From: Bacteroidia bacterium
GTDB lineage: Bacteria > Bacteroidota > Bacteroidia > NS11-12g > UBA9320
Assembly (NCBI GenBank): GCA_965216465.1
Contig: CBDCFW010000005.1
Location: 416,001 to 480,000, forward strand
Reading direction: 5' to 3'
DNA length: 64,000 bases
Shown: positions 1 to 64,000 of the stretch, piece after piece
How positions within the stretch are numbered: the stretch's first letter is position 1
How the letters are laid out: every line of letters begins with the position of its first letter
Program-made: the position numbers and the translations under genes
Notes under the pieces: generated by a model
What the model saw: only the letters and a program-made list of their open reading frames with translations
Databases searched by the model: none
What the model was told of the DNA's origin: nothing

Positions 1-60
1 GATGCTGGACATGGTACAAGCATAATTGGGGATCACTATTTTGTAGTTTATCTGAACTAA
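1..60 (+). CDS. 3' end of a gene truncated by the window edge (...DAGHGTSIIGDHYFVVYLN*)
   Basis: Frame 1 is open from base 1 to TAA at 58-60; too short to assign a function. Confidence 0.4.
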   Translation, partial: DAGHGTSIIGDHYFVVYLN

Positions 61-112
61 AACACACGATTACAGCTTAATTTCCGTTTCTGTTAAAGCA
101 CCTTACTTTGAC

Positions 113-823
113 ATGAAAGCTGTTTTACTTGTATTGACCTTTCTTCTATTGAATTATGCAAGCTCATTTGCTCAATTGGAAGTTGAATATTCTGGCACCT
201 TTGGAAAAACATTTATCAAATTTGAGCCCAGCCATCCAGAAGCCACACGAGTGGAAGAAGGCTCAGGCTATACTTACGGAATTGGTGTTGATCTAAACAA
301 ACCAATCTCCAAGAAATTTTTTATTTCCTCAGGAATTAAGTTGAACTACGTTAGCTCACGATTCTCGTATCCTGATTGGGACCAGCCATTTGTTGCCGAC
401 TCTTTACGCTATGATATAAATTGGCGTAAATTGTCAAGAGGTACACAAATGCAAGTGCCGGTTAAACTAGGATTAAGGCTCCAAAATATTGATATTGAAG
501 GCGGCTTGGTATACAGTTACACGTTTATTCGAAACTGCTATAGATTAGTCGATGCCGTTCAGCACGGAAGAATTCAAACCTCATCTTCAAACAACTCCAC
601 TCCATGCATCAATGAATCTCAACTACTTTATACTGCTTCAATCAACTATAAAGTTGGAGATTTCTGGCGGATAGGAGTCGAATACAACCAAGGGATTACT
701 GAATTTTATTCTTTGGGTGGAGGTTGTATCTTGCCTATCCCAAATATTAAACCTTCAGCAAACTATAAAACCCCTATTTATTGCTTGATGGTGCAAGCGT
801 CTTACCAGATTAATGCAGAATAG
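113..823 (+). CDS. Outer-membrane beta-barrel protein (PorT/OMP_b-brl_2-like)
   Basis: Signal peptide ending SFAQ; alternating beta-strand pattern; QVPVKLG and GVEYNQG motifs typical of Bacteroidota small barrels. Confidence 0.7.
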   Translation: MKAVLLVLTFLLLNYASSFAQLEVEYSGTFGKTFIKFEPSHPEATRVEEGSGYTYGIGVDLNKPISKKFFISSGIKLNYVSSRFSYPDWDQPFVADSLRYDINWRKLSRGTQMQVPVKLGLRLQNIDIEGGLVYSYTFIRNCYRLVDAVQHGRIQTSSSNNSTPCINESQLLYTASINYKVGDFWRIGVEYNQGITEFYSLGGGCILPIPNIKPSANYKTPIYCLMVQASYQINAE

Positions 824-852
824 GCACAGATTAGGTATATTTCACAAGACTT

Positions 853-1545
853 TTGAGAAACCTCATTTACATATCTCTTCTATTTCTTGGATTTAATAAC
901 TCTTACGCTCAAAAATCAGATTCGAGTTTTTTTGATGCCTACTCAATAAGTGCAGGTGTCAATTATAGTGACTTTAGCACTTATGGATGGGCTAATTTCA
1001 ATCGCATTTCTAGCTACCATTGGATCGTGCCTAGAAGCACCCCAATTGTCGGTCTCAGCGGCATCAAAGAAAACATCAACACAAAAAGCTGTTGCAATTA
1101 TTTTAGGGCTGAGCTATCAGTTTCATACAATCATTCTGAATTTAGTAACTATAACATCTTCGACACCATTTTCAAAGAATCAACTGGAAGTGCTCAACTT
1201 TTCTACACCTACCTATCTGGGCAGTACGGTTGGAAACTTGGAGATCGATGGCGACTTGGCCCAGTTTTTACAATTGGCGTGAGAATTGGTAGCTTGGTCG
1301 ATGACCAAAGCAAACCAGCTCTTTCCGATTTTGGATTTTTTAATCTCGAAAATGATAAATTCAACAAGAATTTAAACCGTTTTGATGCTTCCTTGGGTGC
1401 ATCAATCATTTTTAAACTCAACAATGTGTTTTTCATTGAAGGTGATTTAAACTATGGATTTCTCAAGCAAATTGAAATGGAAAATTTGCCAAACATTCAT
1501 GCAGCCAATGCCTCGCTGTCTTTAGGATATGTTATATTGAAGTAG
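853..1545 (+). CDS. Outer-membrane beta-barrel (porin-family) protein
   Basis: Signal peptide ending SYAQ; AGVNYS N-terminal strand; C-terminal SLSLGY beta-signal; TTG start. Confidence 0.7.
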   Translation: MRNLIYISLLFLGFNNSYAQKSDSSFFDAYSISAGVNYSDFSTYGWANFNRISSYHWIVPRSTPIVGLSGIKENINTKSCCNYFRAELSVSYNHSEFSNYNIFDTIFKESTGSAQLFYTYLSGQYGWKLGDRWRLGPVFTIGVRIGSLVDDQSKPALSDFGFFNLENDKFNKNLNRFDASLGASIIFKLNNVFFIEGDLNYGFLKQIEMENLPNIHAANASLSLGYVILK

Positions 1546-1588
1546 AACTACTTCAACACCTCTCCCCCTCTTAGTCGCATGAATGCAT
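1545..1588. repeat. Direct repeat copy 1: duplicate of the mvaA 3' end
   Basis: GAACTACTTCAACACCTCTCCCCCTCTTAgTCGCaTgAATGCAT matches 3129-3172 at 41/44 positions; first 29 bp identical. Confidence 0.9.
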
Positions 1589-1649
1589 ACTCCACGCGTG
1601 AATCAGAGAATTTTTTGAAGCCAATTTTGAAGACTACCAGGCCGTTATC

Positions 1650-2354
1650 CTAAAACTGCCAGCCATAACCTGCCCTTAATTGCACTGCGGAAGAACGGCG
1701 AACAACAGTCTCCTCGCAATCGATTCCTGAACAAAGGTTATACTTTGCAGAATGAAGTCCCGCTGAAAAAAATAGTTTCCCACTTTTATTGCGTTCTTTT
1801 CTTAAAAGCAAAGCATATTCAGCATTCACATCAAAACCTCCGGTTGTCCAATACACAAAGTCTTTTAACGTTCCTGCAGTAAGCGATACTGTACTTACAT
1901 ATCTGTTTTCAGGATTAAATTGAAAGGTTCCAATTGCACCTACATTATACTCTAGAAAATCTCCAATACTAATCGATCCTCTCAGACCTGCTGAAAAATG
2001 ATTGTCAATTCTTTTTTGAACCGATAAGCAATAAAACCCGCCACTGCCAGCATAATTATTTCTATATAGCCCCCCGATATCGTGAGAAATGACAATTGGA
2101 TTGAGCTCTTTAGTTAATGGATATGCCCTGTGATATGGTTTATAAATACCATAACTGATAAACGACAAAGAGTCAAAACATAAAATATGTTTGTTTTTGG
2201 TTTCAAGACAAACCTGATTTAATTCTTCCATATAGAGTTTACCAATATAGCGGTTACCAGAAGTATCTTTTAATTCAACAAGTTGAGCAAGTCCAACATG
2301 CGACGCTATCAACATAACAACAATTGCCAGATACCGCATAACTATAATTGCCAA
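1650..2354 (-). CDS. Hypothetical exported protein, probable outer-membrane beta-barrel with small N-terminal domain
   Basis: Signal peptide; VELKDTSGNRYIG N-domain; ends AGYGWQF (terminal aromatic beta-signal); true start may be the second Met (MRYLA). Confidence 0.6.
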   Translation of the reverse strand: MAIIVMRYLAIVVMLIASHVGLAQLVELKDTSGNRYIGKLYMEELNQVCLETKNKHILCFDSLSFISYGIYKPYHRAYPLTKELNPIVISHDIGGLYRNNYAGSGGFYCLSVQKRIDNHFSAGLRGSISIGDFLEYNVGAIGTFQFNPENRYVSTVSLTAGTLKDFVYWTTGGFDVNAEYALLLRKERNKSGKLFFSAGLHSAKYNLCSGIDCEETVVRRSSAVQLRAGYGWQF

Positions 2355-3082
2355 CCCAATTTTAAGACCATTTTGTACTCTGGATTCCAGCCTAAGGATG
2401 TATAATTAAATACGCGATAAACAGGATCGTAGCGCCGTTCAAAGTCTTCACCAACGCGCCGCAACACTGCCATTGAAAGATTAAACGACCTCCCTTTCCT
2501 CGGCTTGTAAAAACGATAGCCCAACTCTAAAGAATGACCGAATTTCTTATATCGATCATCACGCAAACCACTGTTAAGCATCAATAAATAAGCTGGCTCA
2601 TACGACAAGAAGGGTGTTGATCCAGCAGGTCTCAAATTAACCCTAGTTTGCAGAGCAATATGTGCTGTCAGTGGTTCATAGTTATACCAACCAATATCTT
2701 GCTTAAAACCGATTCCGATGCCATTCTGAAAGTGCTTGTTGTGGCGAATTCCATAAAACGTTTCAACACCAACACCCAATTGATCAGTTGCATCAAAATC
2801 CACTAACAAATTGGTTGTTGAATACCACTTCTTTTGACCTTCAGTGGCTAGGATATACTTCATAGAAGCCTTGCTTTCGTCTTCTACTTTCAATACTTGG
2901 TCTTTCGTAAATAACAACAGATGGTCTTCCGATGTGAGCAATTGCAAGGTATCATTCGAATTACGAACCACAATGCCTTTATACTCTGAGCCATTCTTTA
3001 ATATGATTCGTTTGTGATTTCCTAGCTGAGCAAAACACGTGAATGTACCAAGCAGTAACAATATGAAATTTAGTATCTTCAT
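2342..3082 (-). CDS. Hypothetical exported protein, probable outer-membrane beta-barrel, similar in architecture to 1650..2354
   Basis: Signal peptide; IILKNGSEYKG N-domain; ends KLGWQL. Confidence 0.6.
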   Translation of the reverse strand: MKILNFILLLLGTFTCFAQLGNHKRIILKNGSEYKGIVVRNSNDTLQLLTSEDHLLLFTKDQVLKVEDESKASMKYILATEGQKKWYSTTNLLVDFDATDQLGVGVETFYGIRHNKHFQNGIGIGFKQDIGWYNYEPLTAHIALQTRVNLRPAGSTPFLSYEPAYLLMLNSGLRDDRYKKFGHSLELGYRFYKPRKGRSFNLSMAVLRRVGEDFERRYDPVYRVFNYTSLGWNPEYKMVLKLGWQL

Positions 3083-3128
3083 TTAGGTCTTCTTTCTTCT
3101 CGACCGTGAAAATACAAAAAATTACACT

Positions 3129-3172
3129 GAACTACTTCAACACCTCTCCCCCTCTTAATCGCTTAAATGCAT
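3129..3172. repeat. Direct repeat copy 2 (functional 3' end of mvaA)
   Basis: 41/44 identity to 1545-1588. Confidence 0.9.
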
Positions 3173-4457
3173 CTACCACTTCGGCGTGGTGCGGGGTGTT
3201 TTTAATGAAGTATTTAACAATGATTTGCTTTTCTTCTTCCGTTGCTTCAAGCTGATTGAGAATATTGAGCAAATGCATTTTCATATGACCTTGCTGAATT
3301 CCAGTAGTTGTAAGGCTTCTCAATGCAGAAAAGTTTTGTGCTAAACCAACTGTCGCGGTAATCTTCATCAAGTCTTCAGCACTTGGGTTCCCCAACATCT
3401 GGTGGGCAAATTTCACCATCGGGTGCAGTTTAGTTATTCCTCCAACCGTACCTAAGGCCAAAGGCACTTCAATATAAAATCTAAACTCACCATCACTCAA
3501 ATCAACATGGGTCAAACTTCCATAATGACCATCTTTCGTTGCATAAGCATGTGCACTGGCTTCAATAGCTCTGAAATCATTTCCTGTTGCCAAAATCACA
3601 GAGTCAATTCCATTCATCACCCCTTTGTTATGCGTTACAGCTCGATAAGGCTGAGTCTCGGCTATCTGCACCGCAGTCCTAAACCGTTTTGCAAACGCAT
3701 CCGGTTCAATATCGGTACCTTCGACCATCGCTGCAATTGGAGAGACCACCTCACTTCTTACTAAGCATTTAGGTGTGTAATTGCTCAAAATACACATCAC
3801 CACTTCAATTGCATTAGGATTTAAACTAGATTCTTGAACTTCTCGCCTCAACACATCAGCAAACTTCTCTAAACAAGTATTTATAAAATTTGCACCCATA
3901 CTATCACAGGTTTCAAACTCCGCTTCAAGTTGATAGTAGTTCTGAATATCGTTTGTTTTATCAACCAATGAAATCGATTCAATTCCACCTCCACGCTTAC
4001 GCATATTAGCTGTAATGCCTTCCGTTTCAGTATGAAATTTAGTCTCAATTTGTTTGAACAATTCAAATAACCCTACTTTATCAGTTCCCTCCCACATGAA
4101 GTGAACATGACCTATCTTGGTGGTACCGACAATAGAAGCTTGAAATCCACCCTTGTGATACCAGAAATTTGCAGCCTTTGCCGCCGCAGCTACAACTGAT
4201 GATTCTTCAATAGCCATCGGAACACAATAGTCTTGGCCATTGATTAAAAAATTAGGTGCAATTCCAAATGGAACATAGAAATTCGTGATGGTGTTCTCAA
4301 TAAACTCATCATGAAGTTTTTGAAGCTTTAAATCTTCATTCCAGTACTTTCTTAATGCTTCGACAGCTTCTGATGAACCGTCAAAATAATTTTGAATGAG
4401 CCACTCAATCTTGGCTTCTTTTGAGAGTTTCGAATACCCTTTAATGAACTTACTCAA
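3132..4457 (-). CDS. mvaA: Hydroxymethylglutaryl-CoA reductase, class II
   Basis: IENTI, PMAIEESSVVAA, DSMGAN, THNKGVMNG and GIQQGHMKMH motifs. Confidence 0.93.
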   Translation of the reverse strand: MSKFIKGYSKLSKEAKIEWLIQNYFDGSSEAVEALRKYWNEDLKLQKLHDEFIENTITNFYVPFGIAPNFLINGQDYCVPMAIEESSVVAAAAKAANFWYHKGGFQASIVGTTKIGHVHFMWEGTDKVGLFELFKQIETKFHTETEGITANMRKRGGGIESISLVDKTNDIQNYYQLEAEFETCDSMGANFINTCLEKFADVLRREVQESSLNPNAIEVVMCILSNYTPKCLVRSEVVSPIAAMVEGTDIEPDAFAKRFRTAVQIAETQPYRAVTHNKGVMNGIDSVILATGNDFRAIEASAHAYATKDGHYGSLTHVDLSDGEFRFYIEVPLALGTVGGITKLHPMVKFAHQMLGNPSAEDLMKITATVGLAQNFSALRSLTTTGIQQGHMKMHLLNILNQLEATEEEKQIIVKYFIKNTPHHAEVVDAFKRLRGGEVLK

Positions 4458-4459
4458 TT

Positions 4460-5449
4460 TTATCTCAGTTTTAAGTAGGTGTTTGCTAATTTCAGACCTC
4501 TGATTTGAAGATCTACATATTTTCTTAAGTCCTCGTAATTACCCCGTGAATGTTTTAAAAAGGACGAAGCTTGACCATATACCGCATTGGTTTTAATTTT
4601 CTTGATGTGGTAGTAGCCATCCATAAAATCACGAACTCCACCACTCACAATTACTTCACCAGCCTTCCCTCCGTGATCTAGTAATTCGTTATAAAACGAA
4701 ACCATCTCTTCGGCCGTATGGCCCCAATTTGCAATTTTATTGTAGGCTTCGTGCTCCATATCTTCACTGCGGTGCATCTCAAGTTTACTGAAGTTTGTTC
4801 CGCCATGAGCTCCAAAGTCAATGGCAGCTAAAGGTAAGTTCATTAACGCCCTTAGCGACTCAGGACCAAAACCTTGACCAACTTCCTTTACCACAATGGA
4901 TAAATCCATATCTAAAAGCCTTGAAATTGTATCAATTGGAGGCTGCTTAAGGCGATCTCCTTCCGGTTGTAACCATTCTTGAAGTGGATTTATATGGACA
5001 ATCAATCCATCAGTTTCGGTTTTCTTCAATAACTCAGATACATGATTCAATTGGTTTTGTGCTATGAGTTCTTCTACCTGTGCTATTCCCAAATTGGCAT
5101 ATAGGGGATAATCTCCAATTAAACTTCGCAATTGAAAATCAGAAAGGTATTCATCATTGTCTAAAATTATTCTGCAGCTGCCCAATCCCATACCCATGCC
5201 GAATTCTCCGCATGCTCGAGCAAGGTTTTTGTTTATGGTTCCTGCTTCTTTAGTGCCACCGGTCATGCTACTTACCCAAACAGGAACTTTTAGCTGTTTG
5301 CCTAAAAATGGTTTCGACAAGTCAATTTGATCTGGATGCTCAGCAAATAAGGGCTCATAAAAGAACCTTTCGTCTTGCGTATTCACTACCGATTTAAAAG
5401 CTAAATCAATATGATCTTTTTTTCTTTCTGATGTTTTAGTGTGTCCCAA
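4460..5449 (-). CDS. fni: Type 2 (FMN-dependent) isopentenyl-diphosphate delta-isomerase
   Basis: RKKDHI, SMTGG, NPLQEWLQPEGD, VKEVGQG and SGGVR motifs; start moved to TTG 5449 just below a TATCTTCG -7 box (ORF track start is 5473). Confidence 0.92.
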   Translation of the reverse strand: MGHTKTSERKKDHIDLAFKSVVNTQDERFFYEPLFAEHPDQIDLSKPFLGKQLKVPVWVSSMTGGTKEAGTINKNLARACGEFGMGMGLGSCRIILDNDEYLSDFQLRSLIGDYPLYANLGIAQVEELIAQNQLNHVSELLKKTETDGLIVHINPLQEWLQPEGDRLKQPPIDTISRLLDMDLSIVVKEVGQGFGPESLRALMNLPLAAIDFGAHGGTNFSKLEMHRSEDMEHEAYNKIANWGHTAEEMVSFYNELLDHGGKAGEVIVSGGVRDFMDGYYHIKKIKTNAVYGQASSFLKHSRGNYEDLRKYVDLQIRGLKLANTYLKLR

Positions 5450-5485
5450 AGCTGCGAAGATAATGTTAAGCAATAGAATGAATAA

Positions 5486-8338
5486 TTGGAATTAGATTAT
5501 TTAAATTGCAAAGCCATTAAAGCAATAAAACACATAGGGGGGTTAATTGTTTCCTTGCTCATCTTTGCATCGAGTTTTGCACAGCAACCACTTTACACGC
5601 AGTTAGGGAACAACCAAACACTCAACGGAGTCGAAATTTATGGAATGTCGCAAGACCGTTTGAAGAACATTTGGCTCACCACAAGTAATGGTCTATACAA
5701 ATACGACGGTGATGAATTTGAGAATATTAAGAATGAATCATTAATCACAAATGAGTTTTTTCAACCCTTCTTTACACCTTCAAACCGTTTTTACTTCACA
5801 GATATTTCAGGTGATATTTTTACCTTGAAAGACGATAAGATAACACCTTTTCTTCAACTATCAATTCGAGGTTTAGATTTGGATGGAGGCATGTTGGTGT
5901 CGGGCGAATACCTCTATGTAAAATCTAAAGACAGCCTTTTTCAAATAGACTCTAATGGAATCAAAGAGGCAATTTTTGGTTATAAATCGGCCTTTGCTGG
6001 AACACGAATAAAAATTCAAAAAGAGAGGTCAGAAATAACCATTTACACCAAAAATCACGCTGAAGAAATTTACATCAAAGGGAATGAAGTTAAAATTTCT
6101 AAAAACACGAAAAATCCCAATTATACAGCTGCACGACTCGAGCTACATGTAATAACTAATCACCACAACTTTCATGTAGAAAGCGATGCCATCAGATTCT
6201 CGAATCTTAATCATTTAGGGCCTTACATGGTCGATAAGTCCGGAAACCGATGGAAGGCTTTCAGGAATAAAAAAGGAGTGTTTTTAAAACGAAAGAATCA
6301 AGAACAAGAAAACCTCATTTTTGAGGAGTATAACATCAATTATATCTTCGAAGATGTTGACGACAACCTCTGGATTGGAACCCGAAATAATGGTATCTTT
6401 TTAGTCTCTGACCTTGAAGATTTCTCCTTTGCTCGAAGCTCAGAATTCCATGGAATATCGAGTGACGACCATCACGTATATGCCATTTCTCATAACCGAT
6501 TTCACGCCTTCGACAAAAGAACAATAAGCCAGTCGTCGGTCTATACACGAGCAACAAGCTCAAACCTTTATCTATTTAACAGCCCTGGTAAGGAGATGTA
6601 TAACTTTATCCAGACTAATAAGCATTATGTCATTTACAGAGGAACGGAAGAGATTGCACGACATCCTAGTCAAACATCGCTCATCAAAAATCATAAATGG
6701 GTCGATGATAGCACACTTATTGTTGCAACCGTAAGAGGGGCATACTTATTAAATCCGTTTACAAATACCCTATTAAGGCGATTAGGCGAATCGCAATGGC
6801 GTTGCTTGGATGTACAATGGGTATATGCCAAGCAGAAATACTTAATTGCAAGTGCACGAGGTCTAAAACTGCTTACAAAAAATGGAAAATTTGAACGCGA
6901 TATTTTACTTGCGGGAAGCCCTGTTTCAATTGAAAACCTTTTTGAAGTCAATGACAAAATATTTGGGATAGGACCTTCTGGAATTATTTATGATATTGAT
7001 GTTGACCACAGCACCATTTCTGAAATTGATCGCGTAGACATAAGTTTTTTGGTGATGTGTCGTCAGGTCGGAGATAATATTTTCATATTAGATAAGCACA
7101 ATGTTTATACCTACAACGTCTACACATCAACGCTAGGAAAGCTTCCAATTCTTTTACCTAACGATCTTACCCTTAGTGGAATAACAGTTAGCAATGATAA
7201 CATTTGGTTAAGTACAAGTAAGGGATTAGTAAAATTCGACCTCGAAAACTTTTCCAACCAAGTCCATGTTCCAGAGATTATGGTTGACATGTTTGAGGGG
7301 CACTTTTTATCTAAGGTTCAGAATAATTCTCGGTTCAAGTACAATAACAACAACCTATCGTTTAAGGTTAAAGTGCGCGATTATAAGTTTCAACGGTACA
7401 ATAGAATTCAATACCAATTGGTTGGTGCCGAACCGTTATTTACCGAAACAGCGTCAAGCGATTTAATTTCATATCGAGCTCTTTCTCCTGGTCATTACAC
7501 GTTTAGAGCAAAGGCCATTAACCCATTAGGAGCTGAAAGCGAAACCATTGAATACAAGTTTAGCATCAGTCATCCGTGGTGGTTAAAGTGGTGGTTTTAT
7601 GTCGCCCTTGCTGGGGTGATAGCAGCTATTTATGCCGCAGTGTACTATAGCAGTATAAAAAATAGAAGAGAACGTCGACGACTTAAAACGAGACTCCGAG
7701 AATCTCAAATTAACGCCATCATGGCACAAATGAATCCTCACTTCATATTCAATTGTTTAAACTCGATTCAGGATTTAATTTTACAAGAGGATATAAAAAG
7801 CAGCTACACCTATTTAGGGAAGTTTAGTGAGTTGACGCGAACAACCATGCAAGACAGTCAAAAGTCTGTAATTTCAATCAATCGAGAGTTAAACAACATA
7901 GGTTTATATCTTGAGTTAGAAGCACTTAGGTTTAAAGACTTAAATTATGAAATCATTAACACGCTTAGCGAAGAGCAATGTGAATTGTTTCATATACCTC
8001 CCATGCTCATTCAACCTTTTATAGAGAATGCGCTGAAGCATGGTCTCTTACACTCGAAGCAAAAAAAGAGGCTTGAGGTTGAAATTCAATACGACAAATC
8101 AGACTTAATAGTACAGATTAAAGACAATGGAGTTGGACGAGAGGAAGCAACTAAAATTAAAAAACGTCAAAGTAAGTATCGGTCATTCAGCGGAGGTGCC
8201 ATTGCAAAGCGCATTAGCTTGCTGAATTATCAAAAGGAGATGAAGATAAAACTTAAAACTGTTGATCACGTGAATGAAAATAAACTTGGATGGAGCACCA
8301 TTGTAGAGATACGATTTATTAATTTTACCTCCTATTAA
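5486..8338 (+). CDS. Sensor histidine kinase: periplasmic beta-propeller + Y_Y_Y domain, one TM helix, LytS-type His_kinase + HATPase
   Basis: QDRLKNIWLTT and EDVDDNLWIGT propeller repeats; YRALSPGHYTFRAKA; AQMNPHFIFNCLNSI; IPPMLIQPFIENALKHG; DNGVG; exact start uncertain. Confidence 0.9.
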   Translation: MELDYLNCKAIKAIKHIGGLIVSLLIFASSFAQQPLYTQLGNNQTLNGVEIYGMSQDRLKNIWLTTSNGLYKYDGDEFENIKNESLITNEFFQPFFTPSNRFYFTDISGDIFTLKDDKITPFLQLSIRGLDLDGGMLVSGEYLYVKSKDSLFQIDSNGIKEAIFGYKSAFAGTRIKIQKERSEITIYTKNHAEEIYIKGNEVKISKNTKNPNYTAARLELHVITNHHNFHVESDAIRFSNLNHLGPYMVDKSGNRWKAFRNKKGVFLKRKNQEQENLIFEEYNINYIFEDVDDNLWIGTRNNGIFLVSDLEDFSFARSSEFHGISSDDHHVYAISHNRFHAFDKRTISQSSVYTRATSSNLYLFNSPGKEMYNFIQTNKHYVIYRGTEEIARHPSQTSLIKNHKWVDDSTLIVATVRGAYLLNPFTNTLLRRLGESQWRCLDVQWVYAKQKYLIASARGLKLLTKNGKFERDILLAGSPVSIENLFEVNDKIFGIGPSGIIYDIDVDHSTISEIDRVDISFLVMCRQVGDNIFILDKHNVYTYNVYTSTLGKLPILLPNDLTLSGITVSNDNIWLSTSKGLVKFDLENFSNQVHVPEIMVDMFEGHFLSKVQNNSRFKYNNNNLSFKVKVRDYKFQRYNRIQYQLVGAEPLFTETASSDLISYRALSPGHYTFRAKAINPLGAESETIEYKFSISHPWWLKWWFYVALAGVIAAIYAAVYYSSIKNRRERRRLKTRLRESQINAIMAQMNPHFIFNCLNSIQDLILQEDIKSSYTYLGKFSELTRTTMQDSQKSVISINRELNNIGLYLELEALRFKDLNYEIINTLSEEQCELFHIPPMLIQPFIENALKHGLLHSKQKKRLEVEIQYDKSDLIVQIKDNGVGREEATKIKKRQSKYRSFSGGAIAKRISLLNYQKEMKIKLKTVDHVNENKLGWSTIVEIRFINFTSY

Positions 8339-8342
8339 GAAA

Positions 8343-9101
8343 GTGGAGAACATAAAAGCCATAATTGTTGACGATGAGGAAAGTTCAAGAAATATCTTAA
8401 GCAATATTCTCACAAAGTATGTTGAAGGAATTTATATTTTAGACAAATGTGCTGATGTTCCCAGTGCTGTAGATTCTGTTAAAAGAGAGAAGCCCGATGT
8501 TGTTTTTCTCGATATCGAAATGCCTAATTATAGTGGATTTGAGTTTCTCAACTTCTTCGACAAAATAGATTTTGAAATCATTTTTGTTTCGGCTTATGGC
8601 GAGTACGCTCTTAAGGCCTTTGATGTTTCGGCGGTCGATTATGTTTTAAAACCCATTCAAATCGAAAAAATACAAAACAGTATTGACAAGCTTCGAAACC
8701 GAATTCAATTGACCACAATGCAAGAACGATTTTCGGCACTTCAAGAAAATTTGAAGCAAGACAATGTTCATAAGCTAGCATTACCTATGTCGGATGGTCT
8801 TGTTTTTGTGAATACCAGCGAGATAATATTTCTTATAGCAGATGGCTCTTATACCAACATCTTTCTGCTCGATGGCACTAAATATTTAGTGAGCAAGAAA
8901 CTCAAGTTTTTTGAGCAGGCACTCTCCGACAACCGAAATTTCAAACGAGTACATCGTTCTTCGATGGTTAACCTTTCGCATGTTGTTAAATATCACAAAC
9001 ATGAAGGTGTATTAAGCTTTGGCAACAATGGCAACATTAAGGTTGCGAGAGACCGTAAATCAGGTATCGAGAACATACTGCACCAGTTTAGCGGACAATA
9101 A
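8343..9101 (+). CDS. LytTR-family DNA-binding response regulator
   Basis: Receiver motifs IVDDE, FLDIEMP, DYVLKP; LytTR-domain motifs ADGSYT and FKRVHRSSMVN; 4 bp after the kinase. Confidence 0.93.
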   Translation: MENIKAIIVDDEESSRNILSNILTKYVEGIYILDKCADVPSAVDSVKREKPDVVFLDIEMPNYSGFEFLNFFDKIDFEIIFVSAYGEYALKAFDVSAVDYVLKPIQIEKIQNSIDKLRNRIQLTTMQERFSALQENLKQDNVHKLALPMSDGLVFVNTSEIIFLIADGSYTNIFLLDGTKYLVSKKLKFFEQALSDNRNFKRVHRSSMVNLSHVVKYHKHEGVLSFGNNGNIKVARDRKSGIENILHQFSGQ

Positions 9102-9115
9102 ATCAGAATAAGTTT

Positions 9116-9147
9116 TACGGTTTATGGACTGAAAACTACCGTTTATG
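9116..9147 (+). promoter_or_regulatory. LytTR-type binding site (two direct repeats, 21-bp period)
   Basis: TACGGTTTATG (9116-9126) and TACCGTTTATG (9137-9147); the 9-mers ACGGTTTAT/ACCGTTTAT with a 12-bp spacer fit the LytTR consensus [TA][AC][CA]GTTN[AG][TG]. Confidence 0.75.
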
Positions 9148-9178
9148 AAACGAGCGGATAACCTCAACAAAGTCTTTC

Positions 9179-9186
9179 TATCTTTA
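9179..9186 (+). promoter_or_regulatory. Bacteroidota -7 promoter element variant (TATCTTTA) for the candidate sRNA
   Basis: 7/8 match to TAnnTTTG, about 30 bp downstream of the LytTR repeats. Confidence 0.55.
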
Positions 9187-9190
9187 CACT

Positions 9191-9341
9191 ATTGATGCGT
9201 ACACGTGAATTATATAACCCCTAATTCACGGCATGTTGACTAACCCCCAACATAAACCCCCACATGTATTGTACGGACCAATGAATTAAAATAATTACCT
9301 CAAATGAAGTTAAATCCCGCTCTGGCGGGATTTTTCATTTT
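9191..9341 (+). ncRNA. Candidate structured sRNA with repeated (U/A)AACCCC motifs
   Basis: Stem CGTGAATTA/TAATTCACG with loop TATAACCCC; stem ATGTTG/CAACAT with loop ACTAACCCC; third AAACCCCC; closing stems CGTACA/TGTACG and ATTG/CAAT; terminator at the 3' end. Confidence 0.65.
9312..9341 (+). terminator. Rho-independent terminator
   Basis: AAATCCCGC-TCTG-GCGGGATTT followed by TTCATTTT; may also serve the convergent DUF2797 gene. Confidence 0.85.
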
Positions 9342-9350
9342 CAAGTGCTT

Positions 9351-10169
9351 CTAAATAGATATTGACACGCGATATCCGCTGTGACTTCTTATGTTTATGA
9401 CTCTTCCACCGTCAAAGATTAAGTATTGACCCTTAATTCCTTCCAATCTTCCTTCAATAATTTTTTCTTTATCCAGCTTCATGCTCTTAACCTTATCAGG
9501 AAATTCAATAACAGGATATTTTATAGATACAATCTCATTTGAGTCTGATGCATAGTGACTCAATTCATCAGGAATATGACTCAACATTTTGGCTTTAATA
9601 TTGGTAATGTCATCATCCGTTTCGACTAGACCTTTTAACATACGTTGCCAGGCCGTTTTATCCGAAATATGAGCCTTAAGAGCAACTTCTATTTCTCCGG
9701 CTAGCTGGCGATAAGGTACTTCTGAGAGCACAATTGCCTGTGTAGCTCCTTGGTCAATCCAGCGATGAGGAATATTAGAATCACGGGTAACTCCAACTTT
9801 AAAATTGCTGGTTAAGGATATATACACCACATGCGGTTGAAGATGATGACGAACTTCCCACTCATAATCTCTCAATGCAATGCCTTCATGAATTCTACTG
9901 AGCTCCGGCCTCATAATGCTCGGGCTAGCTTGTGGACTTTCCATAAACTCCTTATACGTCATTCCCTCACCAAAGGCCTTCTTAATTTTTTCACCAGACA
10001 AGATTGAGTTGATATATCCTTCATATTCCAATTTTAATTCTTGGCCTACTAAGGCATTCATCTCAATTTTTTCGTATGGATCAAGCACGTCTCTCAAGTG
10101 CAAAGTATACTGTGCTTCACCGTCGACGAGATCGGTATCCATCTTCCTTAGATTTCCTTCTAATTGCAT
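9351..10169 (-). CDS. DUF2797 domain-containing protein
   Basis: EGNLRKM start; HLQPHVVY, KVGVTR, RWIDQGATQA and GIKGQYLIF motifs; ATG at 10169 preferred over TTG 10187. Confidence 0.8.
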   Translation of the reverse strand: MQLEGNLRKMDTDLVDGEAQYTLHLRDVLDPYEKIEMNALVGQELKLEYEGYINSILSGEKIKKAFGEGMTYKEFMESPQASPSIMRPELSRIHEGIALRDYEWEVRHHLQPHVVYISLTSNFKVGVTRDSNIPHRWIDQGATQAIVLSEVPYRQLAGEIEVALKAHISDKTAWQRMLKGLVETDDDITNIKAKMLSHIPDELSHYASDSNEIVSIKYPVIEFPDKVKSMKLDKEKIIEGRLEGIKGQYLIFDGGRVINIRSHSGYRVSISI

Positions 10170-10233
10170 TGCAGGTACAATATTCAAACATCCATGGTAA
10201 ATAGCAAAAAGAATAGAGTATTACATTTGTTTA

Positions 10234-11970
10234 ATGCAGAAGATCTTAGTCTTAGTTTGTACATTACTCATTATTTCATGTAAACCTGATTCAAAATCAA
10301 GTGATTCGTTTACCACTGTTTTTGAAGCCTCAAATGAAATGGCTTCCGCTACTTATGAAGAAGGTATCTCATGGTGGATGAATTTTGCCGGTAAAAACGA
10401 CTACGCCGAAATTTCAACCTTTGGAATGACGGATGCTGGTAAACCCTTACGCTTGATAATTCTAAGCAAGCAAGAACGAAGCCTAAAAGAAGTTTATGAA
10501 TCATCGAAAGCAACCATTTTAATAAACAATGCAATTCATCCGGGTGAACCTGATGGGGTAGATGCATCAATGATGCTTTTTAGAGATATTTTGGCAGATC
10601 AAAGTCAACTTCTTGACTCTTGCAACTTAGTTTGTATTCCTTTTTACAATGTTGGCGGAAGTTTAAACCGAAACGCCCACAGCCGAGCAAATCAAAACGG
10701 ACCTATTCAATACGGTTTTAGAGGAAATGCCCAAAATTTAGATTTGAATCGAGACTTTGTTAAATGCGATTCACGCAACGCCGAGACCTTTGCCCAGCTG
10801 CTACAACAGCTTGATCCCGACTTCTACATCGAAACGCATGTGAGCAATGGTGCAGATTATCAATATAACATTTCCTATTTGTCTACTCAACCCAGTAAGC
10901 TAGGTTTTGCCATGGGACCCAATCTTGAAAATGAAATTATTCCAAGCTTAGAAAAGCTCATGATTGAAAAAGGAGAGCCCATGGTGCCTTATGTAAATGT
11001 TCATGGCGTTGCCCTCGATAGCAGCTACGAAACATTCTACGATTCTCCTCGATATAGTAGTGGACTTACAACTCTGCATCATATTTACGGTTTTATTACT
11101 GAAACACATATGCTAAAACCATTTAGTGATAGAGTTTGGGCCACTTACAGGTATTTGATGTCTTCTATCGAGTATTGCCATGCAAACAACTCTTCGATTC
11201 AAAAATCACGCAATGATCAACGCAATGCTGTTAAAGCAAGTGAAACTTTTACCCTTGATTGGGAAGTGGATTTCTCAAGCTCAAGATCGTTTGATTTTAA
11301 CGGCTATGCCTATGGATACAAACCGAGTGACATTTCCGGATTGCCTAGACTATACTACGACACCACTAAGCCAATCACCAAATCGATGCAATTCTACAAT
11401 CAAATGAAACCACGTATTCAACGAACAAAACCTAAATCATATATACTGAAAAGAGGATACGTTGATGTTGAAAATCGATTGCTTTGGAATGGTGTTACAA
11501 TGACCGAAATCGAACATGATACTTTGATAAATGTAGTAGCTTATAAGATTTCGAACTACGAAACCGGCAAAACCGCATATGAAAAACATTACAGCCACTA
11601 CAATACTCAGTTTACACGTGATACATTGCAATGGCTATTTCACCAAGGTGATTATGTAATCGAAATGGGGAAAGAACATGATCGGTTTGTTGTTGAAATG
11701 CTAGAACCTGATGGACCAGATAGCTATTTCAACTGGAATTTCTTTGATGCAATCTTGCAACAAAAAGAATGGTATAGTCCTTATGTGTTTGAAGACAAGG
11801 CCAGTCAGCTTTTAGAAGAAAATGCAGAATTGAAAGCCGAATTTAATGAACTCAAACGAACAAATCCAGACTTTGAAGCCAATGGAAGAGCTCAACTTCA
11901 CTGGCTCTATTTGCATTCTGAACACTACGAAAAGGAACATTTAACACTTCCATTCTTTCGGATTGAGTAA
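10234..11970 (+). CDS. M14-family zinc carboxypeptidase, lipoprotein
   Basis: Lipobox IISC; IHPGEPDG; GNAQNLDLNRDF; H-VSNGADYQY. Confidence 0.85.
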   Translation: MQKILVLVCTLLIISCKPDSKSSDSFTTVFEASNEMASATYEEGISWWMNFAGKNDYAEISTFGMTDAGKPLRLIILSKQERSLKEVYESSKATILINNAIHPGEPDGVDASMMLFRDILADQSQLLDSCNLVCIPFYNVGGSLNRNAHSRANQNGPIQYGFRGNAQNLDLNRDFVKCDSRNAETFAQLLQQLDPDFYIETHVSNGADYQYNISYLSTQPSKLGFAMGPNLENEIIPSLEKLMIEKGEPMVPYVNVHGVALDSSYETFYDSPRYSSGLTTLHHIYGFITETHMLKPFSDRVWATYRYLMSSIEYCHANNSSIQKSRNDQRNAVKASETFTLDWEVDFSSSRSFDFNGYAYGYKPSDISGLPRLYYDTTKPITKSMQFYNQMKPRIQRTKPKSYILKRGYVDVENRLLWNGVTMTEIEHDTLINVVAYKISNYETGKTAYEKHYSHYNTQFTRDTLQWLFHQGDYVIEMGKEHDRFVVEMLEPDGPDSYFNWNFFDAILQQKEWYSPYVFEDKASQLLEENAELKAEFNELKRTNPDFEANGRAQLHWLYLHSEHYEKEHLTLPFFRIE

Positions 11971-11984
11971 TCTCAGGCTCAAAC

Positions 11985-11998
11985 GTAACCTGTATCAC
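11985..11998. promoter_or_regulatory. Possible Crp/Fnr-family operator (GTAAC-N4-ATCAC)
   Basis: Imperfect palindrome 22 bp upstream of the TAACTTTG box (12021-12028) of the HMA/rhodanese pair. Confidence 0.35.
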
Positions 11999-12037
11999 AT
12001 AACATAAGAAACACTGCAATTAACTTTGCAATATCAA

Positions 12038-12313
12038 ATGGTTAGTGAAACTATTCAAATAGCAAATGTTAAGTGCAGTGGATGTGCTCACTCGATTACA
12101 ACAAAGGTTGAGAACATTTCGGGTGTTTCAAATGTGACTGTTGACATTGAAGAAGGTAACATTAGCCTTGATTATGAAACTCAAGACCAAAGAAATCTAG
12201 TAATTAAAAAGTTAGCTACAATGGGTTATCCCGAAGCTACCGAAGAAAATGGTCTTTTAATGCAAGCAAAAAGCTATGCCAATTGTATGATTGGCAAAAT
12301 CAGTAAAAATTAG
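12038..12313 (+). CDS. Heavy-metal-associated (CopZ-like) domain protein
   Basis: NVKCSGC metal-binding motif; the ORF-track TTG at 12026 lies inside the -7 box, so ATG 12038 is used. Confidence 0.85.
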   Translation: MVSETIQIANVKCSGCAHSITTKVENISGVSNVTVDIEEGNISLDYETQDQRNLVIKKLATMGYPEATEENGLLMQAKSYANCMIGKISKN

Positions 12314-12322
12314 ATTTATATA

Positions 12323-12604
12323 ATGACGTTACAAGAATTAATTAGCCAAGGAGCTAAGATTGTAGATGTAAGAACTACAGGAGAATTTATGGGTGGAAAC
12401 ATCGCTGGATCAGTAAATATTCCGCTTAATGAAGTTCCCGAGCGCGTAAATGAGTTTAAGGAAATGGGAGGACCCATAATTTTATGTTGCCTTAGTGGTG
12501 GCAGAAGCGGTCAAGCTACAGGTTACCTTCAAAGCCAAGGTGTAGAATGCTATAACGGCGGTGGCTGGATGGAGTTAAACTTCGCCGTAAGTCAGAACAG
12601 CTAG
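12323..12604 (+). CDS. Rhodanese-like domain protein
   Basis: IVDVRT..EF..G.I.GSVNIPL; active-site loop CCLSGGRS; NGGGW. Confidence 0.9.
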   Translation: MTLQELISQGAKIVDVRTTGEFMGGNIAGSVNIPLNEVPERVNEFKEMGGPIILCCLSGGRSGQATGYLQSQGVECYNGGGWMELNFAVSQNS

Positions 12605-12625
12605 TTACTAAAATAAATAGAGATT

Positions 12626-12653
12626 AAAGCTCTCCTACTGGTGGGCTTTTTTT
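12626..12653 (+). terminator. Rho-independent terminator
   Basis: AAAGCTC...GGGCTTT hairpin plus T-run between convergent genes. Confidence 0.6.
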
Positions 12654-13158
12654 ATTTCTTGGGTGAAAGATTCTTTGCTATTCCACTTAAGATTAAGATG
12701 AAACCTAACGTAGACAAGCCTACAATCAGTAAGACATCCGCATAGGGCCAATGCATTATTTTAAACAACACTCCAACTACAAACATCCCAAGACAAACCC
12801 ACTTTATTGGTCTCAATAATTTAGGTTCTTTAATTTCGGACAAATAGTTCTTGGTGAATAAATGAAAGGCTATATAGGCTACTAATAGTGCTATTGAAAA
12901 TCCCACCTTGCCTATTGATTCAAGTGCATTGATTTGTGCCAGTACCAAACCTACAATCAGAAAGAGAAAAGGATAAACTATGCGCTCATCTTTGTCTTTT
13001 ACCAAGAGTGAGTACGCTAAATACGAAGCTACGTGCAACCAGAATCCACCGAACATCAGTTCTCTCCCATTGGTCCAATGCATCAAATTAAAAAGATATC
13101 CAAATACGGTTATGGCTAGCGAGGAATATATCGTTGTTATTAAGAATTTCTTCATCAA
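12652..13158 (-). CDS. Membrane protein with two GldL-N-terminal-like motifs
   Basis: GYLFNLMHWTNG and GVLFKIMHWPYA; about six hydrophobic helices. Confidence 0.6.
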   Translation of the reverse strand: MMKKFLITTIYSSLAITVFGYLFNLMHWTNGRELMFGGFWLHVASYLAYSLLVKDKDERIVYPFLFLIVGLVLAQINALESIGKVGFSIALLVAYIAFHLFTKNYLSEIKEPKLLRPIKWVCLGMFVVGVLFKIMHWPYADVLLIVGLSTLGFILILSGIAKNLSPKK

Positions 13159-14147
13159 TTCAAGGCTAAAGTTAAGTTCTTAGATTCTGCCTTCGCATTT
13201 TTCATTTCATAAATAACACGGTACACAAACTCAAGAATTGGCATGTGCACACCATATTGATCATTCAGTTTATGTATTGTCTCTGTTGCATAATATCCTT
13301 CAGCAACCATCTCCATCTCCATTAAGGCAGAACGAATTGAGTATCCCTTGCCTAACATCGCTCCCAGGGTTCTATTCCTACTGTACTGAGAATACGCAGT
13401 TACCAAAAGGTCTCCTAGGTAAGCAGAGTCGTCGGCATCTCGATCAATAGGATGCACTGCTGCAATAAATCGCTTTATTTCTCGAATGGCATTACTTACT
13501 AAAACCGCCTGAAAGTTGTCTCCATACCCCAGGCTATGGCACATTCCAGAAGCAATAGCATATACATTTTTAAGCACCGCAGCTATTTCTGTTCCATAGA
13601 TGTCAGCACTTGGAGTTACTTTGATGTATTCGCAACTAAACATCTCTACCATGCGGGAACAGAAGTTTGTATTTGTTGATGCAAATGTGAGGTATGATAA
13701 TTTTTCTTGTGCAACTTCTTCGGCATGACAAGGTCCTGTGATAACACCGAAATCGTCTTCTTCAACTCCTTTAACTTGAAATAGATACTCCCCTAAAATC
13801 TTAAGTGTCGTAGGCTCAACACCTTTAATGGCTGAAATAATTTTCTTTCCTCTAAGTAATTCATTGTCTATAGGAGACAACAAATCTGAAACAAACGCAG
13901 AAGGAGTAACCAAAAGAATTGTTTCATTTTGCTTAATCATCTCCTCGGCATTTACGTTTGCATTTAACCGATTTGCATCCATTTTAGCTGATCGAAGATA
14001 CTTCGGGTTTGAGCCGTGATCATTGATATAGTCAGCCATCTCTTGGCTTCGTACCCACCAATCGATTTCTAAGTCTGAATTCTCAAGCAAGATCTTCACC
14101 AAAGCCGTACCCCAGCTTCCACTGCCCATCACAAGGATCTTATTCAT
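13155..14147 (-). CDS. gpsA: NAD(P)H-dependent glycerol-3-phosphate dehydrogenase
   Basis: GSGSWGTAL, GPCHAEEV, LKNVYAIA, GDLLVT..S..SRN and VAEG motifs. Confidence 0.95.
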   Translation of the reverse strand: MNKILVMGSGSWGTALVKILLENSDLEIDWWVRSQEMADYINDHGSNPKYLRSAKMDANRLNANVNAEEMIKQNETILLVTPSAFVSDLLSPIDNELLRGKKIISAIKGVEPTTLKILGEYLFQVKGVEEDDFGVITGPCHAEEVAQEKLSYLTFASTNTNFCSRMVEMFSCEYIKVTPSADIYGTEIAAVLKNVYAIASGMCHSLGYGDNFQAVLVSNAIREIKRFIAAVHPIDRDADDSAYLGDLLVTAYSQYSRNRTLGAMLGKGYSIRSALMEMEMVAEGYYATETIHKLNDQYGVHMPILEFVYRVIYEMKNAKAESKNLTLALN

Positions 14148-14178
14148 GGTTGTAAATGTATGAATTATATTGGATTGC

Positions 14179-16038
14179 TTATTCTACAATGATTTTTTCA
14201 CTGTAAATGTTCTCATCCTTTTCATTGAAGATTGAAAGGATGTAAAGCCCAGAACTTATTCCGTCGGCGTTAACCAAAAACTTCATTGGTCCTGCATTAA
14301 CTTCCAGATTATCCATTTCCTTTACTACGCTTCCTGCTAAATCTGAAATTTGTATTGTTACAACATCGTCATTTGGAAAAACTGCTCCAACTCGGAACAT
14401 TTCTGTAACTGGATTTGGATAGGTAACGAAGTCTTCAATGACAAAAAGGTCATTTTTGGCCTTCAATTTCGCAACCCATACATTATTGTAATTACGATCA
14501 TCTCCATAGCTGCCACAAACCCAAACTACACCCGGCTCGTTGTACTTTCTTTGCACATCAGTGTAATCTCCCCAACGTTCTATATCATTGTCTAGCCACG
14601 AATCAATAAGTCCAGTTCCTTCCTTAACTACAATCGGTTTAGAATAAAGACCTTCTTTGCCTGATGCTCTGTTTTGATAGATTGCAGAAGTTCCTGGAAA
14701 AGCAGTTTCACCAACGTGAGAGAAGGTTATCATCATCGAATGCTCATCATCACCGTCTATACCAGCAAATGCTATAGACGGATATGCATAATCAAGTGTA
14801 TCTGAAGATATAATTTCAGCATCAACGCTCGGATTCCCAGCAACATCAGATATCACTCCGTGAAATACTCCTGAGCTTAATTGTTCAGGCACCAAGGTCG
14901 ATTGAACATAGTGTATAGTGTTTCGGTGATACACTCCTGATAACACTCTGGTATCATTTGTTTGCAGTTTGTATCCAACCTCAGGTTGAAAAGCACTTGG
15001 TGGTACACCGTATTGTTTATTTGCTTTAAGAACAGATAACTCATGTTCAGCTTGACCAGATTTTGACGTATTGGTAATTTCATGCAAAAACAAGGTATCA
15101 TTGGCCATTGCATCTGGTCGCACAGAAAGAAAATACATGTTATCTTGATCAAAGTCTAAGGCTGGTTGAACCGGGCAAATACTCCATACGGGCTTGCCAC
15201 CATACTCAATATCATAAAATAAGTTTTGGGTTAACTCATCGCCATTGTACCCATCCTCTTTATTGATTTGCCAAATAAAACTCTGAACAAAACCTTCCTG
15301 CCAAGACTCATTGTCGCGAAGCAAGTTAACCGTTATATACAGGTCTTCTTGATTATGGGCTATAATCGGATAATCACTCCAGGTCTCTCCTCCGAGTGGC
15401 TTGCCGTCAATTGCATAAAAATTCCAGTTTCCTGTGGGGTCTGAAGTCTGCGAGAATCCTGTAACGATTCTGGTATCATTGCTGTTACTACCCTCAAGGA
15501 AAACCAAAATAAATCGATCATTGATTGGATCGTAAGTAACTTTTGGGTCGTAATAACGATCTAATAGACCCAGTTGCCCGCGTACAAATGCACCTAGTGT
15601 TCTGAACAATAGCAATTCGCCATCGCTGTCTAAAATGGTTATTGTCGTATTAATCGCGCTAATGATTATTCCATCATTGCTAATTGCCATGGTGTTGTCG
15701 TTTGGAATACCACTGCCACCAATCGGACGAGCGTTGAAACTATCTAACAATTCTGGATATACATCACTTTGTTCTGAGATGTACGATGTTTTGGCCTTGA
15801 ACTGAGCTTTACGTTTTCTTTTCGCATCCAGTTGTTTCTTAACCTCATGCGAACGCATTACGGGTTCTGGTGCAAGTTCTTCACCTTTTAATCGAACAAG
15901 ATCTAGGTCAACACTTTGTTCAGATAAGTTGACTGTCCATTGTTTATAGGTTTTAACGTTGGACATTTTTTTATAATCAACCTGACCAAATGTAAAGGTT
16001 GTAAAAGCAAGTATAGATAGCGTTAACAGTACTTTCAT
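14179..16038 (-). CDS. T9SS type A sorting domain-containing secreted protein
   Basis: Signal peptide; RWGDY motif; C-terminal YPNP...ISDLAG...SSGLYIL...KIIVE. Confidence 0.8.
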   Translation of the reverse strand: MKVLLTLSILAFTTFTFGQVDYKKMSNVKTYKQWTVNLSEQSVDLDLVRLKGEELAPEPVMRSHEVKKQLDAKRKRKAQFKAKTSYISEQSDVYPELLDSFNARPIGGSGIPNDNTMAISNDGIIISAINTTITILDSDGELLLFRTLGAFVRGQLGLLDRYYDPKVTYDPINDRFILVFLEGSNSNDTRIVTGFSQTSDPTGNWNFYAIDGKPLGGETWSDYPIIAHNQEDLYITVNLLRDNESWQEGFVQSFIWQINKEDGYNGDELTQNLFYDIEYGGKPVWSICPVQPALDFDQDNMYFLSVRPDAMANDTLFLHEITNTSKSGQAEHELSVLKANKQYGVPPSAFQPEVGYKLQTNDTRVLSGVYHRNTIHYVQSTLVPEQLSSGVFHGVISDVAGNPSVDAEIISSDTLDYAYPSIAFAGIDGDDEHSMMITFSHVGETAFPGTSAIYQNRASGKEGLYSKPIVVKEGTGLIDSWLDNDIERWGDYTDVQRKYNEPGVVWVCGSYGDDRNYNNVWVAKLKAKNDLFVIEDFVTYPNPVTEMFRVGAVFPNDDVVTIQISDLAGSVVKEMDNLEVNAGPMKFLVNADGISSGLYILSIFNEKDENIYSEKIIVE

Positions 16039-16092
16039 AAAGCATTCAAATATACGACCTATTTTAAAACCAAGCTGTCATTTTTCAATCAG

Positions 16093-16911
16093 CTAACTCT
16101 TATGCTGATTGTACAATTCTATAGCTTTTGGCATGAGTTCATTCAAACGCTCTTGACGCTTAGATGGATCAGGATGAGTACTTAAAAACTCAGGTGGACG
16201 TGTGCCTCCAATTTCGTTCATTCGACTCCAAAATTTTGGTGCTTCTTCAGGGTTGTATCCAGCCATTGCCATGAACATTAAGCCCATTTCATCAGATTCA
16301 CTTTCATGCTTACGGCTAAAAGGAAGCAAGACTCCTACTTGAGAACCAACACCATACGCCAACTGAACTGCTTGTCGTGTCGCCTCAGGCTTCTCAACCA
16401 TAGCTACATCTAACGCCACTCCTAGTCCTTGCAAGGCTAATCCCTGACTAACCCGCTCATTTCCATGCTGAGCAATAGCATGAGCAATTTCGTGGCCCAT
16501 TACAACTGCAACTCCTTCTTCGCCTTCACAAATTGGCATAATTCCGGTGTAAAATGCTACTTTACCCCCACTCATACACCATGCATTTACAGTGTTATCA
16601 TCTATCAAGTTAAACTCCCATTTAAAATCTTGTATTCTGCTTTCGTACTTGGTACCTTTCAGATACTCCTCAACGGCACCAGCAATTCTGTTACCTACCC
16701 GTTTTACCATTTCTGCATCAGGAGTATTATATACCACATTCGCAGTATCAAGTACCTGACGGTAACTGGTTAAACTCATTTCCATTAGGGTTGATTCGGG
16801 CAACAACTTAAATTGTCTTCTACCTGTAATTGGAATTTGAGAACACGACCAAATAAATAAGGTCAGTAATAAAAATGCGACTAGCGACGGTTTGTTCTTT
16901 CTGATGCTCAT
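16093..16911 (-). CDS. M48-family zinc metallopeptidase, lipoprotein
   Basis: Lipobox WSC; NAWCM.GG; HEIAH; FSRKHESE; FLSTHP. Confidence 0.92.
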   Translation of the reverse strand: MSIRKNKPSLVAFLLLTLFIWSCSQIPITGRRQFKLLPESTLMEMSLTSYRQVLDTANVVYNTPDAEMVKRVGNRIAGAVEEYLKGTKYESRIQDFKWEFNLIDDNTVNAWCMSGGKVAFYTGIMPICEGEEGVAVVMGHEIAHAIAQHGNERVSQGLALQGLGVALDVAMVEKPEATRQAVQLAYGVGSQVGVLLPFSRKHESESDEMGLMFMAMAGYNPEEAPKFWSRMNEIGGTRPPEFLSTHPDPSKRQERLNELMPKAIELYNQHKS

Positions 16912-17001
16912 AATAGATTAATAATTAGTTTCACAAATTAATACAAATAGCATACTAAAAACAGTTTAGCATCGTGAAATTATTCCTAATTTCGCTGCAA
17001 T

Positions 17002-18363
17002 ATGACACGAGAAGAATATATCGAACAAAATAAAGATCGATTTTTAGATGAATTATTTGATTTGCTGCGTATACCTAGCATTAGTGCCGACTCAGCATAC
17101 AAAGACGATGTTAGAAAATGTGCTGAATACACCGCTCAAAAATTAATTGATGCTGGAGCCGATAATGTAGTGCTAGAAGAAACAGCTGGCAACCCGATTG
17201 TATATGGCGAAAAAATGGTAGACCCTTCAAAACCGACCATTTTAGTATACGGACATTACGACGTTCAGCCATCAGTACCTGACGATTTATGGAACACTCC
17301 TCCATTTGAACCAACAGTAAAAGACGGGAATATTTACGCCCGGGGAGCTTGCGATGATAAAGGTCAATTTTATATGCACGCCAAAGCATTCGAGACCATG
17401 ATGCAAACAGGAACGCTTCATTGCAATGTTAAGTTTATGATTGAAGGCGAAGAAGAAGTAGGATCGACAAATCTCGGGACTTATGTTAGAGAGAATGCTG
17501 AAAAACTAAAGGCTGATGTTGTTCTAATTTCAGACACCGGCATGATTGCTAACGACGTTCCTTCTATTGATACAGGACTTAGAGGCTTGAGCTATGTTCA
17601 AGTAGAAGTTACGGGTCCTAATATTGACTTACACAGTGGTACCTATGGAGGTGCAGTTGCAAATCCAATCAATGTTTTATGCGATATGATTTCGAGTTTG
17701 CATGATGAAAATAGACATATTACAATTCCTGGTTTTTATGATCAGGTAGAAGTTGTAAGTGCCGAAGATCGAGCAGCAATGGCCGAAACACCATTCGATT
17801 TAGAAGCCTACAAACAAGAGCTCGATGTTGATGACGTAATGGGAGAAGCTGGATATTCTACAATTGAAAGAACCGGAATCCGTCCTACTTTGGATGTTAA
17901 CGGAATCTGGGGTGGCTATATCGGCGAAGGAGCAAAAACAGTTTTGCCGAGCAAGGCCTATGCAAAAATTTCAATGCGTTTAGTTCCCAACCAGAAATCA
18001 GCTGATATTTCGAAAATGTTTAAAGAGCATTTCGAAAGTATTGCACCAAAATCTGTAAAAGTTGAGGTAACGTTACACCATGGAGGTGAAGCGGCTGTAA
18101 CTCCTACAGACAGCAGAGCTTTTAGAGCTGCAAGTAAAGCAATGGAAAAAACCTTTGGTAAAAAGCCAATCCCAACTCGAGGCGGAGGAAGTATTCCAAT
18201 TGTTGCTTTGTTCGAAGAAGCACTAGGTTTAAAAACAGTACTTTTTGGATTCGGATTAGACAGTGATGCCATCCATTCTCCAAACGAAAAATACGGATTA
18301 TTTAATTTCTATAAAGGAATTGAAACCATCCCATATTTCTACGAATATTACGCAGATATGTAA
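17002..18363 (+). CDS. M20-family dipeptidase
   Basis: YGHYDVQP, ARGACDDKGQ, EGEEEVGS, GGSIP and HSPNE motifs. Confidence 0.92.
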   Translation: MTREEYIEQNKDRFLDELFDLLRIPSISADSAYKDDVRKCAEYTAQKLIDAGADNVVLEETAGNPIVYGEKMVDPSKPTILVYGHYDVQPSVPDDLWNTPPFEPTVKDGNIYARGACDDKGQFYMHAKAFETMMQTGTLHCNVKFMIEGEEEVGSTNLGTYVRENAEKLKADVVLISDTGMIANDVPSIDTGLRGLSYVQVEVTGPNIDLHSGTYGGAVANPINVLCDMISSLHDENRHITIPGFYDQVEVVSAEDRAAMAETPFDLEAYKQELDVDDVMGEAGYSTIERTGIRPTLDVNGIWGGYIGEGAKTVLPSKAYAKISMRLVPNQKSADISKMFKEHFESIAPKSVKVEVTLHHGGEAAVTPTDSRAFRAASKAMEKTFGKKPIPTRGGGSIPIVALFEEALGLKTVLFGFGLDSDAIHSPNEKYGLFNFYKGIETIPYFYEYYADM

Positions 18364-18385
18364 GTATTAATGAACTTAATTGAAG

Positions 18386-18415
18386 AGAAGGTCGCAAAAT
18401 ATTTTGCGACCTTCT
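18386..18415. terminator. Perfect 30-bp palindrome, probable terminator of the dipeptidase gene
   Basis: AGAAGGTCGCAAAAT|ATTTTGCGACCTTCT followed by TTCGTTTT. Confidence 0.7.
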
Positions 18416-18448
18416 TTCGTTTTGAATTTATCTAAAAGCAACCTTACT

Positions 18449-20029
18449 ATGAAAACTTTATTTGTAACGACTCTATTATTTTCCGCTTTTTGGGTATGCG
18501 GACAAACCATTGAAAAACACACCGTTTATTTTGATGTTGATTCTTATAAAATCAGCAAAACTGAACAAGCCAAACTCAAACAATTTTTAGCCGGACTTGA
18601 TCAAGCACTGGTAAAAAATATCAGTGTAGAAGGTCATACCGACCACGATGCCAGTGATCAATACAATGTTGATTTGTCTAAAAATAGAAATGCAAGTGTG
18701 CTCAAGCAATTGTACGAAGCTGCAGACCGTAAGATATTGATTACCGCTTCTCATTTTGGTGAAAGTCAACCGGCAAAAAGCAATTCTACTGACTCAGGAA
18801 AGCAACAAAACCGACGGGTGGAAATTACTGTCGCACTTGACTCCTACTTCGCACCCGAATCGAGTGATTTTTACTTCAACGAGTGGGATAAAGCTGCTAA
18901 AACATTTCAAATTGACCCTAAACAATCAACCACTATTCGGGGACCAGAAGGAACAATAGTTTACTTCAAACCGAACACATTTTGTGATGCAGACCCCAAC
19001 AACAAGGTAAATATTTCGCTAAAAGAATACTATAAACTTTCTGATATTTTGATGGCTCAATTAACAACTACAAGCGGAAAAGACATGCTCGAAACTGCAG
19101 GAATGGTCGAATTAACTGCGGAACAAAATGGAAAAGAGCTGGAACTATGTAAAACAGCAGTAATTATGTTTCCAAGTCAAGATACAAAAGACTTTAGAGG
19201 TTTTAACGGCACTCATGACACTACACACAACATTATGGATTGGACTGCAAGCTCAGATGGCACCTACGACCCCATTGATGGAGGCCTCTTCGATTCTCAA
19301 GGTGGTTTGTCTGGTATAGTTTTTCCTCGCGATTGCATCAACTTGGAAGGAAGTGTCAAAATTCGTTGTGTATCTGGTTGCCAAAGAGAAGTTTTGAGCT
19401 CAGGTGGAAAAAGATACTACAATGCCGAATTAAAGCAAGATGAGGTAGTAGCTTATTTGAGAAAAAAACATTGGTTTAAAAGAAGAGTTTCAGTTCAATA
19501 CTACAATCGAACTTACAATAGAATTAAAAACCAAATGAGAGACACAACTTCGGCCATGGTATATAGAGCATGCTACAATAAGCAAGATCAGATTGAAAGG
19601 GTTAAAGAAAACTTAGAAAACCTTGAAGATGGTGGAGAAATTAACACAGCACTATTCGACCAAACTATGAACTATGTTATAACTTCCACAGCTAAACTTG
19701 GGTTTATAAATTGTGATCGTTTCACCAATAGACCGAATCGGCAAAATTTCAATTACAAAATTGGCGAGCATGATGGGACAGTTTCATCGAAATTAATTTT
19801 TCATAAAATTAAATCAATCATGCCCGGGCATGAGTATAATGGAAAAATCAGCTTTTCTAGTGTTCCAGCCGGAGAAGCAGTAACATTACTAGTGATTAAA
19901 TATGTAAAGGATAAAATTTTAATTGCGGCACCACAGTTTAGACTGGGGCAATACCCTACATTAGATTTTGAGGAAGTAAAACGCGAAAATTTGCAGGATA
20001 AAATCAAGTCAATTACATCAAAAATCTAA
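18449..20029 (+). CDS. OmpA-family peptidoglycan-binding domain protein with a large C-terminal region
   Basis: VYFD, EGHTD..S..YN..LS..R, FGE..P and NRRVEI motifs; MLETAGM and LGFINCDRF conserved Bacteroidota motifs; ATG 18449 gives a clean signal peptide. Confidence 0.8.
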   Translation: MKTLFVTTLLFSAFWVCGQTIEKHTVYFDVDSYKISKTEQAKLKQFLAGLDQALVKNISVEGHTDHDASDQYNVDLSKNRNASVLKQLYEAADRKILITASHFGESQPAKSNSTDSGKQQNRRVEITVALDSYFAPESSDFYFNEWDKAAKTFQIDPKQSTTIRGPEGTIVYFKPNTFCDADPNNKVNISLKEYYKLSDILMAQLTTTSGKDMLETAGMVELTAEQNGKELELCKTAVIMFPSQDTKDFRGFNGTHDTTHNIMDWTASSDGTYDPIDGGLFDSQGGLSGIVFPRDCINLEGSVKIRCVSGCQREVLSSGGKRYYNAELKQDEVVAYLRKKHWFKRRVSVQYYNRTYNRIKNQMRDTTSAMVYRACYNKQDQIERVKENLENLEDGGEINTALFDQTMNYVITSTAKLGFINCDRFTNRPNRQNFNYKIGEHDGTVSSKLIFHKIKSIMPGHEYNGKISFSSVPAGEAVTLLVIKYVKDKILIAAPQFRLGQYPTLDFEEVKRENLQDKIKSITSKI

Positions 20030-20240
20030 AAATGTCATATTAATGCAATAATCGAAGTTGATGCTCGTTATAGTAATGAGTTGTAACTCAACTACCCCCT
20101 TCAACATATGTTGATTTTGTTTGTTTAATTGGCTATGAATACTCGAAATTAAACCGAACACTTTTCAGGAAAACTCAAATTACCGACGCTAATCGTATAT
20201 CAAATTTTTTGCCCAAACTAAAAACTAAAACTGAAAAATT

Positions 20241-21830
20241 ATGGCAAAAACTAATTTATCACCGAGGCAGAAAATGATTAACATGATGTATCTTGTTCTG
20301 CTCGCTTTACTCGCTCTGAACGTAGATCGACATGTACTGAAGGCTTTTCACGACATGGAATTGAACCTGATTTCATCTGCTTCCAATTACGATGCAAAAA
20401 ACAAACTACAAATGGCTAGCTTCTTAAAGCTGCTTCAATCTGATGAAGAAAAAGCAAAACCTTACTATGAGTCAGCATTAAAGGCTCAAGAAATTTCAAA
20501 AGAATTCAACACTTACATTGAAGGTCTAAAAACGGAGATTGAAGAACTTTACCGCGGTCGCGAAGAGGCCGAAGAAGATGAGCTAGTCGGGGCACTTAAG
20601 ACTCCAGAACAAATGGAGAAGCATGCAAATCTTTTTGTGGTAAAAGACAAAGGCAAAAGAGCAAAAGAGCTTCAAACTAAAATCAATACCACAAGAGATA
20701 AGTTACTTGAATTATTAAAACCCGACAAAGACTCTTTGTTTCGAGATAATAGACAATACCACCAAGCGAAACGTTCAAACTTGTTAAATGCCAACGATCC
20801 ATCTTCGGCTGGAGTTAACAAAAAAACATGGGCTTCTGAAAACATAGAATACAAACCTGTTGGTGCCTTGATGGCATTGCTAACTCAATACCAAAATAAC
20901 GCCAAAGCTTTAGAAGCGGATGTTATTCGTGGATTAATGACGGGTGTAAACGAAGGTTCATTTATCGTTGATCAAATCGACGCTAAAATTATCCCTCGAT
21001 CAAACTACGTTATGGCAGGAGAAAATTATCGAGCGGAAGTTATGCTCATAGCCACCAACTCAACCGTCCAACCTAAGATCACCATGAACGGAGAGGTTCT
21101 AGAAGATGTTGACATGGGTATTGGAAATATAAGTTTTCCTGTTTCTGGAATTGGTGAACAAACCGTATCGGGAGTGGTTACCGTAAACGACCCCACTACC
21201 AATAAACCCAAAGAATATTCCTACAATGATACATTTCAGGTTTTTAGCCCGGTTGCGACGGTTTCAGCAGACAAAATGAATTTGCTGTATGTCGACTTGA
21301 ACAACCCATTATCCATATCGGTTCCCGGGTTTAGTGCCGCAGATATTCGCGTTAGCGTTTCGAGCGGAGCACGAATCACCGGAAGCAATGGACGCTACAA
21401 CATCAAGGTAGACGGATCTCAGCGAAAGGTAAATGTTACCGTATTTGCAAAAGGAAACAACATGGGTACGACTGAATATCGTGTAAGAAATGTTCCCACA
21501 CCAAGCTTGCAAATTGGAGGAATTACCAATTTCTCAAGAGGCCTTCGTAGAGCTGAGCTTATTCCTCAGAATGCCATGTATGCAAATCTTGGAATGGATT
21601 TCGCCTACGACATGCGCTGGAGAGTGTTAAGCTATAAAGTAATTTACATCCCGCGAAACAGACCTGCAGTTTGGAAACAAGTAACTGGAAGTGCCATTCC
21701 ATCTGATGTAAAGCAATGGTTCAGATCAGCACAACCTGGAGATCGTTTCTCGATAGAATCTGTAAAAGCACAAGACACAGAATACGGTATAAGACGTAAT
21801 CTTAATCCCACTTCGTTTGTAATGAGGTAA
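20241..21830 (+). CDS. gldM: Gliding motility/T9SS motor subunit GldM (PorM family), stand-alone copy
   Basis: SPRQKMINMMYLVLLALLALNV signature; ATVSADKMNLLY..L.NPLSISVPG. Confidence 0.88.
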   Translation: MAKTNLSPRQKMINMMYLVLLALLALNVDRHVLKAFHDMELNLISSASNYDAKNKLQMASFLKLLQSDEEKAKPYYESALKAQEISKEFNTYIEGLKTEIEELYRGREEAEEDELVGALKTPEQMEKHANLFVVKDKGKRAKELQTKINTTRDKLLELLKPDKDSLFRDNRQYHQAKRSNLLNANDPSSAGVNKKTWASENIEYKPVGALMALLTQYQNNAKALEADVIRGLMTGVNEGSFIVDQIDAKIIPRSNYVMAGENYRAEVMLIATNSTVQPKITMNGEVLEDVDMGIGNISFPVSGIGEQTVSGVVTVNDPTTNKPKEYSYNDTFQVFSPVATVSADKMNLLYVDLNNPLSISVPGFSAADIRVSVSSGARITGSNGRYNIKVDGSQRKVNVTVFAKGNNMGTTEYRVRNVPTPSLQIGGITNFSRGLRRAELIPQNAMYANLGMDFAYDMRWRVLSYKVIYIPRNRPAVWKQVTGSAIPSDVKQWFRSAQPGDRFSIESVKAQDTEYGIRRNLNPTSFVMR

Positions 21831-21837
21831 CAAGGCC

Positions 21838-21867
21838 GGGGTGTTGAAAATTCGACACCCCTTTTTT
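21838..21867 (+). terminator. Rho-independent terminator after gldM
   Basis: GGGGTGTTGAA..TTCGACACCCC followed by TTTTTT. Confidence 0.85.
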
Positions 21868-21932
21868 ATTGTGACAAATAGCTTAAACAACTTTAATTTT
21901 TGTATGCTAGATTTGCGTTCTATAATTTTCGC

Positions 21933-24900
21933 ATGTACAAAAACACCCAAAGATTCCTCGTACTAGGACTACTCTTATTTTCTTTCTCTTTTGCCCAAGC
22001 TCAAAAACTCACATACAAAATGATGATGTATGACATGAGTTACAACTTTTATGAAGTAGTTGAAGCTGCTGAAGAGTACTTCAAAGACAAACCAAAAGGC
22101 AAAGGAAGCGGATGGAAAGGCTACCAACGCTGGAAAAATGAAAACGAGAGCAAATACTACCCTACTGGGATCAGATCAAACATTGATCACTACCTTCCTC
22201 AACGTACTTATTCTACCTTAAAGGAGGAATACAATCGATACCATTTTAAAACTTCTTTTGATAACGGCTGGGTTGAATTAGGTCCATGGGAAACAGGAAC
22301 AATCACTAGGCACTACAGTTCTGGACTCGGTAGAGTTGAAACTTTTTATGTAGACCCTGCTGATTCAAACAGAATATTTCTAGGCTCTAGAAGTGGTGGA
22401 TTTTGGAAAACTGATGATGGAGGAAGTACATGGACAAATACAACCGATTTCTTAGAAGCTTCAGGTGTAGAAACCATTGCTGTGAACCCAAATAACACTG
22501 ACGAAGTTCTGATTAGTGTTCAACATGGAGGAAACGGATACACCTATGGGATTTACCGATCTACTGATGGTGGAGAAACTTGGTCGAAAACCAATTTTGA
22601 ACCCACCAACTTAAATTGGGGTGGACTAGGTGATAATGAACGCATTTATAAAATGGCCTATCACCCATTAATCGAAAATCGCATATATGTTGGTACCACC
22701 AAAGGATTATTCGTTTCTGACGACAACCTCGATACATGGACCAATACCATGGGAAGCTGGATTCGTGATATTGAATTTCATCCAACTTCAAGCAATGTAG
22801 TGTATGTATATCGCTATACCTCTGGCGATGCCAATCGAGTAAAAATTAGTACAGACACGGGTTATACCTTTGTTAATTCAATATCGTTGACGGATAACAA
22901 CAATGCACGTGCGTTTTTATCAACTACACCAGTTGAACCTGATCATCTGTATTTCGCTTCGACAAACGGAGTTTGGAAGTCAAGAGATCGAGGTACAACT
23001 TTTGAATTCCTAGCTAATCCAGAAGAATCTTGCCAAGCATTTGCAATATCTGACTTAGATACTGCAATTATGATGTACGGCTATGTCGACATGGAATTTA
23101 GTGATAATGGTGGACTAAGTTTTGAGCAAATCACTAACTGGTATGCTCCCGTTCCACATGACCAATATATTCACGCAGATCTAAGAGCAATGGAGTGCCT
23201 TAATGGCGTTTTCTACGCAGGAACGGATGGCTATTTAGTAAAATCATACAACAATGGAGAAACATGGCACCGTTTGAATGAAGGGACTGCAATTCGTGAG
23301 TTTTATGCAGCGGGTTTATCGCAATCAAATCATAAGGTTCATATGGCAGGTTCGCAAGACAATGGTACAAGCATCTTGAACAATGACGGTTGGATTGAGT
23401 GGAATGGTGGAGATGGTATGGAAGCTATAATCCAACCACTTAATGAAGATATAATGTTAGGAAGCTGGCAATATGGTTCACGTAATTTTACGAACGACGG
23501 AGGAATCACGCGTAGAGCTGTAGGCAATCCTTCAAGTGGTCAAGGTAAAGCAGCATGGGAGGCTCCTTTGCTTATGAATCCACTCAAACAGATGGAAGTA
23601 TATCACTTTAGCGACAAAATGTACACGAGTGAAGACTTCGGTCAAACTTGGAGATTGACTGGCAGTCCGCAAATTGGTTTGATTACAGAAGCAGCAATAG
23701 CAGAAAACAATGGTGACATTATAGCCGTATCTCGTGGAGGAAATCTACAACTTACAACTGATGGCGGTGCCAATTGGACTAACAGATCTGGTCTACTTCC
23801 AGGCAATACAATTACCGACATTGCATTTGATCCCAACGATGACAATACGATGTATGTAACCTATAACTTCTATGGAGACGACGGTAAAAAAATATACGTA
23901 ACATATAACCAAGGTCAAACTTGGGAAAACATCACTTACAATTTAGGTAATATGCCGCTCAGAACGGTTGTTGTTGACCACAGCGATTCGTCTTATATCT
24001 ACGTTGGTGGTGAGGTAGGTGTGTACTACAAAAGTAAAAATGGCAAAACTTGGACGCTTTACGACGAAAACATGCCTACAGTTACCGTGAAAGATTTAGA
24101 AATTCATTACGGAAGCAACTCCATTAAAGCGGTTACTTGGGGTCGTGGGCTATGGGAGTACACCTTAGTAGGAAGAAATGATTATCCTTCGATAAACACA
24201 ACAAACATTACACACCCAGTTGACGAAGAAAATCCGAAGTATAGCACTTCTCAGTTTGTAACTGCTTCCATCATTTACGATGACAACCTAACTAATGTTT
24301 ATACAATCTGGTCGTTGAATAATACAAACTTAAGCGACACCATTCCAATGAATTATATTGGTTCAGATGAATGGATTACACGAAGTGCGTTCCCTAATCT
24401 TCAAGAAGGTGACAATGTTTATTTTAAGGTTATTGCTGAAGGAACTGGCAACGAAGTTTCTGAGTCTTATCGATTCCAATTTGAGGTTAAAGAATTTGAG
24501 TACTGTTTTGCCCTAGGATCAACGAATACAACTTCTGACTACATCACAAGAGTTCAGTTGGAGGACATCGATAACGAATCAAATCAAGACTTTTACGCCA
24601 GCAACATACTTCAAGAAACCGATTTAGTATCAGGAGAAGAATACGAGCTTACAATTACAATGAACTATTCATTTACTGAAGACACAGTAGCTGCTTGGAT
24701 CGACTTTAACAATGATGCCAATTTCAGTACCGATGAGCATATTATTATGTCAGCTATTGATGAACAGCATGTTAGTACCGGAAAATTCACTGTACCGTTA
24801 GATGCTGTTTCTAACACTAAACTAAGAATGAGAACACGCTCGCAATACAACTCACTACCTAATCCCTGTGATGAATTTGCAGGAGAAGTAGAAGACTATA

Positions 24901-25181
24901 CCGTTATTGTTCGTGAAAGTGGTAACACACACGAACTTAATAAGGAAATTAAGTTTGATCTTTCGCCCAATCCAAGTTCAGGAAGTTTTGAAATAGCTCT
25001 ATTTGAAGATTACGATGAAGTTTCAATCAACGTATATGACCTTCAAGGCAAGCTGGTTCATCAATCAGCATACAATCACCAATTAAAAATTGGATTGGAC
25101 CTTAATTTATCATCAGGAACTTACATCGTTGACATTAAGGCTGATCATGCTCAGGGGCAAAAGAAACTGATTGTTAACTAA
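21933..25181 (+). CDS. T9SS-secreted BNR/VPS10-like beta-propeller protein with GEVED domain
   Basis: Repeated S.DGG.TW Asp-boxes; IHAD; QDNG; GGDG; TWGRGLW; AWIDFN...GEVEDY; C-terminal PNPS...YDLQGK...SGTYIV. Confidence 0.85.
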   Translation: MYKNTQRFLVLGLLLFSFSFAQAQKLTYKMMMYDMSYNFYEVVEAAEEYFKDKPKGKGSGWKGYQRWKNENESKYYPTGIRSNIDHYLPQRTYSTLKEEYNRYHFKTSFDNGWVELGPWETGTITRHYSSGLGRVETFYVDPADSNRIFLGSRSGGFWKTDDGGSTWTNTTDFLEASGVETIAVNPNNTDEVLISVQHGGNGYTYGIYRSTDGGETWSKTNFEPTNLNWGGLGDNERIYKMAYHPLIENRIYVGTTKGLFVSDDNLDTWTNTMGSWIRDIEFHPTSSNVVYVYRYTSGDANRVKISTDTGYTFVNSISLTDNNNARAFLSTTPVEPDHLYFASTNGVWKSRDRGTTFEFLANPEESCQAFAISDLDTAIMMYGYVDMEFSDNGGLSFEQITNWYAPVPHDQYIHADLRAMECLNGVFYAGTDGYLVKSYNNGETWHRLNEGTAIREFYAAGLSQSNHKVHMAGSQDNGTSILNNDGWIEWNGGDGMEAIIQPLNEDIMLGSWQYGSRNFTNDGGITRRAVGNPSSGQGKAAWEAPLLMNPLKQMEVYHFSDKMYTSEDFGQTWRLTGSPQIGLITEAAIAENNGDIIAVSRGGNLQLTTDGGANWTNRSGLLPGNTITDIAFDPNDDNTMYVTYNFYGDDGKKIYVTYNQGQTWENITYNLGNMPLRTVVVDHSDSSYIYVGGEVGVYYKSKNGKTWTLYDENMPTVTVKDLEIHYGSNSIKAVTWGRGLWEYTLVGRNDYPSINTTNITHPVDEENPKYSTSQFVTASIIYDDNLTNVYTIWSLNNTNLSDTIPMNYIGSDEWITRSAFPNLQEGDNVYFKVIAEGTGNEVSESYRFQFEVKEFEYCFALGSTNTTSDYITRVQLEDIDNESNQDFYASNILQETDLVSGEEYELTITMNYSFTEDTVAAWIDFNNDANFSTDEHIIMSAIDEQHVSTGKFTVPLDAVSNTKLRMRTRSQYNSLPNPCDEFAGEVEDYTVIVRESGNTHELNKEIKFDLSPNPSSGSFEIALFEDYDEVSINVYDLQGKLVHQSAYNHQLKIGLDLNLSSGTYIVDIKADHAQGQKKLIVN

Positions 25182-25905
25182 TTCTTTTTAGAACAACATC
25201 ATAAAATCCAGTAGGATGTAAACAAAGGTGAGTCATTTGAAATTTGCCTTGTTCTAATAGCTCAAATACCGCACGAGGTACTCCGTACGACACTAAATTA
25301 TGGGCATCGAAATGGGTAAAATCGTTACACTGAATAATACCACCAACCTTCACCTTTTGTGAAGCAGTACTCAGGTCTTTTTTTACGCTAGAATACTTGT
25401 GATCGGCATCGATGTATATGTAGTCTAAAAAATCATCTGAAACTTGGGCTAGGCATTCCCACGAATTTCCCGTCATGATCTCCAAATGTGTTTGGCCTAA
25501 ATTTGATGCTACTTGTTTTTCAAAGTATTCTTTGTGGCTAAGCTTTGTTTTAGTCAGCGGCTCTCCCCATTTTCCATTTGGTGAAACGTTAAACAAATCA
25601 ATCGCGACAAAACTTTCTGGCTCAAGCATTTTCAAGATTTCATTTGAAAAGTCTCCAAACCCCACTCCTACTTCAGCTACTTTAGATCGCTTGCCAACTT
25701 CTTTTAGTACTGCTGATCGGTCAGCGAATAGTTTGACACCATCGAGCCACTTTTGCTGAATTTGAGGAGTAGCTGTTTCGTTAAATTTAGATTCGAAGCT
25801 TTCTGTATGAATCAATCGGTAGCCTCTTTCCAACATCCAAGATTTTATTTTCTTCTTTATACTCAAACTAAATGGTCTAGATTCTGTACACTTGATTGAG
25901 GCCAA
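25174..25905 (-). CDS. Class I SAM-dependent methyltransferase (Methyltransf_24-like)
   Basis: AEVGVGFG; DYIYIDADHKY..VKKD; KVKVGGII..ND; the listed TTG start lies in a TAACTTTG box, so the real start is probably downstream. Confidence 0.8.
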   Translation of the reverse strand: MASIKCTESRPFSLSIKKKIKSWMLERGYRLIHTESFESKFNETATPQIQQKWLDGVKLFADRSAVLKEVGKRSKVAEVGVGFGDFSNEILKMLEPESFVAIDLFNVSPNGKWGEPLTKTKLSHKEYFEKQVASNLGQTHLEIMTGNSWECLAQVSDDFLDYIYIDADHKYSSVKKDLSTASQKVKVGGIIQCNDFTHFDAHNLVSYGVPRAVFELLEQGKFQMTHLCLHPTGFYDVVLKRIS

Positions 25906-25950
25906 AGTTAAGCTTCTGAGTAATTTATCTGATATTTGCTCATTGATTTT

Positions 25951-26823
25951 ATGGGCTTTAGAAAAATTCTAGTTGTAGCAAATTCTTATGCATGTGGAGG
26001 GAAGGCCACTGAAGTTCTCAATAAATACATAAGCTTTTTAAAGGCAAATGACATTTCGTATTACTCCTACTTAACAACTCCTAAGAATAATGTTCAGAAC
26101 ATTCAAAAATTGATAGAAGTTGAGAAGTGTGATCTTGTGAGCATTCTTGGAGGAGACGGTACAATCAACATTGCCATAAACTGCTTGCCCAATTTAGACA
26201 TGAAGGTGCACATTATTCCTGCAGGAACTGGAAATGATCTTGCCAAAATGGTGTACCCTAATGGATTTGAACTTAGTGATGTATTCAATCTGGTTTTAAA
26301 TGACAACCCAAAGTTTACGCAAGCCGATGTTTGGATGTGCAATAAACGAAGATTCGCCAATGGTTTTGGGGCTGGCTTCGATGGAGAAGTTGCCCATCGA
26401 ACAATAAATAAGAAATACATCATCTCCAACAGGCTTAAGTATTGGTTTGAAATCTTCAGGTTGATTTTCACATATCGAAATCGAGACATTAAAATTAACG
26501 GCGAAAAACTATCCTGTTTTATGATTGCCGCAGCTAACGGAAACGTGTATGGTGGCAACTTCAAAATTGCTCCTAAAGCACAAATTAACGATCAGCTTTT
26601 AGACCTGATTAATATCTCCCGTGCTTCTGTCTTTAAGCGGTTGAGGTATCTTCCTCAAGTTCAAAAAGGCAAACACCTTAACCTACCAGTAATTAACTAT
26701 AGCCAGCAAGACCACCTGGTAATTTCCTGTAATTCAAAATTAGCTGCTCATGTTGATGGTGAGCCTATTTTAGATTCTATTTACCACATCAATTTCGATG
26801 GTAAACTAAACGTTTTGGTTTAG
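25951..26823 (+). CDS. Diacylglycerol/lipid kinase family protein (YegS/DagK-like)
   Basis: GGDGT, IPAGTGNDLA, GAGFDG, NG..YGG, AP.A..ND and HVDGE motifs. Confidence 0.9.
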   Translation: MGFRKILVVANSYACGGKATEVLNKYISFLKANDISYYSYLTTPKNNVQNIQKLIEVEKCDLVSILGGDGTINIAINCLPNLDMKVHIIPAGTGNDLAKMVYPNGFELSDVFNLVLNDNPKFTQADVWMCNKRRFANGFGAGFDGEVAHRTINKKYIISNRLKYWFEIFRLIFTYRNRDIKINGEKLSCFMIAAANGNVYGGNFKIAPKAQINDQLLDLINISRASVFKRLRYLPQVQKGKHLNLPVINYSQQDHLVISCNSKLAAHVDGEPILDSIYHINFDGKLNVLV

Positions 26824-27620
26824 CTCTTCAGTTTTCTCCAGCGCATCCAGAAAAACGAACAAGCTGCAATAATCAGCAGCGCAATGAATTGTGAATGTGA
26901 AAGCGCTCCTCCAAATAAGAATCCTCGTGCTTCATCACCTCTGTAAATTTCGACAATGCTCCTACCCACACCATACATTATGAGGTAGATTAAAAATAAT
27001 TGTCCAGCAAACTGTTGTTTCTTTCTTACAAGAAGCACAGTAATTAAGATGATCATGTTAACCAAAATGTCGAACAGTTGCGTTGGGTACAACGGAGTAT
27101 TTAGCGGTTCAGCCAGGCTGTCGGGATGTGTAAATGTAACGCCTAGCCATGAGTCACAAGCCTTGCCATGGCAACAACCTGCCATAAAACAACCTATCCT
27201 ACCAAAGGAGTGAATTATCGGTCCTACAATAGCCAAAACATCAAAAAAAGGCCGAATTGGAACCTTTTCTTTTTTAAGCCAAAAGTATATCGTAGGGATG
27301 GCAAAAATCAAAGAACCATAAAAGACAAATCCACCTCCAACAACCTTCCCCATTAAACTAGGATCATTAATGTATCGATCCGTATCCTCTAAGTAAAAGA
27401 ACAACTTGCCTCCAACAAAAGCAGCAACAATAACCCAAAGAAATAAACTCGAAAGTTTATCCGCGGTCATTCCAAACTTCTTGGTTAACCTCAAAGCCAC
27501 AATAAATGAAACTATTATACCTATGGCAATAAGTAGACCATAACTATATAGCGAAATTTCGGCGGGTAAAAACCCTTGCATGCCTTGCGGAATTTTGATG
27601 GTGATGAGCTTTGGAAACAT
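26820..27620 (-). CDS. lgt: Prolipoprotein diacylglyceryl transferase family protein
   Basis: YSYGLL; FYGS; GRIGCFMAGCCHG; PTQL; R..VE.YRGD. Confidence 0.85.
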   Translation of the reverse strand: MFPKLITIKIPQGMQGFLPAEISLYSYGLLIAIGIIVSFIVALRLTKKFGMTADKLSSLFLWVIVAAFVGGKLFFYLEDTDRYINDPSLMGKVVGGGFVFYGSLIFAIPTIYFWLKKEKVPIRPFFDVLAIVGPIIHSFGRIGCFMAGCCHGKACDSWLGVTFTHPDSLAEPLNTPLYPTQLFDILVNMIILITVLLVRKKQQFAGQLFLIYLIMYGVGRSIVEIYRGDEARGFLFGGALSHSQFIALLIIAACSFFWMRWRKLKS

Positions 27621-27649
27621 ATCGGACCAAAAATAGCAATTAAATTAGG

Positions 27650-28777
27650 TTAAGCATCCTCTAAATAAGCCTTGTTATAGGTCCTCCCCTTCCATACACT
27701 TTTAACAGGCAAAAAGTAGAAAATACCTGTAAATAAGGTGTTTAATATCACATAAACCTCATAAAACATTAAATTCAAAAAGCTAAATGGACGTCGATTG
27801 ACCTTCAAACACAAGAAAAAAATGAATATACTTTGACTTAGCATTTTTAGGAGCCACGTGTACATTGCCAACTCTGGATCAACTAAAAACAAGGCTATCA
27901 GTACTGGGATAAAAAGCCCATAAAGAATAATCATTGATTTCCAGTTAAGTGGAAGTTCGCGAGCTCCAATTAGCCATCGCTTGCGTTGATGAAGCATCTC
28001 TTTAATACTGGGAATATACCAAGCCAAGCCTAAGCTATCTTCACTCATACCTGTTCTCCAATCCCAGCCTCGAGAAGTAACTTCCTTAAAAAGTTTATAA
28101 TCCTCTGTGATAGAGAAGTCAATGTTCTCATAGCCCCCCGTTTCCCAATAGGCATCGGCCTTAACCGCCATATTATTGCCCACACTCGTACATCCAATTC
28201 GAACATTAGCAAAGGCTTTGATATACCCCATAAAGTGCAACCAATCTATTGCCTGCAAGGTGGCAAAGAATGATCCTCTTTCACATTTCGTTGTTCCTGA
28301 AACTATTCCCACTCCATCCTCAAAGTTTTGAAGATGAGCATGAATCCAATTTTCGGGTAGTTTCACATCAACATCGGTAATATAAAAATATGCTCCAGTG
28401 GCTTGATGTGCTAAGTGTGCTAGAACGTTGGCCTTCCCTCTGCCCTTTCCGAGGTTAGATGTAATTTGAACAAGCTCAAACTCTGGCTTGTCTTTGATAA
28501 ATTCTTGAACAATATCAGCAGTTCTATCGGTGCTAGCATCATTACCAATCAAAACCTGAATTTTATCTTTGGGGTAATTGAGCTCGTCAATAGATCGCAT
28601 CGACCGTTCAATTAATTTCTCTTCGTTACGTGCTGCTAGCAATATTGAAACCTTTGGAAGGTCTTCACCGATTTTCAATACGTCATTCTTATGTTGAACG
28701 ATTGACCAAATCGAAAAAATTTGAATGCCATAAAACACCAAACAAACAATGGCTATTAATACCGCAACAACTATCAC
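27650..28777 (-). CDS. GT2-family membrane glycosyltransferase
   Basis: VSILLAARNEE; NDASTDRT; TDVD; TED; QRKRW processive motif; C-terminal TM helices. Confidence 0.9.
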   Translation of the reverse strand: MIVVAVLIAIVCLVFYGIQIFSIWSIVQHKNDVLKIGEDLPKVSILLAARNEEKLIERSMRSIDELNYPKDKIQVLIGNDASTDRTADIVQEFIKDKPEFELVQITSNLGKGRGKANVLAHLAHQATGAYFYITDVDVKLPENWIHAHLQNFEDGVGIVSGTTKCERGSFFATLQAIDWLHFMGYIKAFANVRIGCTSVGNNMAVKADAYWETGGYENIDFSITEDYKLFKEVTSRGWDWRTGMSEDSLGLAWYIPSIKEMLHQRKRWLIGARELPLNWKSMIILYGLFIPVLIALFLVDPELAMYTWLLKMLSQSIFIFFLCLKVNRRPFSFLNLMFYEVYVILNTLFTGIFYFLPVKSVWKGRTYNKAYLEDA

Positions 28778-29376
28778 AATGCTTTCATTTCAAATCCTTG
28801 ATCCCTAACAAACCGCAGGTAGTTAGGCAACATCATCTTTAAATTCTTTTCCGCTTTTTCAGAGTCATGAAAAACAACAATCGTACCTTCATTGGTCTTT
28901 CGTTTCATGCGATTTAGTGATTTGTTTGTGTCTAGTCTTGGTTTATAATCCAACGATAGAAGATCCCACATTACAATGTCGTATTGCGTTAAATCTGAGA
29001 TAGCATTGAAGTTTATTCTTCCATAAGGAGGCCGAAATAGGCGTTCTTCTTTTATCTCTTCTTTACAAGCTTCAATCTCTTTCAAGTACTCCTCCTTTGC
29101 CATGCCCCATCCTTTAGCGTGGTGCTGGGTATGATTACCAATGGAATGCCCCCTTTCCTTGATTTCTTGAATTACATCTGGATATTTTCTCACATTGTCT
29201 CCAACCACAAAAAAGGTCGCTTTGGCATTTACTTTATCTAACTCATTTAGAACCCAAGGAGTTATTAATGGATGAGGTCCATCGTCGAACGTGACATATA
29301 TGCTCCGTTCTTCCCTAGACTTGTTCCAAACCAGTTGAGGCAACATCAGTTTATTAATGGAATTCCAAAATTTCAA
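28774..29376 (-). CDS. Polysaccharide deacetylase family protein
   Basis: TFDDGP, ATFF, GNHTQHH, FRPPYG and IVVFHD motifs; start placed at TTG 29376 below a TAGATTTG box. Confidence 0.9.
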   Translation of the reverse strand: MKFWNSINKLMLPQLVWNKSREERSIYVTFDDGPHPLITPWVLNELDKVNAKATFFVVGDNVRKYPDVIQEIKERGHSIGNHTQHHAKGWGMAKEEYLKEIEACKEEIKEERLFRPPYGRINFNAISDLTQYDIVMWDLLSLDYKPRLDTNKSLNRMKRKTNEGTIVVFHDSEKAEKNLKMMLPNYLRFVRDQGFEMKAL

Positions 29377-29479
29377 GACATGCAAATCTACTCAATCAAT
29401 AATAATAGCAGATTAATCGATGGATGAATTTAAGTTCTTGAGCTGATGTTAATTTTGAGAACTATTCTTTATCGAATTT

Positions 29480-30892
29480 ATGCGCACATTTCTTTTAATC
29501 TTCTCAGCTCTGCTTCTTTCTTGGACTCAAGCCCAAACAACAGAAAAATGGTCTTTGCAAAAGTGCATTGAATATGCTCACCAAAACAATACGGTCATTG
29601 CTCAAAGCCAAATTCAAGGAGAGATCATTAATAACAACCTCACCCAGGCTAAATTAAGTCGCTTACCAAACTTAAACGGCAGTGGCAATCACAATTACAA
29701 TACAGGACGTACAATCGATCCTTTCACTAATACGTTTAACAGCACTACAATTCAGTCGAACAGCTTCTCGCTTTCGAGTGGGGTGTTAATCTACGGTGGA
29801 AATCAGATTAACAACACCATCAAGCAAACGCGAGTAGCTCAACAAGCAAATTATCAAGGAATTGAAGTTGCTCAAAATCAAATTGCTCTGCAGGTTGCTT
29901 CAACCTACCTTCAAATAATTCAAGCGGAAGAAAATTTAAAAGTAGCGGAATCTCAGGTTGAGTTAACACAAAGTCAACTTGAACAAGCAGAAAAGAGATA
30001 CGAGAGTGGAGCTTCAAATCAAGGAATGGTTTTGAATATGAGAGCGCAATTGGCTAACGACAAGGTTCAAGTGGTCAATATGCAAAACCAAATACAAATG
30101 GCGTACAATGCCATGCTAAACTTATTGCAGATTCAAAATGACACTCCTTTTGAAATTGAGTTGATTCAGCTAGCTGAACTTCCAACAATGCCAATAGAAA
30201 GCGTTTCGGATTTATATACGATGGCTTTAAGTAATCTTCCTGAAATTCGGCAAGCTGAACTTGGCATCGAGCAAAGTAAACTTGGAGAAAAAATTGCTTC
30301 GGCAAGTTTACAACCAACCCTATCTGCCTATGGTAATGTTAATTCTGTTTACTCAGAAAGTGGTTTCGAACAACGCTTGGTTGGAACAGATATAGTGCCA
30401 ATAGGAATAACAGAAACCTCGAACGAAGTTGTTTTAGGACAATTTCCTAAATATGAGCTAGAGACTAAGTCTTTTGGAACACAACTTTCAGACAACCTTG
30501 GTCAGTCTGTAGGGTTATCGGTTCAAGTTCCAATTTTTAATGGATACCGTAATAAAACATCAGTTGAAAACGCAAAGCTCAATACACAAATTAGCGAGCT
30601 AAACTTACAAAACAGTAAAAATCAGTTGCGTAACGACATCACCACGGCATATACCAATCTTAAAGCTGCTAAAAGTCGATATGATGCTTCACTACTTAAT
30701 GCTGAAGCTCAGCTCACTAATTACGAATACAACCAAAAACGATTTGAAGCAGGTTTAGTAAACAGCTACGATCTTTTAAATGCCAAGAATCTCTGGTTCC
30801 AGGCCGAGGTTCAAAAAACAAATGCCAAATACGAATACATATTTAGAAATCTCATAATTGAATTTTATAAAGGAAACGAACTAAAACTATAA
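29480..30892 (+). CDS. TolC-family outer-membrane efflux protein
   Basis: WSLQKCIEYA, RLPNL, QVPIFNG and RFEAG motifs. Confidence 0.92.
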   Translation: MRTFLLIFSALLLSWTQAQTTEKWSLQKCIEYAHQNNTVIAQSQIQGEIINNNLTQAKLSRLPNLNGSGNHNYNTGRTIDPFTNTFNSTTIQSNSFSLSSGVLIYGGNQINNTIKQTRVAQQANYQGIEVAQNQIALQVASTYLQIIQAEENLKVAESQVELTQSQLEQAEKRYESGASNQGMVLNMRAQLANDKVQVVNMQNQIQMAYNAMLNLLQIQNDTPFEIELIQLAELPTMPIESVSDLYTMALSNLPEIRQAELGIEQSKLGEKIASASLQPTLSAYGNVNSVYSESGFEQRLVGTDIVPIGITETSNEVVLGQFPKYELETKSFGTQLSDNLGQSVGLSVQVPIFNGYRNKTSVENAKLNTQISELNLQNSKNQLRNDITTAYTNLKAAKSRYDASLLNAEAQLTNYEYNQKRFEAGLVNSYDLLNAKNLWFQAEVQKTNAKYEYIFRNLIIEFYKGNELKL

Positions 30893-30899
30893 GCTAGCG

Positions 30900-32192
30900 A
30901 TGAATAAAAAAACGATAATATGGGCTGCAGTTATTCTTGTCGTAATAGTTGGAGCAATCATGATAGGTAAGTCGAAAGATAGAGGCGTTATTCAAGTCTC
31001 TATAGATCAAATGACGAACCGCACCATAGTTTCAACAGTAACGGCAAATGGTAAAATCAGACCTGAAGCCGAAGTAAAAATAAGTGCCGATGTCTCAGGA
31101 GAAATTATTGAACTGAATGTTCAAGAAGGAGATACAGTTCAAGAGGGGCAACTGTTACTGAAAATTAACCCAGATTTGTACATCACTGCACGTGATAGAG
31201 CATTGGCGGGATTAAGCAGTTCGCAATCATCCTATAAATCAACCCAAGCCGTACTTACCCAGGCCGAAGCTAGATTTAGTGAACAAGAAGCGGCTTTTAA
31301 ACGCTCTAAGCAGTTGAAAGAAGACAACGTAATTAGTCAAGCTGAATTTGATGCCGCTAAGGCAGCGTACTTAGTAGCACAAAGCGAAGTAAAGGCAGCA
31401 AATGAACGTTTAGCTTCAGCAAAGTATGGGATTGACAATTCGTTGGCAACGCTCAATGAAGCAAACAAAAATCTTGGCCGAACTAGCATATACTCACCTA
31501 CAGACGGTGTAGTTTCTGCGTTGAATAATGAAAAAGGTGAACGCGTTGTGGGTACCGCTCAAATGGCTGGGACTGAAATCATGACCATCTCTAATTTCAA
31601 CAATATGGAAGTTATTGTTGATGTAAATGAGAACGACATCCTCGAAATAGAAGATAGCGATACGGTAGAGATTGAAATCGATGCGTATAACGATAGAGTG
31701 TTCACTGGAATCGTAACCGAAAGAGCAACTTCAGCAAACAACATATCTGGTATTGCAGCAAGCACTGACCAAGTAACGAATTTTGAGGTAAAAATTAGAA
31801 TCCTAAAAAGTAGTTACGGAGACCTATTAGCTAAAATGGAAACGCCATTTCTTCCTGGAATGAGTGCAAGTGTTGAAATTAGAACAGAAGTTAAAGAAAA
31901 CATCAATTGCCTGCCTATTGAAGCTGTTGGAACAAGAATAAGAGAACAAGACTCTACATCATCTGATGAAAAATTAGATGAAGTTGTATTTAGTATTGAT
32001 AATGATACCGCCGTTATGCATGTTGTTACAACAGGAATTCAGGATACACGATACATTGAAATATTAACAGGATTAGAAAAAGATCAAGAGCTTATTGTTG
32101 GGCCTTATGATGCAGTAAGCAAAAAATTGGATCAAGGCGATAAGGTTAAAGTATCGTCTAAAAAAGACCTACAAAAGCTTGACAAAGAATAG
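30900..32192 (+). CDS. Efflux periplasmic adaptor subunit (MacA/HlyD-like)
   Basis: VTANGKIRP..EVKISADVSGEI; IYSP.DG; PGMSA. Confidence 0.9.
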   Translation: MNKKTIIWAAVILVVIVGAIMIGKSKDRGVIQVSIDQMTNRTIVSTVTANGKIRPEAEVKISADVSGEIIELNVQEGDTVQEGQLLLKINPDLYITARDRALAGLSSSQSSYKSTQAVLTQAEARFSEQEAAFKRSKQLKEDNVISQAEFDAAKAAYLVAQSEVKAANERLASAKYGIDNSLATLNEANKNLGRTSIYSPTDGVVSALNNEKGERVVGTAQMAGTEIMTISNFNNMEVIVDVNENDILEIEDSDTVEIEIDAYNDRVFTGIVTERATSANNISGIAASTDQVTNFEVKIRILKSSYGDLLAKMETPFLPGMSASVEIRTEVKENINCLPIEAVGTRIREQDSTSSDEKLDEVVFSIDNDTAVMHVVTTGIQDTRYIEILTGLEKDQELIVGPYDAVSKKLDQGDKVKVSSKKDLQKLDKE

Positions 32193-32193
32193 C

Positions 32194-34608
32194 ATGAAAC
32201 AACTTACTACACTACTATTGGTTTTCTTCTCGATTCACAGCATTGGCCAGGTGAATTATCAAATTGATGGCATTTTACATTCAAATGATGAGCCAATTCC
32301 TTATGCCACGCTTATGTTACATTCAACAAGTGACTCAAGCATGGTTAAGGCTACATTCAGTGACAGTGTAGGAAGCTTTGTATTTACCGATATCTCAAAC
32401 GGATCGTACTTCATAAAAGTAAGTGCTATAGGTTACCTTCAAAAGCCTTCAGAAACTATTGTAGTACAGGGTAAAAATGTATCAATCGGCAAGCTTGAGA
32501 TTTCACCTAGCAGTCAAGTGCTAGAAGGATATGAGGTAGTAGCCATGCGTCCAATCATTGAAGTGGAGGCAGACAAATTGGTATTTAACGTTGACAAGAC
32601 CTTAAATGCAACAGGCTCAAATGGATATGATCTCTTAAGAAAGGCTCCAGGTGTTGTTATTGACAACAATGGTCAGATTATTCTTGAAGGTAAATCGGGA
32701 ATTCAAATTTTCATTAACGGTAAGCAATCATTCTTGTCCGGTGATGATTTAATTAGTTACCTTAAATCACTTCAGTCATCAAACATTGATGCCGTTGAAA
32801 TTATAACACAACCATCTTCTAAATACGATGCGGCTGGTAATGCCGGAATTATAAATATTCGGTTAAAGAAAAGCAGTGATGAAGGAACTAATGGCTCTGT
32901 TACTGCAGGATACAGTTATGGAGTAAATCACCGAAGCAATTTGTCAGGAGTTTTAAATCACCGTAAAAAGAAAAGTAATTTCTACTCTTCTCTTAACAAT
33001 AGCTTAGGAAACACTTGGAGATTTGTTGACTTCAATAGGCTGCAAGAAGGGTTTAACTATATTTCAGAAACAGACAATAAACAAAGTGTGAATTCGATTA
33101 ATGGCCTCATGGGCTACGACTGGTTCATAAACGACAAACATACCTTTGGCGTTTTAGCTTCGGGCAACTTGATGTCGACAGATCTTTTGAGCGGAACCGT
33201 TACAACCATTTCGCCAGAAAACTCAAATGTGATTAATCAAACCCTGATTTCCGAAAGCAATAAAGAAGGACACAATTACCAAGTGGCTGGAAATGTGAAC
33301 TACAACTATAAAGATAGTCTTGGTCACGAATTAACGGTGAATGGTGACTACGCACTATTTAATCGAGTGGCCGTGAGCTATCAACCCAATACTTATTACG
33401 AAGGAAATTCGAATGTGAAGCAGTTTGAAAATAACTATCGAATGAACACCCCAACATCGATCGAAATTGCTGCAGCGAATGTTGATTATTCATTTAAGCT
33501 TTTAAAAGGGAAGGCATCAGTTGGGGCAAAATATTCTTCAGTAGCAACAGACAACACTTTTGAATTCTTTGGAATAGAGAACGAAGTTGATGTTTTGGAT
33601 TCAAACAGGACCAACTATTTCTCCTACACTGAGCGTGTTACTGCGGGTTATGTAAACTATGCTCGAAAAATTTCAAAAAAATTAAACTTTCAAGGAGGAT
33701 TGAGAGTAGAACGCACGCAATCACACGGAATTTTAACGAGTTTTAAAACGATAAATGACAATGAAGTTAAGCGTGACTACACCAACTACTTTCCTAGTGC
33801 AGGGTTAACCTATAATCAAAGCTCAAAACACATTTTTTCGGTTAATTACAGTAAGCGTATTCAAAGACCAAACTATCAATCTCTAAATCCATTTGAAGAG
33901 CAAATTAATGAACTTGCATACCGTAAAGGTAATCCGTTCTTGCAACCGCAATATGGATCGAATATGAAACTTACTCATTTATTTAAAAGAAGATATTCTA
34001 CATCAATCACCTACAGTTTTATTCAAGATTACTTCGCTCAGATTACCGATACGCTGGGCACGAATAAAAGCTTCTTAGTTCCACGTAACGTTGCCAATCA
34101 ACAGGTAATTACGCTTGGTGCTAGCTTACCTATACAAGTAACCAAGTGGTGGAATATGTTTCTGAATATGAACGCCTACCAAACTTCATATGAAGGAACA
34201 GACGACAAGTTTCAACCCATTGACATCAACACCTTCGGACTATATACTCAAAATACGTTCAAACTTCCTAAAGATTTAAAACTAGAGGTGTCTGGTTGGT
34301 ATAGAACACCTTCTATTTGGGGAGGAACCTATTTAACAAAAAGTATGGGAGCCATGAATGTGGCATTCGAGCGTAAGTTTTTGAACGAGCTGTTGGTTAC
34401 TCGTCTTGCATTCTCAGACATCTTTTTTACCAGTCCATGGCGAGCTAATTTGCAATATGGTGTATTGATAAGCTCTGGAACTGGAGGTTGGGAAAGTCGA
34501 AAAGTAGATTTTACCGTGACCTATCAATTGGGAAATCAAAAACTTAAACGATATCGTCAGCGTGAGACCAGCTTAGACGAGGAAAAGAACAGAACAAGTA
34601 GACCATAG
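32194..34608 (+). CDS. TonB-dependent receptor-like outer-membrane beta-barrel protein
   Basis: N-terminal carboxypeptidase-regulatory-like domain; EIITQPSSKYDAAGNAGIINI plug; GNPFLQP. Confidence 0.85.
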   Translation: MKQLTTLLLVFFSIHSIGQVNYQIDGILHSNDEPIPYATLMLHSTSDSSMVKATFSDSVGSFVFTDISNGSYFIKVSAIGYLQKPSETIVVQGKNVSIGKLEISPSSQVLEGYEVVAMRPIIEVEADKLVFNVDKTLNATGSNGYDLLRKAPGVVIDNNGQIILEGKSGIQIFINGKQSFLSGDDLISYLKSLQSSNIDAVEIITQPSSKYDAAGNAGIINIRLKKSSDEGTNGSVTAGYSYGVNHRSNLSGVLNHRKKKSNFYSSLNNSLGNTWRFVDFNRLQEGFNYISETDNKQSVNSINGLMGYDWFINDKHTFGVLASGNLMSTDLLSGTVTTISPENSNVINQTLISESNKEGHNYQVAGNVNYNYKDSLGHELTVNGDYALFNRVAVSYQPNTYYEGNSNVKQFENNYRMNTPTSIEIAAANVDYSFKLLKGKASVGAKYSSVATDNTFEFFGIENEVDVLDSNRTNYFSYTERVTAGYVNYARKISKKLNFQGGLRVERTQSHGILTSFKTINDNEVKRDYTNYFPSAGLTYNQSSKHIFSVNYSKRIQRPNYQSLNPFEEQINELAYRKGNPFLQPQYGSNMKLTHLFKRRYSTSITYSFIQDYFAQITDTLGTNKSFLVPRNVANQQVITLGASLPIQVTKWWNMFLNMNAYQTSYEGTDDKFQPIDINTFGLYTQNTFKLPKDLKLEVSGWYRTPSIWGGTYLTKSMGAMNVAFERKFLNELLVTRLAFSDIFFTSPWRANLQYGVLISSGTGGWESRKVDFTVTYQLGNQKLKRYRQRETSLDEEKNRTSRP

Positions 34609-34610
34609 AA

Positions 34611-35057
34611 ATGCACCTGAAAAGAACCACTTCATTAAACACAGACTTTATCAATCTAGTGAAGCAGCTTGATGCTGAGTTAGCTGTTGTTGATGGCGAT
34701 GATCATGATTTTTACCACCAATTTAATGGTATTGAAGATTTAAAACATGTGGTTGTTGCATACAGTGGTGATTTTGCTGTTGGCTGCGGTGCCGTAAAAC
34801 CCCTTAGCGATCTCAGTATGGAAGTAAAGCGGATGTTTGTTCCCAAAGAAAATAGAAAGCAAGGAATTGCTAGCGAGGTACTCCGTGAACTCGAGATTTG
34901 GAGTAAAGAACTTGGATTTTCAACCTGTCGGTTAGAGACCGGTAAAAAGCAAGAAGCTGCTAATCAACTTTATCTGTCGAAAGGATACAACATCATTCCC
35001 AATTATGGGCAGTATGCGGGTGTTGAAAATAGCATCTGCTTCGAAAAGGAACTTTAA
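34611..35057 (+). CDS. GNAT-family N-acetyltransferase
   Basis: GCGA, EVKRMFV..R.QG, LETG..Q..A..LY..GY and SICFEK motifs. Confidence 0.9.
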   Translation: MHLKRTTSLNTDFINLVKQLDAELAVVDGDDHDFYHQFNGIEDLKHVVVAYSGDFAVGCGAVKPLSDLSMEVKRMFVPKENRKQGIASEVLRELEIWSKELGFSTCRLETGKKQEAANQLYLSKGYNIIPNYGQYAGVENSICFEKEL

Positions 35058-35095
35058 ATCAATCTCAAATTTGCACGTATATTTGACTGCAAGAA

Positions 35096-35950
35096 ATGTC
35101 AGTCAAAAAAACAATCTTACTTGTTCTAGTTTCAGTTTTTGTTGCTACTTGTTCATTGCACAAATCTGGAATTAACGCAAAATCTTCAGCAATAAATGAT
35201 AGCACATTAGGAAGTTGGTATGCTAAAGGTTTGGCCGGTTCTTATGTATACATGTACAGTGATAAAAAACCGCAGTTCAGTTTAGAAGATAGAGATTATG
35301 GTGAATTTCTTGCTGGATTTAAGGGTATCTTGTTGTACACAGACTTAAAGTATGCTATAACAGATTATTTAAAAGAGCAGGGACTGATCGAAAAAGAAGT
35401 TCATCCTTCTCACGACGACATAACCCCATTCGAAATTCTTTCGGGTCACAATGCATTTACATCAGGTCAGAAAAAGATGAGAGGCTGGGGAATAATTAAA
35501 GATGGTAAGCAAGACTTTCATCATTACAATACCGCAATTATTAAATGGGGATACGAAAATTTAATCCCATCGCCAGAATCAATGATTGGCGATCGAACGG
35601 CCCAAGAAGTGTATGATAATATGTTTACGCGGTTCTTTAGAACACTAACAGCCAGCTACATCTACCTCAATAACAATAACTATGATGCAGAAGTTACTGC
35701 ATATCAAGCAAATTTTGATAATGTTGAATTTCAGGCAAAACATTATCTTGAGCAACGCTTTGGAGGCAAACTTCAACAATTTGAGAATCACGAAATACTT
35801 CCTGTAATGAAGCCATCTATGGCATTTGGATTTTGGATGAGGAGAAAGATTGATGGAAGCCATTCAGAGTTTTGGACCGGTCTATCAAAAGTTATGATGA
35901 CCTTCGATAAAACATGGTTTGAAGAGAACACCAAGCTAATGAAAAAATGA
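35096..35950 (+). CDS. Hypothetical exported (possibly lipo-) protein
   Basis: 284-aa ORF with signal peptide and VATC; preceded by a TATATTTG box; no family recognised. Confidence 0.6.
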   Translation: MSVKKTILLVLVSVFVATCSLHKSGINAKSSAINDSTLGSWYAKGLAGSYVYMYSDKKPQFSLEDRDYGEFLAGFKGILLYTDLKYAITDYLKEQGLIEKEVHPSHDDITPFEILSGHNAFTSGQKKMRGWGIIKDGKQDFHHYNTAIIKWGYENLIPSPESMIGDRTAQEVYDNMFTRFFRTLTASYIYLNNNNYDAEVTAYQANFDNVEFQAKHYLEQRFGGKLQQFENHEILPVMKPSMAFGFWMRRKIDGSHSEFWTGLSKVMMTFDKTWFEENTKLMKK

Positions 35951-36759
35951 AAGAAGAAAACGCATACATTTTAGGTACCGATGCAGATGAATTATACCGC
36001 TTAGGTTTACAACACGAAGTCTGGTCGAGCGAAGCACAACGAGGTTGGAAAACAGCTGGATTTAGAGCGGGTCAAACCATTCTAGACCTAGGATGTGGAC
36101 CCGGTTTCTGCACACGTGAACTTGCCTATATTGCAGGAAAGGAAGGCAAAGTAATTGGTATTGATAAGTCAGAAGGGTACATTAACTATCTTCAACAACT
36201 TGCGACTACCAATGCATTACCCATTGAAGCTATCGCTGCAGATTTTGACGAGATGCAATTGCAAGACAATAGTATTGACATGATGTATTGTCGTTGGGCA
36301 ATGGCTTGGATTCCTAACCCTAAAGAAATTTTGACAAAAGTCTTTAAAGCACTTAAACCAGGAGGCAAGGTGGTATTGCACGAATACTACGATTGGTCGA
36401 CCCACCAGACTGAACCACAAACTCCTGCACTGAAAGACGCGATCGCCGCTTGTCTAAAAAGCTTTAAGGAACAACCCGGAGACATCGATGTTGGTCGCTA
36501 TCTCCCACAAATGTTAACCGATATTGGGATGAAGGTTACCCATACCCGTCCAATGTCAAAAATTGCCACACCTGAAAACTTAGCTTGGCAGTGGCCGAGG
36601 TCGTTTTATCACATTTATTTCCATAAGCTTGTTGAGTATGGCTACCTAACTGAAGAGCAAGTTTCGAACGCACTAAAAGAGCACGCAGAATTGGAGCAAA
36701 AAGCCGGAACGACATTACTTTGTCCGCTGCTTATTGAGGTAATAGCAGAGAAAGCGTAG
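35947..36759 (+). CDS. Class I SAM-dependent methyltransferase
   Basis: ILDLGCGPG; LKPGG; ATGA overlap with the upstream gene. Confidence 0.88.
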   Translation: MKEENAYILGTDADELYRLGLQHEVWSSEAQRGWKTAGFRAGQTILDLGCGPGFCTRELAYIAGKEGKVIGIDKSEGYINYLQQLATTNALPIEAIAADFDEMQLQDNSIDMMYCRWAMAWIPNPKEILTKVFKALKPGGKVVLHEYYDWSTHQTEPQTPALKDAIAACLKSFKEQPGDIDVGRYLPQMLTDIGMKVTHTRPMSKIATPENLAWQWPRSFYHIYFHKLVEYGYLTEEQVSNALKEHAELEQKAGTTLLCPLLIEVIAEKA

Positions 36760-36846
36760 GTCTTCTATCGGATAGGTTCATCCTTTAAACCAAAGTTTTA
36801 GGATAGACAAAGACTACCTCGTAAGTTCGGTGAAAATCGAATCACC

Positions 36847-37359
36847 ATGAAGAAACTTATAATCATCCTGCTTCTCTCTCCTATTCTTTCTTTTGCTAGC
36901 GAAAAACATCACGGACCTGAAACATCATCACTTGATAGTATAGTTTTTCATTTGTATGATGTTATATCGGGCGAAAAGGGTGAAGAACGTAACTGGGAAT
37001 TAATGCGAAGCCTATTTCATCCCGATGCAAAACTTATACCTTCTGGGATGGCTAAAGACTCACTTTACAAAGCTCGATACATTACGCCAGATCAGTATAT
37101 CGAGAAATCGGGCGAGTGGTTGGTAAAAAACGGATTTCATGAAGAAGAAATTCACCGTGAAGTTCAACGATTCGGTAATATCGCTCATGTATTTAGCACC
37201 TACGAAGCGTTTAATAGCAAAGACGATGCAGAACCATTTATGAGAGGAATAAATAGCATACAGCTACTCTTTGACGGTTCAAGGTGGTGGATTATAAATA
37301 TCTATTGGACCCAAGAATCGGAAGAAAATCCTATTCCAGAAATATATTTGCCAGACTAA
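36847..37359 (+). CDS. Exported NTF2/SnoaL-like protein
   Basis: Signal peptide; LYDVISG; FGNIAHVFSTY; RGINSIQL..DG.RWWI. Confidence 0.7.
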   Translation: MKKLIIILLLSPILSFASEKHHGPETSSLDSIVFHLYDVISGEKGEERNWELMRSLFHPDAKLIPSGMAKDSLYKARYITPDQYIEKSGEWLVKNGFHEEEIHREVQRFGNIAHVFSTYEAFNSKDDAEPFMRGINSIQLLFDGSRWWIINIYWTQESEENPIPEIYLPD

Positions 37360-37964
37360 TGCAAATCACTACCGAAGATCAGCTTCGTGAATACTATGGA
37401 TTCCCTGGTGCAAGAGCCCGTGACAAGGTTTTAAAGGCCTTAGATGCACATGCAAAAAACTTTATTGAACACTCGCCTTTCCTTACGCTTGGAACAAAAG
37501 GTGCCAGCGGCAAAATGGATGTTTCTCCGCGAGGAGGACAAAAAGGATTTGTCAGTATTATAGATGATCAAACCATCATCATTCCTGATTCACGAGGCAA
37601 CAACCGATTAGATTCGCTGGTGAACATTCTTGAAACTAAACAAGTTGGCTTGTTATTCTTTCTACCTGGCGTTGATGAAACTTTGCGCATAAATGGTAGT
37701 GCAATCCTAACCACTAAGCCTGAATATTTGGAGTTATACAAAGACGACCTAAATCCTCCTAAAACGTGTATTGAGATTACGGTTGACGAAGTATTCCTGC
37801 ATTGTGCGAAGGCCTTTATGCGATCAAAGCTTTGGGATGCGGATTCGCAAATCAAGCGATCTGAATTTCCAACCATGGGGCAAATGCTAAAGGATCAACT
37901 AAATTCAGATGGAGAACCTGAGACTTTGGAAGCGATGAAGGAAAGATACCGAAAAGAGCTGTAA
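37359..37964 (+). CDS. Pyridoxamine 5'-phosphate oxidase family FMN-binding protein
   Basis: DVSPRG, PD.RGNNRLD, ETLRING and HCAKAFMRSKLW motifs; ATG overlaps the upstream TAA. Confidence 0.88.
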   Translation: MQITTEDQLREYYGFPGARARDKVLKALDAHAKNFIEHSPFLTLGTKGASGKMDVSPRGGQKGFVSIIDDQTIIIPDSRGNNRLDSLVNILETKQVGLLFFLPGVDETLRINGSAILTTKPEYLELYKDDLNPPKTCIEITVDEVFLHCAKAFMRSKLWDADSQIKRSEFPTMGQMLKDQLNSDGEPETLEAMKERYRKEL

Positions 37965-37965
37965 A

Positions 37966-38379
37966 CTATTTTTCGTCTAATGATTGCTTGATAATCTCTT
38001 CTAAGACAGCAGTATCAACATCATCAAGCTTGTTAATATAAAGGCAACCCACTCCAGTTTTGTGCTTGCCCAGCTTAGATAATACTTCAGATTGAGCTTT
38101 TAGGTCCAGAATTAAATGTAGCGATATATTGGCCTTTCGCGGAGCAAAGCCAATCTTGAACCAATCAACTTCTCTTCCTGTATTAGGACTTTTGTACCGC
38201 TTGTTTCCAAAGCCAATCATTGACTTACCCCACATTTTGGCCTTTTCACCAGAGGCCTGTTCCATCATTTTTAGAATCTCAAAACTGTCAATGCGCTTTT
38301 GTTCGTCTGCAACTGAATTAAGATAATCTTTTACACTTGCTTCAGTTTCCTTGGTTTTAATGTTGGCTACTTTCCCCAT
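37966..38379 (-). CDS. DUF1801 domain-containing protein
   Basis: KMWG.SMIGFG; GFAPRK; LGKHKTG.GCLYINKL. Confidence 0.85.
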   Translation of the reverse strand: MGKVANIKTKETEASVKDYLNSVADEQKRIDSFEILKMMEQASGEKAKMWGKSMIGFGNKRYKSPNTGREVDWFKIGFAPRKANISLHLILDLKAQSEVLSKLGKHKTGVGCLYINKLDDVDTAVLEEIIKQSLDEK

Positions 38380-38433
38380 GACTTAGTTTTCTGCTAAGCT
38401 AGTGATTTTTGATGGCTTCGTTATATTCGTGTC

Positions 38434-38793
38434 GTGCGAATCTTGCAATTTGAAATCTCTGGAATTGAGTTTAAAGAGCTGGCAAATCAAATTTATACCC
38501 GATTTGAATTCAAGTTTCACAATGCGAGTGATGATATGATTTTCATGATTTACGAGCGATCTTATCTTTATGAGATTAGTGTTTGCAACATAATTTCCAT
38601 TAAAAAGCAAGGCGTCAAACTGGTACTTGATGCCATATCATCTAATGCCGCTTTAACACTCCGACGTTCAACCTGGGGTCAAAGACGGTTTCATAAACAC
38701 GTGAGAAAAATCATGAAGCAACTACAAGAAGAAAATGGCTTCGAAATGGTCGAAATAAAAGATGAGCTTATACCTTGGAATGGCCACGCTTAG
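38434..38793 (+). CDS. Hypothetical protein
   Basis: 119-aa ORF filling the gap; GTG start 4 nt below a TATATTCG box. Confidence 0.55.
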   Translation: MRILQFEISGIEFKELANQIYTRFEFKFHNASDDMIFMIYERSYLYEISVCNIISIKKQGVKLVLDAISSNAALTLRRSTWGQRRFHKHVRKIMKQLQEENGFEMVEIKDELIPWNGHA

Positions 38794-38795
38794 TT

Positions 38796-39425
38796 CTAAC
38801 CCCAAGTAGAAGGACTTTCGCGCCATTCGTTCAAACGACTTACATCCTCTGCTTTAACATAGCCAGTTTCTTGAGCATGCTCGATTAAGCTAGCGTAGTT
38901 TCCTAAAGTAATGTACTTGCAATCAGCATTATTGAAGTTGTCTTCGGCAACCTGGAAACCGTACGTAAAGATTGCAGCCATACCCATCACGTTATATCCT
39001 TCTTTTCTCAGATATTCAACAACTTTTAAGCTGCTTCCACCCGTACTGATTAAGTCTTCTAAAACCACAATCTTGGCATTAGCATCAACCTTGCCTTCTA
39101 ATTGTCTTTTAAGACCGTGCTCCTTTGGCTTAGGTCGACAGTAAGCATAACTTAAGTTCAATTCGTCAGCCACTAATGCACCCATAGCAATTCCTGCCGT
39201 AGCTACCCCTATGATAGCATCTACATCTGGAAACTCTTCTTTTATCTTGGCTGAAAGCATTCGTTTGATTTCAGCACGGTGTTCTGCGTAAGATAGAACA
39301 GTACGGTTGTCACAATAGATAGGAGAATTCCATCCGCTTGACCACTTAAACGGATTATCTGGAGATAATTTAATCGCACTTGTTTCTAACAATATTTTAG
39401 CGATTTTTGCTTCTGAATTAATCAT
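38796..39425 (-). CDS. pyrE: Orotate phosphoribosyltransferase
   Basis: SGWNSPIYCDNR, GVATAGI, PKEHG and VLEDLISTGGS motifs. Confidence 0.96.
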   Translation of the reverse strand: MINSEAKIAKILLETSAIKLSPDNPFKWSSGWNSPIYCDNRTVLSYAEHRAEIKRMLSAKIKEEFPDVDAIIGVATAGIAMGALVADELNLSYAYCRPKPKEHGLKRQLEGKVDANAKIVVLEDLISTGGSSLKVVEYLRKEGYNVMGMAAIFTYGFQVAEDNFNNADCKYITLGNYASLIEHAQETGYVKAEDVSRLNEWRESPSTWG

Positions 39426-39441
39426 TTTTAACGGGCTACAA

Positions 39442-40086
39442 ATGTATCGAATTTTTCACGGCAAACACCGTATTTTATTATCATCTACTGAATCCCTGAA
39501 AGAGAATTTTGAACCCGACTTTGTTTTTAAAAAACCGAACGAAGAACAAGTTAAGGAAGCTTTACGTGTAAGTAAGCGATCGACCAAGCCATTAAATATT
39601 TTAATCGTTGGAAACCCAGATAAATTGCTAAGAAAAGTTTTCTTGGAATTTAAATTGGTGGAAGCAGCAGGAGGTATTGTAGAAGATGAGCGAGGAAGAA
39701 TTCTTCTCATGAAACGCTTAGGAAAGTGGGATCTTCCAAAAGGTAAGGCCAAGAAAAATGAAGATATGGAGAAGTGTGCTATTCGTGAAATTGAGGAAGA
39801 AACTGGTGCTAAACAGCTCTCCATCGTATCGCACTTCATGGATACTTATCACACCTATTTTCGCTCCAATGAATGGCAAATCAAGCACACCGTATGGTAT
39901 CTTGTAAAATGTAAAGACGGTAATCATTTGGTGCCACAAACCGAAGAAGATATTGAAGAAGTGAGATGGGTAAAACCCAAAAAGATTCATTTGGCCTTAA
40001 TTGATACCTATCCTGCGATTAAACGCATCTTAAAGGAGTATAAGAGACAACTCAAAGCCAAAAAGAAGTTGCTCAAAGCTGGATAA
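39442..40086 (+). CDS. NUDIX hydrolase
   Basis: AAGG; WDLPKG...CAIREIEEETG Nudix box; PQTEEDI. Confidence 0.9.
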   Translation: MYRIFHGKHRILLSSTESLKENFEPDFVFKKPNEEQVKEALRVSKRSTKPLNILIVGNPDKLLRKVFLEFKLVEAAGGIVEDERGRILLMKRLGKWDLPKGKAKKNEDMEKCAIREIEEETGAKQLSIVSHFMDTYHTYFRSNEWQIKHTVWYLVKCKDGNHLVPQTEEDIEEVRWVKPKKIHLALIDTYPAIKRILKEYKRQLKAKKKLLKAG

Positions 40087-40091
40087 CAGGC

Positions 40092-40565
40092 TTATGCATT
40101 CATGATTTCGTTATATACAACTTCGGGAACATACTTTTTGAAGTTGCCCTTGTACCGAATAAGGTCCCTAACTATTGTTGAGCTTACAGAAGCATTTTTT
40201 TGATCACTCATAACAAAGATACTTTGCACCTTGTTGGTTAAATCTTCATTAACATACGCGATTTGCTGCTCGTAGGTAAAGTCTTGCGTTGTTCGCAATC
40301 CACGCAAGATGAATTCTGCACCTATTGAATCTGCAAAAGTTGCAGTTAGACCTTCGTAATGTTGTACACTCACCTTGTCGTTGTCAGCGAATACCATTTC
40401 GAGCCACTTGGTACGTTGGTCTAGTGTAAACAAATGCCTTTTATCTGCATTTACTCCAATGGCAACAATTACTTCATCAAAGAGCTTAAGTCCTCTATTT
40501 ACGATATCCAGATGTCCATTTGTAAATGGATCAAAGGTTCCAGGAAATATTGCTTTTTTACCCAT
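40092..40565 (-). CDS. coaD: Phosphopantetheine adenylyltransferase
   Basis: FPGTFDPFTNGH, RGLR..DF.YE and VSSTIVR motifs. Confidence 0.96.
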   Translation of the reverse strand: MGKKAIFPGTFDPFTNGHLDIVNRGLKLFDEVIVAIGVNADKRHLFTLDQRTKWLEMVFADNDKVSVQHYEGLTATFADSIGAEFILRGLRTTQDFTYEQQIAYVNEDLTNKVQSIFVMSDQKNASVSSTIVRDLIRYKGNFKKYVPEVVYNEIMNA

Positions 40566-40567
40566 AG

Positions 40568-41104
40568 CTAAGATTCAAAGTTAAAGAAACTGAAGGTACT
40601 TTGTCCATATTTTCTTGAATCATAGCACTTTGAGTGGTTTATCTTATACGATGTAATGTGTTCAAGAATAAAGACCCCATTAGGCTTTAAATAGTCACCC
40701 TGTTCAATGGTTTTAATCAATTCATTAATCTCTGCTTGTGCCTGGTATGGAGGATCGGCAAATAGAATATCGAACTGTTGATTGCACGACTTCAAAAATG
40801 GAAGTACTTTCTGCTGTCTGATTTCTAAATTAAGGTCTAACTGCTTAACAAGATCTGATATATACCGAATAGACTTGTAATTGGACTCAATGGCAGTTAC
40901 AGATTTACATCCTCGAGATAAAAATTCGAGGCTAATACTACCAAGACCAGTGTAAAGATCTAAAACCTCGATTTGATCAAAATAGTACTTTTGGTCAAGG
41001 ACATTGAATAATGCTTCCTTAGCACGGTCAGTTGTAGGGCGTGCATGAGGCATGTTTCGCTGCGGAAAGCGAAATCCCTTATGTTCACCGCTTATAATAC
41101 GCAT
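40568..41104 (-). CDS. rsmD: 16S rRNA m2G966 methyltransferase
   Basis: MRIISG, RPTTDRAKEALFN and FADPPY motifs. Confidence 0.93.
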   Translation of the reverse strand: MRIISGEHKGFRFPQRNMPHARPTTDRAKEALFNVLDQKYYFDQIEVLDLYTGLGSISLEFLSRGCKSVTAIESNYKSIRYISDLVKQLDLNLEIRQQKVLPFLKSCNQQFDILFADPPYQAQAEINELIKTIEQGDYLKPNGVFILEHITSYKINHSKCYDSRKYGQSTFSFFNFES

Positions 41105-41823
41105 TCTGAAAAAATACCAGCGAGTATATGTTCTAGTCGCAAATCTGATGATTCAGATTGCAGTTGACCATACGGTGCCAAATGTAGCGTTGGCAGATAA
41201 TTTTTAAACAGTGCCTGAAGCACTTCATGTTCTCCGCTTGTGGCGATACATTCAAAATGTAAATCCTGAACAGGCAAATCCAATTGCTCAACGAGTAGCA
41301 TGATGTAATAAAATAGTTCATCATGGTTTTCTACAGCATACCGGTTGATCAGAAGCAGACCTCCATCTTTAAATACCATTGCCGTGAGTAAATCTTCGCA
41401 GTGATAGAAATAAAGTGAGTTTGCGTGACGCCCTTTTATCGCATCGTGCCAAATGGCAACATCCGTTTTAATATCTGGGTTTACTAAATCCTTAATTACA
41501 CCGCTTAATTGATCATCTATATCTTGAACTACCGAGAACTGTTCAAGGTTCTCAAGAGCTAATTTCGTATAGGTCTTATGGTTGGTTATGAAGTAGGGAG
41601 TATAATCATCTTCACCTAATGGAGCCAGGATAAAATTACATCGGCCATTAACACAAGTCGTTTTTGAGAATATAGACGACTTTATAGCATCCGGAATAAC
41701 ATGATCACTCGATACATGCGAATACTTTAACGTATGATCTTTCGAAAAAGCTTGAAAAAGTGTTGCTTTTGGGAAAAAGCTTATTACCAGCTTATCACTA
41801 ACTGCGTTGTGGTAAGTGGTCAT
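41092..41823 (-). CDS. DUF3822-family protein
   Basis: N.Y....DELFYYI motif; usual position upstream of rsmD in Bacteroidota. Confidence 0.65.
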   Translation of the reverse strand: MTTYHNAVSDKLVISFFPKATLFQAFSKDHTLKYSHVSSDHVIPDAIKSSIFSKTTCVNGRCNFILAPLGEDDYTPYFITNHKTYTKLALENLEQFSVVQDIDDQLSGVIKDLVNPDIKTDVAIWHDAIKGRHANSLYFYHCEDLLTAMVFKDGGLLLINRYAVENHDELFYYIMLLVEQLDLPVQDLHFECIATSGEHEVLQALFKNYLPTLHLAPYGQLQSESSDLRLEHILAGIFSECVL

Positions 41824-41830
41824 TGAACTA

Positions 41831-42373
41831 TTAGCGACTACCCCAGTTACCTCTGTAGTTTACTTCGTAAATTGAACCAACACTAAGTGGGTTTTCTTCC
41901 TCTTGTCGTTCTTTACTAAACGGCATTGGGTCTTCAACCAAGAATACAGGTACAAGTACGTTGTTGGTCTTGATTTTATCGGCCTTCATGATAAACTGAA
42001 GTGTATCGTGAAAAGGTACATAGCGAATATTATCGACATCAACATCCGGGAACATCGAGTCTTTTACGCTAACAAACATTTCTTTGGTTGTAAATACAGT
42101 AGTTGAATCGTCTCGATCACCAAACTCTACCATAATTTTGAGTTGACCATTTTTCATAAAGTCAACTAAGGTATCAAAGCTTGCAGTAAACTGTCCTTTT
42201 TGATCTCTATAGGTTAATTGAGCATCGCGAATTACTTTAAGTTTATCAATAACGGCTTGTTCTTTTAGTGCAACCTCTTTGCCATAGCGAACGGGTTCTG
42301 CAATCGACTCGTAAGTAAAATATGCAAGAACTGCGATCACCACTAATAAGACACCTCTAATAACGTACTTCAT
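41831..42373 (-). CDS. Conserved Bacteroidota membrane-anchored hypothetical protein
   Basis: N-terminal TM helix; SIAEPV; VIDKL..IR.AQ; VGS......GNW. Confidence 0.7.
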   Translation of the reverse strand: MKYVIRGVLLVVIAVLAYFTYESIAEPVRYGKEVALKEQAVIDKLKVIRDAQLTYRDQKGQFTASFDTLVDFMKNGQLKIMVEFGDRDDSTTVFTTKEMFVSVKDSMFPDVDVDNIRYVPFHDTLQFIMKADKIKTNNVLVPVFLVEDPMPFSKERQEEENPLSVGSIYEVNYRGNWGSR

Positions 42374-42492
42374 TCTTTTTCAATAACTGATTGATGGCAA
42401 TATTACGGAAAATGTATGAAAATTATTTTGGTCTAAGAATATTAATTTGTTAACGTCTCAATTGATTTTACAAGCACCAAAACAACATGCAT

Positions 42493-42529
42493 AAAAAAAC
42501 CCGTACCAGAGTGTGATACGGGTTCTTTT
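42493..42529 (-). terminator. Terminator of the atp operon
   Basis: AACCCGTA...TACGGGTT hairpin; the A-run gives a U-tail on the minus strand. Confidence 0.8.
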
Positions 42530-42544
42530 GTATAGGATGAAATT

Positions 42545-43429
42545 TTATCCTTCCAAAGCAGCGGCTCCACCAACAATCTCTAAAATTTCTTTTGTAATTG
42601 CAGCTTGACGTGCTTGGTTATATTGTAATTTCAAATCGTAGATAAGCTCACCTGCATTTTCAGTAGCGTTATCCATAGCAACCATTCTACTTCCGTGTTC
42701 AGATGCTTGTGAATCAAGCATGGTTCTGTACAATTGCGTTTTAACCGCACGTGGAATTAAGGTATAAAGAAGGTCAGCTTTAGACGGTTCAAAAGTGAAG
42801 TCAGCTAAGAATTTAGTTTCTTCTGTTTTTTCTTCCTCAAAAGCTTCTATTTCTACCGGTAGAATGCGTTCAGCAGTTACGATTTGGGTTGCTGCATTTT
42901 TAAATTTATTGTATACAACACGAACCTCATCGTACTTTCCTGCTAAAAATTCAGAAATGATGTTTTCACCAATTTCAAATACTTCTTCTGCATTTAGGTC
43001 TTGGAAAGCATCTATGTTAGAAGTATCCATATTTAGGTCATCACGCTTATAAAATTCGTAAGCTTTCTTTCCTAAAAATTTCACCGTAACGTTTGCATCA
43101 GCGTATTTGTTCTGCAACAAGTTACGTACTTCTTTAATTACATTTGAGTTGAAACCACCGCACAATCCACGATCACTTGAATTAACTACAAGTAATACAT
43201 TTTTTACTTCACGATGCTCAAAGTAACCTTGTAAGCTTTGTTCGTCCTTAGCAGCCTCTGCCAAGTTTACTAAAATTCCATTTAGCTTGTCGGCATAAGG
43301 TCGCATTTGAGTAATAGCTTGCTGAGCCTTACGCAATTTCGTAGCCGAAACCATTTTCATGGCTTTGGTAATTTGCTGCGTCGACTGCGTACTCGCTATC
43401 CTGGTTCTTACTTCCTTTAAATTTGCCAT
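42545..43429 (-). CDS. atpG: ATP synthase F1 gamma subunit
   Basis: ITKAMKMVS, DRGLCG and RQAAITKEILEIVGGA motifs. Confidence 0.97.
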   Translation of the reverse strand: MANLKEVRTRIASTQSTQQITKAMKMVSATKLRKAQQAITQMRPYADKLNGILVNLAEAAKDEQSLQGYFEHREVKNVLLVVNSSDRGLCGGFNSNVIKEVRNLLQNKYADANVTVKFLGKKAYEFYKRDDLNMDTSNIDAFQDLNAEEVFEIGENIISEFLAGKYDEVRVVYNKFKNAATQIVTAERILPVEIEAFEEEKTEETKFLADFTFEPSKADLLYTLIPRAVKTQLYRTMLDSQASEHGSRMVAMDNATENAGELIYDLKLQYNQARQAAITKEILEIVGGAAALEG

Positions 43430-43434
43430 TTTGT

Positions 43435-45015
43435 TTAGGCTTTGAAGTTTTTAGCTATTTCTGCTCCTACTTTTTCTACTGTTCCGGTAAGGTCACCGTC
43501 AAGCTTACCGCTTGTTAAAGCGTCAAGAACGTCTTGGTGATCAGCTTCCATCTTCATTAAGAACTCCTCTTCGAATTTACGAACAGATGCAACAGGAATA
43601 TCTCTCAATAAACCTTTAGTTCCTAGGTAGATGATTGCAACTTGCTTACCAACAGTTAGTGGAGAATATTGAGCTTGTTTCAAGATCTCCACGTTTCTTG
43701 CTCCTTTATCTAAGATTGACTTAGTAGCAGGGTCAAGGTCAGATCCAAACTTAGCAAATGCTTCAAGCTCTTTATACTGTGCTTGGTCCAATTTAAGTGT
43801 TCCAGCAGTTTTCTTCATTGCTTTTGTTTGTGCAGACCCCCCTACACGAGATACCGAGATACCTACGTTAATCGCTGGACGAACACCAGAGTTGAATAAA
43901 TCAGACTCTAGGAAGATTTGTCCATCAGTAATCGAAATTACGTTAGTTGGGATATATGCAGAAACGTCACCAGCTTGTGTTTCAATGATCGGTAAAGCAG
44001 TAAGAGATCCTCCTCCTTTTACTTTTCCTTTCAATGATTCTGGTAAATCGTTCATACCTTGAGCGATCTCATCAGAGCCATTCACCTTTGCAGCACGCTC
44101 TAATAAACGAGAGTGAAGGTAGAATACGTCTCCTGGGTATGCTTCACGACCTGGAGGTCTTTTAAGAAGAAGAGATACCTCACGATATGCAACAGCTTGT
44201 TTTGAAAGATCATCGTAAATGATCAATGCAGGACGACCAGTGTCTCTGAAGTACTCACCAATTGCAGCACCCGCCATAGGAGCGTAGAATTGCATTGGAG
44301 CAGGATCAGCAGCAGAAGCAGATACGATAGTTGTATATGCCATTGCTCCTTTTTGCTCAAGAGCTCTAACCACTTGCTTTACAGTACTTGCTTTCTGTCC
44401 GCAAGCAACATAAATACAGTAAACTGGTTCACCTTTGTCATAAAATTCTTTTTGGTTAATAATGGTGTCGATAGCAACAGCAGTTTTACCTGTTTGCTTG
44501 TCACCAATAATTAACTCTCTTTGTCCTCTACCAATTGGAATCATCGCGTCTACCGCTTTAATTCCTGTTTGTAAAGGCTCAGATACAGGCTCTCTATAGA
44601 TTACCCCTGGAGCTTTTCTCTCCAATGGCATTTCAAATAGTTCACCTTCAATATCTCCGTTACCGTCAATTGGGTTACCTAAGGTGTCAACAACTCTACC
44701 TAACATTCCCTCTCCTACTTTAATAGAAGCAATTCTGTTAGTTCTTTTTACTGTGTCACCTTCTTTAATATTGGTAGAGCTACCTAAAAGTACAGCACCA
44801 ACATTATCTTCTTCTAAGTTAAGAACGATACCTTGAACACCGTTAGCAAACTCGATAAGCTCACCTGATTTTACTTGAGTAAGTCCGTAAATACGGGCGA
44901 TACCATCACCTACTTGTAATACTGTTCCTACTTCTTCTAATTGAGCTCCAGTTTGTACACCGGCTAATTGCTCTTTAATTATACTAGAAACTTCGTCTGG
45001 TCTTATTGCAGCCAT
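43435..45015 (-). CDS. atpA: ATP synthase F1 alpha subunit
   Basis: [17 protein letters not shown] and [22 protein letters not shown] motifs. Confidence 0.98.
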
Positions 45016-45023
45016 TTTTCTTT

Positions 45024-45563
45024 TTAATTATAGATTAATGTTTTTCTAATTTCTCTAAGTTCCTTAGACACGCTCATATCTAAAAGCTTGTCTTCGTGCT
45101 TAATTATCACACCTCCAATAATTGAAGGATCAATTTCATTTGTAAGTTCTATTCCTTCTTTACCTAAGATACCTGTAACGTAAGATTTAATCTTCGCTAA
45201 AGTTTCTTCTGATAATTCAACAGCAGAAATAACAGTTGCCGTAGCAATGCCTTTCATTTCGTTGTATGAAGCAATATAATTTTGAGCAACCAGAGGCAAC
45301 TCACCTTCACGCTTTTTATCTACTAAAAAGTCAATAAAGTTTTGCGTTGTAGCAGAAGTTGATTTGAAAACTTTTGCCAACACCGCTTTTTTATCACTTG
45401 CTTTAACAATTGGGTTGTTTAAAAGGCTAACAAGTTCTCTTGATTCTGAACAGGTATCAACTACCGTGTCCATATCAGCCTTGATGCCATCTAAATCACC
45501 TGCTTGAGAAGCAAGATCTAATAATGACTTAGAATATCTTAGTGCTATTCTGGTTGATGCCAT
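45024..45563 (-). CDS. atpH: ATP synthase F1 delta subunit
   Basis: [14 protein letters not shown] and LDMSV motifs; operon position. Confidence 0.94.
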
Positions 45564-45564
45564 G

Positions 45565-46059
45565 TTAATTTAATTGTGATTTGTTCAAGTGATCGTTAAC
45601 TAAAGATTCTTGAGAACCTTTTTCACTTAACTCTTTACGAATTACTTTTTCAGCAATCTCCAATGAAATTTCAGCTACTTGCTTCTTGATATCAGAAAGA
45701 GCTTGGTGCTTTTCTTTGTCAATCTCAGCACGTGCAGCTGCAACCAATCGACTTCCTTCTTCAGAGGCAGTTACCTTAGCGTCAGACAAGATCTTTTCTT
45801 TCATTTCTCTTGCTTCTTTTAAGATAGACTCGCGCTCTTCACGAGCTTCAGCCAATAGCTTTTCATTGTCTGATTTAAGCTGGCTCATTTGAGCTTTAGC
45901 TTCTTCAGCAGACTTTAATGAACGATCAATAAATTCTTCTCGGTCTTTTAATGCTTTGATGATTCCCTTCCAAGCAAACTTTTTCAAAAGAAAAAGAATC
46001 ACTAAGAATGCAATCGACATCCAAAGCACTAAACCTAATTCGGGCAATAACGGATTCAT
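45565..46059 (-). CDS. atpF: ATP synthase F0 subunit b
   Basis: N-terminal TM helix with LKKFAW; long coiled coil; IAEKVI. Confidence 0.95.
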   Translation of the reverse strand: MNPLLPELGLVLWMSIAFLVILFLLKKFAWKGIIKALKDREEFIDRSLKSAEEAKAQMSQLKSDNEKLLAEAREERESILKEAREMKEKILSDAKVTASEEGSRLVAAARAEIDKEKHQALSDIKKQVAEISLEIAEKVIRKELSEKGSQESLVNDHLNKSQLN

Positions 46060-46075
46060 AATAATTTAAATCTAT

Positions 46076-46099
46076 AGGGCAAGAGCGTACTCTTGCCCT
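46076..46099 (-). other. Intergenic RNA hairpin between atpE and atpF
   Basis: Perfect 10-bp stem AGGGCAAGAG/CTCTTGCCCT with a UACG loop on the mRNA strand; no U-tail. Confidence 0.75.
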
Positions 46100-46116
46100 C
46101 GTACAATTTCGTGTTA

Positions 46117-46392
<276 letters not shown>

Positions 46393-46413
46393 TTAATTTA
46401 ATTTATAAACGTA

Positions 46414-47472
46414 TTAATGTGCGTGCTCTTCTACTGCTGAACCGAAGTACAGTGCAGACAATAAGGTAAACACATATGCTTGTAAGAAAGCCACTAAAAG
46501 CTCAATTGCAAACATGAAAATTGAGAATCCTACCGATAAGATAGAAACTCCATATCCACCTCCAGCTCCATAAAGGTTATTGAAGATGAAAATCAAACTC
46601 ACAAAAGCCAAAATAATAATGTGACCTGCTGTGATATTCGCAAAAAGTCGTAAAGTAAGTACGATTGGTTTTGAAATGAATCCAATAAACTCAATCACAA
46701 ACATTAAAGGAATTGGAAACTTCAACCACCAAGGTACACCTGGGGTGTTGTAAATGTGCTTCCAGTAATCTTTGTTACCATTAACTGCAGTGATAATGAA
46801 AGTAAACAACGCCATTACCATCGCAATAGCAATATTTCCTGTAACGTTAAATCCTCCAATGAAAGGAATAAGACCTAACATATTACCAATCCAAATAAAG
46901 AAGAAAATGGTTAATAAGAAAGGTAAGAACTTCTCATAACGCTTACCGATACTTGGCTTTGCAATCTCATCCTTCACAAAAAGAATTAATGGCTCCATTA
47001 AAGATTGTATACCTTTTGGGGCCTGACCTTCTCTTTTCTTGTATCCTCTTGCTACTGCAGTAAAGATCAACACCATTAAAATCATGGTTAACAACATCCC
47101 TGCAACAGTTTTAGTAATTGAAAGATCCAATGGTTTTTCTCCGGTGATGTGTCCGTGCTCGTCATGAGCAGGTTTTCCATCAGCACCTACCATATAAATC
47201 TTTTCGTGATCCATAACGTAGCCGTTGTAAACAGCACCTCCAGAAAGACGAGAAGAACTGAATACATCAAGACCATTTTCTGAACTGTAAAGAATAATTG
47301 GTAACGGAATGTGAATTGGACCGATGTGAATCTCGTGCATATCCATCACGTGATGCATAATAACTTCACCTGCATTAAACTCCTCTTTTTCCCCATGATT
47401 TGCTTCTGAAGAAGAGGCAAACGACATGAAAGACGTCATAAAAACTGTGATTGCAAGAAATAATCGAAACAT
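46414..47472 (-). CDS. atpB: ATP synthase F0 subunit a
   Basis: LRLFANITAGH and LQAYVFTLL motifs; ATG 47472 used (ORF is open to TTG 47517). Confidence 0.95.
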   Translation of the reverse strand: MFRLFLAITVFMTSFMSFASSSEANHGEKEEFNAGEVIMHHVMDMHEIHIGPIHIPLPIILYSSENGLDVFSSSRLSGGAVYNGYVMDHEKIYMVGADGKPAHDEHGHITGEKPLDLSITKTVAGMLLTMILMVLIFTAVARGYKKREGQAPKGIQSLMEPLILFVKDEIAKPSIGKRYEKFLPFLLTIFFFIWIGNMLGLIPFIGGFNVTGNIAIAMVMALFTFIITAVNGNKDYWKHIYNTPGVPWWLKFPIPLMFVIEFIGFISKPIVLTLRLFANITAGHIIILAFVSLIFIFNNLYGAGGGYGVSILSVGFSIFMFAIELLVAFLQAYVFTLLSALYFGSAVEEHAH

Positions 47473-47497
47473 TTGGTTCGTTCTAAGTTGTTGGTTA

Positions 47498-47899
47498 TTA
47501 GCTTGTTGTGTTATCAAGTTCGCTGTTAATTTCGGGGCGCAATTTAGCCACTAATTGATATATTTCAAATATTGTGAATAATAAATATAAAATTAAATAG
47601 TAGACTATAAACTCCTTGGCCTTTATCTCACTCACTATCAGGTAAATAGCTAAGAAAAAAATACCTAACATCATTCGCAATCCAATGGCTCCCATTACAC
47701 CTCTAAAAAATGCAGAATTGGATGCCTTTAATGCCCGATGACTTATCGCACTAATTCCTACTCCCAAAGCAAAGAAAAATGCTAGTGATCCCCAGAACCA
47801 AATTTGCTCTGAAGTTTCAATAAATCGAAACATAAAAAAAGTAAGAACGGCAAGAATTAGCGTTAAGATTAAAAGTTTAAATACAAATTTCGAACTCAT
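47498..47899 (-). CDS. Four-TM membrane protein, AtpI-like
   Basis: Four hydrophobic helices; directly upstream of atpB. Confidence 0.65.
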   Translation of the reverse strand: MSSKFVFKLLILTLILAVLTFFMFRFIETSEQIWFWGSLAFFFALGVGISAISHRALKASNSAFFRGVMGAIGLRMMLGIFFLAIYLIVSEIKAKEFIVYYLILYLLFTIFEIYQLVAKLRPEINSELDNTTS

Positions 47900-48093
47900 T
47901 ATTTCAGTTTTTTAATCATCATATATATAACAGCGAACACAGCTAAAAAGATCGCTATTAATACAAAAGTTGATTCTAAGTTAAAATAGGAATCGAGCCA
48001 AAGACCAATAAGGATTAATCCTACGGTAATCGCTATCAGTTGAAAGCCCAGTCCGGAGTACTTTACATAATTAGGCTGTTGCCGTTTGGACAT
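47899..48093 (-). CDS. AtpZ/AtpI family protein
   Basis: YVKYSGLGFQL..G.WLD motif; two TM helices. Confidence 0.8.
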   Translation of the reverse strand: MSKRQQPNYVKYSGLGFQLIAITVGLILIGLWLDSYFNLESTFVLIAIFLAVFAVIYMMIKKLK

Positions 48094-48484
48094 TATTCTC
48101 AGAATTATCCTTCTTTATGGAAACAGAGCTACCCATGGTACATGCACCATTGAACTCTCCTCCATTCTCAACAACGATTTTTGATGTTTTGATATCACCG
48201 TTGATCTTTCCGCTAGATTTAATTAAAAGCAGTTCATTCACTTTTACATTTCCATCTACTCGTCCGCTTACGTCACAGCTTTTAGATTCAATGTTTCCGA
48301 TGATTCGGCCAGTAGCTCCCAAAACACATTTAGATTGTGTTCTCACGCTACCTTCAACTACTCCGTCTATTCTAAGATCACCATTTGAGCTTAAATCTCC
48401 AACAATTGTGGTTCCTTCTCCAATTACGTTAATTGCACCGGTTCCTGATGGAGCTGTAGTCTTTTCTTTTTTGTTACCTATCAT
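48071..48484 (-). CDS. Bactofilin (polymer-forming cytoskeletal protein)
   Basis: IGEGT.I.GD...GDLRIDG...G beta-helix repeats; FNG.C.M. Confidence 0.92.
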   Translation of the reverse strand: MIGNKKEKTTAPSGTGAINVIGEGTTIVGDLSSNGDLRIDGVVEGSVRTQSKCVLGATGRIIGNIESKSCDVSGRVDGNVKVNELLLIKSSGKINGDIKTSKIVVENGGEFNGACTMGSSVSIKKDNSENNVQTATA

Positions 48485-48490
48485 TTTGTT

Positions 48491-49309
48491 TTAGAAGTTG
48501 ATGTAATGTTGTGGGTTAACAGCTATACCCTTGCTCCACAATTCAAAGTGAAGATGGGGCCCCGAAGATAGTTCTCCGGTATTCCCTACAAGTGCAACTG
48601 CATCGCCTGCGTTGACAAAAGTACCCTCTTTTTTCAATAGCACGGCATTATGTTTATAAACTGAGATTAACTCGTTCGGATGTTGAATAACCAAGGTGTG
48701 TCCACCTCCTGGAGTCCAGTCACTAAATATCACGGTTCCTTTCTGCACAGACTTAATTACCTCTTTGCTTTTGGCAGCAATATCAACAGCTAAGTGCTTT
48801 CTGTCAATATTAAATGTATCGCTCACCACTCCTTTTAAAGGCAGAAACAAATTGTAACTTTTGGGATCGATCTCAGAACCTCGGATTATTTTCACTTGAG
48901 TGCCAGGGTCACTAGATGCCAGAGCAACTTCTTCGGCAGGTACGTTCTCCATCTCTTCCATAATATCAGAATTTAACTCACCTCCTTCAAGAATCTGGTT
49001 CAATATATCTGACTGGAGCTTCAAATTCGTTAACGACTGCTCTAATGAATCTATTCGCTGAAGCATTTCGTATTGCTCAATATTGCTATACTTCGAACTT
49101 TTAGTAGGAAAAATGTGGTTTAGCGGGGTATAGGCCAATAATAAATACAAGATGGTACCAAACACCAATAAGGTTACTGACACCACCAATACCATATTGA
49201 GTGGTGTTAAAACAAAAGACACACGTTCCTCAAGATTCTCATCTTGCCTCAGAATCAATCTGTATCTATTTCTGAACTTGGTTGATATTTTTTTTCGGAA
49301 AGAACCCAA
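48491..49309 (-). CDS. M23-family metallopeptidase, membrane-anchored
   Basis: HLAVDIA, SVYKHN and GNTGELSSGPHLHFE motifs. Confidence 0.92.
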   Translation of the reverse strand: MGSFRKKISTKFRNRYRLILRQDENLEERVSFVLTPLNMVLVVSVTLLVFGTILYLLLAYTPLNHIFPTKSSKYSNIEQYEMLQRIDSLEQSLTNLKLQSDILNQILEGGELNSDIMEEMENVPAEEVALASSDPGTQVKIIRGSEIDPKSYNLFLPLKGVVSDTFNIDRKHLAVDIAAKSKEVIKSVQKGTVIFSDWTPGGGHTLVIQHPNELISVYKHNAVLLKKEGTFVNAGDAVALVGNTGELSSGPHLHFELWSKGIAVNPQHYINF

Positions 49310-49391
49310 CTTTTGTCAATGTTTACGGCCTAATTAAAATATTTTTGTGCTCTTTTGAGTTTAAAGAGTGCAAAGTTAATAAGATTATCAA

Positions 49392-52020
49392 TTGAAGATT
49401 ACTAAATACATAGCATTTGTGCTGTTCCTATCCATTTCTAGCCAGTCTTGGGCACAAAACACCGAAGAAGGTTGGATTAAACGCAGCTGGAACAACATGA
49501 TCGCTCGCTATAATATCTATTTTAACGCCCAACAAAAGCTTCAATCCGCTGTAAATAACCTTTCTGCGAAGCAAAAAGACGAATTTAACGAGTTTTTGAG
49601 TGTGTATCCATATGGCACAGAAGATGATGCTAAAAATATGCGTGCACCTATGGAGGAAGTAATGAAAAAAAGCTTCTAAAGTGATTCAAAATAAACCGAG
49701 AAGCAAATGGGTAGATAATGCATACTTTGTAATTGGCCAGACTCATTTCTTTGGAGGTGATTACTATGCCGCAATCGAAGCGTTTCAATTTGTAAATGCC
49801 AATTTCACCGATCCAGAAATAAAAGAAGTTAGCCAATTGTGGTTAATGAAAAGCTATATACGCCAAGGCAAATATGATGATGCCGAAGCTATTCTTGGAT
49901 ATTTAAAAGAGCTAAAATCAAGCAGTCGTTATTTTACAACTCATCTTAATTTGTCTGGAGGCGACTTATTGGTAAAACAAGGTAAATACAATGAAGCCAT
50001 TCCGTTATTACTCAAAGGTGTTTCTAAAGTAAAAGACAAAACGGTTAAATACAGAACCCACTTTTTATTAGGACAACTTTATCTCAACAACAAGGAATAT
50101 GAATTAGCGAACAAGCATTTTGTTCGTGTTTTGAAGTTAAATGCACCGTATGAATATGTGTTTCAAGCCAACTTAGGTATGGCAAAGTCAAGTGCAGAAA
50201 CGGGTACGAGTGCAAAAAGCACAAAAAAGTATTTGAAACGAATGCTCAATGACGACAAGAACATTGATTACTTTGATCAGATTTACTATGAGCTCGGATT
50301 GTTAGAATTTCAAACTGGTGATGAGGAAGCAGGCTTACAAAACATGATCAACGCTTCGAAATATGCTAAAAGCAATAACACTCAGCGTACCAAGACCTAC
50401 CTATTCTTAGCTGATCATTACTTTAAAAACAGAAACTACGATAAAGCACAATCTTACTACGACAGTACTGTTTCTTTTATTCCAGATGATTTTCCAGATG
50501 TAGATAAGATAAGAGCCCAACACTCGGTATTGTCTAAACTCATCGAAAACATTGAAACCATTCGAATTCAAGATAGCTTATTGGCACTTAGCCGATTAGA
50601 TCGCGAAGTATTAGACCAACGGATTACGAAAATCATAGAAGACCAAAAAGAAGCAAAGCGCCAAGAAGAAGAGGCAGAACAATTGCGGAGAGAAAGGGAC
50701 AGAATTGCTGGAACTCCTCCTCCAATGCCGGGTGCTCAAATTGGTGGAAGCACGTGGTATTTCTACAACCCTTCACAGGTCTCGCGAGGATCAAATGATT
50801 TTACCCGTGTTTGGGGAAATCGAAAAAACGGTGACTTCTGGCGTTTCGTGAATAAATCAGTGGTTGAAACCGCAGTACCTTCCTCAAAAAGGGGTATTGA
50901 AGCCGAAGATAATGAGGCAGATCCTGACACGTATAGTGCGTCTGCCGACGACGAGCAAAATGAAGCTTTGGCTGGATTGGATGACGAGAGACTTAAATAC
51001 TATAAACCCATTCCTTTTAGTGCCCTCGCAAAGGAAGTGGCTGAAAAGAAAATTCAAGATGCATATCATGGCAACGGTAAAATTTACTTCGATGACCTTA
51101 AAGAATTCTTAAAGTCCGAAGAGAATTTTAAAATTCTTCTTGACAAATATCCGATAACTGAACATAAGCCAGAAGCCATTTTCTATCTCGCTAAAATAGC
51201 AACGAGCTTAGGCAACGAATCGGATTATAACAAATACTCCCAGCAAATTGCAGATGAGTTCCCTGAAACTCCGTATAATCAAGTTTTAAATGCCAAAGAA
51301 ATTGTTGAAGACAGCAAAGACAAAGAAGTAATTAACCTCTACAATAAAATGTACGAGCACTTTATTGCTGAAGATTACAAAGCTGCGGTAGAAGTAAAAG
51401 AAAAAATTGATACCGATTACCCTGGCTCATCAATTCAAGCCAAGGTAGACTATCTCTACGCCCTTACTGTAGGTAAGACTCAGGGAAAAAGTGCATACAT
51501 CAAGGAATTAAAAAGTTTGGAAGAAACATACGCGGGCACTGAAATTGGAGAAATGGCCACTTTTACCTTAGAGCTTCTAGGTAATGAAGATGAAATAGAA
51601 GACCCTAGCGATAGTACATCTGGCAAATCCGATAAGCTAAACTCAAAGTCTATTGCTTCTGTTTACAACAACGATTTGAGTGGAAAACATTATTACATCT
51701 TATCTGGACATACCAGTCAAGAAAAAAATGTACAACTAACACTGGACGACTATAACAAAACCTTTTTTGGAAGACAGTCATTGCACATATCAACTTTGAT
51801 GCTTGGTGACCGCCAAGTTTACTACATAAAGCAATTTGCAAAAAAGAGTGATGCTATGGTGTATCATAAAGAAATGCTATCGAATGTGGCACTCTTTGAA
51901 AACGAAGGACTGTCTGACGTAAAGGCATATGCAATTTCGGAGGAAAACTTTAGAACCTTGTTTAAAGAGAAGAACGAGAACGAATACATCAATTTCTTTA
52001 AAAACAATTACAGGAGATAA
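49392..52020 (+). pseudogene. sprE: SprE/PorW-like TPR protein of the T9SS, split by a +1 frameshift in an A7 run at 49665-49671
   Basis: ORFs 49392..49679 (ARYNIYFNA) and 49681..52020 (SKWVDNAY, WYFYN, F...WG.R...D.WR) join into ...MKKASKVIQN... if one A is removed; may be a sequencing error. Confidence 0.75.
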
Positions 52021-54320
52021 TGGCAACTGCTAAAAACAAAAAGAAAAATCCACCTAAGAAAAAATCAAATAGATTAATTCGTTTGATGTGGAAGACGTCT
52101 GCGTATGGATTACTTGCATTTGTTCTTTTCTTGTTTACTATCAAATGGGGCCTTTGGGGTAAGCTTCCTGACACAAAAGAGTTAGAAAACCCAGAGACAA
52201 AACTAGCTTCTGAAGTATTTTCTGAAGACGGGAAAATGATGGGAAAAATGTTTTTCCAAGAAGACCGAACCAACAGCAGCTTCGAGGACATCCCAGATCA
52301 TTTAACCAATGCATTGATTGCAACGGAAGACTGTCGCTTTAGAGATCATTCAGGAATAGACGCTAAAGCACTGGTGCGAGCGGTTGTACGCCTGGGACGA
52401 GACGGAGGTGGTAGTACAATTACACAGCAGTTAGCCCTAAATCTATTCCAAGAGCGTTCAAAAAGCTTCAGCAAGCGACTTATACAAAAGCTAAAAGAAT
52501 GGATTCTAGCCATAGAAATTGAAAAGAGATACACTAAGGATGAGATTGTGTTAATGTATTTCAATACCGTACCCTATGGAAACAGTTATGGTATCAAATC
52601 TGCGTCAAAGCGATACTTTAATAAGCCGACTGTTGAATTAAAGATTGAAGAGTCTGCTGTGCTTGTGGGTATGCTTAAAGCTAATACCTACTACAACCCT
52701 ATTCGTAACCCAAAAAATGCACTATCAAGAAGAAATGTGGTGCTGGGTCAAATGAATAAATATGGATACATCACCACTCAAGAACTAGATAGCCTTAGAG
52801 AGTTGCCAATGGTTACTGACTATAACTACATCGACCACAATCAAGGTATGGCAACGTATTTTCGTTCTTACTTGACGCGATGGATGAAGGAGTGGACTAG
52901 AACTTATGAAGCCGAGACAGGGATTAAGTACAACATTTACGACGACGGCTTAAAGATTTATACTACCATCGACTCAAAACTTCAGGCTTATGCTGAAGCA
53001 GCTGTGAATAGTCATATGGTAAGTCTTCAAAAGCAGTTTTATAATGAAACAAAAAGACTGCGAAGAGACCCTTGGTACCGTGAAAATGAACAAGGGAAAC
53101 AGGTTAAAGACCCTGATTATCCCATGCGGATGATGAAACGTACTGAGCGTTATCGTTCGCTTAAGAGAAAATATGGTAAAGATTCAGACTCGTTAGAATA
53201 TTATTTAAATCACCCAGTACCTATGACGTTGTTTTCATGGCAAGGTGAGATCGATACTGTTCTAAGCCCGATGGATTCACTGAAATATTGCAAGCAAATC
53301 CTACACACAGGTTTCATGAGTTTTGAACCCCAAACAGGTTACATCAAAGCATGGGTTGGAGGTATTAATCATAAGTACTTCCAATACGATCACGTGAATA
53401 AAAAGGCCACTCGACAGGTTGGTTCAACCTTTAAACCGTTGGTTTATGCACGTGGGTTAGACGACGATAAGCTTCAACCATGCGAAATTGAAAGTACTGG
53501 GCCTGTCACAGTTGAATACGGTGACGATCAAGAGTGGTCTCCTTCAAATTCTAGTGAAGTTGATCCTGAACTTACCTTTTATCAAGGCTTACAACAATCC
53601 GTAAACACAATCACAGCTCGTGTAATGAAACGCCTTGGGCCTAATAGCGCTGAAGTTGTTCGACAAACTGCAGGAAAAATGGGTATTGATGAGACGAAAT
53701 TTGAGCCTTATCCTTCAATCTGCTTGGGAACCATGGATATTTCTGTTTTTGAAATGGTGGGAGCTTATGGCACCTTTGTAAATGGAGGAACTTGGGTTGA
53801 ACCCATTTTCGTTACCCGAATTGAAGATAAGAACGGTAATATTTTACAAGAATTCACACCAGAAAAAGATGAGGCCTTACGACGACAAACAGCATACATC
53901 GTTTGTAAAATGCTTGAAAAAGTTACCCAATCTGGAGGAACCGCAGCTCGCTTGAGATACCGATACAATATTCCTCTAGATGCAGTAATTGGTGGTAAAA
54001 CAGGAACAACTCAAGGAAACAGTGACGGTTGGTTTATGGGAATAACACCGAATCTTGTAAGTGGTTGTTGGGTTGGAGCTGAAGAAAGAAACGTACACTT
54101 TTGGAATACCGCTTATGGTCAAGGAGCAAATATGGCTCTACCGATCTTTGCCAAGTATATGGAAAAAGTTTATGCCGACCCTAAGTCAGGGGTGAGCAAA
54201 GAAGACTTTTTGAAGCCCGAAGGCGAAATGACCATTGAGGTCGATTGCGACTTATACCAAGAAAACCAAATGGATATTGAGTTTGAAGAAAACGAAGGTG
54301 ACGACCAAAATTTATTTTAG
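52020..54320 (+). CDS. Class A penicillin-binding protein (PBP1A family)
   Basis: ATED.RF..H.GID and GGSTITQQLA transglycosylase motifs; STFK, SVN and KTGTT transpeptidase motifs. Confidence 0.94.
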   Translation: MATAKNKKKNPPKKKSNRLIRLMWKTSAYGLLAFVLFLFTIKWGLWGKLPDTKELENPETKLASEVFSEDGKMMGKMFFQEDRTNSSFEDIPDHLTNALIATEDCRFRDHSGIDAKALVRAVVRLGRDGGGSTITQQLALNLFQERSKSFSKRLIQKLKEWILAIEIEKRYTKDEIVLMYFNTVPYGNSYGIKSASKRYFNKPTVELKIEESAVLVGMLKANTYYNPIRNPKNALSRRNVVLGQMNKYGYITTQELDSLRELPMVTDYNYIDHNQGMATYFRSYLTRWMKEWTRTYEAETGIKYNIYDDGLKIYTTIDSKLQAYAEAAVNSHMVSLQKQFYNETKRLRRDPWYRENEQGKQVKDPDYPMRMMKRTERYRSLKRKYGKDSDSLEYYLNHPVPMTLFSWQGEIDTVLSPMDSLKYCKQILHTGFMSFEPQTGYIKAWVGGINHKYFQYDHVNKKATRQVGSTFKPLVYARGLDDDKLQPCEIESTGPVTVEYGDDQEWSPSNSSEVDPELTFYQGLQQSVNTITARVMKRLGPNSAEVVRQTAGKMGIDETKFEPYPSICLGTMDISVFEMVGAYGTFVNGGTWVEPIFVTRIEDKNGNILQEFTPEKDEALRRQTAYIVCKMLEKVTQSGGTAARLRYRYNIPLDAVIGGKTGTTQGNSDGWFMGITPNLVSGCWVGAEERNVHFWNTAYGQGANMALPIFAKYMEKVYADPKSGVSKEDFLKPEGEMTIEVDCDLYQENQMDIEFEENEGDDQNLF

Positions 54321-55867
54321 GTTTCGCTTCTCCCTCCCATATGAGAACACTCTTCTAGCTTTTGCATGTTTTCAAACTTAACAGCAGTCTTCTCATAACC
54401 GTACATATCCTTCAATGTTTTAATCATATTGTGATCGTCGGTTGTGGTTTCTAAATCTGTCATCTTAAACTGACAAGGATGCTCATAGCCACTCGAATGA
54501 CACAATTCAAGCAACTCTTTTCTGAAGTGCTTGATATAATGATAAAAGCGATCTGATTTCAACTCGACATTAATTCCGGCTTGCAACCACTTATTTTGAG
54601 TGGCCACTCCACTCGGACAACGGTTTGTATGACATAACTGTGCCTGAATACATCCAATTGCCATCATGGCTTCACGAGCAACATTAATAATATCTGCTCC
54701 CATGGCAAATGCTCTTGCTGCATTGGCCGGCAGCCCCAATTTGCCTGAGGCTACAAAAACAATCTTATCGGTCAACTCATGCTTTTGAAAAATACGGTAT
54801 ACCTTGCTAAATCCACTGAAGAATGGCAAGGCAACATGGTCTGCAAAGCTTGGCGGAGCTGCTCCTGTTCCACCTTCTCCCCCATCTATTGAGATGAAAT
54901 CTGGTCCTGTATTGCTACGAGTCATCTTATATGCCAATTCTTCCCAAAGCTCTGTTCTTCCTACTGCACTTTTGATTCCAACTGGAAGTCCAGTTCTTTC
55001 GGCAATTTCTTCAATCAGTGCGAGGAGCTCATCCAGATTACTAAAGCATTTATGACTAGCGGGTGAGAGTACATCTTTCCCCATCTCAACTCCTCGTATT
55101 GCTGCAATTTCAGCAGTTATTTTCTTTCCGGGTAATACGCCTCCTTTTCCTGGCTTAGCACCTTGTGAAAGCTTAATTTCAATAGCTCGAACAAACGGAT
55201 TGTTTTCAACTAGTTTCTCTAGTTTGTTTAGATCCAGATTACCATCTTTAGAACGCACACCGAAGTAGCCCGTGCCAAAATGAAAAACAACATCTGCCCC
55301 ATTGCTGTGGTATGGAGATAATCCACCTTCACCCGTATTGTGGTAACATCCCACTTTTTTAGCCCCTTGATTTAAACTGTTAACAGCAGCTGCACTCAAC
55401 GAACCATAACTCATTGCAGAAATATTAATTACCGAATGTGGTCGATATGGTCGCTTTCTGTTGTTCGCTTCACCCATTACCTTGGCACATGGAAGAAATG
55501 CTTTCTGTTTGAAGTTTATATGATCTTCTTCGACCTGAAACGGTAAAAGAGCAGGTTTAATAAAGTGATAATTAGGCGTATAAAAGTCTTGATCAGAACC
55601 GAATCCCTGGTAATTATTTTGCTGCTTGCTTGAAGCATAAATCCACGAACGTTCTCTCCTATTAAAAGGAAGTTCTTCTCTATTGTTCGCTACCACATAT
55701 TGACGAAGCTCAGGACCAATGCGTTCGAGCAGATAGCGCAAGTGGCCAACAACAGGAAAGTTATGACTAATGGTATGCTTTTTTTGAAGCATATCACGTA
55801 TCGCTACAATTACAATTAGGAGTACAACCCACATCCACCAAGGAGTAGAAGCCAAGAATTCTTGCAT
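54317..55867 (-). CDS. FMN-binding glutamate synthase family protein
   Basis: ISAMSYGSLS, NTGEGG, EIKLSQGAKPGKGG, DGGEGGTGAAP and CIQAQLCHTNRCPSG motifs. Confidence 0.92.
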   Translation of the reverse strand: MQEFLASTPWWMWVVLLIVIVAIRDMLQKKHTISHNFPVVGHLRYLLERIGPELRQYVVANNREELPFNRRERSWIYASSKQQNNYQGFGSDQDFYTPNYHFIKPALLPFQVEEDHINFKQKAFLPCAKVMGEANNRKRPYRPHSVINISAMSYGSLSAAAVNSLNQGAKKVGCYHNTGEGGLSPYHSNGADVVFHFGTGYFGVRSKDGNLDLNKLEKLVENNPFVRAIEIKLSQGAKPGKGGVLPGKKITAEIAAIRGVEMGKDVLSPASHKCFSNLDELLALIEEIAERTGLPVGIKSAVGRTELWEELAYKMTRSNTGPDFISIDGGEGGTGAAPPSFADHVALPFFSGFSKVYRIFQKHELTDKIVFVASGKLGLPANAARAFAMGADIINVAREAMMAIGCIQAQLCHTNRCPSGVATQNKWLQAGINVELKSDRFYHYIKHFRKELLELCHSSGYEHPCQFKMTDLETTTDDHNMIKTLKDMYGYEKTAVKFENMQKLEECSHMGGRSET

Positions 55868-55950
55868 ATGGCGAATTTAGTACATCCCAGCAAAACTTGC
55901 GAACATCCTTACTTCACTATTTCGTTATACCTTTGACCCAATCGCTAATA

Positions 55951-56898
55951 ATGGGAGAATTACATCAAAGCAAAAAACCAAAGTTGCATCCGCGTAATAA
56001 GAATTCTACTCGATACAATTTCCCTGAATTGATTAAATCTTTTCCTAGCTTAGCTGAACATTTGGTGAAGAATCCATCCAATGAAGACACAATAAACTTC
56101 TTTGATCCTGTAGCTGTTAAAGTTTTCAATCAGGCCATTCTTAAGCACTATTATGGTATAATAAACTGGGATATTCCTAAAGGCTATTTGTGCCCTCCAA
56201 TTCCAGGTAGAGCAGATTATATTCATCACCTTGCCGACTTATTAGGTTCTTTTAACAACAATAAAATTCCTAAAGGAAAAGGAATTAAGTGCCTAGATAT
56301 TGGAGTTGGAGCTAACTGCATCTACCCTATTTTAGGCAATGCAATAGAAGGATGGAGCTTTGTTGGCTCAGATATAAATGCTGATTCGATAGCGGCCGCA
56401 CAAGTAAATATTGAACAAAACAACCTTAACCACGAAATCGAATTAAGGCATCAAGCAGAAGGATCAATTTTAAACGGAATCCTTAAGGATGACTTTTTTG
56501 ACTGTTCGATGTGCAATCCCCCGTTTCATTCTTCACCAGAAGAAGCTGTATCTAAGGCAAATAGAAAGCTCAAGAACTTAAAAGGACAAAGAGTAAAAAA
56601 TCCTGTTTTAAATTTTGGGGGACAATCCTCTGAACTTTGGAGAGATGGCGGTGAACTTCAGTTCATAATCGACTATATTCAAGAATCTGAAAAACATGCC
56701 ACGCGTTGCTTCCTTTTCACCTCTTTATTATCTAAAAAATCAAATGTAGATGTTGCAATAAAGGCTTTGAAAAAAACGGATGTAACATTTACCCAGGTAA
56801 TTGAAATGGGACAAGGAAACAAACGCAGCAGATTTGCAGCTTGGAGCTATCTTACGCCCAAACAGCGAAAAATTTGGACAGACACTAGATGGAAATAA
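55951..56898 (+). CDS. rlmF: 23S rRNA m6A1618 methyltransferase
   Basis: LHPRN, LCPPIPGRADY, DIGVGANCIYP, CNPPF, GGE and MGQG motifs. Confidence 0.94.
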   Translation: MGELHQSKKPKLHPRNKNSTRYNFPELIKSFPSLAEHLVKNPSNEDTINFFDPVAVKVFNQAILKHYYGIINWDIPKGYLCPPIPGRADYIHHLADLLGSFNNNKIPKGKGIKCLDIGVGANCIYPILGNAIEGWSFVGSDINADSIAAAQVNIEQNNLNHEIELRHQAEGSILNGILKDDFFDCSMCNPPFHSSPEEAVSKANRKLKNLKGQRVKNPVLNFGGQSSELWRDGGELQFIIDYIQESEKHATRCFLFTSLLSKKSNVDVAIKALKKTDVTFTQVIEMGQGNKRSRFAAWSYLTPKQRKIWTDTRWK

Positions 56899-56958
56899 GA
56901 GCATCCAGCGTTATATTAGAAATTCTGCATTCGATGAATTAATATTGTGTTAGTCGCC

Positions 56959-58710
56959 ATGAAACAGTTATTCTCCTTTATCATTATGTCATTATGGGCA
57001 ACCCAGCTTTTTGCTGGAGGGAGACTACCAACACCAGACACCTCAGCATCAAGTAACATCTATGTTATCTCTGTGGGAATCAATAACTATCCCTACCCCT
57101 TGGTGCAAATGAAGAATGCAGTGGGTGACTCGAAGGCTATCTTGGATAAGATTGTTCAAGACAATCCCAGAAGAAGTTTAATTGAAACTCAGAGACACAA
57201 CAAAACAGACCCACGACTTACCGTAGGAAGCGATATATGGTTTCCTATTGATAGCGTATATACCTATTGGCTTTATCAAGAAAATGCCACGTACGATAGT
57301 ATAAAAAGTGCTTTTGATGAAGTAGCACAACGAGCTAATCCTGACGATTACTTTATCTTTTTCTTTGCAGGCATTTCTCTTGAGCTACACCCTTTTGAAT
57401 CGTTTATACTTCCTGACTTTGAAAACATAGACACCCTTAGGTTTGATGGAGACGACAATGCAGAGTCCGATTATCCTGCAATCAATAATGACAATGCTCT
57501 AAATGTTGCAGTTCTTGCTGGAATGATGGAAAAAATTCAATGTCGAAATCAATTGGTGATATCGGAGGCAGGAGATGGATCAAGCTTTGCGAGCAACTTA
57601 ATAGCTGCCCTTTTTGAATCAAATCCATTAGTAGCAGAGGCAACAGATCGAAATAGAATTATTCTAACCACCAAAGCGCTTGGCCTTGATAATATGAGAT
57701 GTAAGGGTATTGAAGCAAACCATGGACCTTTGACCCATTACATTTTGAGTAATGAAAACATAATGAACGTTTTTGTCAATTCAAACAAGTATGAATTGAA
57801 TCTTTCTAAGTCCGAAATTGAATGTCCAATACTTGAATCGAAGTACTTTGACCTCTATAAAGAAAAGAACTATCAAAAAGTGTTACTAAGCAATCATCGT
57901 CAAAATATGCTAAGAGGTGGTGCTGTTGAAGAATTTGAATCGTTGGAATATCCAACAAGTGACTCTTCCATAACGCATGCATTGATTGTCGCCACCAATG
58001 ACTACAACCCTATTTCAGGGTGGTCGAATCTAAGCAATCCGATTAATGACGCAGAAAAGGTTTCAGAATTGCTAAGCTCTAAATATGGTGTAAAAATTCA
58101 TAAGGCTTACAATATGCCAAAGGATAGCATTTTGGCTCAACTTATTGCAATAAAACACATACTCGACGAAAATGATAAGTTTATATTTTTCATCGCAGGA
58201 CATGGATACTATAGCAATAATTTCACGGATGGCTACCTTGTGTTGACAAATAGCAGTTCGTTAAATTCTGATTTTACCTTGAATTCATATCTACAAATGG
58301 CTACTCTCAATCGTTTACTTGACAATATGCCTACCAAAAGTGTATTTGCCATTTTTGACGTTTGTTTTGGTGCCAGCTTCGACCTAAAAGCAAAAGATCT
58401 CGCCATAAACGATTACAAAAATTTAAGATCAGATATCTCTATCAGAGAGTTTGAAAATAGAAAGAGTAAGTACTACAGCCGCATATTTTTGGCTTCAGGA
58501 AAATACACCGTTCCCGATTATTGGACGAACACTTTACAACACTCCCCTTTCGCCGAGAAGCTAATTTACACCTTAAACAAAGAGAAAAACTTTATAACTC
58601 CGGGCAAGCTTTACACTGCTATGGAAGGCAACATTACTGAACCCTTTTTAAAGCAGTTTGGACAACAAGAGCCTCGAGGAGACTTTATTTTACCGGTAAT
58701 TAGAAAATGA
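56959..58710 (+). CDS. Exported caspase-family (peptidase C14) protein with two caspase-like domains
   Basis: Signal peptide; domain 1 VGINNY..AVGD..FFFAGIS..SEAG; domain 2 IVATNDY..NPINDA..IAGHG..DVCFG. Confidence 0.8.
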   Translation: MKQLFSFIIMSLWATQLFAGGRLPTPDTSASSNIYVISVGINNYPYPLVQMKNAVGDSKAILDKIVQDNPRRSLIETQRHNKTDPRLTVGSDIWFPIDSVYTYWLYQENATYDSIKSAFDEVAQRANPDDYFIFFFAGISLELHPFESFILPDFENIDTLRFDGDDNAESDYPAINNDNALNVAVLAGMMEKIQCRNQLVISEAGDGSSFASNLIAALFESNPLVAEATDRNRIILTTKALGLDNMRCKGIEANHGPLTHYILSNENIMNVFVNSNKYELNLSKSEIECPILESKYFDLYKEKNYQKVLLSNHRQNMLRGGAVEEFESLEYPTSDSSITHALIVATNDYNPISGWSNLSNPINDAEKVSELLSSKYGVKIHKAYNMPKDSILAQLIAIKHILDENDKFIFFIAGHGYYSNNFTDGYLVLTNSSSLNSDFTLNSYLQMATLNRLLDNMPTKSVFAIFDVCFGASFDLKAKDLAINDYKNLRSDISIREFENRKSKYYSRIFLASGKYTVPDYWTNTLQHSPFAEKLIYTLNKEKNFITPGKLYTAMEGNITEPFLKQFGQQEPRGDFILPVIRK

Positions 58711-59384
58711 AAAAATTATTATTGATAGCCTGCATTGCTACGATGTCTTCATGCACAATTTTGAGACCCTATACATCACGAACTGCTACTTATTGGGTAA
58801 ATAGTTATCAAGTAGGATGCACCGGGGTAACTCCGATGACTTGTTTACAAGTACAAGAAACGGAAGATCTAGATTACAACAACTGGAAAAACTTTTATAA
58901 CCATATCGATAGCTTTGAATTTGAATACGGCTACTTGCAAAAAATTAAGGTACATGAAACCTTCCTTAATCCAGATTCAATTCCAGCGGATGCACCATCT
59001 GTGCAATACAAACTTATAGAAGTTCTAGAACGCAAGTTTGATGATCGCGTTAAACTGAATTACAATTGGAAACTTACCGATTTTTATGCCGACTCAGAAG
59101 CAAAGTTTGACAAGACCCCTAACCTAAAGTTCAGTTTAGAAGAAGGAAAAGTAAGTGGCACAAATGGTTGTAACAATTTTGTAGGTCAAATCGATAGTGT
59201 GACAACTACTGCAATCGGTTTGAGCAGAATAGCCAGCACACTCATGGCTTGTCCCAACATGACTGATTCAAGAAAGTTTTCTAAAGCATTAGAATCCGCA
59301 ACTTCATATGAATTGAAAGCAGGAACTCTGTTGCTCAAAGATGCTATGAACGAACCGCTTATGCGTCTCGAGAAGTCGTATTAA
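58707..59384 (+). CDS. DUF4377 + META domain lipoprotein
   Basis: Lipobox MSSC; C.GV.PM.CLQV; ADAPS; G.NGCNNF.G; STLMAC. Confidence 0.85.
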   Translation: MKKLLLIACIATMSSCTILRPYTSRTATYWVNSYQVGCTGVTPMTCLQVQETEDLDYNNWKNFYNHIDSFEFEYGYLQKIKVHETFLNPDSIPADAPSVQYKLIEVLERKFDDRVKLNYNWKLTDFYADSEAKFDKTPNLKFSLEEGKVSGTNGCNNFVGQIDSVTTTAIGLSRIASTLMACPNMTDSRKFSKALESATSYELKAGTLLLKDAMNEPLMRLEKSY

Positions 59385-60364
59385 TTTGGAACTTCTTCTC
59401 CTTTTTCATAAATGATCTTTTCGATTTTATTATCTACAGGATCTAAGCTTTGCAGATAGCGATAAATAGCCTTTAATTCGACTTCATCCATTTTTGTAAA
59501 GGCACCCCAAGGCATGGGTGATCCTTCATGTATTCTTCCATTACCAAAGCGTTGTATAAATTGATCTTCGGTCCACGAAGCCATTATTCCTGTTTCTTTA
59601 TCTGGAGTAAGATTAGGGCTTATAAATATTCTTCCTTGGGTAAAATCGTCTGGACCAAGCATTCCCCCACCAGCAAACTCAGGACCGATTAACTTCCCTG
59701 TTTTCATGTCAGCCTCTGAATGACAGAATAAACAATTTGCAACGTCTCGAGCCAAATATTCGCCATAAGAAACCGTTGCCTCTTTTGTAACCTGTTCAGG
59801 CGGAGTTCCATTGGGACCTTTAGGTATCAGTGCACCAAAAGCCATCAATGCTTTCCCTAGAAAAGTATATTCCGTAGGTTTAACTTCATGCTTCACGGGT
59901 TCTTGCTGTCTTAAGAATGAGATAATGGATGCCACATCGTAGTCACTCATATTCTGAAACGGCATAAAGGGTCCTAAGAATTTTTCATTGTGAGATACTG
60001 AATAACGTAATGCTCGAGCTATCTCAGCGTCAGAAATATTCCCTATACCGGTTTCCATGTCTGGCGTAAGATTTGGAGCTCTAAATGTTCCAGGAGGTAT
60101 GGCAAGCTCCCACCCTCCTGAAAGCGGAATCTCTTCACCAGCTTCTGTTGCTTCAATCTTGTCCATCGGAACATGGCATGTTCCACAATGAGCAGGACCA
60201 TAAGCAAGATGTCGACCATTTTCGATCATGGCTGAATCGGTTGTTGCGGAAATATCAGGTAATGGGGCATCGAAAGATTTGTCCCAGGTAAATTGTACAT
60301 AGCCCACTAAAATTAGCACAATAAGGGTAAGGGTAATTAGAGTTCTTTTAAGAAATTTTTTCAT
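59381..60364 (-). CDS. Membrane-anchored diheme cytochrome c
   Basis: CGTCH and CLFCH heme motifs; repeated PNLTPD.ETG and MP motifs. Confidence 0.88.
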   Translation of the reverse strand: MKKFLKRTLITLTLIVLILVGYVQFTWDKSFDAPLPDISATTDSAMIENGRHLAYGPAHCGTCHVPMDKIEATEAGEEIPLSGGWELAIPPGTFRAPNLTPDMETGIGNISDAEIARALRYSVSHNEKFLGPFMPFQNMSDYDVASIISFLRQQEPVKHEVKPTEYTFLGKALMAFGALIPKGPNGTPPEQVTKEATVSYGEYLARDVANCLFCHSEADMKTGKLIGPEFAGGGMLGPDDFTQGRIFISPNLTPDKETGIMASWTEDQFIQRFGNGRIHEGSPMPWGAFTKMDEVELKAIYRYLQSLDPVDNKIEKIIYEKGEEVPN

Positions 60365-60472
60365 TTTCAGATTTTGGTTAAGGGTTAGTTTAAGTCAATA
60401 AAATTCACCAAAATCAGTTGTTTAGAACGCTAAAGGTAGCTTAAAATCATATTAACTCAAAATTGAGCCATC

Positions 60473-60502
60473 AAAAAAGCCGAAGTGATTTACTCCGGCT
60501 TT
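60473..60502 (-). terminator. Terminator after paaN
   Basis: AAAGCCGGAGT..ACTTCGGCTTT plus U-run on the minus strand. Confidence 0.75.
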
Positions 60503-60524
60503 AGGTATTCTCGTTAGATAATTT

Positions 60525-62186
60525 TTACATTTTTCTATTTCCAACCCAAACAAATCTTCGGTTAATATACTCTGGATTTGTAAAGGATGCGTTTCCTGCT
60601 GGATTACCCCCAGTAACATGAAAATCAGAAAATGCAGCATGTTGATTAACAAAGGCCGCACCGCCCAAATTGAACGAAACTGGAGTAAACGCAGCATTCA
60701 TTTCTTCTTCAATAAATTCTTGGGTATTTTCATCTGTACTAAACGCCAAACAAGTAATTGCTCCTTTGGTTCTTGCAAGATTTGATGCTAGTTCTACTGA
60801 CTGTTGAGTATTTTTCGTTTTGATTAAGAACAACACTGGCCCAAAGCACTCATTGCTAAACGTTTCTATGTTATCAGCAGTCATTTTCACTACTGTTGGA
60901 CTTGCTATTCTTGCATTTCCGAACTCTTCGTTTACTACGGTTTGTGGTTCTAAAACAATTTCTCCACCAAAATTTCCTTGATCAGCAATTCGTTTAATGG
61001 TACCATCGTTTTGAATGCCACCTAATGTTCCTGCTCCCATTTTTGGGTGACCAACTAAACCGCCAATAGATTTTGCAATCGCATCTGCAATTTCGTCGTA
61101 AGTCACTTTGCCTTCTGGAGTATTCACTTCTTCAGCAATGAATATATTTTGAGGTGCAGTACACATCTGACCGCTATACAAGCTAGCAGAAAAACCAATG
61201 TTTTGCGCTACTCCTTTAACATCTGTAACGGAGTCAACAATAACAGAGTTTACACCCGCTTTTTCAGTAAATGTTGCTTTGTTTAAAGTCTCGATATAAT
61301 CTCCAAAGGCATTTCCTCCGGTGTAATCAATCAGTTTAACATCATCATGCTCAGCTAAATCTTTTGTAATTGGTTTAGACAAAGAATCAGCTGCTAACTG
61401 TACAACGTTTGCATCAAATCCATTTTCTGCTAATACTTTTCTAAGCTCAGAAGCAAATATTGCGATAGCAAGAATTGATTTTGGATGAGGTTTGATTATG
61501 GCTGTGTTTCCACAAATTAGATTTGCGTACAATCCAGGTACTGTATTCCAAGTAGGGAATGTAGAACAACCAATTACCAACCCGATTCCTTTTGGGATTG
61601 CCTTCCAAGTTTTGTTCAATACTAGATCAAACTTACCCATAGGTTTGGTCCAAACTTGCTCATTAGGAAAACGAGTTAACTCCTGAACTCCCATTGCAAT
61701 TGCTTCAAGAGAACGGTCATTCGCGTGTGGTCCACTTGCTTGAAAACTCATCATAAAACTTTGACCTGTTGTATGCATGGTAGCATAAGCCAGCTCAAAA
61801 AATCTCGCCTTTACACGCTCTAAACTTTCAACTAAAATTCCTGCTCTATCTTGAACGGAAGCTTTCGCCCAAGCTTTGGCCGAATTTTGGCTGTTAACAA
61901 TGTACTGATCTACAGATATACTTGGATAGTGTATTCCCAATCCTTGCTGCCAAAATGGAGAAACTTCTTCACCCACCCACTCGGTAGCTTCTTGATTTAA
62001 CTCTTCGTAATTGTTATTTAGCAATCTTCCAAACGCTTCTTTTCCTTTTGCGTTTTCATCTTCAGCATATGCTTTAGGATGTTCTGGGTAAGGAGTATAG
62101 AAGTCGCGTTTTGCTAATGCTGCTGTAGCGTCGTTAATCAATTGCTCGTGCTTGTTGTACAAGTTATTTGTGTTTTCTGCTGACAT
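60525..62186 (-). CDS. paaN: Phenylacetic acid degradation protein PaaN (aldehyde dehydrogenase superfamily)
   Basis: HTTGQ.FMM.FQA.GPHA.DR; IGCSTFPTWN; EKAGVN; LYSGQMCT.PQ; FSDFH.TG.NPA.NAS. Confidence 0.85.
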   Translation of the reverse strand: MSAENTNNLYNKHEQLINDATAALAKRDFYTPYPEHPKAYAEDENAKGKEAFGRLLNNNYEELNQEATEWVGEEVSPFWQQGLGIHYPSISVDQYIVNSQNSAKAWAKASVQDRAGILVESLERVKARFFELAYATMHTTGQSFMMSFQASGPHANDRSLEAIAMGVQELTRFPNEQVWTKPMGKFDLVLNKTWKAIPKGIGLVIGCSTFPTWNTVPGLYANLICGNTAIIKPHPKSILAIAIFASELRKVLAENGFDANVVQLAADSLSKPITKDLAEHDDVKLIDYTGGNAFGDYIETLNKATFTEKAGVNSVIVDSVTDVKGVAQNIGFSASLYSGQMCTAPQNIFIAEEVNTPEGKVTYDEIADAIAKSIGGLVGHPKMGAGTLGGIQNDGTIKRIADQGNFGGEIVLEPQTVVNEEFGNARIASPTVVKMTADNIETFSNECFGPVLFLIKTKNTQQSVELASNLARTKGAITCLAFSTDENTQEFIEEEMNAAFTPVSFNLGGAAFVNQHAAFSDFHVTGGNPAGNASFTNPEYINRRFVWVGNRKM

Positions 62187-62262
62187 ATGCTTAGTTAAGT
62201 AATAATGCGTTCAATTTTAACAATGCGAAGATAGACTTTCTTCGCTCATATAATGTGTAACC

Positions 62263-63390
62263 TTATTCTGTAGAAATGGTTTTTGCTTTGTGTTGTTTAG
62301 TGAAGAAATAAATTCCCAATCCTCCTAAAATGATAAATACGACTGAAATAATCTCTGCCTGAGTTATTTCCATACCAAACAAGTTATATTTACTATTGAC
62401 TCTGATTTTTTCAATTAAAAATCGTTCTACTCCAGAAAAAATTAAGTAAAAAGAAAACAACACTCCCGGAGCAGCAATTCGCTTTCGTATGCTCCAAAGT
62501 ATTCCAAAAAGGATAAATGCCATTACCACTTCGTACAATGGAGTAGGCCAAACCGGATCTTCAAGCACTTTGCCAAGTACATTATTTGGATAATCGTATG
62601 CCCACGCCCAATCGGGTAACCAACTTAACCACTCAGGTTTATCTGATAAATTTTTAACTCCCCAATCTCCATCTCCGCTGGTATGACAACCGAGACGACC
62701 TATACCATAAGATAGCATCATCGCTGGCCCACCGATGTCTAACATGGTCTTCCACTTAATGCCATTTTTGCCAGCATACCATAACACCGCTATCGCACCA
62801 AAAACCAATCCTCCGAAATAGGTTAATCCACTAAACGGATCTTTTAGAGCTCCGATAGGGTCGGAAATAAAATCTTCCCAATATTCAAGGTGATGAAATA
62901 ACTTGGCTCCTACAAAACCAGCAACTGCAGCAATCAAGGTTATGTTGCCCATTATTTGATAAGGATGAACTTCCGTCATTTTTCCTTCTTCAATTTCTGG
63001 AGTATTCTTAAGTTGATAATATTTGTATCCTACAGAAGCTAAAATTCCAGCCACTCCGAACAACATTGATCCTTTTGTGCTCAGGAGAAATCCTTGTGGA
63101 TCGTCAGCAATCTCAGCAAAGTTGAAGACCATGTAAACGATCTTGAACCCAATTAAGAACCCTACAATTGTACTGATTGCATATTCTGTATAAGGGTTTG
63201 GAGCTTTGAGTGCTTGTTTAATTTTAGCTACCTGTCCCAATGCTTCTCTTCTTTTGAACTCAGAGGTTATTGCCCAAATAGCAGCTAAAAATCCGATAGC
63301 CACAAAGAAGCCGAACATCATAACTATTTTAAAGGCCGGAATGTCAAGCCCAAAAATGTCTTTAATGGCATGGTATAAAGTTGGATACAT
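62263..63390 (-). CDS. Prolipoprotein diacylglyceryl transferase family protein, long divergent paralog
   Basis: MYPTL start; GLTYFGG; GRLGCHTSGDGDWG; PTPLYE; ERFLIEKIRVN. Confidence 0.8.
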   Translation of the reverse strand: MYPTLYHAIKDIFGLDIPAFKIVMMFGFFVAIGFLAAIWAITSEFKRREALGQVAKIKQALKAPNPYTEYAISTIVGFLIGFKIVYMVFNFAEIADDPQGFLLSTKGSMLFGVAGILASVGYKYYQLKNTPEIEEGKMTEVHPYQIMGNITLIAAVAGFVGAKLFHHLEYWEDFISDPIGALKDPFSGLTYFGGLVFGAIAVLWYAGKNGIKWKTMLDIGGPAMMLSYGIGRLGCHTSGDGDWGVKNLSDKPEWLSWLPDWAWAYDYPNNVLGKVLEDPVWPTPLYEVVMAFILFGILWSIRKRIAAPGVLFSFYLIFSGVERFLIEKIRVNSKYNLFGMEITQAEIISVVFIILGGLGIYFFTKQHKAKTISTE

Positions 63391-63485
63391 AACGTAAAGT
63401 TCCGCGAATAACGGCAATGAATATCAAATGATAAAGAATTGTGATTGGTAGATGTTAAAATTAGCCAATCCCTCGACAGAAAGAC

Positions 63486-64000
63486 TTATTGAATATGTGT
63501 TTTTAGAAAGCTTTTAGCAAGTCCTGTCTCCGTAAACTCGTCAAAAGAAAGTGCCTCAACGGTGTTCACCTTTGATGCATCGTATGGAGCCTCGAAGCGA
63601 ATGTAGTTAGCAGAAAATCCTTGCATCATTTCATCGTTTTGCTTCTCTTCCTCCCAAAGCACATTCATTGGCTTTCCGAGTTGTGACTCGTAAAAATGTC
63701 TTTTCTTCTTTGCCGAAAGGTTCCTTAAACGTTGTGCTCGATCAGTTTTTACAGCTTTTGTCACCTTGTTCGGCATCTTCTTAGCTGTGGTATTGTTTCG
63801 CTCAGAATATGGAAAAACATGCAAGTAGCTAACATCAAGGCTATGTATAAAATCAAAAGTCTTCATAAAGCTCTCTTCACTTTCCCCTGGGAAACCAACA
63901 ATAACATCAACCCCAATACAGCAATCTGGCATTCTCTTTTTGATGCGTTCAATTCGATCAACGTACAAATCTGACAAATACTTGCGTCGCATTTTTTTTA
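63486..64000 (-). CDS. mtaB: tRNA threonylcarbamoyladenosine methylthiotransferase, C-terminal part (gene continues beyond the window)
   Basis: KKMRRKY; CIGVDVIVGFPGE; YLHVFPYSER..T.A; G...NY. Confidence 0.88.
   Translation of the reverse strand, partial: KKMRRKYLSDLYVDRIERIKKRMPDCCIGVDVIVGFPGESEESFMKTFDFIHSLDVSYLHVFPYSERNNTTAKKMPNKVTKAVKTDRAQRLRNLSAKKKRHFYESQLGKPMNVLWEEEKQNDEMMQGFSANYIRFEAPYDASKVNTVEALSFDEFTETGLAKSFLKTHIQ

Follow-up and report, generated by a model that had tools for sequence, protein, structure and literature searches.

A propeller-sensor LytS/LytTR locus in a Bacteroidia genome with a putative regulator-dependent promoter and a candidate C-rich-loop RNA

The kinase-regulator locus and its downstream repeat pair

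The window, a 64,000-nucleotide stretch of a Bacteroidia bacterium contig, carries a kinase-regulator operon followed by a short non-coding region and a convergent gene (Table 1). A Pfam search with six proteins around the locus identified an HMG-CoA reductase, the kinase, the regulator, and a DUF2797 protein, and left two proteins without a match. The kinase begins with a signal/TM segment, followed by a propeller-type sensor (Reg_prop, Y_Y_Y) and the His_kinase (PF06580) and HATPase_c domains; no Pfam match to the 5TM-Lyt membrane sensor domain of classical LytS was found in this protein. The regulator gene starts after a gap of 4 nt, and its product has the receiver aspartate (D57) and K103 in invariant alignment columns. 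With a PF06580 kinase and a Response_reg/LytTR regulator, the pair is a two-component system of the LytS/LytTR type.

Table 1. Features of the kinase-regulator locus and the region downstream (window coordinates)
Feature	Positions	Strand	Description
Sensor histidine kinase	5486..8338	+	950 aa as called; true start codon uncertain
LytTR-family response regulator	8343..9101	+	252 aa; Response_reg + LytTR (Pfam)
Direct repeat 1, ACGGTTTAT	9117..9125	+	Promoter-distal putative LytTR box
Direct repeat 2, ACCGTTTAT	9138..9146	+	Promoter-proximal putative LytTR box, 12 bp past repeat 1
-7-type box, TATCTTTA	9179..9186	+	Consensus TAnnTTTG; 1 nt closer to repeat 2 than in most relatives
Predicted non-coding transcript, ~150 nt	9191..9341	+	Start inferred from box position, end from terminator U-tract
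Hairpin 1	9204..9230	+	Predicted; 9-bp stem, loop UAUAACCCC (9213-9221)
Hairpin 2	9233..9253	+	Predicted; 6-bp stem, loop ACUAACCCC (9239-9247)
Unpaired C-rich stretch, AAACCCCCACAUGUAU	9254..9269	+	From predicted fold
Intrinsic terminator	9312..9341	+	Hairpin 9312-9333 with 9 pairs (5 G-C) and 4-nt loop CUCU/G; tail TTCATTTTCA
DUF2797 gene	9351..10187	-	Convergent; bounds the unit; syntenic in L001, 67% identity

Two direct repeats lie just past the regulator gene (TACGGTTTATG at 9116-9126 and TACCGTTTATG at 9137-9147). They are identical at 10 of 11 positions with a period of 21, and their cores form a 9-12-9 layout (ACGGTTTAT, 12 bp, ACCGTTTAT). LytTR sites are usually arranged in this way, with 9-12-9 repeats some 10 bp ahead of the -35 position, according to the available text of PMC6193735. 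When both strands of the 64 kb were searched with GTTYRTGRA-N12-GTTYRTGAA, allowing at most one mismatch, this pair was the only match, whereas the expected number was 0.03 and only 3 of 100 shuffled sequences contained one. No repeat pair was found upstream of the kinase-regulator operon, either in the window or in its ortholog L001 (see below). The box that follows, TATCTTTA, agrees with the Bacteroidota sigma-A -7 consensus TAnnTTTG, which excerpts of PMC9723704 place at -12 to -5, at seven of eight positions including the two free ones, or five of the six specified bases; its final G is replaced by A. An earlier sequence-only reading of this DNA had listed the repeats, the box, the terminator, and the convergent gene, and each lies where it had been placed.

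The same promoter design in related loci

We compared the window with 80 related loci and found the same repeat pair after the regulator gene in 22 of them, always with the core GTTYRTGAA and a 21-bp period, on the + strand, and within ~130 nt past the regulator stop. Among the 23 aligned promoters, TTTG occurs exactly 35-38 nt past repeat 2 in 15, and TTT at offsets 35-37 in 18; the window box occupies offsets 30-37 and the L001 box (TATATTCA) offsets 31-38. A signal-peptide ORF starts 53-77 nt past repeat 2 in 19 of the 22 loci (147 nt in one), an arrangement that shows the repeat element at work as a promoter in those loci. The type IX secretion sorting domain Por_Secre_tail is present in 17 of 18 signal-peptide genes tested, and the cargo products are secreted LamG, NHL, or FG-GAP proteins. 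Their genes often stand in tandem arrays, each with its own repeat promoter (L010, L012, L017, and L047). The usual target of the promoter in relatives is the adjacent type IX secretion cargo gene, a point that the sequence-only reading missed.

The window shares with these sister loci, whose kinases are of the propeller or LytS type, the regulator family (40-57% identity), the GTTYRTGAA 9-12-9 core, and the distance to the -7 box, but it has neither a tandem cargo array nor the second repeat pair that many of them carry upstream of the regulator gene. The shared geometry supports the view that the window repeats and box behave as a regulator-dependent promoter. For the large, uncharacterised propeller/LytS-LytTR family, the comparison offers a putative binding motif and promoter geometry, and it points to adjacent type IX cargo genes as the usual direct targets. 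For Bacteroidota, our literature search returned no paper in which small RNAs or type IX cargo genes are tied to a LytTR regulator.

The candidate RNA in the window and its ortholog

The sequence-only reading had proposed that a small RNA follows this promoter and that the whole layout could be sought in relatives. Its promoter part, the repeat pair with a -7 box, recurs in the 22 loci above, but an RNA-type output, that is, an ORF-free stretch of 95-150 nt from the predicted start and then a strong intrinsic terminator, was seen only in the window and in L001. In both, the promoter faces nothing but that terminator, in keeping with the earlier claim that it has no protein-coding gene to drive. 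The further claim of a ~150-nt region devoid of a sizeable ORF also held: no ORF of at least 20 aa with an ATG, GTG, or TTG start is found on either strand of 9171-9350. L001 is the only full ortholog of the window locus (kinase 39%, regulator 57%, and flanking genes 67% and 71% identical). In a quick tree, the two regulators pair (SH-aLRT 98) outside a 29-row clade that holds 18 cargo loci.

We compared the downstream regions of the two genomes. The repeat block is identical at 29 of 38 positions (binomial P about 5e-9 at p = 0.3), whereas the following 42 nt agree at 12, which is chance level. Hence, the putative binding sites are under selection although no protein gene comes after them. 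The L001 box is weaker still than the window box with its final A for G and its 1-nt shift. Similarity between the RNA bodies is confined to a C-rich core, TAACCCnCAA-ATAA-ACCCC...ATTG, with a local alignment score reached by 2% of 2000 shuffles and a semi-global score reached by 1.2%. On the window side, this aligned part comprises loop 2 and 9254-9269 only, and an nhmmer search with the window RNA as query did not detect L001. The predicted structures differ as well: the window RNA has two C-loop hairpins, whereas the L001 RNA has a single-stranded C-rich 5' end, carrying UAACCCU and UGACCCC, and one hairpin.

The minimum-free-energy fold of the window RNA leaves unpaired the two 9-nt loops (UAUAACCCC and ACUAACCCC) and a third C-run, AAACCCCC, and thus displays several C-rich motifs in predicted unpaired regions, as C-rich-loop small RNAs do. 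The fold of 9186-9345 has z = -5.3, with 0 of 200 shuffles as stable; leaving out the terminator (9193-9305) gives z = -2.5, a moderate advantage over shuffles, 3 of 200 being as stable. Although the + strand of the 64 kb contains 63 AACCC, no other place on it has three of them within 60 nt. Rfam 15 gave no match at gathering score across the whole window; the best sub-threshold match was STnc180 (17.5 bits, E = 0.56; threshold 50), and that of L001 was PyrR (23.3 bits; threshold 54). When seeds were matched at 64 ORF starts, the kinase gene itself ranked first, with a G6 run near its 5' end (5537). Sites equal to or better than this one exist elsewhere in the window, and it has no counterpart in L001. 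We found no convincing target in this search, the best window matches being neither unique nor recurrent in L001. Bacteroidota mRNAs naturally lack Shine-Dalgarno sequences (PMC6847099, in the text available), so targets of a C-rich seed would be of another kind.

Because 19 of 22 loci have a cargo gene, the RNA output is an exception and could be a relic of gene loss, in which a type IX cargo gene was deleted and its promoter now runs into the operon terminator. A short transcript might then be made that has no function of its own, with the repeats perhaps serving as a decoy or titration site. L028 looks intermediate, with the same promoter, a 28-aa signal-peptide-like ORF, and then a terminator; therefore, gene decay can leave orphan promoters of this kind. 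The sorting domain in nearly all tested outputs, the poor conservation of the RNA body beyond its short core, and the empty target search are also in line with such a relic. However, a useless site should have decayed as the spacer did, the alignment of the C-rich core outscores 98% of shuffles, and neither the window nor L001 retains a trace of a signal-peptide ORF. Nor is cargo-type ancestry supported by the tree, with the pair outside the clade of the cargo loci. On balance, we regard a functionless relic of this kind as rather unlikely, albeit the strongest of the competing accounts.

A different account denies an independent transcript. No terminator is found ahead of the repeats once the regulator gene has ended (stop codon at 9101), so the terminator at 9312-9341 also ends the kinase-regulator operon, operon transcripts must reach 9341, and 9191-9341 doubles as the 3' UTR of their mRNA. 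Since the operon needs a terminator anyway, the terminator alone lends no support to a separate RNA. The C-rich, G-poor stretch of such a structured 3' UTR may be a Rho-loading or stability element, and the repeats would affect their own operon, perhaps by forming a roadblock or a feedback site instead of an activator site. The imperfect -7 box fits this account, as does the excess of C over G in 9210-9275 (14, reached by ~1.2% of 66-nt windows on the + strand). Yet the same repeat-to-box geometry stands at a fixed distance before separate genes in 19 loci, several of which have a terminator-like hairpin between the regulator gene and the repeats (L018, L019, L021, L022, and L074, by eye and not by scan), which marks the element as a promoter there. 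Moreover, a Rho site is superfluous beside a strong intrinsic terminator, and the window and L001 both retain a TAnnTT-form box where one is expected. We consider it improbable that the region is a 3' UTR and nothing else.

In Firmicutes, peptide genes are often under the control of LytTR systems, and an 18-aa ATG frame does exist at 9233-9289. That this frame encodes a very small peptide is nevertheless highly improbable: the corresponding frame in L001 has 13 aa and an unrelated sequence, so that the short frames are not conserved, and the shared AACCCnCAA lies upstream of the L001 ATG, in a frame without a start codon. Neither product resembles a signal peptide or a leader, and none reaches 20 aa.

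Proposed mechanism and comparison with known systems

Our best explanation, held tentatively and at a little under even chances, is that a regulator-activated promoter produces a C-rich-loop base-pairing RNA of ~150 nt that shares the operon terminator. The propeller-sensor LytS-type kinase would phosphorylate the LytTR regulator, a dimer of which would bind the direct repeats at 9117-9146 and activate a sigma-A promoter through the box at 9179-9186. Transcription would start near 9191 and stop at the terminator, and the product would be a discrete RNA with no coding capacity. This RNA would present three copies of (U/A)AACCCC, one in each 9-nt hairpin loop and one unpaired, and may base-pair with G-rich sites (GGGGUUA-like) in mRNAs; it is plausible that it acts in trans in this way. 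Sister systems across Bacteroidota use this geometry to drive the adjacent type IX cargo gene, and RNA would take its place in the window/L001 lineage. The broader evolutionary reading, that one fixed design (9-12-9 repeats, ~32 bp, -7 box) switches on cargo genes in a family spread over many Bacteroidota lineages and that a single lineage swapped its cargo for a C-rich-loop RNA, so that the signal passes to post-transcriptional control, strikes us as possible but doubtful.

Small-RNA regulation in Bacteroidota is poorly mapped, and the second outcome of the comparison, beside the promoter design, is a candidate RNA whose C-rich seed is exposed. If the broader evolutionary reading is true, the locus would be the first regulator-to-RNA circuit comparable to AgrA/RNAIII or VirR/VR-RNA in a phylum without Shine-Dalgarno-led translation. 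Should the RNA prove real and functional, it would show how secretion-linked signalling can shift from direct gene activation to RNA-based control, and there would be a handle on what C-rich seeds recognise where mRNAs lack Shine-Dalgarno sequences.

RNAIII uses C-rich loops. In Staphylococcus aureus, repeats of the 9-12-9 type ahead of the RNAIII promoter are bound by AgrA, so that the AgrC/AgrA-P3-RNAIII system, as described in the accessible part of PMC4227749, resembles the window in having a LytTR regulator and paired direct repeats before the promoter of a regulatory RNA; on the window side, the likeness is one of sequence only. Among the six proteins around the locus, Pfam revealed neither AgrB nor AgrD, nothing at the locus points to peptide quorum sensing, and the kinase is of the LytS type with a propeller sensor, not of the AgrC type. 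A divergent autoregulatory P2-like promoter is absent, the one repeat pair in 64 kb lying downstream of the operon. RNAIII is 514 nt long, compared with ~150 nt for a candidate RNA that encodes no peptide, and the two have no sequence relationship. We therefore rejected membership in the Agr quorum-sensing systems, for want of AgrB/AgrD, an AgrC-type kinase, and a P2-like promoter. The label "Agr/RNAIII-like module" given in the sequence-only reading was overstated, also in view of the missing upstream repeat pair, and "Agr-like" holds only as an analogy.

In Clostridium perfringens, VirR of the VirS/VirR system binds two direct repeats and directly activates the VR-RNA gene together with protein genes. 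The window family is alike in combining a LytTR regulator with RNA and protein outputs, the latter being the genes behind the sister promoters; it differs in phylum, repeat sequence, and sensor, and binding and RNA are predictions in the window. MicL and DapZ of enterobacteria are 3'-UTR small RNAs with their own promoters, and they depend on Hfq. Their promoters likewise lie at the 3' end of the operon before them, whose terminator they share, but they belong to another phylum and to Hfq-dependent regulation, and the window promoter lies just past the stop codon and not inside the coding sequence.

Within Flavobacteriia, Rfp18 of Flavobacterium psychrophilum is a structured small RNA with its seed in a stem-loop, linked to the expression of secreted proteases and an adhesin (PMC9723704). 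Its likeness to the window RNA is one of description only; the available part of that paper gives no regulator for it, and the term LytTR is absent from the paper. Several C-rich motifs exposed in loops or single strands are likewise found in LhrC (LisRK), RsaE/RoxS, and sX13, and some small RNAs of this type are driven by a two-component system, as reported in the accessible portions of PMC4132741, PMC5419742, PMC4409812, and PMC3771888. The window RNA differs from them in that it matches none of their Rfam families, and the RNAs already known base-pair with ribosome-binding regions rich in G.

The predicted promoter element downstream of the LytTR regulator gene

A sequence-only reading had placed two direct repeats, a -7-like box, a stretch free of sizeable ORFs, a strong terminator, and a convergent next gene behind the LytTR regulator gene, and all of these are borne out by the sequence where it had put them. 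Downstream of the regulator stop codon, 9117-9146 reads ACGGTTTAT, 12 bp, ACCGTTTAT; the 11-mers first noticed, 9116-9126 and 9137-9147, are identical at 10 of 11 positions. The degenerate repeat pattern has 1 match in the 64 kb window versus 0.03 expected. A second repeat candidate, at 38690-38718 on the minus strand, was rejected because its period is 20, one of its halves contains two mismatches, and TTTG is missing from the offset where it would be expected. Between the -7 box and the terminator, neither strand holds an ORF of at least 20 aa. The terminator hairpin (9312-9333) has nine pairs, five of them G-C, and is followed by a T-rich tail. The interval from the regulator stop codon to the repeats contains no terminator; hence, the RNA sequence doubles as the operon 3' UTR.

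Features of the window and of related loci (L numbers, loci from the regulator-homolog scan)
Feature	Coordinates	Strand	Identity, L001 vs window	Remarks
Upstream divergent gene			71%	337 aa
Sensor kinase gene	5486-8338	+	39%	950 aa; Reg_prop, Y_Y_Y, His_kinase PF06580, HATPase_c (Pfam); full length and adjacent in L001
LytTR regulator gene	8343-9101	+	57%	252 aa; Response_reg and LytTR; adjoins kinase gene
-7-type box TATCTTTA	9179-9186	+
DUF2797 gene, convergent	9351-10187	-	67%	next gene after terminator
GldL_N-like gene	12652-13158	-
Por_Secre_tail cargo gene	14179-16038	-
GldM gene	20241-21830	+
Por_Secre_tail cargo gene	21900-25181	+
Example cargo loci	L012:5267-6316; L021:5320-7229
Second repeat pairs	L010:6427; L012:6384 and 7498; L017:4582; L047:6888

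To the regulator we found thousands of homologs, the closest 76% identical, the next four at 53-59%, and with a broad plateau near 50%; the named matches are Bacteroidota. Genome contigs were scanned with alignment A1 (the window regulator and 18 homologs), giving 80 loci at 40-57% identity, from which the window's own genome is absent. A survey of the regions 3' of related regulators, as the sequence-only reading had proposed, found the repeat and -7 box geometry again in 22 of the 80 loci, each with a plus-strand repeat pair (core GTTYRTGAA, 21-bp period) at most ~130 nt past the regulator stop. Together with the window, these loci yield the consensus t.TaC..TTCATGAA cT.AAA...aC.gTTCaTGAA, 30 nt, nAnTTTTG. 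TTTG falls exactly at offsets 35-38 past repeat 2 in 15 of the 23 promoters, and TTT at offsets 35-37 in 18 of 23. The Bacteroidota sigma-A -7 box is TAnnTTTG at -12 to -5 (PMC9723704), and the conserved TTTG element would be this box. In the common LytTR layout (PMC6193735), a 9-12-9 repeat sits ~10 bp ahead of the -35 position. Many loci have a further repeat pair in front of the regulator gene, at a distance of 70-230 nt.

Cargo genes behind the same promoter in related loci

Elsewhere, this promoter geometry lies ahead of genes that are terminated separately. In 19 of the 22 loci (within L003-L074), an ORF whose N terminus resembles a signal peptide starts 53-77 nt past repeat 2 (147 nt in L020). 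We ran Pfam on 18 of the 19 cargo proteins, leaving out that of L074, which is cut by a contig end. The sorting domain of type IX secretion, Por_Secre_tail, is present in 17 of the 18, accompanied by Laminin_G_3, NHL/TEN_NHL, FG-GAP, or other domains, and the L031 protein has no match. Four loci (L010, L012, L017, and L047) contain tandem units, in which a further repeat promoter follows directly 3' of the preceding cargo gene. The L010 record is assigned to Candidatus Competibacteraceae, a Pseudomonadota family, yet its LytTR regulator is of the Bacteroidota type and its cargo protein has Por_Secre_tail; this mismatch probably stems from misbinning of the source genome. At L020, a C-rich stretch, TAACCCCCTGAAACCCC, sits immediately past the regulator stop and ahead of the repeats (5258-5290) and recalls the motifs of the window RNA, a likeness that may be a coincidence.

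In a wider count, we searched the window and every locus, on either strand, for a repeat followed by a TTT box, a filter that leaves out L001. An ATG ORF of at least 60 aa begins within 40-170 nt downstream at 46 of the 60 sites; among the remaining 14, a perfect-stem terminator is found only in the window and in L028. At L028 (5286-5500), a signal-peptide-like ORF of 28 aa (MKKMHSRAIL...) comes after the promoter and before the terminator, and this ORF looks like a decayed cargo gene. One promoter design common to a large LytS-type/LytTR family and present in many Bacteroidota lineages, usually aimed at neighbouring cargo genes, may be a more solid gain than the RNA.

The window itself holds GldL_N-like and GldM genes along with two Por_Secre_tail cargo genes, which show a type IX secretion system to be present in the organism. 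The repeat promoter is absent from both window cargo genes, and neither is among the top seed matches of the RNA. Two genes upstream of the kinase lies an HMG-CoA reductase gene (3132-4457, minus strand), a sign that this Bacteroidota genome encodes an enzyme of the mevalonate pathway.

The predicted RNA of the window and of its ortholog

The window sequence 9186-9345 has a predicted fold with z = -5.3, and the terminator-less body (9193-9305) one with z = -2.5. In the minimum-free-energy structure, the 9-nt loops UAUAACCCC and ACUAACCCC cap two hairpins, after which come the unpaired stretch AAACCCCC and the terminator. Three AACCC copies within 60 nt form the sole such cluster on the plus strand, where AACCC occurs 63 times in 64 kb, and two of the 14 plus-strand C runs of at least 5 are in the RNA. 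The segment 9210-9275 is C-rich and G-poor (C minus G = 14), a value matched by only ~1.2% of 66-nt windows on the same strand. Rfam gave no match at gathering score across the whole window, and only chance-level matches for 8900-9500 and for L001 5200-5520; on this search, the RNA belongs to no curated family. Blastn-short and nhmmer recovered no second copy of 9150-9345 in the window and the 80 loci, returning the query alone. These searches also missed L001, which shows that sequence conservation of the RNA body is low.

L001 is the only one of the 80 loci that is orthologous across the whole module. Like the window, it has the repeats, a strong terminator, and no ORF, and its box, TATATTCA, occupies offsets 31-38. 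The L001 RNA is predicted to be ~95 nt, with a single-stranded C-rich 5' end (UAACCCUCAAAUAAUGACCCC), one hairpin, and the terminator (z = -6.0). The window and L001 agree at 29 of 38 positions of the repeat block (P about 5e-9, with chance identity set to 0.3), versus 12 of 42 in the next 42 nt. The predicted binding sites have therefore been maintained in both lineages despite there being no protein gene downstream. The RNA bodies are hardly alignable overall; locally, window 9241-9272 aligns to the L001 5' end as TAACCCnCAA-ATAA-ACCCC...ATTG. Shuffles equal the local score in 2% of 2000 cases, and the semi-global score in 1.2%. A motif built from both RNAs matches those two alone in 736,630 bases, a circular result that shows only absence elsewhere. 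In a quick regulator tree, the window and L001 pair (SH-aLRT 98) outside a 29-row clade holding 18 cargo loci, a topology that does not tell whether cargo or RNA output came first.

Gene loss of the kind that L028 seems to show could have left the window promoter as a relic, and the poor conservation of the RNA body would fit such a history; we nonetheless consider it less likely than not, as the selective maintenance of the repeats speaks against it, and so does the C-rich core. It is improbable that the region serves solely as a 3' UTR, one that might include a C-rich tract for Rho loading, since the same element behaves as a promoter in 19 loci and the box position is retained. A small-peptide output was rejected, the frames being unconserved and none reaching 20 aa, so that an encoded tiny peptide is hardly credible. 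The RNA output that we favor remains a candidate, well motivated and predicted in two genomes.

The start of the kinase gene is a tentative call. In the window (5474-5560), the first TTG (5486) is 12 nt from the called start of the divergent gene. In L001 (1560-1730), the conserved signal-peptide region has no in-frame upstream ATG, GTG, or TTG, suggesting that the start codon is non-canonical or that the assembly contains an error.

Proposed circuit, known systems, and candidate targets

From the domains, repeats, conserved geometry, absence of an ORF, terminator, and predicted fold, we infer the following circuit. The propeller-sensor kinase would phosphorylate the LytTR regulator, which in this form would bind the repeats and activate the promoter, with transcription starting near 9191 and ending at 9341. 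The resulting RNA would display three (U/A)AACCCC motifs and would act in trans by base pairing to other RNAs at G-rich sites. A short transcript dependent on the regulator probably exists; the full explanation, including a regulatory role, is tentative, and we give it slightly less than even credence.

We take the architecture to be that of 3'-UTR small RNAs transcribed from a promoter of their own. The circuit has a parallel in VirR, a LytTR regulator that drives VR-RNA. By description, the RNA resembles the C-rich-motif small RNAs LhrC, RsaE/RoxS, and sX13. AgrA, which drives RNAIII (PMC4227749), is likewise a LytTR regulator with an RNA output. The likeness to Agr goes no further: AgrB, AgrD, an AgrC-type kinase, and an autoregulatory promoter are all missing from the window locus, which is not an Agr system, and the proposed Agr-like module stands as an analogy only. 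The reading of a LytTR-driven small RNA is supported in part, by its conserved promoter geometry and lack of an ORF, with the predicted RNA output confined, among the loci compared, to the window and L001. In literature coverage that excludes most subscription journals, we found no description of a link in Bacteroidota from LytTR to a small RNA or to type IX cargo.

Target prediction with the whole RNA (duplexfold) was rejected for its unrealistically long duplexes. Among seed-only duplexes at 64 ORF starts, the 5' part of the kinase gene ranked first with either loop as seed; with the third motif, the unpaired C-rich stretch after hairpin 2, it ranked second. The top site, GGGGGGTTA (5537-5545), is complementary to the UAACCCCC loops of the RNA. 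Its G6 run at 5537 is the sole G run of at least 6, and one of two of at least 5, on the window plus strand, and GGGGTTA occurs on that strand only here. When the seeds were slid across the whole window, sites equal to or better than the kinase site appeared elsewhere, and the L001 kinase gene has no comparable counterpart of the G6 site. RNA feedback onto the kinase mRNA may thus be considered a weak lead. A 13-bp complementarity between the third C-rich stretch and 25975-26003 (match at 25987), early in a DAGK/YegS-like lipid kinase gene, offers a further candidate.

Follow-up and report, generated by a model that had tools for sequence, protein, structure and literature searches.

Small RNAs driven by two-component systems are known from Gram-positive cocci, where fasX and RNAIII represent this kind of module. 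RNAIII is 514 nt long and its C-rich hairpin loops pair with the start regions of target mRNAs, and the VirSR-VR-RNA system of Clostridium perfringens follows a comparable two-component-to-RNA logic. In the fasBCA-fasX locus of Streptococcus pyogenes, kinase and ComE/LytTR-type regulator genes lie directly ahead of a small RNA gene of the same orientation, with the regulator site upstream of the latter. As presented in PMC12675982, the promoter of the neighbouring fasX is the only one at which FasA is proposed to act, and the FasX RNA, taken as the main or only output of the system, binds over the ribosome-binding sites of adhesin and pilus mRNAs and so represses them. In Staphylococcus aureus, AgrA drives RNAIII from the agr P3 promoter via two direct repeats, the proximal one centred near -60; RNAIII itself codes for delta-haemolysin, and its transcription diverges from that of the agr operon (PMC4227749). 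Within the Bacteroidota, the small RNA Rfp18 of Flavobacterium psychrophilum is predicted to pair via one stem-loop with the mRNAs of secreted metalloproteases and an adhesin, and the passages of PMC9723704 that deal with it describe no link to a two-component system.

Here we describe a locus from a Bacteroidota genome that bears a resemblance to these systems. It was identified in a window of 64 kb, by which we mean the whole stretch of DNA that was analysed. Post-transcriptional control in this phylum is poorly charted and, to our knowledge, Hfq, ProQ and CsrA are all missing from it; in the source genome, which is scored as 100% complete, neither CsrA nor Hfq was found. Our preferred reading, to which we assign a probability of roughly 0.55, is that positions 9191-9340 (plus strand) encode a regulator-activated, trans-acting, base-pairing small RNA, which would be the direct and probably sole output of the adjacent kinase/LytTR pair.

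The comparison with the described systems supports likeness in layout and difference in detail. As in fasBCA-fasX (PMC12675982), the genes for a kinase and a LytTR-type regulator are followed by the putative small RNA gene on the same strand, with the proposed regulator site upstream of the RNA gene. Like FasX, the RNA has as its candidate target the mRNA of a predicted secreted or surface protein, which would be covered at the AUG. Unlike fas, with its two kinases, our locus has a single kinase with a propeller-type sensor; it belongs to a different phylum, and the RNA shows no sequence or structure homology to fasX (no Rfam family at gathering score). The module is moreover a predicted one, in a host without Shine-Dalgarno usage, as characterized for the Bacteroidota in PMC6847099. 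In its proposed layout the locus shares with agr P3-RNAIII two direct repeats of LytTR type that closely precede an effector-RNA promoter (PMC4227749). Unlike RNAIII, the putative RNA is only ~150 nt long, has no conserved ORF and lies downstream of the regulator on the same strand, and the partner of its C-runs would be a G-rich leader and not a Shine-Dalgarno site. Rfp18 is likewise a small RNA of the same phylum, with which we compared ours by its published description.

Organization of the locus

Two genes on the plus strand precede the putative RNA. The first (5486-8338) encodes a 950-aa sensor histidine kinase, in which Pfam recognizes Reg_prop and Y_Y_Y domains followed by His_kinase (PF06580, LytS type) and HATPase_c domains. 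The second (8343-9101) encodes a 252-aa response regulator with receiver and LytTR domains (Pfam Response_reg, 1.2e-21; LytTR, 1.1e-14), whose closest NCBIfam models are BtsR and LytR, each under its cut-off. The kinase gene ends 4 nt ahead of the regulator gene, so the two probably form one operon. Downstream of the regulator gene, at a distance of 15 nt from its end, a repeat search recovered two direct repeats on the plus strand that we propose as the half-sites of the regulator. The distal copy is TACGGTTTATGGA (9116-9128) and the proximal copy TACCGTTTATGAA (9137-9149); they are 11-13 nt long with an 11-nt core, and are spaced 21 nt from start to start. A LytTR site is described as a pair of repeats, direct or inverted, each 9-11 nt long and 11-13 nt apart (PMC4847170), and the 11-nt core at its 21-nt period fits that description. 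The two-repeat pattern has a single perfect match in the 3.23-Mb genome, located at the promoter of the putative RNA, and its control had 0 matches. The sole further match in the genome, at 3 mismatches (C1:128774), falls within a coding region and was taken as chance. The repeats, which the initial annotation of this DNA did not include, form together with the adjacent two-component system the most informative feature of the locus.

At 29 nt from the end of the proximal repeat, a -7 box of the Bacteroidota sigma-A type, TATCTTTA (9179-9186, plus strand), can be read from the sequence. As the consensus TAnnTTTG occupies positions -12 to -5 (PMC9723704), this box would place the transcription start at 9191, in line with the proposal of the initial annotation that the outer stem of the RNA starts at about the predicted start site. 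The repeats would then be centred ~48 and ~69 nt upstream of the start, that is, just upstream of the core promoter of the gene that they are proposed to regulate, and the site occurs together with its putative cognate LytTR regulator. No -33 element is visible at the putative promoter, and a sigma-70 promoter scan, which does not cover Bacteroidota promoters, returned no promoter. Transcription would end at an intrinsic terminator (9312-9340, plus strand) made of a 9-bp stem AAATCCCGC/GCGGGATTT with a 4-nt loop, followed by TTCATTTTC, giving an RNA of ~150 nt from the inferred start to the terminator U-run. The terminator scan found two sites, one per strand, against 0.4 expected, and the terminator is common to the putative RNA and the convergent DUF2797 gene (9351-10187, minus strand; 278 aa; Pfam 2.9e-77, and synteny). 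Judged by these elements, 9191-9340 (plus strand) is probably an independent small non-coding RNA.

Conservation of the unit and distribution of the repeats

The same arrangement of regulator, repeats, -7 box, short RNA, terminator and convergent DUF2797 gene is found in two species of the same genus, here called G008 and G024, whose regulators are 57% and 56% identical to that of the source genome. The spacing between the proximal repeat and the -7 box is 29 nt in the source genome, 30 nt in G008 and 28 nt in G024, although the sequence in between is not conserved. This weighs against the reading that the element is a chance or DNA-level feature (its opposite strand being G-rich) in the 3' UTR of the kinase/regulator operon, with no promoter of its own. 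No terminator was found between the regulator stop (9101) and the RNA element, so that read-through from the operon would include it; other arrays of C-runs or TAACCC occur in the genome (C5:714750 and C5:16133), and the empty sigma-70 scan would fit as well, though with Bacteroidota promoters outside its range. However, the repeats have their sole perfect copy at this place and the pattern elsewhere tracks with the same regulator subfamily, the spacing is kept in three genomes where the sequence is not, and three G-runs on the opposite strand are too few for an intramolecular quadruplex. We consider it very unlikely that the element is such a feature.

How closely the pattern follows the regulator can be seen from its distribution. 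Exact matches occur at 22 loci in 185,579 species genomes and at 29 loci in metagenome contigs. Twelve of the 22 species-genome loci were judged to be isolated two-copy sites and not tandem arrays, and nine of these 12 have a LytTR domain in the surrounding DNA examined; at all six Bacteroidota loci among the nine, the LytTR domain is nearest to the regulator of the source genome, with 44-50% identity. The RNA, as known from synteny, is carried among the exact-pattern loci only by L040 (that is, G008) and L057 (G024), and most of the other matches are tandem arrays or sites ahead of protein genes. When up to two mismatches were allowed, the 191 genomes of the order gave 12 matches, where the reversed control gave 5; none of them was a new RNA unit, which leaves the unit in three of the 191. 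With up to one mismatch, matches were obtained in five of the 401 class genomes sampled, against one control match, all of them ahead of protein genes and none with a further RNA unit. At all four class-level loci (4/4) the repeats lie 65-69 nt upstream of a long ORF for a signal-peptide protein, and at two of the four they directly follow the regulator gene, with the LytTR domain present. BLAST of the intergenic region against 60 relatives returned terminator-sized matches only (query 156-189), in 3 genomes, and the source genome holds no second copy of the RNA.

Two further loci were put aside. G014 has a regulator that is 50% identical but neither repeats nor RNA, and a C-rich array after another LytTR pair of the source genome (C5:714610-715080), considered as a sibling RNA, has no direct repeats and is not conserved in the genus. 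In G014 the regulator is followed by the gene of a YceI-like protein, a name given on visual inspection of the translated start.

Within the locus, G008 and G024 agree best in the RNA body, at 91.4% identity (53/58), compared with 76.5% for the regulator gene, 81.0% for the DUF2797 gene, 43.3% for the promoter spacer and 54.3% for the DNA after the terminator. At the DUF2797 rate, 53 or more identities in 58 positions would have a probability of 0.025; at 55%, which this test assumes for non-coding DNA, the probability is 1.6e-9. Since the repeats drive protein genes at 65-69 nt elsewhere, and the ATG of the unit in G008 and G024 lies 61 nt after the repeats (hand count), the unit could descend from, or be, the stub of a protein gene. 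In the latter case an adjacent secreted-protein gene would have been lost while its promoter, leader and terminator stayed behind, and the leftover transcript would have little or no function, or would insulate or interfere with the DUF2797 gene. Several exact-pattern loci, arranged likewise with the repeats ahead of a secreted-protein gene, and the restriction of the unit to just three of the 191 genomes of the order would be compatible with this. Same-sense matches of 16-19 nt between the G024 RNA and the starts of secreted-protein genes had E-values of 0.14 and 1.4 and were rated as chance; the 16-nt match, which joins the 5' end of the RNA to the stretch just upstream of such a start, would point to a stub, but at E = 0.14 it is near chance. 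Against this, the repeats and the -7 spacing are kept at 56-57% regulator identity, and the RNA body is the most conserved segment between G008 and G024 while nearby non-coding DNA has decayed to 43-54%. The RNA of the source genome is furthermore unusually stable (z -3.3 to -5.0) and specifically complementary to the start region of another gene, as discussed below. A mere stub is in our judgement an unlikely account of the unit.

RNA sequence and predicted fold

The minimum free energy structure of 9188-9345 (plus strand) calculated with RNAfold consists of a multi-branch structure and the terminator hairpin, at -39.5 kcal/mol (z -5.03; 0/200 dinucleotide shuffles as stable). Taken alone, the branch domain (9191-9285) reaches -20.9 kcal/mol (z -3.30; 0/200 shuffles), and the fold of the minus strand is less exceptional (z -2.90; 1/200 shuffles). 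Hairpin 1 (9204-9230) would have a 9-bp stem, CGTGAATTA (9204-9212) with TAATTCACG (9222-9230), and a 9-nt loop TATAACCCC, i.e. UAUAACCCC (9213-9221). Hairpin 2 (9233-9253) would have a 6-bp stem, ATGTTG (9233-9238) with CAACAT (9248-9253), and a 9-nt loop ACTAACCCC, i.e. ACUAACCCC (9239-9247). A third C-rich motif, AAACCCCC (9254-9261), would stay unpaired in the multiloop, which is enclosed by an inner closing stem, CGTACA (9198-9203) with TGTACG (9270-9275), and an outer one, ATTG (9191-9194) with CAAT (9279-9282), all on the plus strand. The predicted mean probability of being unpaired is 1.0, 1.0 and 0.92 for the three motifs in order.

The initial annotation had given the positions and strings of these hairpins, of the third motif and of the closing stems exactly, and the multi-branch fold that it claimed is indeed the minimum free energy structure. 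It had also argued that different stems with the same loop reflect selection on structure, and this view is not supported: the multi-branch fold is absent from the RNAs of both homologous loci, G008 and G024, and no homologue of the fold was found among the relatives, the genomes of the order and class, the species genomes and the metagenome contigs that were searched. All that the RNA body shares between the source genome and the other two species are the three C-rich motifs in the same order, which in G008 and G024 sit in the unstructured 5' end of the RNA; in a MAFFT alignment of the three, TAACCC and TAAACC.CCA form the invariant blocks. The comparison to Rfam that had been suggested for this RNA (4227 models) gave no match at the gathering threshold in the 64-kb window, the best match below threshold being STnc180 (17.5 bits against 50 for gathering; E = 0.47), and none in the G008 and G024 loci. 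As for the motif, the heptamer TAACCCC is not over-represented, with 149 and 99 occurrences per strand against ~128 expected. Three runs of at least four C within 70 nt are rare, with 20 such clusters genome-wide (3.23 Mb, both strands), six of which are fully and one partly non-coding.

The RNA also contains two short reading frames, whose translations, MRTRELYNP (9195-9224) and MLTNPQHKPPHVLYGPMN (9233-9289), are as the initial annotation wrote them. LytTR systems of Firmicutes often control an adjacent peptide-pheromone gene, and one of these micro-peptides might be the functional product, for example as a signal of the LytTR system comparable to those in the quorum sensing of Gram-positive bacteria. 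Both ORFs exist, and with its first ATG at 4 nt from the predicted start, the message could conceivably be leaderless. Yet the ORFs differ completely among the three genomes: the ATG shared by G008 and G024 opens a frame of 13 codons (MTPNLIGVLNLQF) in the former and of more than 40 codons, running through the terminator, in the latter, and neither resembles the peptides of the source genome. Between G008 and G024 it is the nucleotides that are conserved and not the end of the reading frame. The peptides show neither a leader nor signal-like features, and the extracytoplasmic sensor of the kinase is a large one of the propeller type and not the membrane domain of a peptide receptor. A small-protein gene is in our opinion highly improbable.

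Candidate mRNA target

For the function of the RNA, the initial annotation had offered two alternatives, a small RNA seeding on GGGGUUA targets or a sponge for an RNA-binding protein. The first gains one specific candidate target, and GGGGTTA is not enriched at translation starts (7 sense versus 8 antisense occurrences among 2622 crude start regions). The 60-nt C-rich core of the RNA was used as the query of a duplex scan. Its start regions come from crude gene calls, for which the longest ATG ORFs of 100 aa or more were taken, and duplexfold leaves folding within each RNA out of account. The best of the 2622 start regions, at a predicted -44.0 kcal/mol with 34 pairs spanning -39 to +9, belongs to the mRNA of a predicted 321-aa signal-peptide protein (C5:726683-727648, minus strand) with a weak T9SS sorting-domain signal. 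A perfect TATATTTG -7 box is present upstream of the candidate leader. Positions 9241-9252 of hairpin 2 (UAACCCCCAACA) make up the 12-nt perfect core of the predicted pairing, and positions 9256-9262, in the region of motif 3, a second block.

Much of the pairing energy is explained by composition, since C-rich RNAs that were shuffled or reversed still attain between -33.6 and -40.1 kcal/mol when all start regions are scanned. None of 60 shuffles of the RNA attained -44.0 kcal/mol against the 168 G-rich start regions (best energies with a mean of -34.0, sd 2.6, and a minimum of -41.0), nor did any of 1000 shuffles against the candidate leader (mean -23.6, sd 3.7). The pairing is not conserved, as the RNAs of G008 and G024 pair with the orthologous leaders no better than shuffles do (fractions 0.76 and 0.21). 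A kissing hairpin with the target leader was dropped because the leader is not significantly structured (z 0.11), and so was the leader of a secreted-protein gene at C3:68869-72006, which holds a nine-base complement of loop 1 (GGGGUUAUA), with ~0.8 such matches expected by chance.

The second alternative, a sponge or decoy, would have the exposed UAACCC(C) motifs titrate an RNA-binding protein, for which an RRM or KH-type protein would be the candidate. Some KH domains bind C-rich single strands, and two RRM_1 proteins are encoded in the genome. Three exposed copies of one motif do give the RNA the look of CsrB/RsmY-type sponges, in which a short motif is repeated in exposed loops, and it is the motifs and not the stems that are common to the source genome, G008 and G024; the lack of enrichment of the complementary heptamer at translation starts and the lack of conservation of the predicted pairing would agree with a sponge too. 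Unlike in CsrB/RsmY, however, the motif is UAACCC(C) and not GGA, its three copies are few, and CsrA was not found; the only similarity to the RsmY model (12.5 bits against 57 for gathering) touches the terminator alone, on the minus strand. No protein of such specificity is known in the phylum, and the 34-bp complementarity to one leader exceeds what the motif itself contributes (0/1000 shuffles). We think it quite unlikely that the RNA serves as a sponge.

Discussion

Under our preferred reading of a trans-acting, base-pairing RNA, a phosphorylated dimer of the regulator would bind the direct repeats at 9116-9128 and 9137-9149 and recruit RNA polymerase to a promoter with a -7 box and no visible -33 element. 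The transcript would extend from ~9191 to the terminator at 9312-9340 and, if folded as predicted, expose three C-rich motifs, of which the 9-nt hairpin loops would hold two and the multiloop the third. The RNA would then act in trans by pairing with G-rich leaders. In silico, loop 2, the 3' arm of hairpin 2 and motif 3 would pair with -35 to -13 of the candidate leader, and the 5' arm of this hairpin would lie over the candidate AUG, which could block initiation.

A bolder proposal would be that this is the first two-component system of the Bacteroidota with a trans-acting small RNA as its sole direct output, that the RNA arose at a promoter which elsewhere drives a secreted-protein gene, and that in the source genome it acquired an inverted copy of the start of another gene. 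Positions 9231-9267 resemble the antisense of -39 to +4 of C5:727648. We put this scenario forward as a speculation that we ourselves hold to be doubtful.

A small RNA module driven by a two-component system looks to be undescribed in the Bacteroidota. We found no described targets, in the full-text literature, of the LytTR regulators that are common in environmental members of this phylum. From the locus, a candidate recognition sequence can be proposed for one subfamily of regulators, namely ACNGTTYATGRA repeated with a period of 21 nt. The predicted regulon would comprise adjacent genes for secreted proteins in genomes like those of Chitinophaga and Flavobacterium. It also represents a candidate circuit outside the Firmicutes that leads from a sensor to a regulator, to one small RNA and on to surface proteins, and it supplies a concrete candidate RNA-mRNA pair. 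As the family is narrow, with three species so far, its importance would be that of a principle and not of a widespread element. If the bolder proposal is true, none of Hfq, CsrA and Shine-Dalgarno pairing would take part in the control that a sensor kinase exerts on the translation of a surface or T9SS-type protein, and the fast turnover of the RNA body while its promoter stays fixed, as seen between the source genome and G008 and G024, would show how effector RNAs can be rewired.

Genomic setting and predicted transcription unit

The RNA element occupies a 249-nt gap between a kinase/regulator operon, upstream on the same strand, and a convergent DUF2797 gene downstream (9351-10187). The operon encodes a sensor kinase (5486-8338, (+); Reg_prop, Y_Y_Y, His_kinase PF06580 and HATPase_c) and a response regulator with receiver and LytTR domains (8343-9101, (+)). 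Two direct repeats follow, TACGGTTTATGGA (9116-9128), 15 nt past the regulator stop codon, and TACCGTTTATGAA (9137-9149), which starts 21 nt after the start of the first. A putative -7 box, TATCTTTA (9179-9186), lies 29 nt past the second repeat and has one mismatch to TAnnTTTG, the Bacteroidota sigma-A element reported to span -12 to -5 (PMC9723704). From this placement +1 is predicted at 9191, where the outer stem begins, in agreement with the start guessed in the initial annotation. An intrinsic terminator, composed of a GC-rich 9-bp stem-loop and a U-run, is found at 9312-9340, and since no same-strand gene lies downstream of it, the element is not a leader. Judged by these signals it is a self-contained unit of ~150 nt. 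We read the locus as a base-pairing small RNA whose transcription would be activated by the regulator, a reading to which we give a probability of roughly 0.55. Promoter, terminator and synteny can be read directly in the sequence; binding by the regulator, transcription and pairing are inferred.

The window also encodes T9SS/gliding domains (GldL_N, Por_Secre_tail), consistent with Bacteroidota. An HMG-CoA reductase gene (3132-4457, (-)) is situated upstream of the kinase, and a GldL_N-domain ORF and a T9SS-sorted 619-aa protein are encoded at 12652-13158 (-) and 14179-16038 (-), respectively; none of these three neighbours has an evident link to the RNA.

Fold and C-rich motifs

All stems, loops and motifs described earlier were found exactly where they had been placed, and the proposed multi-branch fold is the minimum free energy structure in RNAfold, with the terminator hairpin following it. 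Hairpin 1 (9204-9212/9222-9230, (+)) presents the loop UAUAACCCC and hairpin 2 (9233-9238/9248-9253, (+)) the loop ACUAACCCC; a third C-rich motif, AAACCCCC, lies at 9254-9261 (+), and both hairpins are enclosed by stems at 9198-9203/9270-9275 and 9191-9194/9279-9282 (+). The region 9188-9345 (+) folds at -39.5 kcal/mol (z -5.03) and the branch domain alone at -20.9 kcal/mol (z -3.30), with 0 of 200 shuffles as stable in either case; the opposite strand folds less exceptionally (z -2.90). The three C-rich motifs have predicted probabilities of being unpaired of 1.0, 1.0 and 0.92. Clusters of three runs of at least four C within 70 nt number only 20 in the 3.23-Mb genome (both strands), while the bare heptamer of the loops occurs there as often as expected. 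The Rfam check that had been proposed returned no family at threshold anywhere in the window, and a relaxed search gave only noise (top match 17.5 bits, threshold 50). Alternatively, the RNA could act as a sponge for a protein. CsrA and Hfq were not found in the genome, which encodes two RRM proteins, and we regard this explanation as rather unlikely.

C-rich arrays also occur elsewhere in the genome. A 471-nt intergenic region on contig C5 (714610-715080; L091:2711-3181), on the same strand as and after a second kinase (TPR + HisKA_2)/LytTR regulator pair, carries UUAACCCCC-UAACCCCC-UAACCCCC-UAACCUCC...UAACCCC...GACCCCC, that is, five runs of at least four C. Stop codons interrupt all frames of both strands across its 8-nt repeat, and it has neither direct repeats nor conservation within the genus; it may serve the downstream beta-lactamase-family gene as a long leader, or be a further C-rich RNA. 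At C5:16133-16200 (-), directly past the stop of a 369-aa gene and between convergent genes, a tandem 13-nt unit, TAACCCGTATTAT, decays to TTACCCC. TAACCC-type arrays thus recur in the non-coding DNA of this genome. Finally, C6:962202-962253 (-) and C6:972041-972092 (+) are identical (82 nt compared), inverted and ~10 kb apart; the examined copy immediately precedes a gene that begins MKVFYSRISTDEGQTHKRQ and resembles a serine recombinase, and the pair may represent an invertible segment or the termini of a mobile element.

Conservation within the genus

Sequence searches found no homologues of the RNA. Homologous units were instead located by synteny, downstream of the two nearest orthologues of the regulator within the genus (57% and 56% identity in the species G008 and G024, respectively). 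Both keep the order of regulator, repeats, -7-like box (30 and 28 nt from the repeats in G008 and G024), short unit, terminator and convergent DUF2797 gene. Their RNAs of ~90 nt begin with ~30 unstructured nt carrying UUAACCCU and UGACCCCG, then a single hairpin, with UUAAACCUCC as its loop and 3' arm, and the terminator. The multi-branch architecture is thus not shared, and the earlier argument for selection on structure finds no support in these relatives. Invariant in a MAFFT alignment of all three genomes are TAACCC and TAAACC.CCA, corresponding to the three C-rich motifs in unchanged order.

Selection on the RNA sequence itself is best supported by the identity of its body between G008 and G024, 91.4% (53/58), compared with 82.9% for the terminator, 81.0% for the DUF2797 gene, 78.8% for the repeats, 76.5% for the regulator gene, 54.3% for the DNA after the terminator and 43.3% for the promoter spacer. 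The chance of at least 53 matches in 58 comes to 0.025 if the DUF2797 rate applies and to 1.6e-9 under a rate of 55%, adopted for non-coding DNA. The element is real and probably functional; that it is a fortuitous feature of the operon's 3'-UTR seems improbable. A micro-peptide gene is a very improbable explanation: the two mini-ORFs noted in the initial annotation are both present, and neither is conserved across the three genomes. The G008 ORF is MTPNLIGVLNLQF, the same ATG in G024 runs for more than 40 codons through the terminator, and neither product resembles the peptides of the window.

No further RNA unit was detected among 191 genomes of the order (repeats with at most two mismatches; 12 matches against 5 in the control), 401 sampled genomes of the class (at most one mismatch) or metagenome contigs (exact pattern; 29 loci). 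The AACCCTTAAATAATG-like 5' end of the G008 and G024 RNAs recurs in the same sense directly before the start codons of two distinct secreted-protein genes (L119, G024:C71; L124, G008:C156), with E-values of 0.14 and 1.4, near chance; if true, the RNA 5' end may derive from or mimic a translation start region.

The repeats as a putative regulator site

LytTR sites generally consist of two 9-11-nt repeats with 11-13 nt between them (PMC4847170), an architecture that the repeats at 9116-9149 match. The pattern ACNGTTYATGRA-N9-ACNGTTYATGAA has a single perfect match in the genome, at the predicted RNA promoter, and one other with 3 mismatches, within a coding region (reversed control, 0). When 185,579 species were scanned, one genome each, and ATGRA was allowed as the last half-site, 22 loci were recovered and sorted by eye into 8 tandem arrays, 12 isolated two-copy sites and 2 that were neither (L055, L058). 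At 9 of the 12 isolated sites a LytTR domain is encoded in the examined surrounding DNA, and in all six Bacteroidota loci among these nine it matches the window's regulator best (44-50% identity; seven of the genome's LytTR domains served as queries). In two Chitinophaga-type loci the repeats lie directly 3' of the regulator gene, as in the window, and in four of four class-level loci (L127-L130) a long signal-peptide ORF starts 65-69 nt past them. The distribution of the repeats thus parallels that of this regulator subfamily in the class, and outside the three genomes they would drive an adjacent secreted-protein gene. This architecture gives real support to the idea that the element is what remains of a regulator-driven protein gene since lost; such a stub is nonetheless hard to reconcile with the conservation of the segment in G008 and G024, and we consider it unlikely.

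In other Bacteroidota the two-repeat site precedes signal-peptide genes (L047/L128, L127, L053/L129, L130, L060, L046, L050, L084), mostly adjoining an orthologous LytTR regulator, and the N-termini of the encoded proteins resemble LamG- or SBBP-type secreted proteins. Exact matches also occur in Firmicutes intergenic DNA, in Oceanobacillus (L042, L049, L051), each time with a LytTR gene ~1.4 kb away, and in Bacillaceae (L044, L056).

Candidate targets

The regulon of GGGGUUA targets suggested earlier was not borne out as a general one: 2622 start regions, called by a crude method, contain 7 sense and 8 antisense copies of the heptamer, a count unremarkable among 105 permutations of its letters. 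With the 60-nt C-rich core as query, the best predicted duplex with any start region reached -44.0 kcal/mol (next best, -37.8), at C5:726683-727648 (-), a gene for a 321-aa protein. It comprises 34 pairs from -39 to +9, in which RNA 9256-9262 pairs with -35..-29, 9241-9252 (UAACCCCCAACA) pairs perfectly with -24..-13 and 9231-9236 covers the AUG. Composition accounts for part of this energy, since cores that were shuffled or reversed come to between -33.6 and -40.1 when run against the full set; -44 was reached by 0 of 60 shuffles on the 168 start regions rich in G, where the best values averaged -34.0 (sd 2.6), and by 0 of 1000 on the candidate leader (mean -23.6, sd 3.7). The leader lies downstream of a perfect TATATTTG box and showed no structure of its own in a fold test. 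A signal peptide was recognised by eye in the protein, which also gave a weak G8 match and a sub-threshold match to a T9SS sorting domain (18.9 bits against 23). Its orthologues share 43% (G008) and 41% (G024) identity, and their leaders pair with their own RNAs no better than with shuffles (fractions 0.76 and 0.21), so the candidate is either lineage-specific or wrong. Separately, GGGGUUAUA, a perfect complement of the entire loop 1, lies at about -30 in the leader of C3:68869-72006 (-), which encodes a 1045-aa signal-peptide protein with an N-terminus like that of the main candidate (M..TTT...); ~0.8 such matches are estimated by chance.

Relation to known systems

By circuit logic, fasBCA-fasX is the nearest precedent: its ComE/LytTR-type regulator is proposed to have a single site of action, the promoter of the small RNA gene next to it, and that RNA represses adhesin mRNAs by acting at the ribosome-binding site (PMC12675982); agr P3-RNAIII comes next (PMC4227749). 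Against the 4227 models of the Rfam release searched, the RNA of the window and those of G008 and G024 reached the threshold of none, and the RNA is not assigned to the fasX or RNAIII families. Among small RNAs of the phylum, Rfp18 from Flavobacterium psychrophilum has been predicted to regulate secreted proteases (PMC9723704), and a full-text literature search brought up no description of a LytTR and small RNA module in Bacteroid* or Flavobacterium. The RNA would represent a new family of narrow distribution (three genomes), built on a regulatory logic that has precedents elsewhere and of which we found no earlier description in this phylum, and the repeat sites before secreted-protein genes predict a regulon for an uncharacterised regulator subfamily.
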